Source of the DNA: Podarcis bocagei
Taxonomy: Eukaryota
Length of the DNA stretch: 64,000 nt
Reading direction: 5' to 3' (one strand)
Assembly: GCA_964188305.1 (NCBI GenBank)
Contig: OZ076888.1
Every line of letters starts with the position of its first letter. Within the stretch, counting starts at the first letter, position 1. Below, in pieces: positions 1 through 64,000 of this stretch. Made by a program: the position numbers and the translations under genes. The notes below the pieces were generated by a model, which searched no databases, had not been told where the DNA came from, and saw only the letters and a list, made by a program, of their open reading frames with translations.

Positions 1-2813
1 AGATCAATGAGTAAGATGGAGAGTTAAGATATGCAGCTTCTAAGGAAAATGAGGGGAACCGTGGGAACACCTCAGACAAACAGTCAGGATTTGAAAAATG
101 AAAAGCTCTCTTACTTCCAGTTATCATAATATACACCATCATGGAAAAGGTTAGTTCTCTGCCTCTTGGCCAAATGAAATGCCCAAAATAATGGATAAGA
201 GAGAACTGGTATATGTAGTAAAATTGGAGTATTAGAATGGTTGTGTATGCTGAAGCTGTATTTTATTCTTTCTGGTGCATACTTTGTGATGGATGTCAGA
301 AGAAAGGCTAGCACGGGCACACAACTGTCAGAACTGGCAACAATCTTAAGCACGCTTTCAGCGTAATGGGCTGGTATGAAATGCCCTGGCTCAGAGTAGC
401 AAAGATCAGCCAGACTTCTTAATTTTTCTCAGTACAATAAATCCTGCACCAGAAACCTTAACATATTTAAAGCTGCCTCTGCATCCCACTAGAAATCTAG
501 GAGATGCAGATCAAACCCATGGTCTCAATACCTCAAAATGGGATTAGAAATAAAAGGGTTGGTGCCAGTTCTACTCTTGAGTAGGACTTAGTTGAATGCA
601 ATTCAAATTATTTTTCATGTATCTGTTAAACACTTTTTCTCAGTGAGAATGTTCTAAAGATCATTTGTAGTCTGATACAACATGGAATTAGTGTGAGTGC
701 ACCATTTGTTCAGGTGAAACACAGGGAAGTTGTGTGGTATGAGAATCTAAAAGCTGTTTAAATAATGGGTTAACCAAAGCAATATTCTAGGCAGTAAGGC
801 TTTCTCAACTATGAATATGGCAAAATTGAAGTATAAATGTCTTACTCAGCTTAATAGTTCTCAAATGCTGTCTTTTTTCCAGTTCAGTTGTGAAGCGGAG
901 GAGACTGACTTTCACAGTGGCAAGGTTGTTGCACTACATGGAAGCTAAACTCTACTAACATCCAATTATTATTTTCCTGTTTGCTGAATTGTACTATCCT
1001 AGCATATAAAATGGACATAGTGTCAGTTCAAATGTAGCATCGAACTGTGGTTTGGTATTATATTATTGAGCCTTGAATTTGTGTGGTTAGATTCCTTCTT
1101 CAGCTACCTGTGAACTCTGCTTTGCTTGCAATCTCTGGCTTTTGCAAACCAGAATTTGCCTGGTTTGGATAAAATTGCAAAGTATAGTTTGCTGCAAAGT
1201 AAGAGTTTGCAAGGAGTTCTGTGTCTGCAGTAGTTTTGTGCATGTGACTTTTTTATTTTATACCAAGAATGGAATGGTTAAACTTTGTGTAGCAAGTAAA
1301 TGTTGGAATATCTCCAGGGGCCTAAAGATTTTTACTAATTGGCATAAAGGGGTGCTGATTTCAGCCATCCATTTCTAATGTGGCAAGAGGACCAACGGTG
1401 GTTGCAGGTTTGTGCATGTGGTCATGGCGTGTTTTAACCAGGTTGTTTCTTCAGTCATTTTGCATATAGCAAAAAGATAAGGAGATGCTGCAGTGTGTAG
1501 TTTTGCTGCAAGTTACGAGTTTGGCCAACTGCTACACAAGCCCAGTGCCAAAGTCTAATGTGGCTGCAGCTAACAGCACTGCGGCTAACAGCACTGTTGT
1601 TCATCTCAGTTCACAAGATTTAAAAACCAATTCAGGCTGTTGGTAAGAACAGAAGATGGGGGAAGAAATAGTTGAAAGTCAGCAAAAGTCACCTTGGTAA
1701 CTGCAGCATTACACTCGCTCAGAATGAAGAGACTTCAAACATGACTACAAACAGCTTTAAAGAAACAAAAAGAATTTAATCATCTAAAGAATTAATCTGA
1801 CAACTGCCCACACTTACACCTCCCACAATCCTTCAATCACTAGGGAATGAGCTTTAATCTCAGATTCCCCTCCAGTTCCATAAAATGCTAGATATGCAGT
1901 CTTCAAACTGGGGCATTTCCGGCACACTGCTCTCATTCAAATGCTCTCCCTCTCCTAACACAGCAGCCTTGGCTTTTGTCAGTTTTTTGTTTCATTTCTT
2001 TCTGGATGCAAACCGAGGATCATGAATTATTTGTGTTGGTTGGGTGAAGCATTCAGTCTGGTGGAGATGTTTACAATATTTTTACGTGCTAGTTACTGCA
2101 AAAAAGAAAACTTGTGCCACCTTTTACTAACGCTTTTGGGAAGGAGCAGGGAGAGGCCAAGATGGGTGGCACAAAAATACAAGTAATTGAAACAAAAGGC
2201 ATGCTTAATTGTAATTTTTAAAGCTATAATTTTTAGATAAAAGAGAGTGCAGTAATGAATTATTGGGTTCTTCCCCTCCCACACTGATTCCCCCCCCCCA
2301 TCTAGGTTGCCTTCTTTTGCAAAGGCCAGGCATGGATTTTCATTCATGCTTGAAGAATGTGAAAATCTCCTGCATACTTGGTTTTCAGCTTAGTGTGTAG
2401 GTTATTGAACATCTAATGTGTGGGTGGCCCTTCCAGTACCCTCCCATTCAAAGGTTGGCAAGGCAAAGAGAAGGGCCTTCACTTAGGAGACAAATTATAT
2501 GGGGAATTCTACGCTTCCGGAGTCACTCTGTAAAGAAAATCTCTTGGTTCAAGAGTTAGAGCCAGCAAATCTGAATCACATATGGGTTACGGGGAGCTTA
2601 TTCCAGGGACTTAATATATTGTCTTGTTTTGAGAAGAAGCTCATCAGGATGTGGTCAAGCCAGGAAATGAGGCACGGTTCAGGTTAGGGGAATAGACTTC
2701 TGGAATACTGGAGCAGGCAGAGCTTTAAGGAGGAAATTGCAGCAGCAAAAGGCATGTGGAGGGTTCATGGACTTTTAAATCTGTTCTGTTCGTTTTTCTG
2801 AGAAAGAAAAGTA

Positions 2814-3514
2814 CCGTATTTTTCGCTCTATTAGACGCACCAGACGATTGGACGCACCTAGTTTTTAGAGGAGGAAAACAAGAAATAGGAAAGGAACGCA
2901 AAGCATCCTGAGCTAAGAGGGAGCGCTCCTCCATCTTCGCTCAGGAGGCTTTGTGGGGCTATCCCTGAAGCCAGGAGAGCAAGCACCAATCCCTCTTGCC
3001 CTCCTGGCTTCAGCAAAAGCAAGCCTACTGGCTATCCTCCCGCAAGAGCCGCACGCTCTGTCTCTTCCCCCACCTCCTGCAAAAGCCAGGGATAGCTGCG
3101 CGAAGCCTCCGCAGGGCAGCGGGATAAAGGCTCCCCGTTCCCCTGCGGAGACTTTATCCCGTGGCTAAGCCAGAAGGTAGAACAGCCAGCGGGATCCCGC
3201 TTGCTGTCCTGGCTTCTTTAGCTGTACGCAGCCTCTCTGGCTTAAGCAAAGACAGCCAGCAGGATGCATCCTGCTGGCTGTCCTGGCTTCTTCTTTGGCC
3301 GTGCGCCTTCATCCCCTGCCCAGGAGAGGCTGCGCGTGGCTAAGGATCCCCCAAGAGTCGCGCTCCCTTTAAAGAGCGCACAGAGTGCGCGTGCGGCTCT
3401 TTAAAGGGAGCGCTGAGCAGAGCCTCCCGCCTGCATTCGCTGCATAAGACACACACACATTTCCCCTTACTTTTTAGGAGGGGAAAAGTGTGTCTTATAG
3501 AGCAAAAAATATGG
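2814..3514. mobile_element. Tc2/pogo-type non-autonomous DNA transposon with GC-rich, hairpin-rich interior
   Basis: TA|CCGTATTTTTCGCTCTATTAGACGCAC ... GTGTGTCTTATAGAGCAAAAAATATGG|TA: ~27-bp TIRs differing mostly at CpGs, with TA TSD. Confidence 0.88.
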
Positions 3515-4368
3515 TACATAAATATCCTTATGCTAACAGCCTATTCTGTAGCAGTCCAGAATGAACGCTGGAATATGTAACTATAATGTAACCTGTGATC
3601 AGATACACAACCTATGCTGTTGATAGTGGTGCAGCTACACTCTTGCCAGAAAAAGATACGGGCTTCTGAAGCTGCAGAGACACCTTTATACAATAGTACA
3701 GAATATTCTATTGATCTATGACGTTCTGTGGACCCAGCTACAGCGATTCTGGATGCATAACACTGCATTTGGACAACATGGCATTTGCATTCTGGCCATT
3801 GTTGTTTTATGTGTAGTTTGGTGCTCTGGTCAATAGCAGTAAGATGAATGAACCTGATCTTGTGATTAGGGCTTGGCGATGGAGAAGTTGGCACTGAAAC
3901 ACAATTCATGCGGGCAAGTTAACACTAGAGCACAATCTACAGTAAGAACAGTTCTATTTGGGGGTTTTGTAAACAGAAGCACAGCTACATAAATCTAAGT
4001 GGATACAGTTATTTCCATTATGCCCTAGAACTCCTGTGGTTTAGGGTTCTCTCAGCAGTGGACCTCATACAAAAACATAATGTGAGCTTAATCCCCAAAA
4101 CTTGTAAATTTACTTGTAAATTGCTGTCTGGAGAAACACACAGCTGCCATTATTACTGCTTTAACACTAGAGCCAAATATATTGTCACAGTTGGAGCATC
4201 AGAGTATGAGTATGAATTCTGCCCTTTTTTTAGCATTACAATGAATACTTAATCTCATTTTTTATTATAACTGCAGAGTAAAGACAGTTTGGTTCCAGTG
4301 TCCATAAGGTTTGCAACTGTTTTCTTAGCTTGCAACTTAGGGATGAAAAATTTCTCCATCACCATTTA

Positions 4369-4523
4369 TCATATTTTTTCCGTGTATAGGACGCCCCCTA
4401 TTTTGGGAGACTCCAAATTAAGAAAACACTCTTTAGCACTACCTGTCTGTAAGATAAGCCCCAATTTTAAACCTAATTTTCTGGTAAAAAAAAACCCCTA
4501 GTCTTATACATGGAAAAATACGG
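4369..4523. mobile_element. Short Tc2/pogo-type MITE (empty form)
   Basis: TA|TCATATTTTTTCCGTGTATAGGACG ... GTCTTATACATGGAAAAATACGG|TA: imperfect TIRs of the CCGTATTT type with a TA duplication. Confidence 0.8.
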
Positions 4524-5953
4524 TAATTTGTATGCCATCTTTCCATAGTTAAAACCATGTTCAAGACGGCTTACACGTGAAAAGATTTACATAATTACAA
4601 ACATATCAAAAGTAGTCAAAAACAATGAATAAAGCATATCAAAAGTACACAGCCATTATTGAACAATTTCTGCATGAATAAGATGTAAATAAATAAAATA
4701 TAAACATAAACATACAAAAAATAATATAACAGCACAAAAAACCCCAACAATCCCTCCTAAACAATGCCCCAACCCAAGAGTCTATTCAGCAGCCCCAGCT
4801 TTTGTAGCTGGAGTAAGTCAGAGCTCTGCCCTCCCAAGCCAGGTGGAACAGGCTAGTTAGGCAGGGAGCAAGTCTTCCACGACTCACAGCCATAATTTGA
4901 TATTCTTCTGGTGAATATATGCTGCTTTTAGGAGTTAGTGTCAGATAAATAGAATGTGTGGGTAGTAGGATAATTTTGCTAAATGTACATTGGAGATCAA
5001 GAAAGCTTAACTTAGTGGTCAATTGGCTGTTCAGTTATTTTAGAACAAAATGATAAACTGCCAAACTTATTATTCAAGAGTCTGCTCCATGCTATGGTTG
5101 GGTTTTTTAAAAAAAAACCACAAAGGCCCCACCTACACATCAGTGCAGTTCTGTATCCTATCTAGTCTGAAAGCATTTGGTGGGGAGTGAAATATATTTT
5201 CTCCAGAGGTTCCAGCTGTATCAACCTGAATGTTCTATGACCCACATGGCAACAGTTCTGAAATGGTGGGCTGGAATAAATCAGTGAGTCATGGAAGACA
5301 TCCTCCTCTGCACTTCTTGCCAGGGTTCATTAAATTGGGTGGGGAAACTCTGGCCTCTCTCCCCATCCATATTTCTCACCAGCCCTGCTCTGTACCCTGA
5401 TCAAGTGCTTTTGCCTCGGAGGAATGTGTCCTTGCCATTTCTATTGGTTGTCAGAGTGGAGATGTGTAGAAATCTCTGAGTTGTACATAGTCGGGATATA
5501 GCCTGTTATAAGAAAGGTAAGAGTCACATCCATTGCTCTACTTGCTTTTGGATCTGGCTGTATGCATGACTGGCATGAACACCCTGGAAGGTTGCCCATG
5601 GGAGTCTGTGGCCCTTTGTTGAAAAGTATTCCCCATGCTTGCCTTAGATGAAATCACAAAGTGTTTTGTTCACATCTTCTTCACTATTTGCATGGAGAGA
5701 TTTATTCCCTTTTTTCACCCTTAGATTATAGTCATCTTAATCAGGGTAGGGAACCAGTGGCCCTTCAAATGTTGTTGGGCTTTTCTGTTGGCCCCAACCA
5801 GGGTGGCCAGTAGCCAGGAATGTTAGGAGCTAGAGTCCAGCAATATCCAGAGAACCGTAGCTTCCCCATCCTTTCTTTATGCCTTCCATCTATTGAAGAA
5901 TGGCTCGTATCTTATAGAGAGGTTGACATTAATAAAACTTTTACCGGCTTAGG

Positions 5954-6171
5954 TGTGATTCTTTCAACTGGCTTTGTGCCTCACTGGGGAAACTGACAGG
6001 AAGCGTTGAGGAAGGGTTGACAAAGTTTTCCAAATCCAAACTTTTGCAAAGAATCATGACCAAGTTTGTCAGGGTTGTATAACCTGAAGGCAGTAGCTAT
6101 GGATATTTATTGCATGTGAACAACCGGCTAACTGAGAAGTGATCCAATGTCATGTCCCTCCTGGAGGAATC
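5954..6171 (+). repeat. Left arm of long inverted repeat
   Basis: Reverse complement of 7304-7645 excluding the inserted SINE, e.g. tttgtgcctcactggggaaactg / cagtttccccagtgaggcacaaa and gcatgtgaacaaccggct / agccggttgttcacatgc. Confidence 0.9.
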
Positions 6172-7303
6172 TTTTTTGAGGGCTCACATGGAGTTCCTGA
6201 AGCTAAAATCACAATGGTGCAGTCTTTGGCAATGGCTCTTGAAGCAGATCTGTTGATTCTGTGCCCTTGGGACAGGTAACCCCATCTTTGTCTTAGAGAC
6301 AGATGCCAAATGGCCACCTAGTCCTCAGGAGTGCAGGTACCTAATGGTGCAGAATTGGTCAATCTCCAGCTGCAGGTACTTGCCTGAGGAATAAAGTATC
6401 CATTTGAACAAAGAGATATTTGAGAATAAGCCACTCTTCACAAGTCGGGGCTCTGAAGACTTTAGGCTTCAGTTCTAGACAGAGTCCTGGAACAATGTGT
6501 GCACCAGCTCCTAGACTTAAATACCCCCTGATTACCAAACTGTTCACTAGGACCTCTCGCCACCACCCTGATGTTTGGACTTGAGACTTCCTTCAGATCT
6601 TGCTTCTCATTCTGACCTTGTGTTTGGACCTCAGACTGCCTTCAGTCTGTGCTCCTGATATACACCTTCGCTAATTCCCATATGTAAATCAAGCAGCACT
6701 GTAAGAAGTGACCTGATCTCTTAAAAATTTCATATAACAGTGTTTGAAACTTTGCTTCTAAGGCAACCAGACTCGTTGAGTACCACTTAGGAATATGTTT
6801 CAAGTCTTCAGGTACCGTTGTGTGTGAATGTATATTTGAATCAATACTAAGTGTTAACAGACATGGTCATTCTTCCTTTAGTGACTCCATCATCACAGAT
6901 AATGTCTAGAGGCATCAGTAACTTCTCACACTGATTCTAGCTCACTATGATAATAAAATTGGCAGTAAGGTTGTTTCTACATTGAAGAGGATATTCACAG
7001 TGCCTTATAAGATCCTTGTAAAAATAGGCCATCCTTGATAGGATCTGGCTAGGCTGTGCAGTGAAAAATCCTCTGGAAAATATGCCTGTGGGTCTTTAAC
7101 TGTGAAAAGGCAATATTATGAATATTTACTTGTGAATGATCCTATTTTACTCAGCGGGACATGCTTGCTACATACATCTTGGCTATGTGAGAGGTTGGAT
7201 GACTTAACAAATTTATGTAGGCATACAAATATTAATATGGATACTGCAGGAGCTTGGTCTAGCAGGTTCCCAATATTTTCATGGTATGCTACCATCTCTA
7301 AGT

Positions 7304-7645
7304 GATTCCTCCAGCAGGGAAATGACATCAGGTCACTTCTCAGCCGGTTGTTCACATGCAGTGCAAAACTCAGTGGTACTTATAACCCCAAGGTTGCAGA
7401 TTCAGTCCCCGTAAGGGACAGCTTTGCAGGGTTTTGGACTAGATGATCCTCAGGGTCCCTTCCAACTCTACAATTCTATGATTCTATATTCCCAACCCAT
7501 AGCTACTACCTTCAGGTTATACAATCCTGACAAACGTCTTCATGATTTTTTGCAAAAGCTTGGATTTGAAATTTTTTGTCAACCCTTCCTCCACACTTCT
7601 GGCCAGTTTCCCCAGTGAGGCACAAATCCAGTCGAAAGCATCACA
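7304..7645 (-). repeat. Right arm of long inverted repeat, interrupted by a SINE
   Basis: Complementary to 5954-6171 in two blocks (about 7304-7362 and 7497-7645). Confidence 0.9.
7369..7487 (+). mobile_element. Degenerate tRNA-derived SINE with CR1-like tail
   Basis: Similar to 8629-8779. Ends ggactagatgatcctcagggtcccttccaactctacaattctatgattctat, a CR1-type (TTCTATGA) tail. Confidence 0.75.
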
Positions 7646-8009
7646 AGACATAAGCATAGCCTGGATACTAGAAAGTAGGAGTGACACCTTTAAAAAATAT
7701 AGATCATACTAAAATGAGAGTGTAGCCATTTTCAGGTGCCTCAAAGTCCTGAAACTTGTGAGATGAGGCAGCAGGAACAAGTGTGGTCGTTTCATCCCTC
7801 ACCCCTCCTCTCTATTTTTTTGCCTTCTGCCTTGGGAAAGGAGAATGTCTGTCTGCAGTGGGAATGCTTTTGTATCTGTAGTGGCTTCCTGTGTGTATTG
7901 GAATGCTTTCATAGGTTTGAAGGCAATAGTGGTGGACCTAGCACATTTCACCCTACTGCCCCCCATGCTTACTGTTACCACTTTGGAGCACATGAAGATG
8001 GATTTTTGG

Positions 8010-8213
8010 ATGGATTTCCCCCCTAAATTGATTTTTGAATTCTGAATTTATTGTTATTCATGTTTTATATTGTATTTTATGCTGTTTTTTGTTGCATCAA
8101 TTAAGTGTTTTAAATTTGTTGTTAGCCGCCCTGAGCCCGGTTTTCTGAACCGGGAAGGGCGGGGTATAAATAATTTTTTAATTTATAGATAGATAGATAG
8201 ATAGATAGATAGA
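8010..8213 (+). mobile_element. LINE 3' end (L2-like) with (TAGA)n tail
   Basis: gttagccgccctgagcccgg...gggcggggtataaataa motif is shared with 23255-23385; followed by a (TAGA) repeat. Confidence 0.6.
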
Positions 8214-8485
8214 GCTGGAGAATAAGCTGCCTGTGAGCCAGAATTACTGGATCAAAATTGCATGTGATACGCTGGAATATTAAATTGGAGGGTAGAACAT
8301 AGTGTACTTTTGCTGAGGATGGTTGCATACAGCCATGCTCCTCTCTGTTGGAAAAGTGTGTTGTCCATTTTCCAGGGCACATCTGTCTGCCTTTGCCATT
8401 AATAAAAATCCTCTTTACAAAGTGATGTAAAGCAGGGTATTGGTCTTGGGCTCTAAATTCACGCCTATGTTTTTCTTTCTCTTAG

Positions 8486-8620
8486 GAGTCGGAAGGACAG
8501 CCTAGAAAGTGAAAGCTCGGCAACAATTATTCCTCATGAGTTGATTCGCACAAGACAGCTTGAGAGTGTGCACCTGAAATTCAACCAGGAATCAGGAGCA
8601 TTGATTCCACTTTGTTTAAG
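8486..8620 (+). CDS. SUFU: SUFU coding exon (equivalent to human exon 9), 135 bp
   Basis: Polypyrimidine tract plus ttag acceptor and gtgagt donor. Translates (G)SRKDSLESESSATIIPHELIRTRQLESVHLKFNQESGALIPLCL(R), recognisable as vertebrate Suppressor of fused. Phase matches the next exon. Confidence 0.97.
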
Positions 8621-8628
8621 GTGAGTAG

Positions 8629-8779
8629 TCAGCCTGGTTCACTCAGTTGGTTAGAGCGTGGTGCTGATAACTCCAAGGTTGCAGGTTCGAAACCCATATG
8701 GGATGGCTGCATATTCATGCATTGCAGGGCATTGGACGAGATGATCCTCGGTGTCGATTCCAACTCTATAATTATGTGA
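8629..8779 (+). mobile_element. tRNA-Ile-derived SINE with CR1-like tail
   Basis: Head ctcagttggttagagcgtggtgctgataactccaaggttgcaggttcga resembles tRNA-Ile with A and B boxes. Tail ggacgagatgatcctcggtgtcgattccaactcta is CR1-like. Confidence 0.8.
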
Positions 8780-9442
8780 ACTACAGCTTTCTGTGAACTA
8801 CCACCCTCTTGCTGCTGTCACTTCAAGCACACTGTCACCATTTAACAAGGCATTTTGTCCATGTGACGTTCACTTGTGAATGTACATGCTAATAATAATG
8901 CACTGGTACACAAGGCACTGCTTTTATCATAATTTAGTCCAATATACAGCCCTGTATCGATAGAATCCTAAGTAACTGTCAGCTGATTTGATTGATTTAT
9001 GAAAGATTGTGTATTGCAGTTAGTGAGGAAGAGTACAATTGAGTGTGGTTATCGAAAGTGGAGTTTTGGTATGGAATTGCTTTCACTTGAGCTCCCTTAT
9101 AACACACTCAGTAGTGTAGGAGCTAATTCCCTGTGGTGTGAACTCATGAGACTGCACTATGCTCATCAGTATTGAAACTGAAACACAGGTCAAATCTAAG
9201 TCGTCTTCTTTTTTTACCCAGGGCCAAAATAGTCAGCAAGGGCCTTAATCATAGGTTACTGTGGTCATGTTATGTTCACCCCCTTATGCCTTACTTTTTT
9301 ATTATCTGTGAATTTAGAGTAATGTGCGTACATGCTGTGAGACTTGAGTAGTTTAGTGCTTATAATATAGCAGTGTGTCACATGGAGAAGATACTGTGGA
9401 TTTAGAAATCACATTTATGAGTGTTTATATTTACTCTTCCAG

Positions 9443-9581
9443 GGGCAGACTATTACATGGACGGCACTTTACATACAAAAGTATTACGGGAGATACAGCA
9501 ATCACTTTTGTGTCCACAGGAGTTGAAGGGGCCTTTGCTACAGAGGAGCATCCATATGCAGCCCATGGGCCTTGGTTACAA
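9443..9581 (+). CDS. SUFU: SUFU coding exon (equivalent to human exon 10), 139 bp
   Basis: ccag acceptor and gtaaga donor. Encodes GRLLHGRHFTYKSITGDTAITFVSTGVEGAFATEEHPYAAHGPWLQ (inside ORF 9375..9767). Confidence 0.97.
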
Positions 9582-11140
9582 GTAAGAGCCCTCTCATCCT
9601 CTTTCCATCTTGCTGCAGTCACTCCTTCCTTCTTCCCAAAAGAACATTTCTTCACTTCATTTTGCTATATTATTTTTAGGCCAAGGAAGCCTTTGCATTC
9701 TGCTGCAGTTTCTTTTGAAGTGTTTAGGAAAGAGAATTTAAAGCCAAAAAGTAATGGCAGTCTCTAATACTCTCTTCTGTGTAAACAGCAATTTTCTCTC
9801 CCAGAATCCCAGAGCATTTTACCAACTCTGCATCCTCTAATTCCCTCTCTTACCACTGCAATGCAGCTACCTCTTGTAGTTACTGTTTTTGAACAGCACA
9901 ATGCAGCCTAGAAGACAAGGTTACAATACTTGAACCCTTGAAAAACTCAAAAGGAAAATCAAAACTGCAGAAATGGGAACCTTGCAAAATGATCTTCGCC
10001 TAGGGCGCTGTTGTGAAGAGGCCTGGTTTTTGAGCAGAGAGGCATAGTATTCCTCTTCCCTTAATATGAAACTGTAACACACTTTTGATTTAAGAGTTTT
10101 TTTCTTAAGATATCCACAACATGAATTCCTAGAAATGACCGCACTCCTCCTGGCCCCTTTGTACACTGGGTATGTTTCACCCTTCCTAAAATCTTGCCAT
10201 CATAACTGCGTACATCCTCTAGGATGAGCTAGTGGGGGCAGGAAATAGAGGAACTATTTGAAACAACTGAGTGAAATCCATGCCTATGAAGGATGGAACT
10301 CTGCATGGCTTCTGTATCTCGTCTTGAAATACTTTCAAAGCTGTAGCTTTGTGTATATAATCTACAACTAGTTAAGAAAAGGACAGGAAGTTTAGATGTG
10401 TGGCCATTTCTCCCCCCTCACATTTTTCAAGATGCATTTCTTTCCTAAGAACCCTTCAGTTCTTTGCTCCTGTAGGTGTCACAATTGGGCTGGGTATGAA
10501 CTTTTTTTTTTAAAAAAAAATATTCTTAAGGCATATGAGCTTGAAACACTTTTAGAACATGTTGAACATGTAGGAAGTCCCTGTCAGCTTGTTTTCTGAG
10601 AAATGGATTCGCTTTCCCAGCACACTAATGATTTAGGATAGACACTCAAAGGATCTAGTCCATTGTTCTGTTTCTTGTACTATTGCCTGTGGCCTCTGAA
10701 TATTTGCTCCAGATAATGGCTTTTTAGGATTTGTCCATGTGGGAATGTATTGAAGAGCCCTGTATAGCTTCTCAGTTAGTGCTCCGGCTATTAAGAAAGC
10801 ACAGACAGTACAGACCCTTTTCAGAATAGACAAAGAATGATCTACATTTGCTGGTTGTGGGTGTGACATTTTTGGAAATAACCTTACCCAGTTTCATGCA
10901 CCTCTGGCCGTCCTTCTTGCTGCTACCTGCCCTATAATTAGACATAACTGACAGATATAGGAAAGCTAGAATGAGTAGTTAGGGCCTAGAGCAAGCAGGT
11001 TAGTAGGTGAACCTGTAGTTGTAGAATATTCTTAGTTTTCGAAATGAAATAGCAGCTTAGCACAACCCATGTTTGGGGGGATAAAGGAGCACATTTGTCC
11101 TCAGCAGAGGTTTTGTATAATCAGATAAAGAATTCCCCAA

Positions 11141-11664
11141 TGTCAGGGACAAGCAGGAGTTCCAAGGGGTGGGCAGAGAAGGCACGGGGGTAGGAGGATG
11201 GGGCAGGGAAAGAAGCCAGTGATTTGGGGGGTTCTGTGCCACCTGTGAGGCAGGAGCTGGGGTTGGAGGAAGAGGAAGAGTCCGGGCGGGCAGGCAGCTG
11301 CGGGGGGGGGGGCTCCTCTGTCCCTCCCCCGCTGTCTCCAAGGACAAGGAGGGGCTTAAAGCGACAGGAGCAGCTGGAGCTGCTGTGCAGGTGAAGTCGC
11401 CAGTTGCTTGTGTGAGGGGGCTTAAGTGAGCTGGAAGGGGCATGGTTGCTCCAACTGTCTGGGCCAGAGTACAATGCTGAAGAAGTAGGTGCCTAGCTAG
11501 CTAATTAGTAGGAGTGCTGTGTATATCCCTTGCACCTTAGGAGCTGGTGTAGTTGAGTGTTTTGCCAACAAAGAACTAAACTACCAATTGCTTATTCTCG
11601 TTGGGGCTGGGTGTGCTCTGGACACCCAACCACATTTACTCCCCGTTCGATTCTGTACCTAACA
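11141..11664 (+). mobile_element. Probable solo LTR
   Basis: TGTCAGG...CCTAACA terminal inverted motif (TG...CA), ~520 bp, purine/GC-rich relative to the flanks. No matching TSD seen. Confidence 0.4.
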
Positions 11665-14600
11665 GTGACTACTCGTACCCAGCCCTTTTACTGTGTTTCA
11701 TTTTTGTCTAGCAAGGAAGTGGGAGATGTATGAAAGTGTAAAAAATGTGACCTCTAAATGAGTGCTTTTGACTCCTCATTAGAAGCATAAAGGTATTTGG
11801 CTCTAAATGGAAAGAATGTTTTGGATAACGATAACAAAAGAGAATGTAGTAAGATTCAGACTATAAGCCTTTGCCCGTTTACTTGGGAATAAGCTCCACA
11901 GAACATAATGGGATTTACTCCTGAGTAGACATGTAGAGGATTATATTATGTTTCCTAATGTAAAAACCACCAGGAAATTGTGATAGCAAGAATGGATGTA
12001 AAGGTGAGCATGTGGATATAAAGGTGAGCATGTGACTGAACTAAGGAAGATCCAGGTTGGACTTTTCTTGATTCTGAACATGATGAAATGTAAATGTTCA
12101 GCTATAAATTAAATACAATGTACATCCTTATAGAAAGATCTTTAAACCTTTTAGCAGTCAGCAATCCAGCTGTGCTCTCTGAATCTTGACAGAGGTCAAC
12201 CAGTGTTTTGTATGCCTTCTTTGGAAATATGGCACTCATGTTTCCAAAGCACCTTTCCTTCTATTACTACTACCTTACAGAAAATCAGCTGCCAAAAACC
12301 CTACGGTCATACTTCTACAGGAACAAGGTGTGTTTACCAAGAATTGATTAGCTCCACTTTAAGTACTAATCTTGCCAAGGTGAAGGTGAATTAAATTGAG
12401 CAAGAAAAAGCAGCTCATCCCCTTGTCTGATCCAGCAGGGCTGCTCTTAGATACCCTGACCTTAGCCTGTTTAAGGCTTTAAAAGGAAAACAAAACATAA
12501 CCCAGTATTTTGCATTTAACTTGGAAGCAAACTACTCACTTCTCTGGTAAAAACAAACAAACAAAACCTTGGAAGCAAGCTGAAATCCAGTCTAGATGTT
12601 TTAACTCTGAAATAATAAAATCCCTGGCAGTCAGTATCTGTTAATAGGCACACACTCTGCCTCAGTGAACATTGTTGAAAGACAGCCACACGTCCAATGG
12701 ATTACAGCAGCGGTGAGATACCTCTGGAGGCAATTTCCCCCAATCCATGTCCACTTAGCCCACACTTGATGTCACATGTCAGGTGTGAGGCAGGTAAAAA
12801 GACGCAGCTGCATTGGGAGGGGGCTTTTATTTGGTGCCTTTTAAAATGGGTGTCAAATCCACTTCTGGGATTGGTTCTACACAGGATCTCATGAGTGCAG
12901 CCAGTCCCTGCTGGAAGTGGGGCTTGCAGCTGCCACTGGTGAGCTGACTTGCAGTGACTACAGACCCCATTTTGTTTGACTTCATGGTTTGATTTCAACA
13001 GTTGGCCCCACTTTGCTTACATGTGAGGTGATTGAACACCAAAATAAGGCTTCTGTCATGTTTGGTTTTAGCTTCCACACCAAAAGTTCAGACCCCCCCC
13101 CCCAAGCTGCCATTGCTAGTACCTGATGCATATACTATTCATTTTTCATACAGAGAGCATCCATTAGTCACAAAGTGAGCCTTCTGCCCTCAGTACAGCT
13201 CATAGTTCTTCCTCAATGTCTTTTTTAATACTCTCTTGCAGTTGCATACCTTTTTCTCCACCTTTTTAAGCTCAGAACTTGCTGAGCTCCCTAACATCAA
13301 TTTGGAACACACAATTCCAGATTGTTTAGGAATCTATATGCTACCCCAAATAGTATTATGGGGAGGAGTGCAACTTAATATTATTTAGATTTTATAATAA
13401 TCTCATAGCAAATTAAGGTTTTTTGGCCACAAAATTTGAGGCTTTTTAGCATTACATATTAAAGTCCATGAAGAAAACTTTTCTACAAGTTTTTTATACC
13501 TGCTAATCAGTTACACCAAGCTGAAACTTAAGGATTCCTTGTGTCAGCCTAGCTTAATTCCCTAACACCTTCCACTGTCTCCGGTATTGTTCAATGAGAA
13601 AATCACTTTGAGCCACAAAGATGCTAAGCAAGCAAGAAGTCTCATTTGTTAGCACTAAGCTTCTGTTTGTATGTTAGTTACTGTGGCAGTGTCTCTGATG
13701 TGTAACACTCATACTAATGCTGTACATGATCAAAGGCTTCCAGCAACAGTTTCACCTCCTCTGGAATAATGGCTGCCAAAAGCATCAGCACCTCTTTCTG
13801 AAGATATTGCTAAGGCAAACCTCTTCCTGGGGGCAGAGTGAATGCTTCAGGTGAGCATTAAAACAGCCATGCTGGGTCAAACAAATAGCCTATCCAGTGT
13901 TGTGTAATGGGCTTTCTGTCATAGAAACCACATACAAAATTTTTAATAGCATTGGAGCTATTAAAACAGCATTTTCCATTTCTTCCTGTTTTCTTCCAGC
14001 ATCTGTCAGTCCATGGTGTTAGGAATAGTCAAAGCATTAAAAAGCTAAGACAGAACTTGCATTAAGACAGTACCTTTTCCGAAATAATAAAATGGCTGCT
14101 TCATTCTTTATGTAGCAGCACACATGCATTTGCCAGTGCCTTTGCTTTATTAAAGGACCACCCCTCTCTTGGCTCCATTGTGTCTTTATCTGCTTAACAG
14201 GCATTTGCAAATGCATAGTTGTTGCTTGCCCACTCTGAATTTATATTTTTACATCTAACAATATAATGTGAAAGGTAAGAAAAATGGCGAACATCATTAT
14301 TTTGAAACTGGCACAAATGTTCATTTTGCTGTAAATACACATGTTGGAGAAACTGGTGTGCTGAGCCTGACCTCACCTTCATCTAGGCGAAAACTCATTT
14401 GAAAAGCAGTCCTGTAATTTACAGTCCCTTTAACATGTTTAGCCATCTTTTGTAACATGATTTTGCTGTTGGATGTTACTATGCTGCTGGTGAGAAAAGT
14501 TCTACAGCTCAGGGCCAGACTAGATACAACAGTAGGCAGCTGGTTTTTTAAACAGTATTTTAATAGTCACAGCCATGCTTCCCCCCACTGAAACTACAGG

Positions 14601-15248
14601 GTAAGAGGAAAGGGATAATGCCTCTCCCTGGGGCTGTCATTTGTCTTGGGCAGAAATTAATACCTTTATAATATCTGCATGTTTTGACCCACAGAAAGAA
14701 TGGTGTGGAGAGAGTGGTTAAAACACACTCCAGTTCTGCGATTCTGGCTGGATCTCCCCTGCCACCCCCTCCCAGCTATTATTAAAGTATTAAAAATAGC
14801 AACACTATCTGCCTTCAGATGTAAGAAATGTGGGTAAGGAAACAGGGGCTGTTAGGGATGAGTATTCTAGCTCTGGCCTTCATCAGTTTTTGTCGTGTTC
14901 CACTTTGTAAAAGGTGACTGTGTCTGGTGGGGAAGCCTTTAATATCTATGGAGGCTTCCAGCACATTTTGGAACCATACTTTCCCCTATAAGGAGCCTCC
15001 GCAAATACAAAAATTCCCCTCCCTGACACAGCCACTTCCTACAATTTAGACAATGATAAAAATCTAATAACCAAAGAAGGCTGCTGCCATGCCTGATTAT
15101 GCCTACAGGTATGAGCAGTGTAAAAAATGTCTCCTCTTGATGTTGCTGTGTGTTATCTGTTTCCAAATAAAATTTAACTTCCTATTTGTTGCGGAGCATA
15201 GGCATCTCAACAGGTGTAAGCCATAATGGGTGTATGAAACAGCCATGC

Positions 15249-15479
15249 CATAGGCATAGGCAGGATTTATGTTGGGGGGGGGGGAGGCAGGACACCCACC
15301 TGTCATCATCCTCTGTCTGGCAGATTTGGAATGAAATGTCTCAACAACAGTTTTAAATCACTTTCTTTTGCTCAGAAAAATCTGTCAAAAATCTTTTTAC
15401 AGTTTCAACTTTTCATTAAGTATTTTTATTTATTTACTTGATGGGGGGAGGCAGCTTCCCCCTCCCGGCTATGCCCATG
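15249..15479. mobile_element. hAT MITE
   Basis: TIRs CATAGGCATAGGCAGG / CCGGCTATGCCCATG; 8-bp TSD AGCCATGC / AGCCATGT (7/8). Confidence 0.75.
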
Positions 15480-17246
15480 AGCCATGTTAAGAGGCAGTAT
15501 GCCAGTGAATACAACAATATTCTTGGGAGCAACAGTGTTGGAGGGCTCTTGCCTTTATGTTGTGTTTGCCATCTTCCCAGGAGCTGGCCACTGTGAGAAA
15601 TGGGTACTGCCTTTTAGGTAGTGGTAACAACTAATTCTGCGCTTGGTGTTGTCTAAGTGTAGCTGCATATGTGATCATTGGGAAGAAATACACAAGAAAT
15701 TGCAGCAGCCACTGCTCATACCGCATTCAAAATTTGCTTTCAAAAGTGCCTGGCATTTGGCTTGCAAGCAAGTATGCAGGGCAGCACTTGAACCAAGCCC
15801 GGCATGGGAAGTGAGAAGCTCCACTGTGCACATTGAAGTCACTATTAAGGTTTCAGTCTGCCATTTTGTTGATCACCCTTGCTAATCAAGTTCTTCTCAA
15901 GCTTTGGCTATATAACAGTAATAATAGCAACAGCTGTAACAAATATTTTATTTATTTAACCCTTTGTCATGTAGGGTCCCAAGGTGGTATGCAACAGCAT
16001 AGGGAAACAAGTCACAAATGTGGCAAAACAGGTGAAAACCATAGCATCAGGTGAAAAAAGCAAACATAAGTTGCAACTGTACTTAACCAACCAGACTCAA
16101 AACCATCCTTGGAATGTCCTATTATTCAGCCATTTTTGCCTCCTGTTAGCTACTTTTCTTTAATATTTAACAGAAGGCTAATCCCTAACAGGCCTTGACT
16201 TGGGTTCTTATTTTTAGAGCAGGGAGCTTGATGTACCTTTTTGAAAGGTCCATGTCTTTGATGTGCATTGAATCACTCTTAGGTTTCATGCCCAAAAAAT
16301 TCTGTTACGTTGATAAAGAAGGATTTCTCTTCATAAAAATCCTTATCGAAGCATTTCATAAGAAAATAAGGGTCTCTGACATGCAGTTTACCTCTGAAGA
16401 GTAATTTCTTGTTTCAATAAAATAATGACCATTTTTTTCTTTAAAGTTCCCCAAGTCTCAGTGGCATGTTGGGAATACCAATATATGCTAAAGGTTTGTG
16501 GAACAATATAGGTTGAGTCTTTTGTGTCATTTCCTCAAGTCTCCCTTGAGTAGTGTAGCTTTACAGGGGAAGTGTGATGATTGTGACAAGCACATTCCAA
16601 CACAATTACCAACACCCACCACAAACTGCTTTACTTGTTGCTTGAACAAACTAAGAGAGCTGACTTAATATATTGTACAATTGCTCTGTTCTAGTAAGGC
16701 TGTCCAGAGGCAAGCATTTAGCAGTTTTATCACTTTCTCAAGATTTGTGTACATACATAGCACTGTGCAAATCATCCCCTAGGTTTGTTGAAGCAAAACA
16801 AGGCAATAGTGCCTTACCCTCTGGTAGGTGTTGAGAGGCACTATTAAGCCATGTTTAGCCTCTCCAGGGACCAGCATAGGGTTGATTCTACAGTCTAAGC
16901 TTGAATGACTCTGCCGCACCATCCCATTTTTAGCAAGAGAAGAAACAGTCAGCTCTCTCAAGTTTGCAAGCTCTTGCCCCATTAAATTCCTGGCTGCTAT
17001 TCATATAAGAAGGTCCATTAGCAGTATGAAGATGCAGGCCTCCCTCCCTCCCTTCCACTGTTGGAAGGAAGGAGGCACTGTTCTTGGCAATGTCTGTCCA
17101 GAATTGGGTAGGTACATTGCAGAGAATTGGAAACAGGGTCCCATGGCATCAGTGTTCTATTACCATAAGTGTTCATGGGCTGGAGTCCACTTCATCAGAT
17201 ACATGTAGTATTATACACAGTTGGCAGTATGGGTATAGAGAAGTGG

Positions 17247-17287
<41 letters not shown>
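17247..17287. repeat. (GA)n microsatellite plus G run
   Basis: Direct reading. Confidence 0.9.
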
Positions 17288-20200
17288 CCAAATGGCCGTG
17301 AACAGCAACAAGTACATAAAATTGTCACAGCTATAAACCTGAAGAGAAGGGGAAAAACATTCACAAAAGCAGCAATTGGTGATAACATAATTATCCTAAG
17401 TTTTGCAATTGTTAGTTAACATTTGTACTGAACAGGAAACTATTGTCTGTATTCAAGCCTGAACAGACTTGGACTTCTTGGTTCTAATTCAACAATTTCA
17501 CGCTGGAGTCTCCTTATAAAATAATTTCAGAGAATGCAATTTTTCAGGTTAGTAACAGGGCTCTGGGATGTTGAAATGTACTCTTACTGGTTTCTGAATG
17601 CTGCCATTTCTAGTGTCTGATTTGCAAACGTTTCGTCTTTTGCATAGAGACTGACCTTTATGTAGAAGGACATTGCTAGCAGGTGACAATATATTACAAA
17701 GGAATATGAGCAGGTGCACGAGTCCTTAACATTAGGTCTTACAATAGTGCATCAACTTTGTCTTAATAAACACTCAGGCATCTAGGGTTGCAGTAGGGTC
17801 TGTGTCCATGTACAGCTACTTGAAAAGATCTCAGCAAATATCAGACCCTGGGCAGGAGAGGCACTCCTTCTGGTAGTCAGAGCCCCAACTATTCCAGGCT
17901 TTCTATGTTAACCAGAACCTTGAATTTGAGAGTAGCTATCTTTAAGCAAGGATAAGTCAACTCAAGGCCTGTGAGAAAACAGTATCATTGTTCAGGATGG
18001 CCTGTAGATCCTTGACATTATGCAGACATGGTTTACTTGTGAGCTGTACATGACAGGTAGTGTTCTGTCAAATTTCCCCCCTTACGGGACTCTCCTGTAG
18101 TAGATTATTTCTAGATACAAGTATAACCTTGATGATCCTGCTTTTTCACTTCATTGGGTTGGTGTCAATTGTTTTAAGAAATTCCTGATGTAAATCCTAA
18201 AGGTGTGAGTCCCTGTCCAACAGGTTGGAACAGATGCAGTTCTCTTAATAAGGCTTGGCTATGGACAGTGGATCTTGTAGTGTCTTTGTGGTGAAAGTTA
18301 GATTACAGATGTGCAGTGGGTTTCTGGTATAAGGTGATGCTTGTATTTTTATTGCATAGAAGCACACTGGTGTCCAGAAAGTGAACTGGCTTCTTGAAGT
18401 GGTCCAGGCCCAGGTCCATGTTCAGACCATCAACCTAATTTAATAAACCTTAGTTTGTGTGATTCCATTTGGTGGCTTAAACAATCGATCTGAAGGACAA
18501 AAAATACTTCCTCAGGTTTTAGATGGTGTGAATATGTCACAGCAAGAATGGTCTAAGGTGGCAACTTTTATAAGTGAAATAATTAGCAGGATTCCAACAA
18601 CAAACTGCTTGTTCCCACAAAACACTTTTCCTCCATAGAAGCTGCAGCAGCATTGTCTCTTCCTACCCCAATAAGGGCTGTTTTGCTGTGGCACTTCAGC
18701 CACCTACCACATTTCTGTCATATCCATGGTCATCATATCATCATTGTAGGCCGAGGAAGTCGTGTACAGAGGGACAGGTCAGCGGATTCCAGCATAGTTG
18801 AAGAAGTCAGACAATGTGTGTTGAAAATATAACCTTTGGGGTACCTGGATCAAGGGAGAAGGATGGCGAAACCTAGCTTTGTTTCTCCTCTCCCCTTTGC
18901 TTGACTTGGGGTGGGAGAAATAAAGCTATATTTTGCAAGCGAAAGCAGAGAAGCCTCGCTGCTGTTTCGAAGAGCAAGCAGGATTGCTCACCCTTCACAT
19001 TAGCCAGTGCTTAGGGAGGGGGATTCTTTTAATGCTAATTTCAGGCATGTGAGAGAGCTCCCTGCAGGGTGCACTCTTACATTCCTGCACCAAACAGGTT
19101 CGCTTGCCCTTTCATCAGCCAGTGGTGGTGGGGATCCTACTCAGCAAAGAGCCCTCACATGCACCGAAAGCCCAGTTCTTAGGAGGATCGTTCTTCCTTC
19201 ACGCCAGCTGCTAGGTACTGAGTTCCAAAAGCGCTGTTTGAAATATCCATCCCCATTCTCCTTTAAACAGTGCTTTTATGCACCCCTTTGCTGAAACAGG
19301 AGCATGGGGCTCTCTTAAAGTGCTTTTCAAAAGCACTGTTTGAAGCCACTCGCACACTTCTCTTGTGAGCAGGTGGTAGTGGCAGGGGGGAGAGTGTGAG
19401 AGACCTTTCTTCCCCACATTGCCTGCGTACTTGTAGGAGAAGAACATGCACTGCCTCAAACAGCACTTCTGAGCAGGATATAATTCCCACCCATGGGCAA
19501 ATGAGCAGAGATTACATCCTGCTGGGAACAGAATACACAGCCAAGCCAGACTTAAACCCCATCCTCCCACTGATCTACTGACATCGGCAGGTAGGCGTGG
19601 TTTGGGAGAAATGGCCTCATGGGTCACATTGGTTCCCCACCCCTGCTGTATGAAATAAACTATTAGAATGAGAATGTTTCTAGGATACATCTGGGGTTGG
19701 GTAACAACCGGTGCAGACAAACCCTTTTTACAGAGAACATCTATTGCTGGCCAGCCAAGTTTTTCCTGTTAACATTAGTTCATAAAATGTAATTTTAAGG
19801 AATTTGTTATTGTTTCTTGGCATCAACAACCAGACCTATAGAGTTACCTTTGCTTTCTCAAAACCTCCAGTTTCTTTTAGCCTTGCTGTAGAGACTCCCT
19901 CCAATGGATGAGAGAGAGGTTTTGCTGGGCATGCCACTCATACTTCTGCTTCTTTTTTTTACATTTTTAGAAAATGTTTCAGCTTTCCTATTTTGTCATT
20001 GCATAGTATATGCCAAGCCTTCATTGTAAACAAGAAATGTGAGTTCAGTTGTGTTTTTTTAAGTGCTCTTGGTCAATGCAAGTGAGATTCAAATTCCTAA
20101 CTGCTGATCCTGCAAGATGGGGGAAATAGCCTCAAAATACAAACATGTCTTCTCCATAAATGTAAAGCATCATTTCTGTGTTTGCACAGTATTCTCATTG

Positions 20201-21866
20201 TTCCATCTTGCCTAGTGTAATTCAGTGCTGCAAGATGTAGTGAGGGCCACAGGCTTAGATGACTTTAAAATGAGACTTATAGAGGATGGGTGTATCACTG
20301 CATAATATGATAGCTAAACAGAGCCTCCCAGTCTCAAAGATTGTCTTTCTCTGAACATCCCGAGCTGAGGTGCAAACAGCAGAGGAGGGCTGTTTTCATC
20401 CCTTGCTGTGGTCTTTCCTGAAGCATATTTCTAGTTATTGCTGTCCAGATATGTCCACTGTTTGCCTGAGCCTAGAAAACCTAGCATTGGTTGCTAAAGG
20501 CGGAGCACACTTGTAAGGTAGAGGGGGGTGTTGTATGTTTTACAAACAGTCTCCATACAAAGGCAGAACCATGTCCTAGCTTGAGAAACCAGTTACAGCA
20601 GGCTAGTGAGGCAGGAACTGTTTGCACAATGCCACCAGGTCTATTGAAGTGTTGTGGCATTTCAAAAGCCCCATAGTGAGTACCATTTGATAGTCTAGGG
20701 ACTGTTTGCTGCTCTAGGGACTGTTTACCATGTTAGTTGTAGCTGAAAGTTTCCCTGGGAGGAAAAGATCCTCTTGGATGAGAGTTTTGAATGTGTGTAG
20801 AACAACAGAGATACTTATCTCAGATTTTCCTATCATTTTCTTAGAGGGAATTTCCCCTCCCCCCATAGGGGAATAAATGGCTACTGTCTGCTACCAGTCT
20901 CTTCATAGTGTCCTGTTGTTAGGAGCTCTTAAATATTCTCAAAAGGTGGTGCTCAGTTCAAGTTGAACATTTTTCAAAGAACAGGGCCTATTTGTTCAAT
21001 TTCAACTTCTAAGCTTCTAAATCCCAGAAGAAATTAAATGAGGTGCCTAGAGCTATGACAGCCTGTGATGTTGATTTGCTGCAGATGTCACCTTTAATAT
21101 CATGCACATCAAATGCATGCGATTTCTAGTGCAATGTGGTGCCGCCACTGCAGGAACAGTGCTGAATTTAAGGAATGCTGTGAAAAAGATATTGTTGATA
21201 ATAGCTAACTGTACAGTCTCCTTAAAAGCCATGCTGTAGGAACTCTTGAGGGTGAAAACATGGGTAGGAAATAAGGGGTTTTGCTGCTATGCCTAAATGC
21301 CCTTGTGTATCTGGTTTATCTGACCCTTGCAGAAGAAGGACCCTTGCTAGGGCAGGTATATCTTTTGTCTATTAGCACTGGATTACGTCTTGGTATTTCA
21401 GGCATGGTTTAACAAAGAAGTTCTTTGAAGGTTAGATTATTTGACCCATTTGGTAGGAAATGTGTTTGCAGGCTAATAGTAGCTTGCTCCTCTTCCTCCT
21501 ATCAGTTCATTGAAGCCTAAGGCTAGCTCATGGTGTTTCAGACAAAAAGCACCTCCTTTCTCCTATTGCCTGTCTTTTCAGATAATGTGATCTCTCTTCA
21601 CAATTCTTAGCTTTTCTTCTTCTCTGAATCAAAGCTTTCAGTTTTTGACACAGGGGGAGAATTGATGATACAACTAGATTCCCTAATAATTGCAGCATTT
21701 TGTAGGTACTAGGGGAGGAAACAAACCAACCTCCAAGGGCTTTGTGAATTTCTGTATGAACAACAGTACAGTTTCTTCTCTGTGCACTAAGAAAGAGTCT
21801 GTTGCTTGGCAATTAGGTGAAGCTTGGAGCGTAAAAGAATAAAACTACTGTCTCTCCCTTTTGCAG

Positions 21867-21935
21867 ATCCTGCTGACTGAAGAGTTTGTGGAAAGAATGC
21901 TGGAAGACCTAGAAGATCTGAATTCTTCAGAGGAA
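21867..21935 (+). CDS. SUFU: SUFU coding exon (equivalent to human exon 11), 69 bp
   Basis: ttttgcag acceptor and gtaagt donor. Encodes ILLTEEFVERMLEDLEDLNSSEE, phase 0 at both ends. Confidence 0.96.
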
Positions 21936-23254
21936 GTAAGTTTCTTAACTCTAATATCCAAAGGGACTCTTTCTGTATTCAGGGGGTTGATTTGCTTGGT
22001 TGATGGTTTGATGGCCTGGTTTCTTGGCTATAAATGCAGGGCTCATGTTTTCTTTGCTGTTATCACCCAGTCCTTGAAAGTCCTTCATGTGGCCACCCCA
22101 AGATTATGTGGTCGGAGCACTGGGGATGGTAAAAATTGAATGTTCTATTTTAGGACTTCTATGCTAGCCACTCCCCTGGCAGTTGTTGATGTCTTGACAA
22201 AATTCCGATGGAGTTCCTATCCCTTATAGTCTACTGAATGTAGACATAGACTTTGACTGTCTGTAATGACACCTTCAGTAGTTTTTTACTGCTTACTTGA
22301 CAGCCTTGCATTGTGGTAAGAGCATTTATATGACTCCTCTGTGGGGCTGCTAATGGTTTTTCATGTGCATATCATAAGGTAATCCTCCCTAACATTCATT
22401 CATTGCCATGAAAAGCAAATAATCCTAATTCTCACAGTTCTGTTGACTCCAGTCAAGGTTTGTCTGCTTGTAGAACAGCCTTTCCTACTTGTACTGCCCA
22501 AACTGGCCTGTTGTTTAATTCTTACTGCTGAAGTTTTGTAGTCTCAGAATTAGAAGGCTGTGTTGTAATGAAAGTTACAGTAGTTGTTTATTTTTAAATT
22601 GACAGGATAAGGGGAGGGTGGCAGAAATTTACAGTCAAAGGAGATATCACAACCAACTTGGAACATGCACACCTGGTTTTCTGTAATGGAGTCTGTCTTG
22701 GGGCCTCTCTTGGCCAAAACTGAAACTTCCTTTTAAGGTGCAGGCTACTATAGAAAAGTTATTTTTAGGCATGCTTCATATTTATTTTTAGGGGTGCTTC
22801 ATAACAGTCTTCAGGATTGGCAGTGGGGAACCCTCTCCATTCCCCAAAGTCTTAGGTCAATGAGAAGTTTGGTTCATCATATGAGGAGTTGGTGACTGCC
22901 TCTTGGTCAGGGCCAGAAAGACAGCTGGCTCAGGGACTGCGTAGTTACCTAGAATCTTAAAACCATGCAGGAAGGCTTGGCACACTTCTTACATGGATTA
23001 AAAATGGATTTGAGAGCTATTTTGAGGAACAGTCAACATTAAAAATGGGGGTGTGGTTTTTTTTTACAGCAACAAAAACAAAAAAGAATGAAGTTAAAAG
23101 ACTGTTTCATCTTGCATCTAATACTTAACCCAGTAATGTGAATGAAGTTGTCTTTCATTATTACACCAAGTTTACTGCCTCCCTAATTTTTATTTATCTC
23201 AAGATCATTCAAGTTTTTAGTGAATAAATGATAGTTCTAAATTACTTTTTAACC

Positions 23255-23331
23255 ATTTTTTCATGCACTATTTTAGTGTTGTTAGCCGCCCTGAGCCCGG
23301 CTTCGGCTGGGGAGGGCGGGATATAAATAAA

Positions 23332-23385
<54 letters not shown>
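23255..23385 (+). mobile_element. LINE 3' end (L2-like) with (TAT)n tail
   Basis: gttagccgccctgagcccggcttcggctggggagggcgggatataaataaa then a ~50-bp (TAT)n tract. Confidence 0.65.
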
Positions 23386-24152
23386 GTGAAGAAATTATTG
23401 GAGGAGTTTTAAAATAAGTTTACCATTGAATGATCTTCCCTCAGTGAAGGAGAGCCCTAATGTGAGCTTTCTCTTGACTTTCTGTAAGCGTGATCTACTG
23501 GTTCACTCTGTTGACAGTAGGTTTCTGTTATACCCAGGATTCCTGTTTTTTTTAGCTTCCAAGCTCTTAAGCTCTCCCATCACAGTTAAGAGATTTCTGT
23601 AATGTTAACATATAAACACCTATACATTCTATCTCTCTTCAAACATTTTCTAGTTCAATTTCTTCAGTCACTCTTTGGGTTTTTGCTAGCTACCATTTTT
23701 CTCTGTAAACTCGTTTTAGAGTTGTACTCTGTCCTCCACTTTACCTGAAAAACATTTACATCATCATCCTTAAGTGTTAAATCATCCCGAACTTGATGAT
23801 CCTCAACTCCTGTTTGCTTACCCTGAGAAGTTAAGTCTAATAGCTGCTCTGTGACTTCTTTCATGTTCAGCACCAGCAGTTTGGTTACACTGCAGTTGAA
23901 GTGGAGGGTGCCTCTTTTGTACAGGCTCAGCTTGTCCCAGAAGAGACCCTGATGTCTAGCAAATGGCTGCTCTAAAATGCTTTGCTTAATAGTGTGATAG
24001 AAATTTCCTTAATCTATACTCTTCCTCTTCATACCACTATCACATCCAAGAACTAGGGCCCTGCAGTTTCATCAGTCTAGCTGGTCATGTATGTGGAAGA
24101 GAGAGCATTTCTGAAAATACTACCTTGAAGGGCTTTGACTCAATGTTCTACT

Positions 24153-24279
24153 CAGTGCTATTTTTCTAGAAAAAGAGGTGCCAGAACTCAGCATGAACAC
24201 CTCCCTCGTTCTCTTTGAATGGCAATGGTGCCCACCTGAGAGCTGCTGGAACTGAGTTCTGGCAGGAAAAAAGCCCGTG
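24153..24279. mobile_element. Degenerate hAT-like MITE
   Basis: CAGTGCTATTTTTC ... GAAAAAAGCCCGTG imperfect termini; TSD not evident. Confidence 0.4.
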
Positions 24280-25299
24280 TAACTTAACCACTCCTCAGCC
24301 AATGTGCACAATGGTCATTGACTTCTCCATCTAACAGTCTATCCAGTCTACAGTCTTCCCACCAGGCAGACTCCACCCCCAGTTTTGTGATTGCCTCTTA
24401 CTAGCCCCTTCCCCAATCAATTCCTGTAAGTTATTAAGCACCCAAGAAATAGGACAGTTCTATGGAATTCCCCCCCCCCAAATTCCTCAGCTAAGACCCT
24501 CATTCTCCATAATAGCAAATGAACTGTTGGCATGGAGTAAGGCTCCTCTATGTGTCCCTGAATTCTGCCCCTCTGTTTTTCAAAGTCAGCCTCAGGGGAA
24601 TGAATTTGTTCCCAAATAACCAGGACCTCATAAGTCCCTATATTTCTGCTAGTTTTCTAGTTTTGCTACTGTTCTTGTTACGTTCATGTGGGATTGATGT
24701 TAACCTTGAGAGGCTTATTGGGACTTCACTTCCCCACGACCCTTGCATGAATCCTTTATTTGCCAGTCTCACCAGCTTCTTCCTCAACTACCTTATTGTG
24801 GGGTTTCACTTGTGTTTGTTGTATATCAAACCTATTTTAAAACTGTTTTATCACTGAATTTTCAATGTCTTGAACTCTGTGCGTGTTTGCTGTACCCTGA
24901 AGTCTTATATGCATGATACGCTGGGCTAGAAAACCTCTGAATTCACTGACTCAGTCCTTCTTAAGCAGGTGCCAAAAAAAGAGGCCCTGGTAAATTAAGA
25001 GAAAGCAAAGTAAGACAGTAATGCACAAGTGAGTGGTAGAAATAGGAAAAAAATACTTGACTATGTAATCTATGTAAAGTGACCTGTGATCTTTGGATGA
25101 AGGGTGGTATACATTTTTAATAAATAATGATAAAATAACAGTCTTCTGTCCCAAATGAACACTTTGGAAAAAGATTTCCTTATTTACCTGATAGCTGGAA
25201 ACTTTTGCTTCTATTGGGTCTAATGGTATTATTTTGTTTGCTTTGTGTATCATACATCATGGTAAGTTATATTAACTAATAACTTTTTTGCTTCTTTAG

Positions 25300-25389
25300 T
25301 TCAAACTTCCAAAGGAGTATAGTTGGCCTGAAAAGAAACTGAAAGTCTCCATCTTGCCTGATGCTGTATTTGACAACCCACTGCATTAA
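25300..25389 (+). CDS. SUFU: SUFU terminal coding exon to stop codon
   Basis: ctttag acceptor. Encodes FKLPKEYSWPEKKLKVSILPDAVFDNPLH then TAA (25387-25389), matching the SUFU C-terminus. Confidence 0.96.
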   Translation, partial: FKLPKEYSWPEKKLKVSILPDAVFDNPLH

Positions 25390-28300
25390 AGCCAGCTGAC
25401 ACCCACAAGCAACAAGTTGCTGTATGCTGCCCAGTGACTCATAGGATAATTTAGTGCAGTAAAAGCTCTTCCTGCAAATAAGAGATGATGCTGCATATCC
25501 ACTGCAAACAACGGAGGGGTTACTCAACAGCAGTCCAGCCAGAACTCAATTCTTCCAGTACCTGGCATTCTCTTCCGTCATGGAAGAACTCTGAATAACC
25601 TGCATATGAATGAGTGCGAGAGTGAGACAAGGAGAGAGAAGTATTTAACTATTAATAGTAGTTGTAAGAATTCCTTTCCCTACTTTAACTGGCTCCAGAG
25701 GTCCCTGCAACCCCCAGCTCAGGGTTTATGTGCCTCATCTGCCTTGGCTTAATCACACAATTTTCAAGCGTAAACACACAATCCATTAGAAGTATTTTTT
25801 GTAACTCTCAAATTCTTTAATTAGCCATGCTTCTTCTGGCCAGAATTATTCCTTCAGTGTGATTTTTTTTATTGCTCCAGAAAGGCCATTTTGTTTATAC
25901 TTTATGTACACACAATCAAACTGAGGAAACACTGATCAGTTTTGATGCCACGCTAGGGACTGATTTGGCAGGGGAATCATGGTCCCACTGGCTAAACTGC
26001 CATGATGTTACAGAGGGGGCTGTACTTAAGCTGTCATTTTAGATTCTCAATTCTGAGGCCTATAAACATCCTATTTAAGTCAGGAGTTTGCCCTAGGGAA
26101 GAGATACAGCTTGGGTTATATTTAGGAAAAGGTTGCTTAAAAAAGTTTTGTGAAACCCAAGCCTAAGTGTTTTTCTTCAGAACGAAACTTAATGGTGTTC
26201 AGTGGGGCTTCCTACCAGGTAAGTACTGGATTGCAGGATTAAACACCTATCTTAGTGTGTTCTAGGGTAATAGGCCAAAATGATAATTGATTCTCTTCAA
26301 AGATAAGCATAACTTCCTTGTTTCATGGTCACCTATAAAAGGGACAAGTACATGGAGAATTGGGTTTCATAGGTATTTCTCATTGGACTGTACAATGAGT
26401 GGAGGGCTTTGGGTGTTTATTTTCTAACTTGGTACAGCCAGATCTTCTGGGTTAACAATTTTGATACTGTATCCTTCCTGAAGTTTCCTATAGATTTGTA
26501 CCAAATTTTCCTGACTCATACTGCAGAGAAATAGAAAAGGGTACATTAGTTAAAGAGATGCCTGAAAACCTGTTGTCTTGTTTCTAAATTGGCTTTAAAA
26601 ACAAAGTTTTCCAAAGAACATTTATTTCTGCTGAAATCATGTTTTCACTTTCCATTCACATATTTTGGGAAGGCATATCTGTTAATTTTAATGCATATTG
26701 AGTCAGGCCATTTCAGAATGTTTTGAAAATTCAGCTTGATGTATTACTGCAAACACAGGCATTAATTTTCAGAGTTCTGGTCTGATTTTGAGACAGCTAC
26801 ACTGTATTTCTAACACCATTTTGTGCAGACTTTGACTTTGTGTTTATAGGCAGTTTGACTAACTTTCTAGGAGAGGAAAGTGGTAGTAGCTCCATAGCTC
26901 ACTACTGAAAATGAAATCTGGCACTGCTAAAGCAGAAATCTACAACCTGAAACTATCTTCTGAAAGTTTCTGTTACAAAGTTTGTAGAAGGAAACATGTT
27001 GGTTCTCTTCCCTTCCCATCCCAAGAGAACGAGAGTCCACTTCAACTAGGCAACTGTTCAAAATACCATGTTCTCTTGTTGTGTATACTTAGGTTCTTCA
27101 GAACTTTTGTCACGGGCATAAGTGACCTTCAGAAATTGGTCAGAATTGTTGTATACTGATGTACACCAGAATTGGTGTACACCCATGAGCTGATGGCTAG
27201 GGAACTGGACCTCGAGCAAGTTTAGATAGATATGTGCTGGTGACATAAAGTAGCTCACAATAAACTATTTAATCCCTGTCAGAATCCTAGAAGCCTCACC
27301 TTTCACATTAAGTAAAGGACTTAGGATCACATGGTACACTAGTGTGGTCTGATGTTTAGGGACTACAAGGCAAAAATGCTTTGGGAGTCACTCACTTAGT
27401 TTGTAGTATTTTGGATGCTGTTGTGCTGTCGTGAGCACAATTCAAACGTGCTAACGTAAGCAAAATTGACTAACCGCTATTGCCAAATCGACTAAGCATA
27501 AAACACTGCAAAGTTGAAATAGGCCAAGCCATAGAAGGTTGTAACGAAATCTTGTAAGGGGTCCCTGCTTATGAGGAAAATCTTTTGGCATTCAAATGGT
27601 GTGCTATCACTCAAATGTTACTGTCAGATACCTAGCATATTTTCCCCACAAAAGCCATCCTTATTAGGCCTAGCTTTCACAAACAGCAGCTGGGATGATA
27701 AAGCTGTTTCTTGACTGCTGTGTTTAGGACTGCAATGGAGTCTCATATGACGGAATGCTCCTCTGTGCAAGAGAAAAAATCCTTGCACATAGAAAACTGG
27801 CATGTCAGGGAGGAGTGTAGAAACCTTCTGCCTGACGTAAATTTCCTATGTACATAGAAATGTTATTGGATGAAGGAGAATTCAATTATATGAGGCTTTA
27901 GAAGTCATTTCTAGAATCTAAACTGTCTGGCTTTTCTACAGTTTATCTTGGAAGCCTTGTGTTCCATAGTAATTTAATTAATGTAGTGAGGCTTTACACA
28001 GCTATACTGTCTCATTTGTTACTCTCTATAGTTTACCCTCTACCATATGCAGTAAAGAGCTGAGGAGTTTCCTATCTGAGAAATGAAAGAATCCATGGAG
28101 GGAAAGCCAGAAATCCTATGAAATGTTAATCTGGAAGTGGAAAAAAAATCTTGTGGGTTTTTCAGGAAGGATCTGTGAGCTGGAGACTAGACTACAGTCT
28201 TCTGTGGCTTTTGATAGTTTGCTGCAAAGTCCACACTGATGTTACATTTTTCCATAACCTTTTAAACGTTTTGTTCTGCATGAGCATTCCTTTAGAGAGA

Positions 28301-31300
28301 AAGAACTGGTCCAAAGTGTATTTAAAATGACTGTCTTGTAGGGTTTGCAGAGTATTCAGATTTCATATCTGCCTGAAAGTACCCACAAATTACTACCTTG
28401 GCAAATCAAAGGTAAAGTGTCTTGCTGTTTAATCAGTAACAGTTTATGGCAGTAACTGCTAGAAACTATTATTGTTGGCTTCCCAGAGGACTTAATGGAA
28501 TGGAGCTTGGTCTCTCCGTATTACTAACTTTTCACTGTGGTCACTTATGCTGACCATTCCTCCCACCCTAAGACAAGGCAGGAAGAGTTTACTTTGCACT
28601 CTTGTTCTCCACTTGCTAGTTACTAAACTGGCTAACAGGAAACTGGAGCTTTGGCTGTTCTTCAGTTGGTTTGCACCTGCTGCTTAATCCCTTCAGCACC
28701 TGGAGCTGTAAACACCATTCCTCGGTTGCTGTGACAATTATTAACTTTCAGTGCAGCTGTTGCACCAGCCATGTGCCAGGACAGTGCTAACCTAGCCATC
28801 AGACCAAATGGCAACAAAAGAGCCATTCCAGAGGGTTTACTGTCTCAATATGAAGCACTCAGTAAGTAAGTGAGCAAAATATAGATGGGCTGTAGAATTT
28901 CACATGAGAACACTGCAAGCTATAAGAATATAGTTTTAGCAAAACAAAAAAATTCTATCCCCACTTCTGTGGGTTTCCTCTCCCCCATGGCACTGACATT
29001 GGTAGCAAGGGAAGTTATAAAAACAGAATCCACTCCCCTCTTCAAAGCACACTCATCGGCTGTGTTTGCATGTAAGGTTAAACCATAGTTAATATTTAAC
29101 TGTGGTTTAATGTGAATGAGCAGCCTGCTGGTGCACACTGCTCAAAAGTCCCTGCTTTGCTCCTCCCTCGCTCCTGGCTGCATCATACTAGGAGCAACAA
29201 ACTACAAGACTTGACTTGTCATGTTGTCCAAACCCATGCTCCTGGTTTGTTCGGGGGAACCAAGCCATGCGTTAAAGTTTAGATGACACACCACCTGTGG
29301 ATTGTTGCTCCCAGCTCATTCCCGCACACTGCTCATTTGCATTAAACCATATTACACATGTCAATTTGAAGCTGAAGGGGCTGCTCAAAGTGCTAACTGG
29401 CTGGACATTTGTGACACCATGAAACAACCTCTGCCTGTAATAATTTTCAGCTTCAGAATAAATGATGGCTCTTTAATCATCAATAAGTCAGGCACTGTAT
29501 GATTGTTTAAATGCAAGGTCCTACCAGCAGCACTTTAAAGATAACAAGAAAGACAGGCAGCTCAGCAGAGAAGGGTGAGGGTGGCCTAGAAACCAGTGCT
29601 CACTGCAAAGAGAGAGTGTGAGAGAGAGAGTCTAAAGAATGAGGGTTATTGAGCTTACCCCACAGGGTCAAAAGAAGCTTGCTCCTTGTACATCTGTGTG
29701 CACCATTAGACACAATAGCTCAGGATTTTGTTTTTCTGGTGTGTAAATCTGAACTTTGCCACTAAGCCAGATGGTTGGTTGGACAGAGATGCTCTACATG
29801 CACACTGCAAGCTTCTTCAGCATGTTTTGCACTGCACCATGATCATCCACTTAGCTTTGCAGATCTGGAAGTGTCAGGCACTTCTATGGCAGATGAAAGC
29901 ATGGGTTTCACATCTGCATGCATGCTGGTGGAGTTCATTGCTGCTGTAGGGATTGCTCCATCTCATCACACTTGTGTTTTTCTAGCAGCAGGGAGAAAAT
30001 CATGAACTGTTTTAAAGAAAAGCCCTCTACACATAAAAGCAAGGGAAGTAAGGGTCAGAAAGCAAATGTATTTGCAGAAGTGTTTTTAATGGCTTGGGGC
30101 AAAAATGTGTTAATGTTTAATGTTTCTCTACACCACTACCATCATTGTACTTTATAGGAACAGAAAGAATACCTTCATATTCTGGCAGCCCTATGTTACT
30201 GTAGCTTTTCCTACCTTTAGTTGTTCCGTCTCTTTTGAATCCTCCTTTGCTGAGCATCCAAAATGTCAAACAGAAAATGAGCCTGTAGCTGATGAGGGTT
30301 TCAAAAGGATCCCTAGGCTGACCTGCCTCTCAGGCAATTAACCCATGGGCATTATGCACTTTTCAGCTTCTTCATTTCATACACAATTATTTTTTCCTCA
30401 GATTGCTTACAGACCATAAAGTCGTAATAAGTGGTACATTAGCTTTACAGTATCATTCCAAGGCTGTCATAAAGGTATGCCTTTTCTACTTTCTGCCAGC
30501 CAGCTAATAAGGAGGTTGGAGAAGTATTCTGAAGTACCCGTTCCATCTACCTACTTTTATGATTCACTGTTGAAATGTGGAAGCCTGATAGCAGAATAGT
30601 GTAATGAATGCCAGCGTGTGAAGTAAATGTTTAAAGGGCTCAATCAAATACACTTTAATTTCAGAAAACAGATTTGTTTAAAAGCACAGACCAGAATCTG
30701 CTTACCAGCTGATGGTTCTGGTTTTGCAAACACTTCTCTTACTACTCTCCTCGCCCTCCTGCACACATTTCCCTTTGCTTGTTTCTTAGTTTGGGTTGAA
30801 ATCAACATGGCTGCTGTTTTCTTTCCTGGGCCCTGATGGCAAAGGTCTGCATTCATCACTGCTCCTCTACATAATGGAAAAGGAGGGGGAGAATGGTTTG
30901 AGTCTTGTTGACAATAGTGCATGTTAGTGTAGGCCCTTCAATAAGAGAGGATAGCCACTGCCAGCCCTGGTTAATATTCTGGGGAAACACAGGAGTGTGC
31001 AATTGTCTTCAAAGGATCTGTTGGCTCAGGTTTAAGCTGAGTATCCCTTTCGCTAGTTTCCCTTTCAACACTGAACAGAATCTCAATTCTGTATAAAGAC
31101 TTCACCTACTTTAGGGAAAGCGAAACCTATTAAAGTGATAAAACCAGTGAGTTAATTCAAAAGATTCTGTGCTCTGATTGCTGATGAATTACACAGTCTG
31201 GGGCCTGGCTTTTCTGGAGCTGCAGTTCACAATTTAGCAGGATCAAACTGCCATCGTGGAAGAAAGCTCCTAAAAGCCACGGGCTTTGTGGCCCAGCCCC

Positions 31301-31729
31301 CATTCTTAGGGCCATTCCGTGTGCTGGATCCTGGGTGGGAGGGCTCAGGAGCATAGCATTGGTGTTCAGTTCTAGCAGATCAGATTGTCGCTGCTGCTAA
31401 ACACAGCAAATGAGACTTAAAGGAATAAATTAAGGTAATGTTACACTCCAGGTTTGCCTTTGCCTTCCTTCCTTGAGACTGTTTTATATCGGTAGGAACC
31501 AGAGTTCACTGTTAAAGCAGGGTGGATTTTTTTATTTTTTTTTTACATGATAGTGCTCTTGTTGTTACTGTAGTTTTATAATTTGGATGGCTGTAATGCT
31601 AGAAAACAAAATGAGTGGTTTTGCTTTTGGAGGACCTAATCCTTAGACCTGCTCAATTTTAATTCTGACTGCTGAGGCTACTTTTACCAGCTTCAGCTGA
31701 GATGAACCTTTTTGTAGTTCATCTACGTG

Positions 31730-31779
<50 letters not shown>

Positions 31780-32830
31780 CTCAACAAAAATCTTAAGGAC
31801 ATTGCAGAAGCTGTCTGAAAATGGCTTGCCATTCCTGCAGTGAAATTCTCAGTACTTTGTAGTATGCCTTTTTTTCTACCAAAAAAACAATGGGAACCTA
31901 AACTAGCAGAGGTTTTAAAAATATTTTATATTAGTTTCTAATGTATATTCTTACATTATCACAGTGCCGGTGTGTGTTCACCTGCGCAAAACTACTTTTT
32001 GTAATATTTTTGTGATCACAAAGCTTTGTTTCCCTCCTGTGTATTCAAAGTGCATTAAACTTGTTTGCATAGTTGTGTCTTGTGTGCATTTATTGAGTGA
32101 TTGCAGAACTGATAAATGAGACTTTATACTCTAACTCTTGTTTAACTTTCTCATTCCAGTGCTTTACAAGCTTCAGCCAGGTTAGGGGGCCCTTTGTCTG
32201 CACACAAACGTAAGAGCCTGGGCCCCAGCATTTGCTTATCAACGGTCCTCTGATGTGGTCTGTTTCCTTTTGCACAATATGATCTGCCTCAGGAGAAGGC
32301 TTGTATTAATAATTTCCATGGCACTTACTTTGAAGTGGTAGGTGCTTTTACAATTTTTTATCAGTTTTACCCTCACAACCACAGTTGCACATTAAGTTGC
32401 TCTGATTAACGTTTTTGTGTGTACTATATTTGGATAGGGTGGATATACCATAACCGCTGTGGTCGAGAATGGATTGAGTTCTGTACTCTGATCAACGACT
32501 CCAAGGTTCAAGTCACACTCCTACAAATCACATTCCCATGGGTAGTAGTGGCCACTTGTGCTGTTACCACACTGTCACTGAATTGCAGATGGAGCGTGAT
32601 AGTGATTTGTCTTAACGGCAATCATTTGTGCATTAAATTGGATCCTAAAATAATGGCTTGCAGACAAGTGTTCGAAGTTTTAATGTCTATAATAGGGCTG
32701 TTGGGGTTTTTTCCTCTGCAAGAAAGGACAAAGAGAATGAAGGTGATTAATATATCATTTATATTTCCAAGCTTCCTTGCAATGTATCTGTGAAAAACAC
32801 CTGGGCTTTATTAAAGTAATAACAGGCAAG
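25390..32830 (+). other. SUFU: Putative long SUFU 3' UTR (end uncertain)
   Basis: Follows the stop codon and lacks recognisable young TEs. Candidate signals: AATAAA at 27259, 29457 and 31424; ATTAAA at 32054 (followed by a GT-rich tract) and 32810. Confidence 0.4.
31734..31777. repeat. (TG)n microsatellite
   Basis: Direct reading. Confidence 0.95.
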
Positions 32831-35800
32831 TCTTGGCCTTCACACAAAATGAAACTTATTAGTATACACAAACGTCTTCTTCATCAAACATTGCAGTTTA
32901 AATGAAGACACCTTCCTCAGAGGTTAGAAATACTCACTGAGGCTTGGTCCCACCATAACACCCTATTTATTCTGTAGAGAGCCTGACTCCTACAGAGAGT
33001 CTTCCTTTCTTCAGCCTATGTTGGGGACGGTTAGCTCTATCAGACTAGATCAGGGGTTCGGAACCTCAAGCTCAAGAGCCAAACAGGGCCTTTCAGACCT
33101 CTCTGTCTCCAGGCTATACTCCTCACTGACATTGCTTTGCACCCAAATGTTTTTGCTTGGCTGCAGTGTGTTTTGAACATTGATTGTGCCTCTTGCTTTT
33201 CTGGATTTGGTGGGGGGGGAGGGCTGTGCAAATGTAAAAACTAGCCTACCAGTGTACAAAGGTAAAAAATTATGTTTGTTGCCCCACCTAGCATGCAGGA
33301 GGATGTGACACACTCTGAGAAGTCCATATTCCTGTACAACTCCCACAGTCAATTGTGGAGGTATCATGTGAAGCATGCTGTGGCACACCAGACACATCAT
33401 GCCCAAACTGCACGGATCCCCCAGTCTGCTGTACTTTGGGTGCATAGAAATACTGTGGCTCCTCACTGGATCTTGTTTCTCACTTTAGGGCATCATTGCT
33501 CTTGAATGGCAGAGGCCTATAGCATTGGAAGTTATTGCTGCTAGGGAAGATTGTGCCTCATGTACCCAGGGGTCACTTTGAGGACCAATAGACGCATATT
33601 CCCTCTGCATTTCAGTGTTGCTAAATTCACATCTTTCCCCCCAAAATTGTAAATAAAATCTTTCTGTCATCCAAATTTCTAGCTACAGTACCTGTCTGAA
33701 TTATGATTCAGTGAATCTCAGCCCTGATGAGTTTCTCTGTGTTTTTACAGCCACATTAGAAACCACACAAAAATGGCGCTTATACGTTATAAAGAGCTAA
33801 AGGAAATTGACAAGATGGAGCTCCTCTGTGCTTCATTCATGCCTGAAATTGAATTGGGAGACTCCCAAAGTCAACAAGTGGTACATCCACAATTTTAATC
33901 AAAGATCCTTAGCAGCCTAGCATTGCCTGTGGGTTTGGGTCAAAGGAGGACATGGAATCAATTCCACATAGATAGGGCTGTGAGGGGGTGTCTTGTTTTT
34001 GTGTTTTTGCATCGCTATAGTATCTGGTGTGGGATCAGCATCCTAATTCCAGTGTTGAATGTGGAGGAGAGCTTTAATGAAGGCTGGACAAGTACTTGCA
34101 GTATTCAGCAAATGAAAGGTGAGGGAAGAGGCCTGTACAGTTACTAGTTCATCCTCTACAGCTGCTCTACAGCCTTAGAGAGTGTAGAGTGTAGGTTAAA
34201 AGCATGAACTTTTTTTTGGGGGGGGGGAGCCATTTCCATCTATGTCATCAAGGATCAGGGAGAACACATTTAAAGTTTCACTGAGATGGTATTTCACTTT
34301 CAGTAGGATATATAATCATCTCAGTTGGAGTCGCAGAGGTTGAAACATCTTTCCACATGTGGTGGCAGTGTACAAGGCTCCAATCATTCTGGTCAAATGC
34401 TTTTAGGTGAGTCCTACATTTATATTAGCAGTCTTTCAAAATGATTTGGCAGAAGTAACAGTTAAGGAGCTAACAATTTTCCTCTTGAAAATTGCTAGGC
34501 CATTTATAACCTGGACATGAAAAACAGAAGAGGGGTCTGCAGTTGAGCGATGATACACACAAGTGTGGGATATTGTATTACTATAAGAACAAATGCAAAA
34601 GTCTAAAGGCTTCAGAAGGGAATTAAGACAAGGAATATTTTATGAACTAAGGTATGAATATATTTCATATATAATTGTAGGTGATCTGAGAACCACCTGA
34701 TAATTGGAAATTGATGGCAGGATTTGTTTATTTGACAGGGAAGCCGTTTCGATTCCTCTGTTGGACTTTATCCTCATGTTTATATGGATTTTGTTACTGT
34801 TTGATATTCCCTGGGATAAATATTAGTGTTCTTAATCAAAGGGGGGGTGAACTTTATTGGAAGACTAACAGTTCAAATCTCATCTCAGGAACTCTGTGGG
34901 TACCCATAGGCCAAAGGGGGGGGTAACCTAGGGCTTCGAAATGATTGATGCTGGACAAAATACACCATCATCCCTGAGCATTGATGGAGCTGATGGAAGT
35001 TGGTAGTCACAGGTTTATAAAACTGTAGAATTGGAAGGGATCCTGAGGATCATCTGGTCCAACCCCTTGCAAAGCAGGAATCTCAATTAAAGCATACATT
35101 ACAGATTTATGCTTTAACATCTGGAGGGTCACCAGTTCCTCACCCATGCTTTAGGCAAAGCCCTGATTTAGGCTTGTTACTGGACCCTTACAGCCCACTC
35201 CTGTCTCCTTCATGCCATTCAATGCCCAGTTCCTTACTAAAAATTACAGATGTTTCCATTACCGTATATGAAACTGGAAAGTGGTGCATAATACAAGATA
35301 CCTGCAGAGTTGGTTCACTCTTAACTCATACTCTGGGATTTATTTCAGTGCAGAATTTGGAATTTCTTTTTGTGTTGAATGCATTTAGGGCATTCTCTCA
35401 TGATACGGAAAGTTAGATCTTGCCGACACACAAGATAGTAGGTGCATACAGATTAAGAGTATATCTACACGGGTGTGGGAGGTACAGAATACCAGCAAGA
35501 ATGGGGCATTGATTTACTCAGCCATTTAGTAAGAGTTCTGTGCTCACCACCCTCAGGCAATGCGCATCTGGCCTATGGCACAAAGTTAATATTTCAACTG
35601 CTTTGAGGTTGGGCTGAATGCTAAATATCCACTGAGGCTGGAGGAGGCATACACCTGCAGCATACAGGCAGCTATGGGCTTGCTCTTGCAGACCAGCCAA
35701 CATTTACCTCTTTAGGCAGCAGTCAACTAATAATGGGGCTGACGCCGTTTCCCTACCACTTCCAAATCTTTTCTACTATCCCAGAGTGAATTCTAGTTTT

Positions 35801-36149
35801 TGATTGTTTCTTCTAAAGGGCCGCAGAACGTTTTATTGCCACTGATTTCCTTACCGTCGTCGTAAAGTTCAGACATGCTTTGCAAGAGCTGAGCTGCTCA
35901 GTCTGCAATTTTTTTTGCTCTGAAGCAACTGAAACAAGGAAAAAATAAGGTAATGCACTCCCAGGCATTGATCCTAGCAGCAATGAGAGAAGCAAACCAT
36001 AAATGATCTAAAGGGAGGGGAGCACAAGGAGCTGCTACTAGTATAGTAGCTGTGTGATCCTACTAGTCCCATCTGGTCCATTGGTGGCAGGCTGTTGCAG
36101 TCTTCTGCAAAACATGCATCTGGAAGTGCCCTTAGGCATCTGGTCAGCC

Positions 36150-36350
36150 TTAACATTGGGCAATATGAAACGGCTTGGTTTTTGAAAAAGGCCAGTTCTC
36201 GTGTTGCTGCCCTCCGGACCTCTTGTGGAGGGGGAACACAAACAAGGGCCTCAGGTGATGGTCAAAGGGTCCAGTCCTGTGATTATATGGAGAGAGGCAG
36301 TCCTTGAGGTATTGTGGCCTTGGACCGTTTAAGGCTTTATAGATCAAACC
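36150..36350 (-). mobile_element. L2 LINE ORF2 C-terminal fragment
   Basis: Translation IYKALNGPRPQYLKDCLSPY resembles the L2 ORF2 C-terminal motif YKALNGLGPxYL. Confidence 0.65.
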
Positions 36351-37293
36351 TGCACTTTATAATAATAGTATACTGCTAATTTATTTTATACCTTGCCCAT
36401 CTAACTGGACTGGGTTGCCCCAGCCACTATGGGCGGTATCCAACAAAGATACCCCAAAAAAGTATGCCTCCTTTAGAGCCAAACTTTCTTGCAGAGGTGG
36501 AGATTTTCCAACTAAAAAATAAAAGACCATTTCCCTCCCATTTCCCTCTGCCTTATTCTGTATCTTGCAAATGGAGGAAACTGAACCCGGTTAATTGAGC
36601 CAGACCCCTCTCCTTGTGCAGTGAAAAGGCAAGACCAGACTAACGTTCTGTCGGTCACAGCCTGGAGGATACTGGGTACAGCTCTTGAACTGCCTGCGTG
36701 CCTTACTATCTGCTCCAATGGCCTGCCCCCAGTTTTCACATCCTGTTCTCCTTCCTTATCAGGGCTTAGGGGCAGGGCGAGCTGGGGCATGGGGCACTGC
36801 AGGGTGGCTGAGGAGGGGGCAGCGAACAGACACAGGTCCCACACTGCCTTTTCAGACAACATGGTGCCTGTAGCTGCCCAAGCCACCGTGTCACTCCCAG
36901 GAGAGATGCATGGCTCAGGTGGAGCTGCAGGTACTGCTGTAAGTGCCGCCCCCACGGTAAGTGGCCACCTCATGTGACCCCCCACAGTGTTCTTTATTCT
37001 CATTTGTGTTTTTTTAAAAAACAAACAAAAAGTATTTGAATTCTAGATCTTGGAAGCAAATGTTCTCTGCAAAATAAATGCTGCATTGCACAGTTTTGTT
37101 TTGGTTTTTTTGCATATTTTGGCACACACAAATCTCATTGTGCTCTGATTATGGTAACTACCTGTGAATGGACCCTAGTTTTCTGGTGCCTTGCAAGCTA
37201 ATCCCTGAGATTCAGTTTTTTAAATAGTTTTTGAAAGTGTGTTTCTAGCCTTCGTGTTTACTGCTATGTTTGGCTACGTGCAACAAGCCATGC

Positions 37294-37651
37294 GGGACGT
37301 GGGTGGCGCTGTGAGTAAATCCTCAGCGCCTAGGGCTTGCCGATCGCATGGTCGGCGGTTCGAATCCCCGCGGCGGGGTGAGCTCCCGTCTGCGGTCCCA
37401 GCTCCTGCCCACCTAGCAGTTCGAAAGCACCCCTAAAGTGCAAGTAGATAAATAGGTACCGCTTTCTAGCGGGAAGGTAAACGGCGTTTCCGTGTGCTGC
37501 GCTGGTGCCGGCTCGCTAGAGCAGCTTCGTCACGCTGGCCACGTGACCCGGAAGTGTCTCCGGACAGCGCTGGCTCTCGGCCTCTAGAGTGATATGAGCG
37601 CACAACCCTAGAGTCTGGCAAGACTGGCCCGTACCGGCAGGGGTACCTTTG
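37294..37651 (+). mobile_element. Full-length Sauria SINE
   Basis: GGGACGTGGGTGGCGCTGTG head, ggttcgaatcc B box, ctagcagttcgaaagcac and gtagataaataggtacc cores, taccttt tail. 11-bp TSD ACAAGCCATGC (37283-37293, 37652-37662). Many intact CpGs suggest a young copy. Confidence 0.93.
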
Positions 37652-38279
37652 ACAAGCCATGCCGGATAAAGGTGCTGCATGCGGCTTTTAAAGGGCAGGC
37701 GTTAGTGCAGGAGCTTAGGCATTCCTGTCATCTCCACAACACCATTTTACTGGGAGGAGCCTTCTCTGAATATTATCGTCCTGCTGGTATCTTGGGACCC
37801 AGGATCATCAGCTGTTCATCTTCATTTGCTAGATTCTCATTCACTTGGTTCCCTGCTCTCTCCCTAGCCAGGCTGCCTGTGCCGCGTGGCTGTTTTCTCA
37901 ACTCTGCCTACACAAGTTGTGTTTGTGAGGGCTTAGCCAGATTACTAAGTAACACTTCCTGGAACTTGCTATAAGCATTCACTTGGCCCCCACACAGTAT
38001 TTGGTTTCCTGCTTTGGCTAGCCTGAAACCTATTAGGAGCTTTAACATGTAGATTCTTCTGTTTAAATAAAAACACAGCAGTTTCTCTCTTTCTCACCTC
38101 CCACCCACCTTCTCCAGGTCAGAGTCACAGTCCTGCTTAAGAAAGAAAGAGAGATTAAAGATCTTTCTTTTGAGTTATAAAGGTCTAATAAACAGACTGG
38201 CTGTGGGGAAAATAATTATCAACAGGTAAGTCATTTTCACAGCCCCAGGCTGGCTGAAAACACGTTAGGATCATTGGGG

Positions 38280-38400
38280 CCTCTTTGGTTAGCGTGTTGG
38301 GACTAGGACTTGGCACACCAGGGTTCAAATCCTGACTCAGCCATAAAGTTCACTGAGTGACCTTGGGTTCCTTGGAGGAAAGGAAAGGTGGGATATATAT
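38280..38400 (+). mobile_element. Degenerate MIR-like tRNA SINE
   Basis: ggttagcgtgttgg...gggttcaaatcc...gagtgaccttggg motifs. Confidence 0.45.
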
Positions 38401-39059
38401 ATATAGAAAATCTCCACGAGAAACGCCCTGAAAGCCCTGCACATGTCAGCTATTGTCGCAACACTGTTGAATGCAGTATTCAGTGACTCTCAGAAAAATT
38501 GTGTGTGCTGTAACTTGATAAAAGTGCATGGCAGCCTAGCAGCATCAGCACCACAAAATGCCAGGGAAGAACAGGTGAGTGAAGATCTACATCAGTTGGG
38601 GGGGGGGGGAGATAAAGATTTACATTGGAATCTACTGCTGTTGTGGATCCTGCCGCCTGAGGCAATTCCCTACCTTGCCTCATGGGTGGGCCAGCCTTGC
38701 AGCCTAGACACAACTCGGTGTCCTTGGTTCTGTGTCAGGAAATACACCTTCTTCCTACAACTACCATGAGCTCATCTTCACTATACAGTCAAGGCAATGG
38801 CTGCTCCCAAAGGACTTTGGGAACTGTGGTTTGTTGAGGGTGCTCATGAGGGGGAAACGACTGTTCCTGGGATTCTTTGGGAGAAGCCATGTGCTTTGAA
38901 AGAATGATGCGGCTCTGACCTTAGTGAAGAGGCCCAGAATATCTTCTAGCTCTTTGAGATGGACAGAGCAACCCACATCTATGAGAGGAGGAGACATAGA
39001 GTACATAGGTGGATAAGAAACTAATGAATTACAGGCACAGGCTATTTGTCCATCTAGGC

Positions 39060-39195
39060 TAGGCATCCCCAACCTTCGGGCCTCCAGATGTTTTGGACTA
39101 CAATTCCCATCATCCCTGACCACTGGCCCTGTTAGCTAGGGATCATGGGAGTTGTAGGCCAAAACATCTGAAGGGCCGCAGGTTGGGGATGCCTG
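39060..39195. mobile_element. hAT-Charlie-type palindromic MITE
   Basis: TAGGCATCCCCAACC...GGTTGGGGATGCCTG TIRs; perfect 8-bp TSD ATCTAGGC. Confidence 0.9.
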
Positions 39196-39777
39196 ATCTA
39201 GGCAAACCCAAGATTGCTTTCCAGGGTCTTGGGCACTTGCTACCTGATTCTTATAACTGGAGATGCCCTGGCTTGAACCTTAGCCCTTCTTCAGGCCAAA
39301 CACCTGCTCTCTACTCACTGACCTATGGTTCCTCCCCAGTCTTTCTCTGATCACAAAGCTGACTTCATTGCTACTTTTTCTCCTAACTTAGCCTTCTTTC
39401 CTCCCTCCCTCCCTCGTTTTGCTTTCCCTTGGATTTTATACTGAGAATTTCTCTTAGCCCCTTTTTATCTTCAATGAGCTTAGCAGGCATTCCCTAATTA
39501 ACATAGAGGTTAAACCTAAACTCGAGTTAATTTGGGTTATTGGAAAGCAGCTTGGAATTTTGAAGGTGCAGGCGTGTGAAAAAGAAGGGAGAAAGATGGG
39601 CAAGAAACTGGGGCCTTCCTCTGCAGCTGTTTGCACTGCAGACAACTCCCTGCAGGGTACCTGTCAGATGTCAGGCAAGAGATCATAAAGGCAGGTGGGG
39701 GATGAGACAGGCTGGCAGGTCAGTAGCAGACAGGCTGTGAGCAGGTTGACCGTAAGCCAGAAACCTGGAGGTATGGA

Positions 39778-39955
39778 ACATGAGCTGCCTTGCACTGAGT
39801 CAGACCTGTCTAGCTCTGTGTTGCCTACACAGACTGGCAGCAGCCTGCAGGATTTCCGGCACTGGTCTCTCCCAGCCTTACCTGGAGATGCTGGGGGTGG
39901 AACCTGGAACCTTTCGCATTTAAACCAGGTTCTTTGTCACTTAGCTATGGCCCTT
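39778..39955 (-). mobile_element. Squamate tRNA-derived SINE (Squam-type)
   Basis: Reverse-complement similarity to 42435-42645. Confidence 0.6.
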
Positions 39956-40416
39956 AGCCACCTCACTCAAGCCCCTCCCCTGCCCCCATTATGCAGTGCC
40001 CAGACTGATGGAAGACAGGGGGTCTGTGGGCCTTAATAGCACCTGATCAGGTCTCCACAAGCACCTGGCTTTCTATGTCAAGAGGATGGATCACAGGCTT
40101 CTTAAGGAACGGCCTATAGAATTCTGCCCTCCCCCAGCTAGCAGGCTTGTTGATGTGTGGATTTGGTGTGCTCCTGGTTTATTCTGTTGTATTTAGCAAG
40201 ATTTATATACCACTTACTTGAAAAATAAATCAACAGTCTGCATAAGCAATGGATCCACATGGCTTTGTATTCAATTCAGGCCCTGTGACCATCCCTGGAC
40301 ACTTTTTATACGCACAGTAATGATAAGGCGAACAGCAAGAAATGGTTTGGTGGGATATTGTGTGAGCTCTATGGCTGTAGTATTGCATAACCCAAACCCC
40401 ATAAAATGGGTGAGTA

Positions 40417-41418
40417 CCGTACTTTTCCGTCTATATGTCTTCCCCGTGTATAAGACACCCCCCCCCCTATTTTGGGGGACTCAAGTTTTAAGAAAACGAG
40501 TTTCCCCGCCATCCCACCCTTACTGTGTTGGGAAACAAGACCACAAACACATTTCCTGGACTTCCAAGAGCATCTTCACAGTTTTCAAAGATGGGGGACC
40601 AGGAGGAGCAACCCATCATTCAATATCCACCAGTTCTACTTCAAAGAAAAGTTTTGCATTTGGTGGAATTTTGGCATCCAGCTGCCCTTTCTTCCCATAA
40701 GCCCATTCTGGTTCGATTTCCTGGTGAGCAGTCTCCCCTTTGCTCATGGTCAGCAGAGCTTCGTCCCAGCCTCGTATCACTTTCCCAACGCTGACTTTGA
40801 AGCTCAGTGGTTTTGCAGCTTTCTTTTTCTTTGAACTTGTTTGAATATTACTATCGAAGACTGTTCCATCTTGCAGCTTCCCTGCATACCAACATTGAAC
40901 GACATCACCCTTTTGGGGAAAGTTGATTTTATCCCCCTTCTTCAGTACTGACTTTGTATATTTTGGGGGGCCCTCATCCACAGCTTCCTCAGGCTTTGTC
41001 TCCTTGGGCTTCTCCTCATCAATTTTGACATTTTTCACTTGCTCTGCTACATGCTCCGGACTCTCAGTACCATGAAATCTCTTGGTTTCAAATAGCTTGT
41101 TATATGCCATGATCAGCTGCTCCTTACTGGCTGTCTTGGCCACATTTTTTATCTGTCCTAGTAGTTTGTGCTCTGACAGGAACTTGCGCTCCGCCTGCTC
41201 CTGCAGGAAGCAGACAATCTCCTTCCTGGGCAGGGTGTCTCCGTGGAGCTCCTCGGGGCTCCAGGGCTGCGTGGGGGCCGCCATGGCATCACCTCCTTGC
41301 AAGCGTCGCCACCTCACACAAGCGAGGGCTCCCTCACGAAGCCAGGACTCATGACCCCAGTTTTTTGACACAATTTTTTAGTCAAAAAAACCCTCGTCCA
41401 ATACATGGGAAAATACTG
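40417..41418. mobile_element. Tc2/pogo-type (Tc1/mariner superfamily) non-autonomous element carrying FKBP3 cDNA cargo
   Basis: Left end TA|CCGTACTTTTCCGTC...CCGTGTATAAGACACCCC..CTATTTTGGGGGACTC..TAAGAAAAC. Right end ATGACCCCAGTTTTTT..AAAAAAACCCTCGTCCAATACATGGGAAAATACTG|TG. Both arms align by eye to the empty element at 4369-4523. Confidence 0.8.
40616..41284 (-). CDS. FKBP3: Intronless FKBP3 (FKBP25 peptidyl-prolyl isomerase) retrocopy, intact 222-aa ORF; possibly a non-expressed processed pseudogene
   Basis: GCCATGG Kozak start. MAAPTQPWSPEEL...HKLLGQIKNVAKTA...GPPKYTKSVLKKGDK...GKVIRGWDEAL...IPPNAKLFFEVELVDIE is full-length FKBP3 (N-terminal helical domain plus FKBP domain). No introns, although vertebrate FKBP3 is multi-exon. 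Confidence 0.93.
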   Translation of the reverse strand: MAAPTQPWSPEELHGDTLPRKEIVCFLQEQAERKFLSEHKLLGQIKNVAKTASKEQLIMAYNKLFETKRFHGTESPEHVAEQVKNVKIDEEKPKETKPEEAVDEGPPKYTKSVLKKGDKINFPQKGDVVQCWYAGKLQDGTVFDSNIQTSSKKKKAAKPLSFKVSVGKVIRGWDEALLTMSKGETAHQEIEPEWAYGKKGQLDAKIPPNAKLFFEVELVDIE

Positions 41419-42434
41419 TGGGGAAACAGCTCGCTTAAATCCAGGGAGGTTCTTTGTGGCCTTCCATGAGGACAATGTACCAGTAATATCGATGAATGAA
41501 CTACAAAGCCTCAAATCAGCTCACTAGCCTGCATTCTGCCATGGAAAGAGCATCTGGTTTGAGCAAAGCTATTCTGGGCTTTGAAGCTCAGTGGGTGGCC
41601 TTGAGCAAGGTGTGTGTGCTCTCAGCCTAACCTACCTTTCAGGCTTGCTGGGAGGATAAATGAGGCAAGAGCTGCAGAGCATTGCACACTCTGAAAACTG
41701 CTAGAGAACTAAATCACATTAGTTGAATTTCCTTCTGGGTTTGAAGGTTGAACATGGCAATACTTTGCATGCTGTATGTCCTTGGGTGCCCCTCTGCTTT
41801 TTAAGAAGGTATTGGGTAGTGGAGCTGGAAAGGACTTAAAAGCCTTTAGAGGGGAGGCCAGACTTCAGACTTGTAGTACCTATTTTGTGTTTGACTTGAA
41901 CCTCAAGATCTGCCACCTGGGGCCAGGTGTAAAAGACATACACTTAAGATGAAAGAATAGGGTACTTTGAAGTAGCTGCTGAGCACAAGGATTTGTTTTG
42001 AGTACCAGCTGAACGTACAGTCCTCCTGCATCAAAATCCATTCCTGGTTAACCCAAGTGTTCTTAATTGGATTTGAAAGAAGGAGCCATTTAGTTGTTGC
42101 CATTGCCAAACAATTGGGAGTCAGAATTCTTGTTGATCTACTGCAGATCACAAGGAGAGTTACCAGTAGATCCTGATCTACCTTCTGCCCTGCCCTGGCC
42201 TATAGCCATGCCCACTTTAATGCCTTTCCCCTAACATATTGGGGAAACAACAAAAGATCATTCGGCAAGCTGTGCATTTTCTTCTTTGTAGCCATCAATG
42301 TGTCATAGTAGCTATAGCAAGATAACTGACATAGTCACCCACCCACCCATTATGGGCTCTAATAATCAATGGCTGGAAAATGATCTGTAGGGTTGGGTAT
42401 GAGTTGAAATGTTTCAATTAGTTGAATGGAGGAA

Positions 42435-42645
42435 GGACATATCTCAGTGGCAGAGCACCTGTCATGCACGCAACAGGTCTCAGGTTCAATCCCTAGCAGT
42501 GGTCTTGTTGTTATTAATTGAATTTATATCTCCAGATACGGCTGGGAGAGACTCCCACCTGAAAGCCTGGAGAACTACTCCCTTTCTGTGCAAACAATGC
42601 TGAGCTAGATGGAGAAAAATCTAACTTGCTATAAGGCGTCTTACT
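42435..42645 (+). mobile_element. Squamate tRNA-derived SINE (Squam-type)
   Basis: ctcagtggcagagcac (A box), caggttcaatccc (B box), body ggctgggagagactcc...gctgagctagatgga. Confidence 0.6.
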
Positions 42646-44880
42646 ATGAGTCAACTTTCTGAGTTCCAGGAAAAATTGGGTGCAGCTCGGTTTAGGAAGA
42701 ATGGAGGATCAATTCTAGAGCTCCTTGCAGCCATCCCAGTGTCCTCGGGGAATTTGTGAAGCAACTGGCTTCATTGCTCTGCTGAGAGGCAGTATTGGGT
42801 AATGGGGGATCAACCCTTTTTTTTCTGAGACAGCTTTAATGTGTTGCTAATGATCTGGGATTTTTAATGGGTGGCCTGGATGAAAGAACTAATCCTACAG
42901 TGCTTGACCCTTCCCAGCCTGCGACCCCATAACCACCAAAGGAAATAGATGGGGATAGCTGCTCACTCCTTCACTCTCTGCTTAGAAAGGGTCACAACCT
43001 CCCAATGCCCATTTGTGATCTCCCCCCAAAGGTCATGACCCTTGGAATAAATGTGTTGGCCAAAGGAACGAGCACTCCGGATGTTGGCAGGGAGGAGAGG
43101 AGATTTTATTCTTTCCCATCTTAATTAGTCTGCTTTGATTGACTAAAATTCTGGGCACCCGAAAGGGCCTTAGTTTTGTAAGAGCCCTCAAGAAGAAATA
43201 CCTTCTCATCAGGGACATACAGTTCTGCAGCCCAAGCTCTGAGCCCTTTAGTCAAAGCAAGGACTGAGCCATTGTTTAAGATCCATTGAGCAGAAGGGAA
43301 TATATGACTCAACGTCATTCTCCAACCACTGGGAAAGCTCTGTGGTGATTGGGAATGGAGGGTCTTTTGGGGGGAAGAAATACTGGATGTGACCCCAGGC
43401 AGAGGTCGGCTGTGTGTCTGAAAGATTTAGCCCTGGTTGACAGTGTCTAATTGTTTTTCATTAATTGTGACACAGAGTGAATGGCAGGGCCTTATGGTCA
43501 CGTTGGGGTGCTGCATGAGACTCTGAGGCCCTTTCCTGCCAATCTCTGCTATGACAAATGTTTCTTGTTCTACCTGATGCTCAGTAAGGTGCCCCAAATC
43601 AGATATCTTCCCGTGGAAAAAGGACAGGCAGTGCAAGGGACTGCAGGCTTTCAAGCTTTACCATACAGGCAGATTGAACATGGTCACTGCTTTCCTTTAA
43701 CTGCTATTGTTCAGTTATAAGGAGGTGCAATGCATTTTTAATTGGGTGATTGCATAATTGCAAATTTTCTTTTTATAGATATATAAAAAGTATGTCCTGC
43801 CCCTGATCACTAGTGATAATGGGACGAGTCACAACAGTTTTCAAATTCAGAAACTAATAAAAGTAAAAATACATTTCAATGTGCCCAAGTCAAAAGTCCT
43901 GGCAGTAAAGGAAGGTCTTCAGCTGGCGCTGAAAGATAGACCAAGTAGAAACCAAATGAGTCTGGGAGAGGAGAGTGCTCCACAACAGGAGTGCTCTTGC
44001 CAAGAAGGCCCTTTGGTGAGTTGTAGATCTCCCACCAGAAGGGCCTTCCCAACCAGCCTCATGGTCCAGGGAAGAGTATATGGGAAGAGACGTTCCTTCA
44101 GATTTCCAACCATTCCAAATTGGGATTCCTCACCTGCTGCATCTGACCAAAAGCCCCACCTTATCTAGCATCTCACCCAACATTGGCCAACTAGGTGCCT
44201 ATGAGAAGCCTGCAAGTCATACCATGGTTAAGAGTATATGGCTAGTACTAGAGGTCCAAAGTTCAATTCTTGCCCAGCCTTGAAGCTCACTGATGGGTAG
44301 GCTTAACATATTATTAAAGAACAGAATTGCCAAACATATAGAAGAACAGGTCTTGCTACAAGCAGACAAAAAACAGTGGGGCTTCCATAAGAAGAGCCAG
44401 CACGGCTGCCTATTAGGCTTTGGTATTAGGATACAATACGGAAAAGGTAGAACTCTATGTGATGCATTTTCCAATACCATGGGCTCTACTTCTTACTCAG
44501 CAAAGAGTTCTAGGAATCCATTCCAAATTGCATGAAAACTTCCTTATTTTTGCATTTTACTGGACAGGATCTTCTTATGGGCTACCAATTGCAAGGTCCT
44601 CAATACCAGATATGTCATGGGATTTCCAGTGTTGGAGAACTATCATTTGATATTTGTGTGACCCCCTGGAGCCATCTCTTCTGCTCTTCCATCACCCATC
44701 ATTCAACAGGTCTAATATGGTATGAACATCCTCTGATCCAGGTTGTCTAAGACCAAACCAATTCTGTTTTCTCTTCAAGCCGATTCTGGTCCTGTCTCTT
44801 TAAAACAGTCACTATGAGATCTTAAAACTACCTTTAATGGAAAGCTCAGTGATGGAAAAAATGGCCTGTGGAAACATGGG

Positions 44881-45080
44881 GCTAAACCTGCAACTTATGC
44901 AAGGGTTACGTTCCAGGGATCGGACCCTCAAGCCAAGATCGCGTAGAAGCAGAACACATTGGGTGCAATGGTGGATAGGATTGTCGAAGTCCCTTTTCCT
45001 GGATTCCACCCCCTTTCCATTTAAAATATATATTTTGCCAAGCGCGTAAAGCTGAATGTGCGTAAGTTGCAGGCTTACTG
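44881..45080. mobile_element. Tigger-like (Tc1/mariner) MITE remnant
   Basis: cctgcaacttatgc ... gcgtaagttgcaggcttactg|ta inverted termini. Confidence 0.55.
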
Positions 45081-45844
45081 TACCAATTCTCTGCTTGTGA
45101 CATATGTTGCACAACTCTGTTGAAAAAGCAGGGGTTTGATTAAAATGGGGCTGCCTTGTAGACGAGTTCCCTGCCTTCATATTCAGCACCTCAGCTTAGA
45201 TATAGAGATATTAATCAGAAATCCTTGGGAGGGAGGTCAGCAAATTGCCATTTCCCATCCCTCCTCTGTTTAAATTCGTTTCAGACCAGTAGCTGCTTCC
45301 TGTGGCTATTGGATTCTTAGCACTTGTCTCTCCAACATCTTACCCTGCTGCACCCCACTGACAAGTATTCTCCACTGTAGGAGAGAGAGAGAGAGATACC
45401 TAAGATCTGTGGGAAAGCAGTAGATGGCAGCTCCTGTGGTCCCCCTCCCATCTGAATTTCATTAGAAGCACCTTCTGGCTAACCAGTTTCTCATTAATAA
45501 TGGAATTGTTCAGAGCAGGTGCTCATCTGTATGTCTGTTGAATCTTTGTTTACTGTTAACTGTTCACTTGCAAGGGATTTAAACACCATTGGCCAGGAGT
45601 AATTTACTATCCTGTGGCACTGCAGGATATATTTTTGTCCTTTCAGAGTTGGTACACCAAAGTGTTTACAATTCAGTACGCAACATATATCACTTTGTGG
45701 CTCAGCACATAGACATGGGACATATTTTTACCCAGGTCTGAGCAAGTTCCTCCAGAAAATCTTTGAATATTACTGGACCTTTCTTGAACCAGCCTAGGTT
45801 ACCATGAAGTCTATCAGGTTTTCCATCCCACTATCCCTTGTCTT

Positions 45845-46360
45845 GAGATCCCACAGTAGTTATTACAATCATGGCAATCACCTTCGTTCTTACAGAGGGT
45901 TGCACATGTCTTGCGGCACGGATCCTTTCCCCCCAAATCTGGAAGGGAAGACTGTGGAGGTGCATCATGAAGGGGCAACTGAGGTCGGCTTTCAGCACTT
46001 CTGTTGGGTTTCCGTCTTGTCCTGGTGCTTTATCACCTGCTTAGGAGTTGATGGTGTCCTTCAGTTTATCAGGGGAAGGGACGGAGGGATATTCAGCTCT
46101 TTCAAGACAGGCAGAGTCTGGATGCTGTCAATTGCTATGTCAGAGACCCATGTTTTCCCATGAGTACAGTTCTTAATAATGCTCTACCCATCACTTCATC
46201 TGCTTGCTATGGTCTGCAATGATCTTTCTAGACAAGGTTTTCAGCAGTGCAGTTTTCCTGGCGGCTGGTCCAAAGGCTTTCTTCACATTCAACACTCTTC
46301 AAGCAGACTGTGTTGTTTTGCTTGCAGTTAAACATCCAAGAGTAGTTCGTTGAAACTTGC
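45845..46360 (-). mobile_element. RTE-clade LINE reverse transcriptase fragment (disrupted)
   Basis: Minus-strand translation gives DKAPGQDGNPTEVLK...QIWGKGSVPQDM...LCKNEGDCHDCNNYCGIS, typical of RTE ORF (KAPGxDGIP...KGDRxDCNNYRGISLL), with frameshifts and stops. Confidence 0.7.
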
Positions 46361-47289
46361 TGAGAATTCTGCCTTCTCCTCTTTGAAATGCCCTTCCTCC
46401 AGTGCCTGGAACCACCAGCAGCTAGAGGCTAATTCTATATAAAGGAAAGCTAATAACCGATACTTCCAGACCAACTATCAAATTGTGATACTGAAATGTA
46501 CAATTGCAGCTGCGCATATTCCTATGCCCGCGGTAAGTATATTGATCTACAGCTGAGGATTTTTTGGCCTGGTTTCCCCTCCTCCTCTTACATTTTTAGT
46601 ACCTCACTGCTTGCTTTGAACATTTAAATTGCAAGCAATGCTGGGGTGACCTGGAACACAGCTGGAGCCTCTCCGAAAGCATCAGTTTTGCATATGAAAT
46701 GCACAATCTCTTTCTCTTCCTCTTTGCTCTGCTGCTTCTGAGGCTGTCTAACATTTTGTCAAGACGGATCAGCCCAAAAGCTATGTTGCTGTTTCAGATT
46801 CCCCAAACGTCTTTCATAGCAACTGTTGGGTGTCCAGCTTCTTTGTATTGCAGGAGAAGTCTCGCCCACACCTCATAACTCTTCCCCGCTTCCAATGCAG
46901 AGTCTAAGAACCCAGCAGCCAGGAACGTCACCTGACCCTTATCAAGAACGGCTTGATGCAAACACTCAGAGAATGCAAAATCCGCCAGGGCACCTAAGAT
47001 AGATAGGGGTGACAGTGTCAGATTTTGAATGGACATTTATCTTTTAAGAGCTACATAAAAAGGAAAGCTATACCTAGTGAAACTTCCCCTGTCACTAGGT
47101 TGCAGTGATGGAGGAAGTTGCACATCATAGAATTTCTCCTCCACCTTCTTATATGCAACTCTTAAAAGAACAGGATGTCCTGTGGTGAGGCAAGGCCCAA
47201 CCTGGGTATAAGACAAGGCAAGGTTAAGGACTGGAGACAAAGTTCTGAAGTTGCTTCTGCGGATAACAAACTGAATCGAGCCCTTCTAG

Positions 47290-47425
47290 CAGGCATGGCC
47301 AAACTTGGCCCTCCAGATGTTTTGGGACTACAACTCCCATCATCCCTAGCTAACAGGACCAGTGGTCAGGGTTGATGGGAATTGTAGTCTCAAAACATCT
47401 GGAGGGCCAAGTTTGGCCATGCCTG
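47290..47425. mobile_element. hAT-Charlie-type palindromic MITE
   Basis: CAGGCATGGCCAAACTTGGCCCTCCAGATG ... CATCTGGAGGGCCAAGTTTGGCCATGCCTG; TSD CCTTCTAG / TCTTATAG (6/8). Confidence 0.88.
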
Positions 47426-48828
47426 TCTTATAGAGTAGTAGCAGCAGCAGGTACAGCCCAATTGTTAGTCCCACCTGAACTACAAGGTGCTGGTTTACTG
47501 AAGAAGGCTGGATCCCTTTAAGTAATCTACTGTGATGGAGCAAGGAGCTTCAGTCTTGTGCAGTGGAATCCTCCAAATATGTTACTAATGGGCATGCACT
47601 CTTACCCTTGGGCCAGGACAGCACTAGAGAAGAGCTTTCTGGATCAGGCCCATGGCCCATCTAATCCATCATTCTCTTCTTACACTGGCCAACCAGATGC
47701 CCATGAGAGGACCAAAAACAGGTCCCAAGTACAGCAGCACCCTCTCCGCTTATGGTTCCCAGCTACCCATCACCCGGCAAAGAGGAATCTTGACTGTTGA
47801 CACAGGAGCTTTCTATGGGGCCTGGGTGATGACCTTTCAATGCAAAGGTCAGACAGGCCTCTTCCAGTTTGGCTCCTTACAGCTTTGTGAATAAACTTCC
47901 TAAACAGCACCGGGGGGGGGGGTAGCCAATGAAATGTCCGCCAGATGTTGTTGGATTCCATAGCCAGGAATGACAGGAGCTCATCAACCTCTGGAGGGCA
48001 CCATATTTGTCTACCCTTGCTGAAGAGGAGATAGGACAGGGGAGCAGACTGCAATGAAAGTGATGGTAGAACACGAGAACAGTGCCTTGGGGATCATTGC
48101 CTTTGATAGCCCAGACCCACCATTCCAATCATCCCTGATCTTTCATACTTTGGAAGTATACTAACTGTTTGCAAAATCATACAGCCTTGGAAGTGAATGG
48201 TCCACCACATCTATTTGGTTTATGAGGCGAAAAGGGTTGTTTCGCCGTGACTTCTAAAAGCATTCTCTAAGCTTCAGCTATTTCGAATTCTTGAGAGTGC
48301 TGCAGGGTAAAGTGTATTTAAAACAGCACTGGCAGATGTGGAGAGAGAGAGAGAGAGAGAGAAAGTGTGTATAGATCAAGGGTGGAGAACCTGTGGCTCT
48401 CCAGGTGTTGCTGAACTACACCTCCTGTCATCCTTAAGCATTGGCTATTTGGACTGGGGCTGATGGGAGCTGAAGTCCAACAACATCTGAAGGGCCGTAT
48501 TGAACCTTGGTTTTACTCAAGGGAAATTCACTCTTTAGTGCTGGGATAAGTGCTTGCATTTTTGGACTTGTATAATGTAAGAGTTAGTTCCCATTCTAGA
48601 AAGGGTATTCACTTGGCTGCTGCTACTGATTGTATCTAGTTTTCCTTCTGCTGCTACACACCGTGGATGGGAATGGGGTTTTGATAGAAGAAGGGAGATG
48701 ATATTTTGAAACCACTTAATTCAAGCCCTTCCTTGGGCAGGCAGCCGTGGAGAACTTTCAGTAGCTGTCTGGCTACATGCTAGACTGATTCTTTGATAAT
48801 ATGCAGAGTTAGTCTCTTGCAGCAATAA

Positions 48829-49143
48829 AGTCTTGCAGCACCTTAGAGCTGAAGGCTTAGACGAACAGACTTACTTAGCATAATAAGCTTTTGTGGGCTA
48901 CAATCCACGTTATCAGGTGCGCAAAGTGTTGTTCTGAGTTGCAGGATGTGTGTGAGGTTGGTTGGGATGGATGCCTGTCTGTGGGGGAGGGAGTGTTCAC
49001 AGTTGTGTCCTCCACCCCCCCCCAAAAAAAACCTATCTATGTGTGTGTAATGCACACACAGCTCAGGATTATGCTTCATTTATAAATAAAGTGAGCTCTG
49101 TTCTTATGCCGTAATAAATTTGTTAGTCTTTCAGATGCAGCAA
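48829..49143. mobile_element. Penelope-like element terminal remnants in inverted arrangement
   Basis: gcagcaccttagag...taagcttttgtgggctacaatccac, and on the other side cttatgccgtaataaatttgttagtctttcagatgc, resembling reptile PLE termini. Confidence 0.45.
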
Positions 49144-50499
49144 ATGTGAATGTTCCCTTCACATATTCTCACTCTAAACAGGATTCATTTGCTTCAGATG
49201 CGCATAATTTTGTAATCGCATACAGTATGTGACCTCTGATCGGCTGAGGATCCCTGAGGAGGAATGAAATGGGGGGTGGGGGAAGGAATGGCCATTGAAG
49301 CAGCAGCAAGGGCAGAGGAGGCTCTGAATAGTAGTGAACAGCCATGAAAAAAAGGTTGGATTTGGGGCAACTGCAATCTGGGAAACAGTAAAACATTTGG
49401 TAAAAAGTTAATGGGGTCTTGCTTATCACCCTATTATATCTAGATCTATTTCCATTTCCTTACTTTACTGTTGCTCATCAAACCTGACCCAGGACTCCTG
49501 TTGTTCCACCCCCAATTTATGCCCATCAATTCTTTTTCAGCAGGCATGAACCCTGGTCCACCTTTTCCTTTTGAGGTTTTCAGCACTGCCAGATCAGTAC
49601 TGAGACTGACCTTTCTTCTTCTTCAAGTACTTGTAGATTAGATGTTGGACCTGGACCAGGGGATTACTATTTCTGTACATTTTGGAATTTTGTAAGCTGT
49701 GCAACTTTGTTGCTCGGTTCATTTGATTTTTTAAAACATGGTCTGTGATATTTTATGCATTGTGACTTTGCTGTTATTTTTATTTGTTATAGTTTAGTAG
49801 TGATTTTGTGTAAAGATCGTTGTGGGGAGAGATTTTCTGTTTAATTATTTGTTGATTTTAACGGTTGCTTTTATCATGTAACAGATTTCAAGCGGATTAT
49901 TGAATATTACTTTAATTGATTGACTTGCTTATTTTTATCGACTTGTCACATTTTTCATTATGATTTATTTGCCTTGGATCTGATGGTTCTATGGTGTGTG
50001 ATCTTGGTTGTATATTTTGTTGTTTCTGTGGCTTGTAAACTGCCTTGTGTTCAGCAATGTAGAAAGGTGGTATACAAATTAAGAATAAAATGAAAAGAGT
50101 CTTTGTTGTTGTCTATAATATATTGGTAGGACCTGTGGGCTTGAGCTGCACTGTGGTGCTTAGCACAAGGCTGTGTGTTGAAGGGAAGGAGATGAAATCT
50201 TTGTTTCCTAAAATGTTCATTTTCGTCATGTATCTGCCAAGGTCTAGTATGGTGATTGATGAGATGAAATAACCAAGAGGCATTTCTGCTTCTTATCGGT
50301 GAGGGTTCTGCAGTGTGTACTTTTTAAAAAGCCTGTGCCTCCAAATCAAGGATGGAGTAACCTGTGGCCCTTCGGTTGTTGTTTGGCTAAAGCTCCCATC
50401 AATCCCACACTAGAATGATAGTGTGATAGGAGTTGCAGTCCAGCAACATCTGGTTCCCCATCCCTGTTCTAGACAGAGAAGCAGCCCAAGGAGATTAAG

Positions 50500-50892
50500 G
50501 TAACCAAGGAAGTGGCTCTGTGCCAGACTGAAAATGGGTGGGGCCCCCCCTCCTCAATTCCCTGGTAGTTAGAAAGAACAGAGTGGAGAGTTTAGTTGTG
50601 TGCAAGCAAGAAGCTAGAATCAGGCCAGGAAACCAGGGCGTCAGAGCCATGCCTGATTTCTGCTTGAATCCAAGCTATGTGGCTATGGGAGAAACAAGAC
50701 CCTCTTCTTCGAGTGTTAATGCTGTGAACCCCTTCATCGTAGGCTCAGGTTGTATATATGTGTAAATAATCCACATATCCTAAAGACATCACAGTCTCCG
50801 CTGTCTCTTGTTCTAAAGGAAACACAAACCCTGGGTAAGCGCCTGGAACCTCTGGAATTTCACACTGCTCAGAGACTGGGGGAGCATGCAAC
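50500..50892 (+). mobile_element. Possible partial LTR
   Basis: Internal gtatatatgtgtaaataa poly(A)-signal-like region and a ...gcatgcaac end; boundaries uncertain. Confidence 0.3.
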
Positions 50893-51294
50893 GTTACTAT
50901 CCTACAGAAAGAAGCATCTTCAGAGACAAGCTGTCATTTACTCCTGTTGGTTAGTTTGTCAGCGGGGGAATATGCAGGTAATAAAAATTAAAACAAATTA
51001 ATGTTTCATACCAGTTATTCTAAAATGTGCTTGTTTGCAACAAGCTGAAAAGTACATTTGAGACAATAATAAACTCCATTTAAATTATGCCCTTTTTGAT
51101 ACATCCCTCCCTGGGTTTGGAAGTACACAGAGGAATGGATAGATAGCTTTTTATCTTTACATGCCTGCTTTTTTCTTATTCTTTTTGGTAGCAAATCAGG
51201 TGGTGGCAATATCCAGGTGTTGTTGGTTTTTTTTGCTTTGATAACATGAGCATAAGGAATCAACTGTATGCAAAAAAAACTATGGGAGCCAAGA

Positions 51295-51662
51295 GTCCTA
51301 AGAGGAGAGGCAGCAAGAGTTGGGTATATCTATTCGGGAGAAGAGATTAGTAAGAGGTTATGTCATAGCTATCTTCAAATATCTGAAGGGCTGTGACATA
51401 GATTATTTGTTTTCCACTGCTCCTGAGGGGAGGGCCCAAACTAACAGGTTCAAATTACAAGATGGAGAATTTTGATTAAACATTAGGAAGAACTTTCCAA
51501 CAGTAGGGGAACAGGCTGCCTTGGAAGGTGGTGGACTCTCTTGTTCATTATAAGTTTTTAAAGCACTGGTTGGGTGAGCACCTCTCAGGGATGCTACCAT
51601 CCAGAGGAAGCAGACCCATTGGATGACATTTGTGGCCCCTTCCATCTCTCTTCATTCTGTAA
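51295..51662 (+). mobile_element. Old CR1 LINE 3' fragment
   Basis: Degenerate homologue of 55187-55581 (atcttcaaatatctgaagggctgt, aaacattaggaagaactt). Confidence 0.8.
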
Positions 51663-52419
51663 TGTCTTTTAATGAGGAGTCATCTAGTCAACTATCATGA
51701 GAAATAGCGGGAAGTTTGTATACGTGCATAGGGATGGAAACACTTTACTTTCGATATATGTTCCAGCCAACATCAAATCTGTCTCCAACAATCACAGGCT
51801 GTGGGAAAATAACTCAAGGGCTTTGGGGAAATAGTTGGGGGGAGGGAATGGCAACCAGTACATTAAAGAAGCTGAGGTCAGAGTGGAGGTTTTCAGGCTG
51901 CTTGCTTAGTGATCAATGCCAAGGCTGGTGCTAGAGGCGAGCAAACAGGGTGACTGCACATCACAGCGTGCATCTGTGTGCTGAGATGACTTTGGTGTGT
52001 GCTGAACCTCTACAGCACTGATTTATCCTTAAAAGATTCCAAATCCTGAACAATCCTGCTAGATGGCGAGGCCATATGATTTTACTGGGGGCCTTGAAGA
52101 GAGAAGACAGATGTGTGATTCTAAACGTGGCAGAAGCAATCTAATACTGTTTCCACTGCTCTGAGGGCTGATCCAGCATGCAGTTTGTTAATAGGCAGAT
52201 CTTTAATTAAAGCTGCAAAACTGCACTCGCACAACAGATAGTCACTACAGCTCTGCTCCCCCCCCCTTTCACTGCTGGTAACACTTTTTAATGCCTCCCA
52301 CATCTGACTTAGGGAATTTTCTGTTCCATTGCTGCAACCTGGAAAGTGGCTTTGAACAAATGACCTACCTAGCTGCAGTTAATATGTGAGAACGGTAATA
52401 CTGAGTTGAAAATGACCTA

Positions 52420-52763
52420 CAGTGGTGCCCCACAAGACGAATGCCTCGCAAGACAAAAAACCCGCTAGACGAAAGGGTTTTCCATTTTTTGATGCGCTTC
52501 GCAAGACGAATTTCCCTATGGGCTTGCTTTGCAAGACGAAAACGTCTTGCGAGTCTTGCGATTTTTTTCGCTCCCCCCTTTTTTCTAAGCCGCTAAGCCG
52601 CTAATAGCCTTTTAGCCGCTAAGCCGCTAAGCCTTTAATAGCCGCTAAACCGCTAATAGCGCTAATCCGCTAAACCGCTAATAGGGTTGCTTTGCATGAC
52701 AAAAAAACCGCTAGACGAAGAGACTCGCGGAACGGATTATTTTCGTCTTGCGAGGCACCACTG
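52420..52763. mobile_element. Tigger/pogo-like MITE with internal (AAGCCGCT)-type minisatellite
   Basis: TA|CAGTGGTGCCCCACAAGACGAA ... TTCGTCTTGCGAGGCACCACTG|TA; repeated subterminal CAAGACGAA motifs. Confidence 0.9.
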
Positions 52764-53084
52764 TATTGGCAAGGTTCCATAGGTTGTTTCTATTTTAAAT
52801 TGTTATATTTTACCATTGCAATCTGTGACCCTCCAGATGTTGCTGGCCTACATAAGGACCAAAGGCTTATCTAGTCCAACATTCTGTTCTCACAGTGGCC
52901 AACTAGATGTCTATGAGAAAATTTAAGTAAGCAGGGCATGAGTGCAAGAGCACTCACCTCACTTGCAATTTCCAACAACTGGTATTCAGAGACTTCAGAC
53001 AGTCGAGGTAGAACATTTCCATCCTGGCATCCATTAATGTGTCTAATCCTAGCAATTTGGTGTTATGAGCAAACTTTGCTGCCT

Positions 53085-53540
53085 CACTGTTAACCCCTAA
53101 CTCTAGAACGTTTATGAACAAGTTTAAAAGTGCAGGTTCCGATATTGATACTTAAGGGAACTCCACTCTTTACATCCCTCCACTTCTTCAGGAAGGTTTA
53201 GACCAAATCCTGAGAATACTGATCCACAAGAGAAGTTCTCCTTTTATGCCACAACTGCTAAGATTATTCAGGTGTCTTTGGTGAAGGGCAATATCAAAAG
53301 CTTTGTGAAAGTCTAAGTACACATTGTCAACTGGATCACCTCTGCCTATGTGCTTGTTGACACGTTCAAAGAACTCTAAAAGGTTAGTGAAAGAGGACTT
53401 AACCTTGCAAAAGGCATGCTGGTTCCGCTTCAGCAAAGCTCATTATTCTATATGCCTGGCATTTTTATCTTTTATAATGCTTTCCACCAGTTTTCACAGA
53501 ACAGATGTTAAGGTAACCAGCCAATAATTTCCTGGATCCC
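53085..53540 (-). mobile_element. CR1 LINE reverse transcriptase fragment
   Basis: ORF 53188..53436 NQHAFCKVKSSFTNLLEFFERVNKHIGRGDPVDNVYLDFHKAFD matches CR1 RT motifs (QHGF..SCLTNL..F; VD..YLDF.KAFD). Confidence 0.88.
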
Positions 53541-55033
53541 TCCCCCCCCCCAAAAAAAACCCCTGGTGTTATGTTGGCCATTTTCTCATCCTCAGGTAGA
53601 GATGCAAAAGAGTACCCTCACAAACTTTTTACTCCCTTGTTATCCAGATGTCCAGGCTCCTCCCTAGAGGGTCTCCAGCTTCTCATGTATCTAAAGATTT
53701 GTGGTGGCGATCTTTGTTTTTAACAGTGTGCTCTTCTACTTTTTAAAATATGTATCCTTCATTGTCCACTTGCATTCTTTTGCTAAAGTTTGTGTTTCTT
53801 TTCGTTCTCATTTGGACAAGGCTTCCATTTTCTGAAGGAAGTCTTCTTGCCTCTGTGGAAAGCCAGCCCACTTCATATGTGGAGAACCAGCTTCTATTTA
53901 CCACCGCTGATTCACCAGGTGGGTGGAGAGGTTCCTATTTTGTTCCCACTCCCACCATTGTACTCACATTTCAAATCCTGCCACCGCTGTATATCTCTGC
54001 TCTGCTGGTTTACCAAAGCCTTAATCCACAGTTGTGGTATTTTAGACATGGTACAAAACCAGCCAGACCCGCTTTATAAGTAAATATGGGTGACCAAGAA
54101 TTTCTACCCAGCAAGCGAATCAGAAGTTAAATTGTAGAATCCTTTAACTTGGCATAAAAATAACCCAGCTCTTCCAAGATCAGTTTTATGCAACTAAGCA
54201 ACTGACAGCCACCAAGGGATACTTAACTCTTCACATAACCTCACATACAGAAATGAACTCTTGTATGTTGAATACAAAACAAACACTGTCCCAGTAAACA
54301 AATTTTAAAATATGATTTCTCCACAGCCTCCAACAGCTTTATTGATGTGGCTTGTTAACCGCACTAATGTTTTATTGGCCTCGGTGGTACCTTTCCTGAG
54401 CTGCCATGTACAGTTCAGCTGATCTTCTGTTACTATCGTTTTGAACAAAATTATTTAAAATTTATTTTAAAGTATTTGAAACTCCAGCTCACCCATCTTG
54501 GTTCGGGGGCTTCTGGTATTAGTATTTAAACACTTGCACATGGTGCCTCTCTCCAAATGTCTTTGGCACAAGATATTTTGCTTTATGGCTCTTTCGCTTC
54601 TTTTAATCGCTCTTGTGTGCCCCTGGGCTCTCAGTGCATCATCCTACACCCTCCTCTATTTGAACCTGGCGTCTATAGCCCTAACTATTGGCATCTATAT
54701 CCCTAACAACATCTAAATCCCTAACTATTGCCCATGCTGTCTGGGGCTGATGGGATTTGCAGTCCAACAATATCTGGAGAGGCACAGGTTATCCCCCTCT
54801 CCAAGCACAAAACCTAATAGCCATCTTTCTGAACTTCTAAGCTTTTTAACGAATGCTTGTGAACCAGTTGCCTTTTTTCCACAAATCGCTTTCAAAGCTG
54901 TCATCCAGCAAATATGCTTTGATCTAATGGCACTTGAGCAGCCAACATCAAAGTTAAATTAACACCTCCATCCCAAGAAACAGCAAAAGTGATATAGTTG
55001 AGTTGCATAGTTCAGGGCTGTAATTCCTCCCGC

Positions 55034-55186
55034 CAGTGGCGTAGCGTGGGTTGTCAGCACCCGGGGCAAGGCAAGTAATTTGCGCCCCCTAACCCGTGGA
55101 TTTTAGCACTTGAGTGCGAGCGCGCCCCCCCCAGATGTTGCGCCTGGTGCAGCCGGCCCCCCTGCACCCCCCACGCTATGCCACTG
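55034..55186. mobile_element. Complete hAT MITE unit forming the left part of the composite
   Basis: Closely similar to 62399-62545. Its right TIR carries one C>T change (CCCACGCTATGCCACTG) and is not followed by the TSD. Confidence 0.88.
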
Positions 55187-55581
55187 GGAACAGCTAAGGG
55201 AGCTGGGCATGTTTAGCCTGGAGAAGAGGAGGTTAAGGGGTGATATGATAGCCATGTTCAAATATATAAAAGGATGTCATATAGAGGAGGGAGAAAGGTT
55301 GTTTTCTGCTGCTCCAGAGAAGCGGACACGGAGCAATGGATCCAAACTACAAGAAAGAAGATTCCACCTAAACATTAGGAAGAACTTCCTGACAGTAAGA
55401 GCTGTTCGACAGTGGAATTTGCTGCCAAGGAGTGTGGTGGAGTCTCCTACTTTGGGGGTCTTTAAGCAGAGGCTTGACAACCATATGTCAGGAGTGCTTG
55501 ATGGTGTTTCCTGCTTGGCAGGGGGTTGGACTCGATGGCCCTTGTGGTCTATTCCAACTCTATGATTCTATGATTCTATGA
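55187..55581 (+). mobile_element. Young CR1 LINE 3' end inside the composite hAT
   Basis: [29 protein letters not shown]...[30 protein letters not shown] is the CR1 ORF2 C-terminus; (TTCTATGA)n tail. Confidence 0.95.
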
Positions 55582-55819
55582 GGCTGTGTCAGATAGGGTG
55601 GAAATTTCATCCTTTCTGTCCCTCACATGGGAAACCGAAAAACACCCTCTCAGAATTAACTAGGGACCAGGATTACCAAAGCCCCATTCTCCCTGCAACC
55701 GCTTGGGTATCTGGTGGGCACCCAGTGAAATTATTTCCAACCACAAAGTCCAATACAAAGTATTTTTGTGGTAGGGAAGGAGTTTCAGCTTTGCCTTGTG
55801 GGCTGTTCCTCCAAGCTGT

Positions 55820-56560
55820 CTTTGCGGCGCGTAACAGCCTGGAAGAGAATCAGCGAGAGGATCTTTAGAATTCAGTGCAAATTGAATTTCACCGGAATAG
55901 CTCGGAGGTGCTGGCAGCCCTCTTCCCTCCCCCCCCCCACGCTTTTTCGTTTTGTAAACAAGTGATCGGACTCTTCCCCTCCCCTCAGCCCCATGAAACA
56001 AGTCCCCAGCGCGAAAAGAAATAATATTTTTTTTAAAAAAAGAAGATAACAAGGACGGGGTGTTTTCCAGAGCGAGGTGGAAGCCGCCCATCGCAAGGGC
56101 AGAATCTCTGCGGTGCGTAATTACGCGCGGCTTGGAGAGCTCTTTTCCCCCCATTACCCGGGCCCTAGCGGTGCCCGCGGCAAGGTGAGGTTCTCCCTCT
56201 CCGGCAGGCGCCTCTGCGCGCCTTCACCCCATTCTCCAGCCCCGCCACATCTGGGAACATCATTAAGGAGTCGCCTCTGCAGCTCAGGAAGTTTTCACAC
56301 TTCACGTTTCATTAAACGCAGGTCTTCTCGGATTCCTTGGGAAAGGGAGAAGCGGGAGAGAAAGGGGAGAGGCGCTGGGCGCGGGTCGGGGGAGAGCGCC
56401 TGATTTGCAGCTGTTGGGCTTTCAAAGCCAAATAAAATGGCCAGTCTGCGGAGCGCAGCCGCAGCGGCGGTGGGGGGCGCGCGCGCGCTAGGGCGCAAGG
56501 CTGGCAGTGGCGGCGGGGAGCCCGGCGGAGGAAGGAACTTGTCCCTTCCCTCTGGACTCG
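55820..56560. promoter_or_regulatory. CpG-island-like segment carried inside the composite hAT
   Basis: High GC and CpG density (gcgcgcgcgc, gcggcgg) in an otherwise CpG-depleted window; contains AAAATGGCC (YY1-like), TAATTA and TTGTAAACA (forkhead-like) motifs. Confidence 0.45.
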
Positions 56561-57182
56561 CGCCCCCCGCAGATGTTGCGGCCGGTGCGGCCGGCACCCC
56601 TGGCACCCCCCACGCTACGCCACTGCCTCCCGCACCTCTGACCACACATACTGTGGGGCCTCTGTGCACCCAGATGAAAGGTTTGAACCAAATACATGCT
56701 GGTTTGCATTGGGTGTGTGAGTGTGAATGTGTATATCGGAATGGATGCCGGTTAAACTTTATGATGCCATTTATATGTAGCTGATTCTGCGATATTTCAG
56801 CAATGTTCCATGACTGCAAGTAATTAGTGCACTTACTTAAGCATGATGGTACCTACATATGTAATATAGGAACGCTTCTGGACTCACTGACCGCACAGCC
56901 CTATACATGTCTTCTCAGAAATAAGTCCCGATTGAGTTTAATGGGGCTTAGCCCCATGTAAGCAGGTATAAAATTGCAATCTGAGTTATCCCAGATACTG
57001 GCCATAAAGCCTATTCATATAGTGTGAACTTACCATTTAAAATGTTATAGCCACTGTTTGATCCAAAATTTTTAAAGCGAATTTGTAGCCAAATTTCCAC
57101 ACTAATGGTGGGTTGCTGCAGAATTGAGAAAAGTTCAGTGGCTGTAGTCAGTCCCTTTATGTACCCTCAAATTCCTCTAGCC

Positions 57183-57314
57183 CAGGGTTTCCCAAACTTG
57201 GGTGTCCAGCTGTTTTTTGACTACAATTCTCATCATCCCTGGTCACTGGTCCAGCTAGGGATGATGGGAGTTGTAGTCCAAAAGAGGCTGGAGACCCAAG
57301 TTTGGGAAACCCTG
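57183..57314. mobile_element. hAT-Charlie-type palindromic MITE
   Basis: CAGGGTTTCCCAAACTTGGGT ... ACCCAAGTTTGGGAAACCCTG; TSD CTCTAGCC / GGCTAGCC (6/8). Confidence 0.85.
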
Positions 57315-58547
57315 GGCTAGCCAATGAATATCAGAGTTATGAGCATGTGCATGGGGATAGTCTGTTCATGGCATTTTATTTATTTAATACCTAGTCCTCC
57401 AGAATTCTGATATTTTGGAAGTAGAGGAGATGAGGAGAGGAACTATGAGTCTGCCTGAGCTATAGCAAACCTGGTTATTGTGATGAAACTTTGCCTTCAG
57501 CTAATGATTGCTGTCACGGGCAGGACTTTGGCTCAGTGCTACCGTCTCTTGCTGTTCTCTCTCTCCTCTGAACTGAGTTTGCAAACTGACAGCTCACAGC
57601 AGTCAGGGGGAAGTGGCATGGAACAGATGCCTCCCAAGCCACGCCCACCACGATGCTTGTACACATGCCGCACAAATGAAAATATTGAGGATCTCTTCCA
57701 GATCTTTCACAAAAGTCAGGTGTTTTGCAAGGCAAGAAAAAGCAGCTTTTGTGTATGTTATTCTTGAACACCACCTGAATAATGACAATGTCATATGACA
57801 ACATGCAATTTTAAAAACAACAAGAACAACCCAGGAACTATACCACTATAAATGGTAAGTGGGGAAAGGCCCTCAGCCTTTGGTGTGTGGAGGTGGGAGG
57901 TATCTATGCAACTACTGCATCAGGGGATGCTCATGTCGAGCACTTTTCAGAGAGATGAAAGAAGTCAAGGCAATGTCCCAGCTGGCACTGTGTTGTGGGG
58001 GAAGCCAAGGTCTAATTTCTGTTGCCTGTCTGTACATGCATCTTTCCCTAGGCCCTTCTTCCCAGTGTTCATGGATTGCTTACTGGAAAGCTGTTTCCCT
58101 CTGGGGATTCTTTTAAGATGCAGGCTTGATTAGTACCACTGCATCTGTGGCAGCAGAGTAGACTATGCTCGTTGGGAACCAAGAAGTAAACACAAGAGCT
58201 TGCAACTTCCTGTCTCAGTTGTGTCTGAGAGTTTGGCAATGAACAGGAAGCAATTGTGCCACCCATGCACAGAAAACCTTTACCACCCTGCCTAGGTCAC
58301 ATGTGGCAGACCACACCATGCATGTACTTCTTTGCCTCTAAAGAATGAGAGGGGGGTTTCCCCTAGCTGCATGTACCATTGAATTCACAACAATTTAAGG
58401 TCTGGTTTTATCAGTTCTGTGGTGCACCACAGAACTCTGTGCTCCCATGATCAGCACACATTCATGCAATCTGTGCATGAGAGGTACTGTCTGTCTCAGA
58501 AAAGCATCCTCGTCATATCTGTAATTAACTGTTGAGATGGCTTTTGC

Positions 58548-58549
<2 letters not shown>

Positions 58550-58598
<49 letters not shown>
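58550..58598. repeat. (CA)n microsatellite
   Basis: Direct reading. Confidence 0.95.
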
Positions 58599-58601
<3 letters not shown>

Positions 58602-61600
58602 CATACCGCTGTCACTAGTCTGGAGTGACTAGTGCTTCTGCTAAGCACCTAATGTGTCCGCAACACAGTCTTATGCATGCCTTTTCAAAGGAAGCCTCCT
58701 AGTAGTTAAATGGCTGCAGTCCCAGGTAAGGATTGCAGCTTTAACAATCTCATCCTACACTGCATGGGGTGTATGAGTGAAAATGGGAGTGGGGAGTAAG
58801 GGGTGAATGGCTGTGAAATGCATGGCACAGTGATACTGCTGTAGTACTGGGAGGGCAATGGCTGGCTTTTCTTCTGGCATAAGGAAATGAAATTAAGTAC
58901 AGTGCCTTCCATTATGTCTGTCTCAGGATGCAATAATTGATTTTGCCTATTGATGCTGCATCTCCCTATTCCTCATACTGGATCCACTTGGGGAAAGCAG
59001 CCAAGCAAAGATGCCTTTAACCTGAGTTGGAGGATGGTTTGTTTGTGACATGATGAGAGCTACCAGGAACCACTGTGGGCAAATGCAGGGAGGCACCTGG
59101 TGGTACATCACCTAGAGCTCTTTGGAGGAAAGGTGGAATATATAGCCAATAGTCATAAATAAAATAAATCCCTGGCTATTGGCCATGTTGGTTGGCGCTG
59201 ATGGAATACAAACACACCTGCGGGGACAGAGGTTTTCAATCCCTGACTTAGGTTGTATGTAGGACCATGCCACTGGAGCAAGCAGCAAAGCAGAACAAGG
59301 ATAAGAATTCTATTTATTATTTTTTTCAACTCAACTGGGCAGATGCTAGGTACCACACCAGCCATTCAGACTGAGAGCCATTTCACTCATTAAAAATATA
59401 TGATGAGTTTACTTTGTCACATAAAGCTGTGTATTTGGGAAGGAATTGTGGTGGTTTGCTTGAAATCCTCCTGAAAAGAAGCACTGTTAATCTTTTGCTT
59501 CTGTGTCACTTTATGCCCCCCCCCCCCCGTGTGTGTGTCTTTCTATGAAAATAAGATTTTAGAGTTGCAGGGATTGTGTTTGGAGTTCAGACACTAATAA
59601 ATGCTTCCAAACACCATTAACCATCCAGTGCAATTGATTGGCAAACATTCCAAGGTATGGCTATATAATATTCAGTCCTTTTCCAGGGCAAAGTAAAATC
59701 CAGGTATATCTGGACACTATCTTTTGGGCAGAAAAACATATTTTGGGCAAAAAATACATGCAGAAAATATTGCTGTCACACGCTTACTGATTTTTGTCAG
59801 GATTTGTTGTAAGCCTGTATAGAGACAAGAGCTGTCTGGAGGAGCAGGAATGTCTTTACGATATGAGCACCTCTGTTGATGGGTTCCAATCCTTTTTACA
59901 TACACTTTTTAAAAAATAAAATCAAGTAAAATTATTCCAAAAGTGATCTGGAAATGGGAGACAGTTGTATTACTAATGGACATTAGCCACTCGACGCCTG
60001 CAAATGTCACACCAAAATGAACACACGCCTATTGTTAACAGTGCTGACCACATGCTTTAGAGAGACACAGCCTGTTAACAGAAACTTGCAAATGCCATGG
60101 CAGAACACAAAATGTAGAAATGCCATTGCCAGTGATATACAACACTGCTAGCAAATAACTGTGTGCAGAGGGGGAAATATTACTGTCTATACTGTACATA
60201 GCCCTAGTTAATTTTGCCACATTCCTTAGATCTGGGAATTTTGACTATGGGTCTCCTGCTTCTGAGACTGTATTTTAAAACAGAAAAAGCACTGCTATAG
60301 TTGAGCATGCAGGATCTGTGAATATTAGTTCAGTGTTTAAATTTAGACAGCAAGTTGCTTTTCTCTTTTACTTTGCTGCTTTATTTTTAGACTTAGAAAT
60401 GTACTTCCAAATCAAATCCACCCATCTTTGCCTCTTAGCTTTGGGCTGCTGTGACACTCCCCAAATGTAGAGGTTGCCTGGAGAGGAAAGATGATTTAAT
60501 AATACAGTAAATTGTTCTAGGGTCTGAGGTTGGGATTCCCCGCCCCCACCCCTCTTTCCCCCTGAATGTGTATGTGGCTCTGACGCAGTTTCCTGAAAGT
60601 CCTGCCTGGTCCTGCCAGGGACTGAACGAATGTAGATCCCAGCTCACCCAAAGGGGAGTGGAGTGGAGGGGGAGAGAAGACTTTGCCAAACTGGCTTGAC
60701 CAGAATGTGACACAAGAGCAGGAAATGAGTCACTCCTGGTAGGGCAGCTGCTCTCAGCCATTTGCATAAAGAGAAGCACCAGCAGAGGAGGGGGAAATGA
60801 CACCACGCCTCTCGGCCTGTCCTGAATAAAATCTGCTCCGCATTCAACTAGCTTGCAGGCTTCTGTCTTGATAGGTTGTTGTCCTCCTCTTCCTCCTCCT
60901 TCCCCCCTCGCTGCCCCCACCCCTGTCCTTCAAACATCTCTCTGCTATATCTCACCCTGCAGAACCCCAAACATTCAGGGTCTGGATCTTTTTAAAGTGC
61001 TGCCTGTAAAGTCAACATGAAACCTCTGTTTAAACGAAAGTACACACGCATGGCCCAGCCACCCAGCCTCCCTGGCACATTAGGATGGGTCGGGGCAAGG
61101 CCATTGGGGGGCCCTGGGTTATTTCCCAGGAGGAGCCCTGCTAAGCTGGCTGCACAAGGACAAAGCTCTGGCAAGGGGGATGATACAGACATAAACTGCT
61201 CTAGCATCGCTTCCATTGTCTCAATCGATTCCTGCCTGCAAAGGGATTAATTTTCCTCCTGCACTGAGCTAACCCAAGTAGGTCGGTCGGTGGGGTCCAG
61301 GGCAGGCTGGGTGGGAGGCCCTTTTGTGTGTTGGGATTTTGACAGAGAGTGGATTGTTTTGGCAGCCTCTAAGTCCCCTTTTATTAATAATTAGGGATGG
61401 GAGCCTGTCCTTTGCAGTGGTGACGCTTGCTCTTAAAAGGGCAAATTCGCAAGCAGGCCCAGCTGCAGGTAGGAGAGAGCTGAAGGGGAAACCGCTGGGG
61501 AGAGGGTATTGCAGGCTGGGATCTAGGACCCTCTTGTTTCTCACTGGGTGCCAGCAGTTTGAGGGGCATAGTTGTATGTATGTATGCCACACAGGATTAA

Positions 61601-61935
61601 AGTTGGACCTTGCATTCTATTATTTTATTAACAGATGTCCCAAACTTGTGGTGTTGGATATTAGACTTGTTTTGTGTTCTGTCGTGCTTTTTATCATTTT
61701 CATTTGCTGTATTTATTTTAAAAGTCGTTCCAGCGTAGTATACCAGGACCTTGTGGGTGACTTGGAAGCAGGTCATCAGTCTGCCTAAAAGTAGGTTTTC
61801 AGAGCAATGGTCAGAATTCAGAGAACTACATCTTTCTACAGTAGCTTTTGACTTCTTCGTCCAGAACACTGCCAGCACACAAACCGTTGGGCACACCTAA
61901 AGGAGCTCTTTGGACAGAGACTCAAAAAGCTCGGG

Positions 61936-61962
61936 GTGTGTGTGTGTGTGTGTGTGTGTGTG
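61936..61962. repeat. (GT)n microsatellite
   Basis: Direct reading. Confidence 0.95.
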
Positions 61963-62398
61963 CGTCTGTTAGTGAGTAGCTTTCCCCTTGTTTATATCTC
62001 CATTCTACCATAGCATCCCCTTGTCAGGAAATAGTGCCCAAGGGTTACAGCTTAAAAGGCACACATTTAGAAATATATAAAAGCAATGCTGAATCTTACA
62101 GGCAGCTGTGGTGTACTGCCGGTGCAGAAGTATAATAATTGTGTATTTTGTGTAAATAACATTTAAATAGGCCTGTACTGTTCACGAAGCAATGGCTGCT
62201 CTGCTTCGTCGTCTTCTAATGTGGATTTATGCATACCCACATGAATTGGTGTGTTGGCAGTTTATCTTTAGGCCCACATACTCCGTTTTAATCTGATTGG
62301 AGGATGGTGCTATTTATACAGGTTTAGTGGGTGGTTTGTTAAAGTGACAGAGCAACCTGATCTTGACCTTCCGGAGCACCCAGAGATGGCCAAAATAT

Positions 62399-62545
62399 CA
62401 GTGGCGTAGCGTGGGTTGTCAGCACCCGGGGCATGGCAAGTAATTTGCGCCCCCTAACCCGTGGATTTGCGCCCCCTAACCCTAACCCCCAGATGTTGCG
62501 CCTGGTGCGGCCGGGCCCCCCTGCACCCCCCACGCTACGCCACTG
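62399..62545. mobile_element. 147-bp hAT MITE (minimal form of the 55034 family)
   Basis: Perfect 17-bp TIRs CAGTGGCGTAGCGTGGG; perfect 8-bp TSD CAAAATAT (62391-62398, 62546-62553). Confidence 0.95.
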
Positions 62546-62630
62546 CAAAATATAGAGTAACTCTACTACGACTTCTGCTTTCCCACTCTGCCCTTTATTG
62601 AGCAGATTTCAAAGAAGACGTTGTTGTGAG

Positions 62631-62908
62631 CAGAGCTGGCCATGCCATCAGGCAGAGTGAAGCAGCCAGCCACCTCATTCAAGACATGTGAAGGGAAATG
62701 GCAGCCTAGTGTTGGGGGACACAGCTGTAAGTGCCACACAGTCTGTCCTGCACCCCCTAAGTTAATCTGCTGCTCTCGGCTACAGTAGAAGGTGATTTTC
62801 CGCCACCAGCGTTGAAGTAAGTTTCAACTGTCAGTTTGGCTGGCTTCTGTATGTGGGATGCCATTTTGCCCTTTGCCTCAGACAACATAATTTCTTGTGC
62901 TGGCCCTG
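62631..62908. mobile_element. Old hAT-like element
   Basis: CAGAGCTGGC ... GCTGGCCCTG degenerate termini; TSD not preserved. Confidence 0.35.
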
Positions 62909-64000
62909 GTCATGCATTAGTCCTGACCACAGCTATTTGGATCTGGACAGCAACTAGCCCTGGCGTCTCCAGCCACAACCCAATCTATAAATCTTTAAAG
63001 TCTTTTGTAAAGCTTTGGTTTAAACTCACACCACCCTGGGGAGGAAGGGAGGGGAGGAGTGTGTTTACCCTCCAACATTCCCCTCAGGCCTAAAGACCTT
63101 TAACCTCTTTTTATATTTTAAAAATAGTTTAATCTGCGTTAAAATGTGAGAGTCAAACTTGGGTGCTAGAAAGCACTTTGTTTTTGAAAGGTGCCCATTT
63201 CTTTTTTATTCCCAAAGGAATGTTTTTTAGATGAGTGAAGAACAACTGTAAGGAAGCGGGGAGTGTCTTTGGTCAGTGACTGAATTTTAGGGGGGTGAGG
63301 AGACAGCTCAAGTTCAGCTGACAGGCAGCTCCGTTGCTTTAATGAACCATCGTTGTAAACAACCTCTTCCTCCACTCAGAGGAGTCTGAAATGGCGAACA
63401 TGGTTTAATGGATTCCTTCATGAACATTGCAGCATGAGCCAGTATTTTTTTTTTGATGCAAACTGAGTGACATGACTGCCCTCACAGTATTTTCCCTGGG
63501 CATGAAACAGTGTTTTCCCCCAACAGGGAATGCAGGCATTTGCAGCATATAAAGGCACATTTCTGGGACAGAAATGACTCACGGGGATGACTAAGAGGCT
63601 ACGGGGCCTTTTGAAGCTACAGTGCCAGTTTGTGTCCAGCCCTGGTGGTTGATAGCTGCTACCGGCCAGTGGCCTGTGTGACTACATGCAAAAGGAAGCT
63701 GCTGGCTCCAATGGCTGCTTCCTTGGGTAAAGAATCAATTTTTTACACTGACGGGGAGGACCAACATTTTATGGACAATGGCAGCTGAGCTCTTTCTTTG
63801 GTTTTGCTGGAGGCCTCTGCAGAAGGATTAGGAGCCCTCACTGCAGGATGCAAAAATATGATATACCGGTATCCACTATGTGCCACAGGCCTGTAATGCG
63901 TATCCTTTTATAATAAGAGGTGTCTGTGAGCTTAGGCAGGATGGCAGGTATGTAGATGGTGGTGTGGCTGTGTATTCAGTACACTGAGGAAAAGACTGAT

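What the first reader, a model, noticed from the sequence alone, without database searches (positions are those of the whole stretch)
40417..41418. A spliced FKBP3 mRNA copy packaged inside a DNA transposon (cDNA-carrying Tc2/pogo MITE)
Seen: an ~850-bp insert (about 40498-41350) comprising ~66 nt of putative 5' UTR, a complete intronless 222-codon FKBP3 ORF and ~118 nt of 3' sequence. It is joined directly to two ~70-80-bp arms matching the left and right halves of the empty MITE at 4369-4523. There is no poly(A) tail, no AATAAA and no LINE-type TSD around the insert, and the MITE centre is replaced rather than split. Known: LINE-made retrocopies normally end in poly(A) with TSDs, and Pack-MULE/Pack-TIR capture usually takes genomic (intron-containing) DNA. 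Inference: the element acquired an RNA-derived template, for example by template switching onto mRNA/cDNA during gap repair after excision, or by copying a pre-existing retrocopy. That would make a whole coding sequence mobilisable by a cut-and-paste transposase.
Basis: partly seen in the sequence, partly recalled or inferred. Interest (0 to 1): 0.9.

Follow-up and report, generated by a model that had tools for sequence, protein, structure and literature searches.

The report
Tailless FKBP3 retrocopy patched into a MITE
A fully spliced copy of the lizard FKBP3 mRNA really does sit between the two ends of a small DNA transposon, but it looks like a one-off repair patch in an old, immobile element that has since decayed as a silent pseudogene, not a gene that the transposon carries around.

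Summary
Window 40498-41350 (minus strand) is an 853-bp copy of FKBP3 mRNA: 66 nt of 5' UTR, an open 222-codon ORF and 118 nt of 3' UTR. It joins all seven parental exons exactly at six GT-AG introns. It is flanked by an 81-bp and a 69-bp arm of a TA-flanked TIR MITE, about 26 bp of the MITE centre is missing, and there is no poly(A), AATAAA or TSD.

The 'packaged, mobilisable gene' reading is not supported. The composite lies at one orthologous locus in at least four Podarcis species. No sister copy at 90% identity or more exists in the genome. Its TIRs are decayed. dN/dS is 0.56-0.81 against 0.03-0.08 for the parent. The ORF is broken in P. lilfordi and probably in a third species. About 470 RNA read observations at diagnostic sites all carry the parent's letters.

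The insert is 5'-complete and 3'-truncated, with a 6-of-8 microhomology at the junction where first-strand synthesis would start. The best reading is transposition-independent repair of a break in a resident MITE with reverse-transcribed mRNA. This is a known class of event (class 2 templated insertion, RT-product-mediated DSB repair). Transposase-triggered gap repair remains possible. Earlier first-reader notes on this genome report MITEs with swappable interiors; I did not test them.

The parts
40415..40416 (.). TA flanking the left terminus (half of the presumed TA target-site duplication)
   Evidence: Sequence. Same in P. lilfordi. Other family and related copies are flanked by TA.
40417..40497 (+). 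Left MITE arm. The TIR begins CCGTACTTTTCC and carries a 15-17-bp internal duplication of the TIR core. The arm ends ...TTAAGAAAAC.
   Evidence: Aligns to 4380-4427 of the empty copy at 75-78%. TIR scan. Word depth 158 against 27 in the flanks.
40498..40500 (.). About 3-4 nt at the 3' junction that match neither the parent nor the MITE. They lie beside a 6-of-8 microhomology between parent and MITE.
   Evidence: Three-way comparison. P about 0.026 for 6 of 8 against random parental positions.
40501..40615 (-). Truncated FKBP3 3' UTR (part of exon 7). It stops at least about 63 nt before the end reached by the parental transcript.
   Evidence: Aligns to L002:14988-15101. The independent L. agilis retrocopy and all lacertid parents continue further.
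40616..41284 (-). Open 222-codon FKBP3 ORF including the stop codon. Exon joins fall at 41183/41182, 41081/41080, 40973/40972, 40837/40836, 40769/40768 and 40671/40670.
41285..41350 (-). FKBP3 5' UTR (66 nt). It starts at the edge of the promoter-proximal ACTACATTTCCC-type motif of the parent, so it is full-length or nearly so. It carries about 17 nt that present-day lacertid parents lack.
   Evidence: alignment. Parental 5' flank.
41351..41418 (+). Right MITE arm. It ends ...GGGAAAATACTG, a decayed form of the family end ...GGAAAAATACGG.
   Evidence: Aligns to 4459-4524 of the empty copy at 76-80%. Word depth 638 against 29. The loose-end consensus of other copies ends ...GAAAAATACGG followed by TA.
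41419..41420 (.). TG where the second TA of the target duplication is expected. The same state is found in P. lilfordi.
4369..4523 (+). Reference 'empty' copy of the MITE family (155 bp). Its right TIR is perfect. The first 3 nt of its left TIR are lost.
   Evidence: It pairs only at its TIRs when folded.

Best explanation
A resident, already ageing TA-flanked MITE suffered a break or gap near its centre. The break was repaired with reverse-transcribed FKBP3 mRNA, without any transposition.

Proposed steps (inferred):
1. The 3' end of the broken left arm (...AAGAAAAC) annealed to a short U-rich match (UUUUAUU) inside the FKBP3 3' UTR.
2. It primed first-strand cDNA synthesis, which ran to the capped 5' end of the spliced mRNA.
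3. The far end of the cDNA was joined to the other broken end by end-joining, with about 26 bp of MITE centre lost.

This accounts for a patch that is spliced, 5'-complete, 3'-truncated, tailless and without a TSD.

Timing: the event happened once, around the time the Podarcis lineage separated from Lacerta and Zootoca. The patch has since drifted as a silent processed pseudogene. Its ORF happens to remain open in the window species.

Shown: spliced origin, junction anatomy, orthology across species, no second copy at 90% identity or more, relaxed constraint, no expression in one RNA data set.
Inferred: the priming step, the order of joining and the cause of the break.
For: - Exact joins of seven exons against an intron-containing parent in five squamates.
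- No TSD, poly(A) or AATAAA.
- The 3' end stops inside the UTR, whereas an independent L. agilis retrocopy and all parents run at least about 63 nt further.
- The 5' end abuts the promoter motif.
- 6-of-8 microhomology at the 3' junction, P about 0.026, with 3-4 untemplated nt. No significant microhomology at the 5' junction.
- The same element with the same junctions and termini lies in a 20-kb collinear, roughly 97% identical P. lilfordi locus. It is also present in two further species.
- Word depth inside the insert equals one retrocopy contig plus one parental contig.
- Each TIR differs from the family TIR at 4 of 23 positions in the inferred window/P. lilfordi ancestral state (the window's right TIR now has 5), whereas the insert's stem divergence is about 4%. 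This suggests the MITE is older than the patch.
- Stem dN/dS 0.56 and tips 0.81, against 0.03-0.08 in the parents.
- A CGA-to-TGA stop at codon 171 in P. lilfordi. A 5-bp deletion and a 119-bp deletion allele in organism I.
- At 11 diagnostic sites all of about 470 RNA read observations carry the parental letter.
- Precedent: class 2 templated insertions and RT-product-mediated DSB repair insert spliced cDNA without TSD or poly(A), with microdeletion and microhomology (PMC5110952, PMC4516963). Single-copy animal Pack-TIRs are mostly attributed to transposition-independent gap filling (PMC8277862).
Against: - No outgroup locus could be fetched, so a MITE-only pre-insertion state is not shown.
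- The 'missing centre' and the age of the arms rest on one empty copy plus a 29-nt loose-end consensus. Subfamily differences could inflate the apparent age of the arms.
- The microhomology is imperfect, was found after the fact and is only nominally significant at one junction.
- The read search used a 90% identity threshold. Sister copies that split off at the time of capture would now be about 89% identical and could be missed.
- The ORF has no indel after about 5-6% divergence, which is somewhat unexpected for pure drift. Simulated survival from stops alone is 0.22-0.34.
Confidence: 0.55

Rival explanations
1. The MITE was excised by its transposase. Gap repair from the sister copy stalled after about 70-80 nt from each end and switched template onto FKBP3 mRNA or cDNA. 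This made a cDNA-carrying Pack-MITE that could then be moved by cut-and-paste, and may have reached this locus as a unit.
For: - Two arms of similar length (81 and 69 bp) with the centre replaced is the classic outcome of abortive gap repair with filler.
- Microhomology at one junction.
- Both termini and a TA on one side are retained.
- Related TA-flanked elements with the same type of TIR carry unrelated interiors (window 2814-3514; L004:13855-14421).
- Unchecked first-reader notes report swappable interiors in this genome.
- A fungal hAT element did capture and amplify a spliced histone H3 sequence (PMC6710886).
Against: - No second copy at 90% identity or more. The element sits at one orthologous locus in four species.
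- The TIRs are decayed well beyond what the insert's age predicts.
- A 155-bp template is short for gap repair to stall twice.
- Nothing in the structure needs a transposase.
- The lacertid proteins listed in the search show no other FKBP3-like protein with the retrocopy's derived residues besides the P. lilfordi orthologue.
Confidence: 0.2
2. An ordinary LINE-mediated (target-primed) retrocopy that happened to land in a MITE. Its poly(A) tail and TSD were later erased by mutation, and a small target deletion occurred at insertion.
For: - L1-type retrocopies with 15-16-bp TSDs are reported elsewhere in this genome by unchecked first-reader notes.
- The breakpoint lies next to an A-run (GAAAAAG) in the parental UTR that could support internal priming.
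Against: - The insert is 5'-complete and 3'-truncated, the reverse of the usual LINE pattern.
- The sequence after the 3' junction is not A-rich, and there is no TTTT/A-type site.
- No TSD of 5 bp or more brackets the insert. The best shared 7-mer lies 14 bp away from one junction, within sequence that is clearly MITE.
- At only about 5-6% divergence a tail and TSD should still be recognisable. Two species that diverged by 2-3% show the same tailless junction.
Confidence: 0.1
3. DNA-level capture. A conventional FKBP3 retrocopy existed elsewhere, and a replication or repair template switch (Pack-TIR-type gap filling) copied part of it into the MITE. The donor has since been lost or has diverged.
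For: - Single-copy Pack-TIRs in animals are attributed to such gap filling guided by microhomology (PMC8277862).
- Truncation at the 3' end and the lack of a tail follow naturally if only part of a donor was copied.
- FKBP3 was retrocopied independently in L. agilis, so donors do arise.
Against: - No third FKBP3 sequence type appears in the genome at 90% identity or more. A donor would now be about 89% identical, so this is weak evidence.
- The copy starts at the transcript's 5' end, which is a coincidence under random template switching.
- This needs two rare events instead of one.
Confidence: 0.1

Closest known systems
Class 2 templated sequence insertions and RT-product-mediated DSB repair (Onozawa & Aplan, PMC5110952; Ono et al., PMC4516963); endonuclease-independent LINE-1 insertion as cited in those papers
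   Same: A spliced cDNA patch in a chromosomal break. No TSD, no poly(A) tail and no poly(A) signal. Truncation of the RNA copy, a small target deletion, a few untemplated nucleotides, and microhomology at one junction with plain end-joining at the other.
   Different: This is a natural, fixed, tens-of-millions-of-years-old germline example in a lizard. It carries an entire CDS with a complete 5' end, and the break lay inside a MITE. The reverse transcriptase involved is unknown.
Pack-TIRs and Pack-MULEs (Tan et al. 2021, PMC8277862)
   Same: Host sequence between the two ends of a TIR element. Single copy, microhomology at a breakpoint, and probably a long wait between TE insertion and capture, as in their transposition-independent model.
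   Different: The filler is spliced. That survey deliberately discarded intronless captures of multi-exon parents as retroduplicates, so this class was not counted. No chimeric transcript or expression was seen here.
hAT element carrying a spliced histone H3 sequence in Pseudocercospora fijiensis (PMC6710886)
   Same: Exon-exon junctions inside a cut-and-paste transposon, read there as capture of a transcript or retrocopy.
   Different: The fungal composite amplified to hundreds of copies, so it was demonstrably mobile. The lizard composite is a single copy with decayed TIRs.
Ordinary processed pseudogenes made by LINE-1
   Same: An intronless copy of a housekeeping mRNA, relaxed constraint, and CpG decay of the former CpG-island exon 1.
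   Different: It lacks the TSD, the tail and the TTTT/A-type site, and it is truncated at the 3' end rather than the 5' end.

Membership tests
RNA-derived (processed) copy of FKBP3 | Contiguous exon-exon joins where the parent has introns | tested here: met
   Seven blocks abut exactly at six GT-AG introns of the parental gene in P. lilfordi, P. muralis, L. agilis, Zootoca and Rhineura. In organism A itself a 762-nt parental contig matches only exon 1 (record 7).
LINE-1 target-primed retrocopy (class 1) | Target-site duplication of 5 bp or more bracketing the insert | tested here: not met
   No direct repeat at the junctions.
LINE-1 target-primed retrocopy (class 1) | Poly(A) tail after a complete 3' UTR with a poly(A) signal | tested here: not met
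   No A-run and no AATAAA. The UTR stops at least about 63 nt short of the parental transcript's extent.
Class 2 templated insertion / RT-mediated DSB repair | No TSD and no tail, with a deletion at the target | tested here: met
   About 26 bp of the MITE centre is missing relative to the one empty copy. The deletion size depends on that single reference.
Class 2 templated insertion / RT-mediated DSB repair | Microhomology and/or untemplated nucleotides at the junctions | tested here: inconclusive
   3' junction: 6 of 8, P about 0.026, plus 3-4 unmatched nt. 5' junction: 5 of 10, P about 0.43.
Class 2 templated insertion / RT-mediated DSB repair | A known pre-insertion allele showing a simple break site | not testable with these tools
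   No outgroup lacertid locus could be fetched. The nearest annotated gene lies more than 10 kb away.
Pack-TIR / mobile gene-carrying transposon | Host sequence between both termini of one TIR element with a target duplication | tested here: met
   Both arms are in the correct order and orientation. The flanks read TA on the left and TG on the right.
Pack-TIR / mobile gene-carrying transposon | Evidence of mobilisation: the same composite at other loci | tested here: not met
   Only the retrocopy and the parent are seen at 90% identity or more in organism A. The locus is the same in four species. Older copies below 90% identity are not excluded.
Tc2/pogo-type (Tc1/mariner superfamily) MITE | TA target-site duplication and short TIRs | tested here: met
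   TA flanks are seen at 40415-16, at the element 2814-3514, at L004:13855-14421 and in the loose-end consensus. The 23-nt TIR is perfect at 4501-4523.
Tc2/pogo-type (Tc1/mariner superfamily) MITE | TIR similarity to an autonomous Tc2/pogo element, or a linked transposase | not tested
   No repeat library is available. No autonomous copy lies in the window or the fetched loci. A literature search for the TIR strings found nothing relevant.
Functional retrogene | Purifying selection and an ORF conserved across species | tested here: not met
   dN/dS 0.56 on the stem and 0.81 on the tips, against 0.03-0.08 in the parents. A stop at codon 171 in P. lilfordi. A 5-bp deletion in organism I.
Functional retrogene | Transcription of the copy | tested here: not met
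   In one single-cell RNA run of the same species, all reads at 11 diagnostic sites carry the parent's letter. Only one data set of unknown tissue was examined.

The most novel reading that the evidence does not exclude
The Tc2-like MITEs of lacertids were still being cut by their transposase when this happened, and stalled gap repair routinely borrowed RNA templates. On that reading the FKBP3 composite is the visible survivor of a process that repeatedly loaded RNA-derived cargo into mobile shells. Other possible examples are the U1 snRNA piece in a MITE and the 'swappable interiors' noted elsewhere in this genome. Sister composites, now below 90% identity, would exist at other TA sites.
Probability: 0.15. 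Interest if true: 0.7.

Novelty: new member of a known kind. Interest (0 to 1): 0.35.

Why it matters
This is a clean natural germline example, fixed in a vertebrate lineage, of a full-length spliced mRNA copy inserted without any LINE hallmark. The anatomy (5'-complete, 3'-truncated, microhomology at the priming end) matches what DSB-repair experiments in mouse zygotes and human cells produce.

It also marks a blind spot. The one large survey of animal Pack-TIRs discarded intronless captures by design, so the frequency of RNA-derived fillers inside TIR elements is unknown.

It does not show gene mobilisation by a DNA transposon. The copy itself is a silent pseudogene, mis-annotated as a protein-coding FKBP3 gene in P. 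lilfordi.

Tried and rejected
- TSD search around the insert. Only a non-adjacent 7-mer was found, and the 14 bp between it and the junction are clearly MITE, so it was rejected.
- Hairpin-tip breakage of a palindromic MITE as the cause of the central break. The empty copy pairs only at its 18-bp TIR stem, z -0.63, so there is no support.
- The L. agilis 'FKBP3-like' gene as a sister composite at another locus. Rejected: it groups with the L. agilis parent, is 5'-truncated, has different ends, and merely has an unrelated MITE inserted in its 3' end.
- More copies of the MITE family in about 110 kb of other lacertid loci. None were found, so no family consensus could be built.
- Reaching the orthologous site in Lacerta or Zootoca. 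No annotated gene lies within 10 kb. The nearest recognisable gene is a SUFU exon about 31 kb away, and an exon fragment cannot retrieve full-length proteins.
- Literature search for the TIR strings. Only chance matches.
- The bacterial-type promoter and terminator scan is irrelevant here.
- The first look-up of sequencing runs attempt failed because the machine was busy. The repeat worked.

Full report
**What is in the sequence**

- Window 41284-40616 (minus strand) is an uninterrupted 222-codon ORF with the two domains of FKBP3: BTHB (1.9e-28) and FKBP_C (4.4e-28).
- Its best database match is Lacerta agilis FKBP3 at 92% identity. The exact protein is not in the public collection.
- On the + strand the ORF block is preceded by an 81-bp stretch (40417-40497) and followed by a 69-bp stretch (41350-41418).
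- These stretches align to the left and right parts of a 155-bp TIR element at 4369-4523, at 74-80% identity, in the right order and orientation.
- The 23-nt TIR CCGTATTTTTCCATGTATAAGAC (CCRTG in the search pattern) is perfect at 4501-4523, with none expected by chance.
- Two related elements with the same type of terminus and clean TA flanks carry unrelated interiors: window 2814-3514 and L004:13855-14421 in L. agilis.

**The insert is a spliced mRNA copy**

- I fetched the parental gene from P. lilfordi, P. muralis, L. agilis, Zootoca vivipara and Rhineura floridana.
- In all five it has seven exons spread over 9-10 kb.
- The window's insert aligns as seven abutting blocks, with 94-97% identity to the Podarcis parents. 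Exon 1 is 80%; 7 of the 20 stem substitutions in the CDS are CpG transitions, so CpG decay is a likely contributor.
- Every join falls on a GT-AG intron. The spliced parents translate to 222 residues.
- In window coordinates the exons are 41349-41183, 41182-41081, 41080-40973, 40972-40837, 40836-40769, 40768-40671 and 40670-40501.

**Ends of the insert**

- 5' end: the copy begins at AGTCC, about 48 nt upstream of the parental ATG. This is at the edge of the second of two inverted ACTACATTTCCCAGC motifs that lie between FKBP3 and the divergently oriented FANCM. From general knowledge these resemble ZNF143-type promoter motifs. I infer that the 5' end is complete or nearly so.
- 3' end: the copy stops in the middle of the UTR. 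All lacertid parents are conserved well beyond that point. An independent FKBP3 retrocopy in L. agilis runs about 63 nt further, to a point 15-20 nt past an ACTAAA hexamer.
- The patch is therefore 5'-complete and 3'-truncated, the opposite of the usual LINE product.
- There is no A-run, no AATAAA and no direct repeat bracketing the insert. The longest shared word near the two junctions is a 7-mer that lies 14 bp inside clearly MITE-derived sequence.
- Relative to the one empty copy, about 26 bp of MITE centre is missing.

**Junctions**

- 3' junction: the inner end of the left arm (sense strand GTTTTCTT) matches the parental UTR just beyond the breakpoint (CTTTTATT) at 6 of 8 positions. The probability is about 0.026 against random positions in the parental mRNA. 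Between them, 3-4 nt match neither source.
- 5' junction: no significant microhomology (5 of 10, P about 0.43).
- On the + strand the left arm runs straight into the antisense of the mRNA. This is the polarity expected if the arm's 3' end primed first-strand cDNA.

**Where and when**

- The window is collinear, at about 97% identity over 20 kb, with P. lilfordi chromosome record OX395130.1. That locus carries the same element with identical junctions, the same TIR duplication and the same flanks, TA on one side and TG on the other.
- Contigs from three public runs were laid on 39400-42400.
  - X1 has zero mismatches to the window, so it is possibly the assembly's own sample. Contigs at single-copy depth (27-29) cross both junctions and both outer ends.
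  - Organisms B and I carry the same composite at the same place.
  - Eight other species labels (organisms B-I) hold 44-69% of the stretch's sampled words. Most of the queried stretch is the element itself, so they probably carry it too.
- In a tree, the window and P. lilfordi copies form one clade (support 100) on a stem of 0.042, with tips of 0.011-0.013. The clade attaches near the base of the Podarcis parental lineage with weak support (55).
- The L. agilis retrocopy groups with its own parent, so it is a separate event.
- Retrocopy dS (0.047 + 0.014) is about half the Podarcis-Lacerta parental dS of 0.11. This places the event near that split.

**Copy number, constraint and expression**

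- Inside the insert, summed word depth is about twice the flank depth. It resolves into one retrocopy contig plus one other contig type, whose letters are those of the parent and of the RNA reads. At 90% identity or more, the genome therefore holds the parent and this one copy.
- Caveat: a sister copy that split off at the time of capture would now be about 89% identical and could be missed.
- dN/dS is 0.56 on the stem and 0.81 on each tip, against 0.03-0.08 among the parents.
- P. lilfordi has a CGA-to-TGA stop at codon 171. This is why its annotation lists a 170-residue 'FKBP3'.
- Organism I has a 5-bp deletion at 40954 at single-copy depth, probably in the retrocopy. It also has a contig skipping 41231-41349 at half depth, which is probably a heterozygous deletion.
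- In a single-cell RNA run of the window species, all of about 470 read observations at 11 diagnostic sites carry the parental letter.
- An ORF staying free of stops after this much drift is not remarkable (simulated probability 0.22-0.34). The absence of any coding indel is mildly unexpected.

**Age of the arms**

- In the inferred window/P. lilfordi ancestral state, each TIR differs from the family TIR at 4 of 23 positions; the window's right TIR now has 5. The left TIR also has a 15-17-bp internal duplication.
- Against a 29-nt consensus of the nearest other copies, the right terminus differs at 3-4 of 27 positions.
- The insert's stem divergence is about 4%, so the arms look older than the patch. 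This is suggestive only, because no proper family consensus could be built.

**Mechanism**

- The structure matches what is described for class 2 templated insertions and for RT-product-mediated repair of induced breaks in mouse zygotes. Those events insert spliced cDNA with no TSD and no tail, with truncation, microdeletion, a few untemplated nucleotides, and microhomology often at only one end (PMC5110952, PMC4516963).
- It also fits the transposition-independent gap-filling origin proposed for single-copy animal Pack-TIRs. That survey explicitly removed intronless captures from its counts (PMC8277862).
- I therefore favour a single in-situ repair event in a resident MITE (confidence 0.55).
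No feature requires it, however, and the 'mobilisable gene' corollary has no support.
- A canonical LINE insertion with later erosion (0.1) is disfavoured by the polarity of the truncation and by identical tailless junctions in species 2-3% apart.
- DNA-level copying from a lost retrocopy (0.1) needs two rare events and a coincidental start at the transcript's 5' end.
- A hairpin-tip break is not supported, because the MITE folds only at its TIRs.

**Comparison with what is known, and novelty**

- Spliced sequence inside a cut-and-paste element has a precedent in a fungal hAT element that amplified a spliced histone H3 sequence (PMC6710886).
- RNA-templated patches at breaks are established experimentally.
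- This case is a new, well-resolved natural member of that class in a reptile, inside a MITE. It is not a new kind of system.
- The Tc2/pogo label rests only on TA flanks and TIR structure. I could not test similarity to an autonomous element.
- Earlier first-reader notes on this genome report Tc2-like MITEs with interchangeable interiors and a U1 snRNA fragment inside a MITE. I did not test them, apart from seeing two related elements with different interiors. If they hold up, they would raise the rival reading.

Noticed in passing
window 2814-3514: A 700-bp TA-flanked element with related TIRs (CCGTATTTTTCGCTCTATTAGAC and its inverted partner). Its interior is GC-rich, internally palindromic and unrelated to the 155-bp MITE.
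   Followed up: partly
L004:12481-13854 (Lacerta agilis CM020424.1): An independent FKBP3 retrocopy inside an intron of a glycosyl-hydrolase-1 gene. It is 5'-truncated at about codon 13, tailless and interrupted by an insertion of about 570 bp. A TA-flanked MITE (13855-14421) is inserted at its very 3' end. It is annotated as protein-coding 'FKBP3-like' (XP_033016556.1, 274 aa), probably a mis-called pseudogene.
   Followed up: partly
L001:10001-10513 (P. lilfordi OX395130.1): The orthologue of the window's retrocopy is annotated as a 170-aa 'FKBP3' protein. It ends at a CGA-to-TGA stop, so it is a truncated retro-pseudogene rather than a gene.
   Followed up: yes
window 41231-41349 and 40954: In organism I (run X13) one contig skips 119 bp ending exactly at the right junction. 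Its depth of 16.5 compares with 15.7 for the contiguous form, so this is probably a heterozygous deletion that removes the start codon. Another contig has a 5-bp deletion at 40954.
   Followed up: no
window 9375-9767 (+): An ORF containing a SUFU exon (Pfam SUFU_C, 2.5e-25). The FKBP3 element therefore lies about 31 kb downstream, in or beyond the 3' part of SUFU.
   Followed up: no
window 39804-39904 and 41622-41722: Very high-copy repeats flank the element: word depth is about 10,800 and about 2,000, against 27 for single-copy sequence. They were not identified.
   Followed up: no
window 41302-41318 (minus strand), 5' UTR of the retrocopy: About 17 nt (GGTGGCGACGCTTGCA-like) are present in both Podarcis retrocopies but absent from all four lacertid parental 5' UTRs. 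This is either an old parental state or a small duplication in the copy.
   Followed up: no
L002:4880-4960 (parental promoter): Two inverted ACTACATTTCCCAGC motifs about 50 nt apart lie between FKBP3 and the divergent FANCM gene. They are conserved in four lacertids.
   Followed up: no

Follow-up and report, generated by a model that had tools for sequence, protein, structure and literature searches.

The window analysed here, 64,000 nucleotides of Podarcis bocagei DNA (GenBank assembly GCA_964188305.1, contig OZ076888.1), contains two MITEs that lie on the + strand in direct orientation and enclose 1318 bp made up of the 3′ part of a LINE and of CpG-island-like DNA. The question raised by this locus is whether the enclosed DNA belongs to the site or was carried there between the two elements, and if so, by what route. 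The features referred to below are the following.

55026-55033: left copy of the target site duplication (TSD), CCTCCCGC, from the sequence and from its single copy in the empty-site contigs of organisms D, E and F
55034-55186, + strand: MITE1, a complete 153-bp hAT-type MITE, from sequence and alignments
55187-55581, + strand: 3′ part of a CR1-type LINE, from its mid-ORF start, high copy depth and tail
55582-56504: low-copy cargo, from composition and contigs
56505-56625, + strand: MITE2, a degenerate 121-bp MITE, from local alignment, shuffles and control windows
56626-56633: right copy of the TSD, CCTCCCGC, from the sequence and the empty-site contigs
62399-62545, + strand: the sibling, a simple MITE in the same family as MITE1 and MITE2, with CAAAATAT as its 8-bp TSD

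Outer ends and target site duplications

The composite unit is 1592 bp long (55034-56625) and has perfect inverted ends of 17 bp, the outer pair being complementary at 17 of 17 positions. The left terminal inverted repeat (TIR), CAGTGGCGTAGCGTGGG, begins at 55034 and its perfect reverse complement finishes at 56625. Short TIRs of hAT elements begin with 5′-YARNG, and the CAGTG which opens CAGTGGCGTAGCGTGGG fits this motif. By allowing up to 3 mismatches, the TIR motif was detected at five sites in the 64-kb window, compared to 0.06 expected. These five are the two outer ends of the unit, an inner end and both ends of the sibling MITE.

A TSD was present only around the outer ends, where CCTCCCGC occurs on both sides; the probability of such an 8/8 match by chance is 1.5e-5. 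The inner flanks, GGAACAGC to the right of MITE1 and AAGGCTGG to the left of MITE2, are unrelated to each other. The initial annotation, made from the letters of the window, had likewise assigned the 8-mer to the outer ends and not to the inner one, and the positions 55026-55033 and 56626-56633, with GGAACAGC following the inner end, bear this out. Duplications of 8 bp, as expected of a non-autonomous hAT element, thus surround the composite (CCTCCCGC) as well as the sibling (CAAAATAT). The succession of MITE, host DNA and MITE in direct orientation, with one outer 8-bp TSD and unrelated inner flanks, is the signature of a composite transposon.

When the unit was compared with the window by BLAST, the matches were the sibling, the two right arms mutually and weak partial copies of the LINE, and no other kinds were seen. 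Elements of the hAT superfamily are mobilised by transposases that have BED or hAT dimerisation domains. No transposase ORF, transposase remnant or known domain was found in or near the unit by Pfam searches of six ORFs inside it and four nearby.

The MITEs

The sibling MITE serves as the reference for a normal insertion of one element. Its TSD CAAAATAT occupies 62391-62398 and 62546-62553, in agreement with the earlier reading of this copy as an example of an 8-bp duplication. Over its whole length MITE1 is 86% identical to the sibling, with 72 of 78 positions matching in the left arm and 57 of 61 in the right arm in a gapped alignment; CpG transitions account for two of the differences in the right arm. 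Over the first 70 element positions, the left arm of MITE1 has one mismatch in the MAFFT alignment. The left, outer TIR of MITE1 (55034-55050) is perfect, and its right, inner TIR (55170-55186) carries a CpG transition, C>T, at 55179. The initial annotation had correctly described a complete MITE extending from a left TIR at 55034 to an inner right TIR ending at 55186, and had also noticed the C>T change (the T at 55179) in this inner TIR and the perfect state of the outer one ending at 56625.

The middle of the sibling (62446-62495) carries a tandem repeat of GCGCCCCCTAACCC-like units, and MITE1 has at the matching place (about 55115-55126) a different, partly palindromic filler, GCACTTGAGTGC. 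Since the two fillers differ, the middle of this MITE family is variable.

For the distal piece, only the right ~65 bp of a second MITE had been recognised in the initial annotation. This has to be corrected, because the left-arm homology resumes at 56505 and the piece is a whole, degenerate MITE. A local alignment of the MITE against 56400-56625 spans the distance from the first base of the element (56505) to its right end (56625). The left arm of MITE2 scored 44-46 in local alignment, and the maxima were 28 for 206 GC-rich control windows of the cargo, taken on both strands, and 31 for 1000 dinucleotide shuffles. Deletions of 2 bp and 1 bp at 56513-56518 have broken the inner left TIR of MITE2 (CAGTGGCG--GCG-GGG), and no such damage affects its perfect outer right TIR (56609-56625). 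Both outer ends of the composite are accordingly perfect and the inner ends of MITE1 and MITE2 are both damaged.

The right arm of MITE2 matches the sibling at 55 of 61 positions and MITE1 at 53 of 61. It is thus farther from MITE1 than MITE1 is from the sibling (57/61), which argues for two separate elements and not for a duplicated arm. A target duplication of ~65 bp of one MITE, brought about by CR1 insertion with 3′ transduction, was considered as the source of the two right arms and rejected: 8 of 61 positions separate the arms, whereas MITE1 and the sibling are much alike, and the distal piece has a left arm of its own. An inverted MITE fragment suspected at 56443-56504 was also discarded, as 30-41 of 500 dinucleotide shuffles equalled its score and the alignments were inconsistent.

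The LINE part

The sequence following MITE1 starts in the middle of an ORF with GGAACAGC and ends in a (ATTCTATG)n-like tail. We take this LINE to be a CR1, from its C-terminal motif and the ATTCTATG-like tail; a Pfam search gave no match for this part. From 55187 onwards the repeat has very high copy depth in the contigs of four public sequencing runs from lizards, and partial copies occur elsewhere in the window. Loose contig ends from all four runs show that other LINE copies run upstream of 55187 with ...GGTCTGGAAACCAAGCCTTATGA. The LINE is therefore cut in mid-element exactly at the end of MITE1, as expected if MITE1 had entered a CR1, and the description in the initial annotation of a 5′-truncated CR1 beginning exactly at the MITE end is confirmed by these upstream continuations. 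The GGAACAGC at 55187 is presumed to be the right TSD copy of the original insertion of MITE1. The flanks of MITE1 are discordant, with unique DNA on the left and the middle of a CR1 ORF on the right. It follows that the TSD partner of MITE1 itself is absent at the locus, as is the left half of the CR1 with the other GGAACAGC.

The sole Rfam match in 54500-57200 was to MESTIT1_2 (55138-55365, - strand), which overlaps the end of MITE1 and the CR1 part. With 34 bits against a gathering threshold of 80 and an E value of 0.007, it is sub-threshold and most likely due to chance or repeat-derived.

Empty and filled sites in related lizards

Contigs of the four public runs, X13 (organism F), X17 (organism D), X20 (organism E) and X15 (organism B), were placed on 54000-57600. 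The contigs which decide the state of the site were as follows.

X13 (organism F), record 1: 54000-55025 joined directly to 56626-56929, with no extra letter
X17 (organism D), record 17: the same direct join of 55025 to 56626
X20 (organism E), record 23: the same direct join of 55025 to 56626
X15 (organism B), record 8: left flank and 24 bp into the left end, 0 differences
X15 (organism B), record 13: 21 bp inside the right end and right flank, 0 differences

The empty allele in organisms D, E and F reads ...GTAATT-CCTCCCGC-ACCTCTGACC... and has a single CCTCCCGC. An empty allele of this kind had been predicted for related species in the initial annotation, and it is present in all three of these organisms. 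Excision of hAT elements usually leaves footprints. As one clean sequence is common to three species, the empty state is ancestral, and the clean empty sites identify all 1592 bp as a young insertion. The target site is thus empty for the whole unit, in which two elements in direct orientation enclose non-element DNA.

Organism B is the best-matching species and has both filled junctions, without any branching of contigs at the junction. Flank divergence between organism B and the others was 0.6-2.9%. Of the insert itself, the short contigs of organism B confirm only 24 bp at the left end and 21 bp at the right end, and the continuity of MITE1, CR1, cargo and MITE2 rests on the assembly. The earlier proposal that the 1592 bp had inserted as one unit is supported by the empty sites, the TSD and the filled junctions in organism B. 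The observation named there as one that would refute it, 55187-56558 being native DNA at the locus, was not made: organisms D, E and F have an empty site, and their genomes, which lack the insertion, contain the cargo at other places.

Two repeats in the neighbourhood were observed during the placement of contigs. A palindromic MITE at 57177-57320 has 64-nt arms that are 89% complementary (ccagggtttcccaaacttgg...ccaagtttgggaaaccctgg) and is very high-copy in all four lizard runs. Its GATGGGAGTTGTAGTCC-type core is found also at 54735-54779 and is the source of many joints in the contig table. At 54672-54730, three imperfect tandem units of 19 nt (TCTATAGCCCTAACTATTG) adjoin a high-copy repeat fragment.

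The cargo and its occurrence elsewhere

From about 55900, the cargo has a GC content of 56-63% and a CpG observed/expected ratio of 0.82-0.85, compared to 40-43% and 0.20-0.27 in the flanks. It contains a splice-donor-like AAG|GTGAGG with the GT at 56185-56186. Judged from the sequence, the cargo may reasonably be regarded as a promoter with a non-coding first exon.

The cargo had no match in Pfam, none above threshold in Rfam and no related proteins, and BLAST detected no second copy of it within the 64-kb window. Exact look-ups of the cargo ORF (55660-56154, - strand) and of the junction ORF (55110-55565, + strand) gave no match, and the 164-aa ORF was without relatives in a word search. From this lack of matches the cargo and junction ORFs are not considered to be genes.

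Contigs carrying cargo were found in two of the organisms with an empty site, in record 24 of X20 (organism E) and record 3 of X13 (organism F). In organism E, 55555-56451 is represented by a contig of 896 bp, in which 6 differences and a single gap were counted (99.3% identity). Its depth is 155, compared to 15.9 for the contig of the unique flank, and a second contig with a depth of 73 continues to 56517. These depths correspond to about ten copies of the cargo in organism E, a figure which is indicative only, contig depth being a poor measure of copy number. In organism F, 55555-55919 lies on a contig of 368 bp with the depth of a single copy, and in organism D 55694-56056 is covered at low copy (about one copy). 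The low divergence of the cargo (organisms B-E) was looked at as an anomaly and dismissed, as 0.7% falls within the flank range of 0.6%-2.9%.

The presence of the cargo elsewhere in genomes without the insertion makes it foreign to the insertion site, and organisms E and F show host-derived filler with a parental copy elsewhere. These contigs begin inside the CR1 tail and read across 55582. The junction of CR1 and cargo therefore predates the insertion and belongs to the source. The approximately tenfold depth of the cargo in organism E fits a unit able to multiply; the copies could also have arisen by segmental or tandem duplication and not be transposed copies. The GC-rich, single-copy part at 56057-56419 was absent from the contigs of organisms B, D and F, and this is read as a drop-out of coverage.

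The approximately 80 bp to the left of MITE2 (56422-56504) were multi-copy in organism B without the rest of the cargo. Short contigs that derive from other loci extend leftwards across 56505, namely record 10 of X15, which covers 56422-56525 with 3 differences and a depth of about ten copies, as well as X15 records 11 and 12 and X17 record 18. The depth of X15 at 56057-56419 is none. One contig in the 56422-56504 stretch diverges at 56448. The multi-copy contigs may represent forms of the unit shortened by deletion, or relatives older than it, and they are not predicted by a simple composite model.

Origin of the unit

The unit is probably a composite transposon, or macrotransposon, of the maize Ac/fAc kind that moved as one unit. 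The anatomy of the unit, its TSD, the empty sites and the presence of the cargo elsewhere are direct observations, whereas we infer how the donor was built, that the move took a single step and what part the damaged inner ends played. At a native locus in another part of the genome, two MITEs of the same hAT family would have come to lie ~1.3 kb from each other in the same orientation, MITE1 by insertion into a CR1 that closely preceded a CpG island and MITE2 by insertion into the island or a first-intron region. A hAT transposase acting in trans would have paired the two intact ends, the left one of MITE1 and the right one of MITE2, and skipped the two inner ends, both of which are now damaged. 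The whole 1592 bp would thereafter have been cut out or copied and inserted at CCTCCCGC, where the 8-bp duplication was made, in the lineage of the window species after its split from the three sampled relatives. Defective inner ends would favour the use of the outer pair; the decay of these ends may also have followed the move rather than preceded it.

The cut of the CR1 exactly at the right end of MITE1 and the matching outer TSD with a mismatched inner flank would also be accounted for by recombination, a possibility raised in the initial annotation. In this case, a longer non-autonomous hAT element that already carried the cargo, inserted at this site or present earlier as a family, would have received a nested MITE in direct orientation in its CR1 part, and unequal recombination between its own left arm and that of the nested MITE would have deleted the intervening DNA and left the complete MITE at the left terminus. 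Recombination between elements and extraneous DNA that includes CR1 are both on record for non-autonomous hAT families of lizards (PMC3014272), and the right-terminal ~200 bp (56422-56625), which are multi-copy alone in organism B, resemble the arm of a longer family. Such a history is nonetheless unlikely: it takes three events instead of one, the four runs showed no intermediate, and a composite ancestor would be required in any case, since MITE2 keeps a degenerate left end of its own. Formation in place, by insertion of a simple MITE at CCTCCCGC followed by a break or excision that was repaired from an ectopic MITE copy, with synthesis running into the CR1 and CpG island, corresponds to the gap filling which is the commonest origin of single-copy animal Pack-TIRs (PMC8277862), and it would let the two right arms derive from different MITE copies. 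It is still less probable, as organisms D, E and F, the outgroups, show an empty site and not an element devoid of cargo. Gap filling leaves partial arms around the filler, whereas two whole elements are present here, MITE1 with both termini intact, and both termini of the unit abut the TSD exactly. It would further place two events on a short branch and leave the approximately ten copies in organism E unexplained.

The contigs of organism B, which reach 24 bp and 21 bp into the insert and leave the inner junctions unbridged, are compatible with an assembly chimera, in which organism B would have a simple MITE only and the assembler would have passed via this MITE into the native locus of the cargo and back. 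A chimera is very improbable, for it demands two misjoins within 150-bp repeats, one of them compensating for the other so as to lead back to the starting locus, and the window is without any N letter.

Relation to known systems

A unit of this kind is already known from hAT macrotransposition in maize, from animal Pack-TIRs and from filler-carrying hAT families in Anolis. Macrotransposons of the hAT superfamily in maize excise, reinsert with 8-bp TSDs and can rise in number (PMC9910405). As far as the maize Ac/fAc cases (Huang and Dooner 2008; Wang et al. 2022) are summarised in that source, the lizard unit resembles them in using the termini of separate nearby insertions in direct orientation, in moving the intervening DNA along, in having one 8-bp TSD around the whole and perhaps in a copy number that can rise. 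By the same summary the elements differ, those of the lizard being ~150-bp vertebrate MITEs, and so does the size, with 1.6 kb in the lizard compared to 10-28 kb in maize. The Ac/fAc events summarised there were observed genetically, whereas the lizard event is a natural one that is inferred from comparative data.

The animal Pack-TIRs (Tan et al. 2021, PMC8277862) share with the lizard unit a TIR transposon, in most cases a hAT, with host-derived non-TE DNA and a parental copy elsewhere. Multicopy Pack-TIRs for which outgroups lack any element at the site were ascribed to transposition, and the lizard unit, whose outgroup locus is without the element, fits this transposition-dependent class (PMC8277862). 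In a typical Pack-TIR a single element holds the filler, and partial arms and microhomology are seen, whereas in the lizard unit the cargo lies between two whole MITEs; no lizard is mentioned in the text of that paper (PMC8277862). In Anolis carolinensis, the hobo-N families (Novick et al. 2011, PMC3014272) are likewise lizard non-autonomous hATs with extraneous DNA, CR1 fragments included, and inter-element recombination. They differ in being families of 1.3-3.4 kb with nested TEs, and they were not described as a MITE-host DNA-MITE arrangement with a CpG-island cargo and empty sites. A search of the literature gave no description of such elements in lacertids.

Maize genetics has documented well that host DNA moves naturally between the ends of two separate cut-and-paste transposons, and vertebrate cases with both the filled and the exact empty site are rarely caught. 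The locus described here points to a young, apparently active hAT family in lacertids that can relocate more than 1 kb of CpG-island DNA. Elements of the hAT superfamily tend to insert in open 5′ regions. A composite arises when two of them insert there close to each other, and the cargo would become locked in once the inner ends had decayed. Should the organism E copies prove to be transposed ones, they would offer a tractable amniote system for the shuffling of promoters and exons by DNA transposons. It is doubtful at present, though it may be entertained, that the unit represents a currently mobile family which carries a working CpG-island promoter together with a splice donor and a non-coding first exon, has reached about ten copies in one wall-lizard-type species and is still inserting in another. 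If this were true, the family would be a natural vehicle that spreads ready-made alternative promoters and first exons into vertebrate genes.
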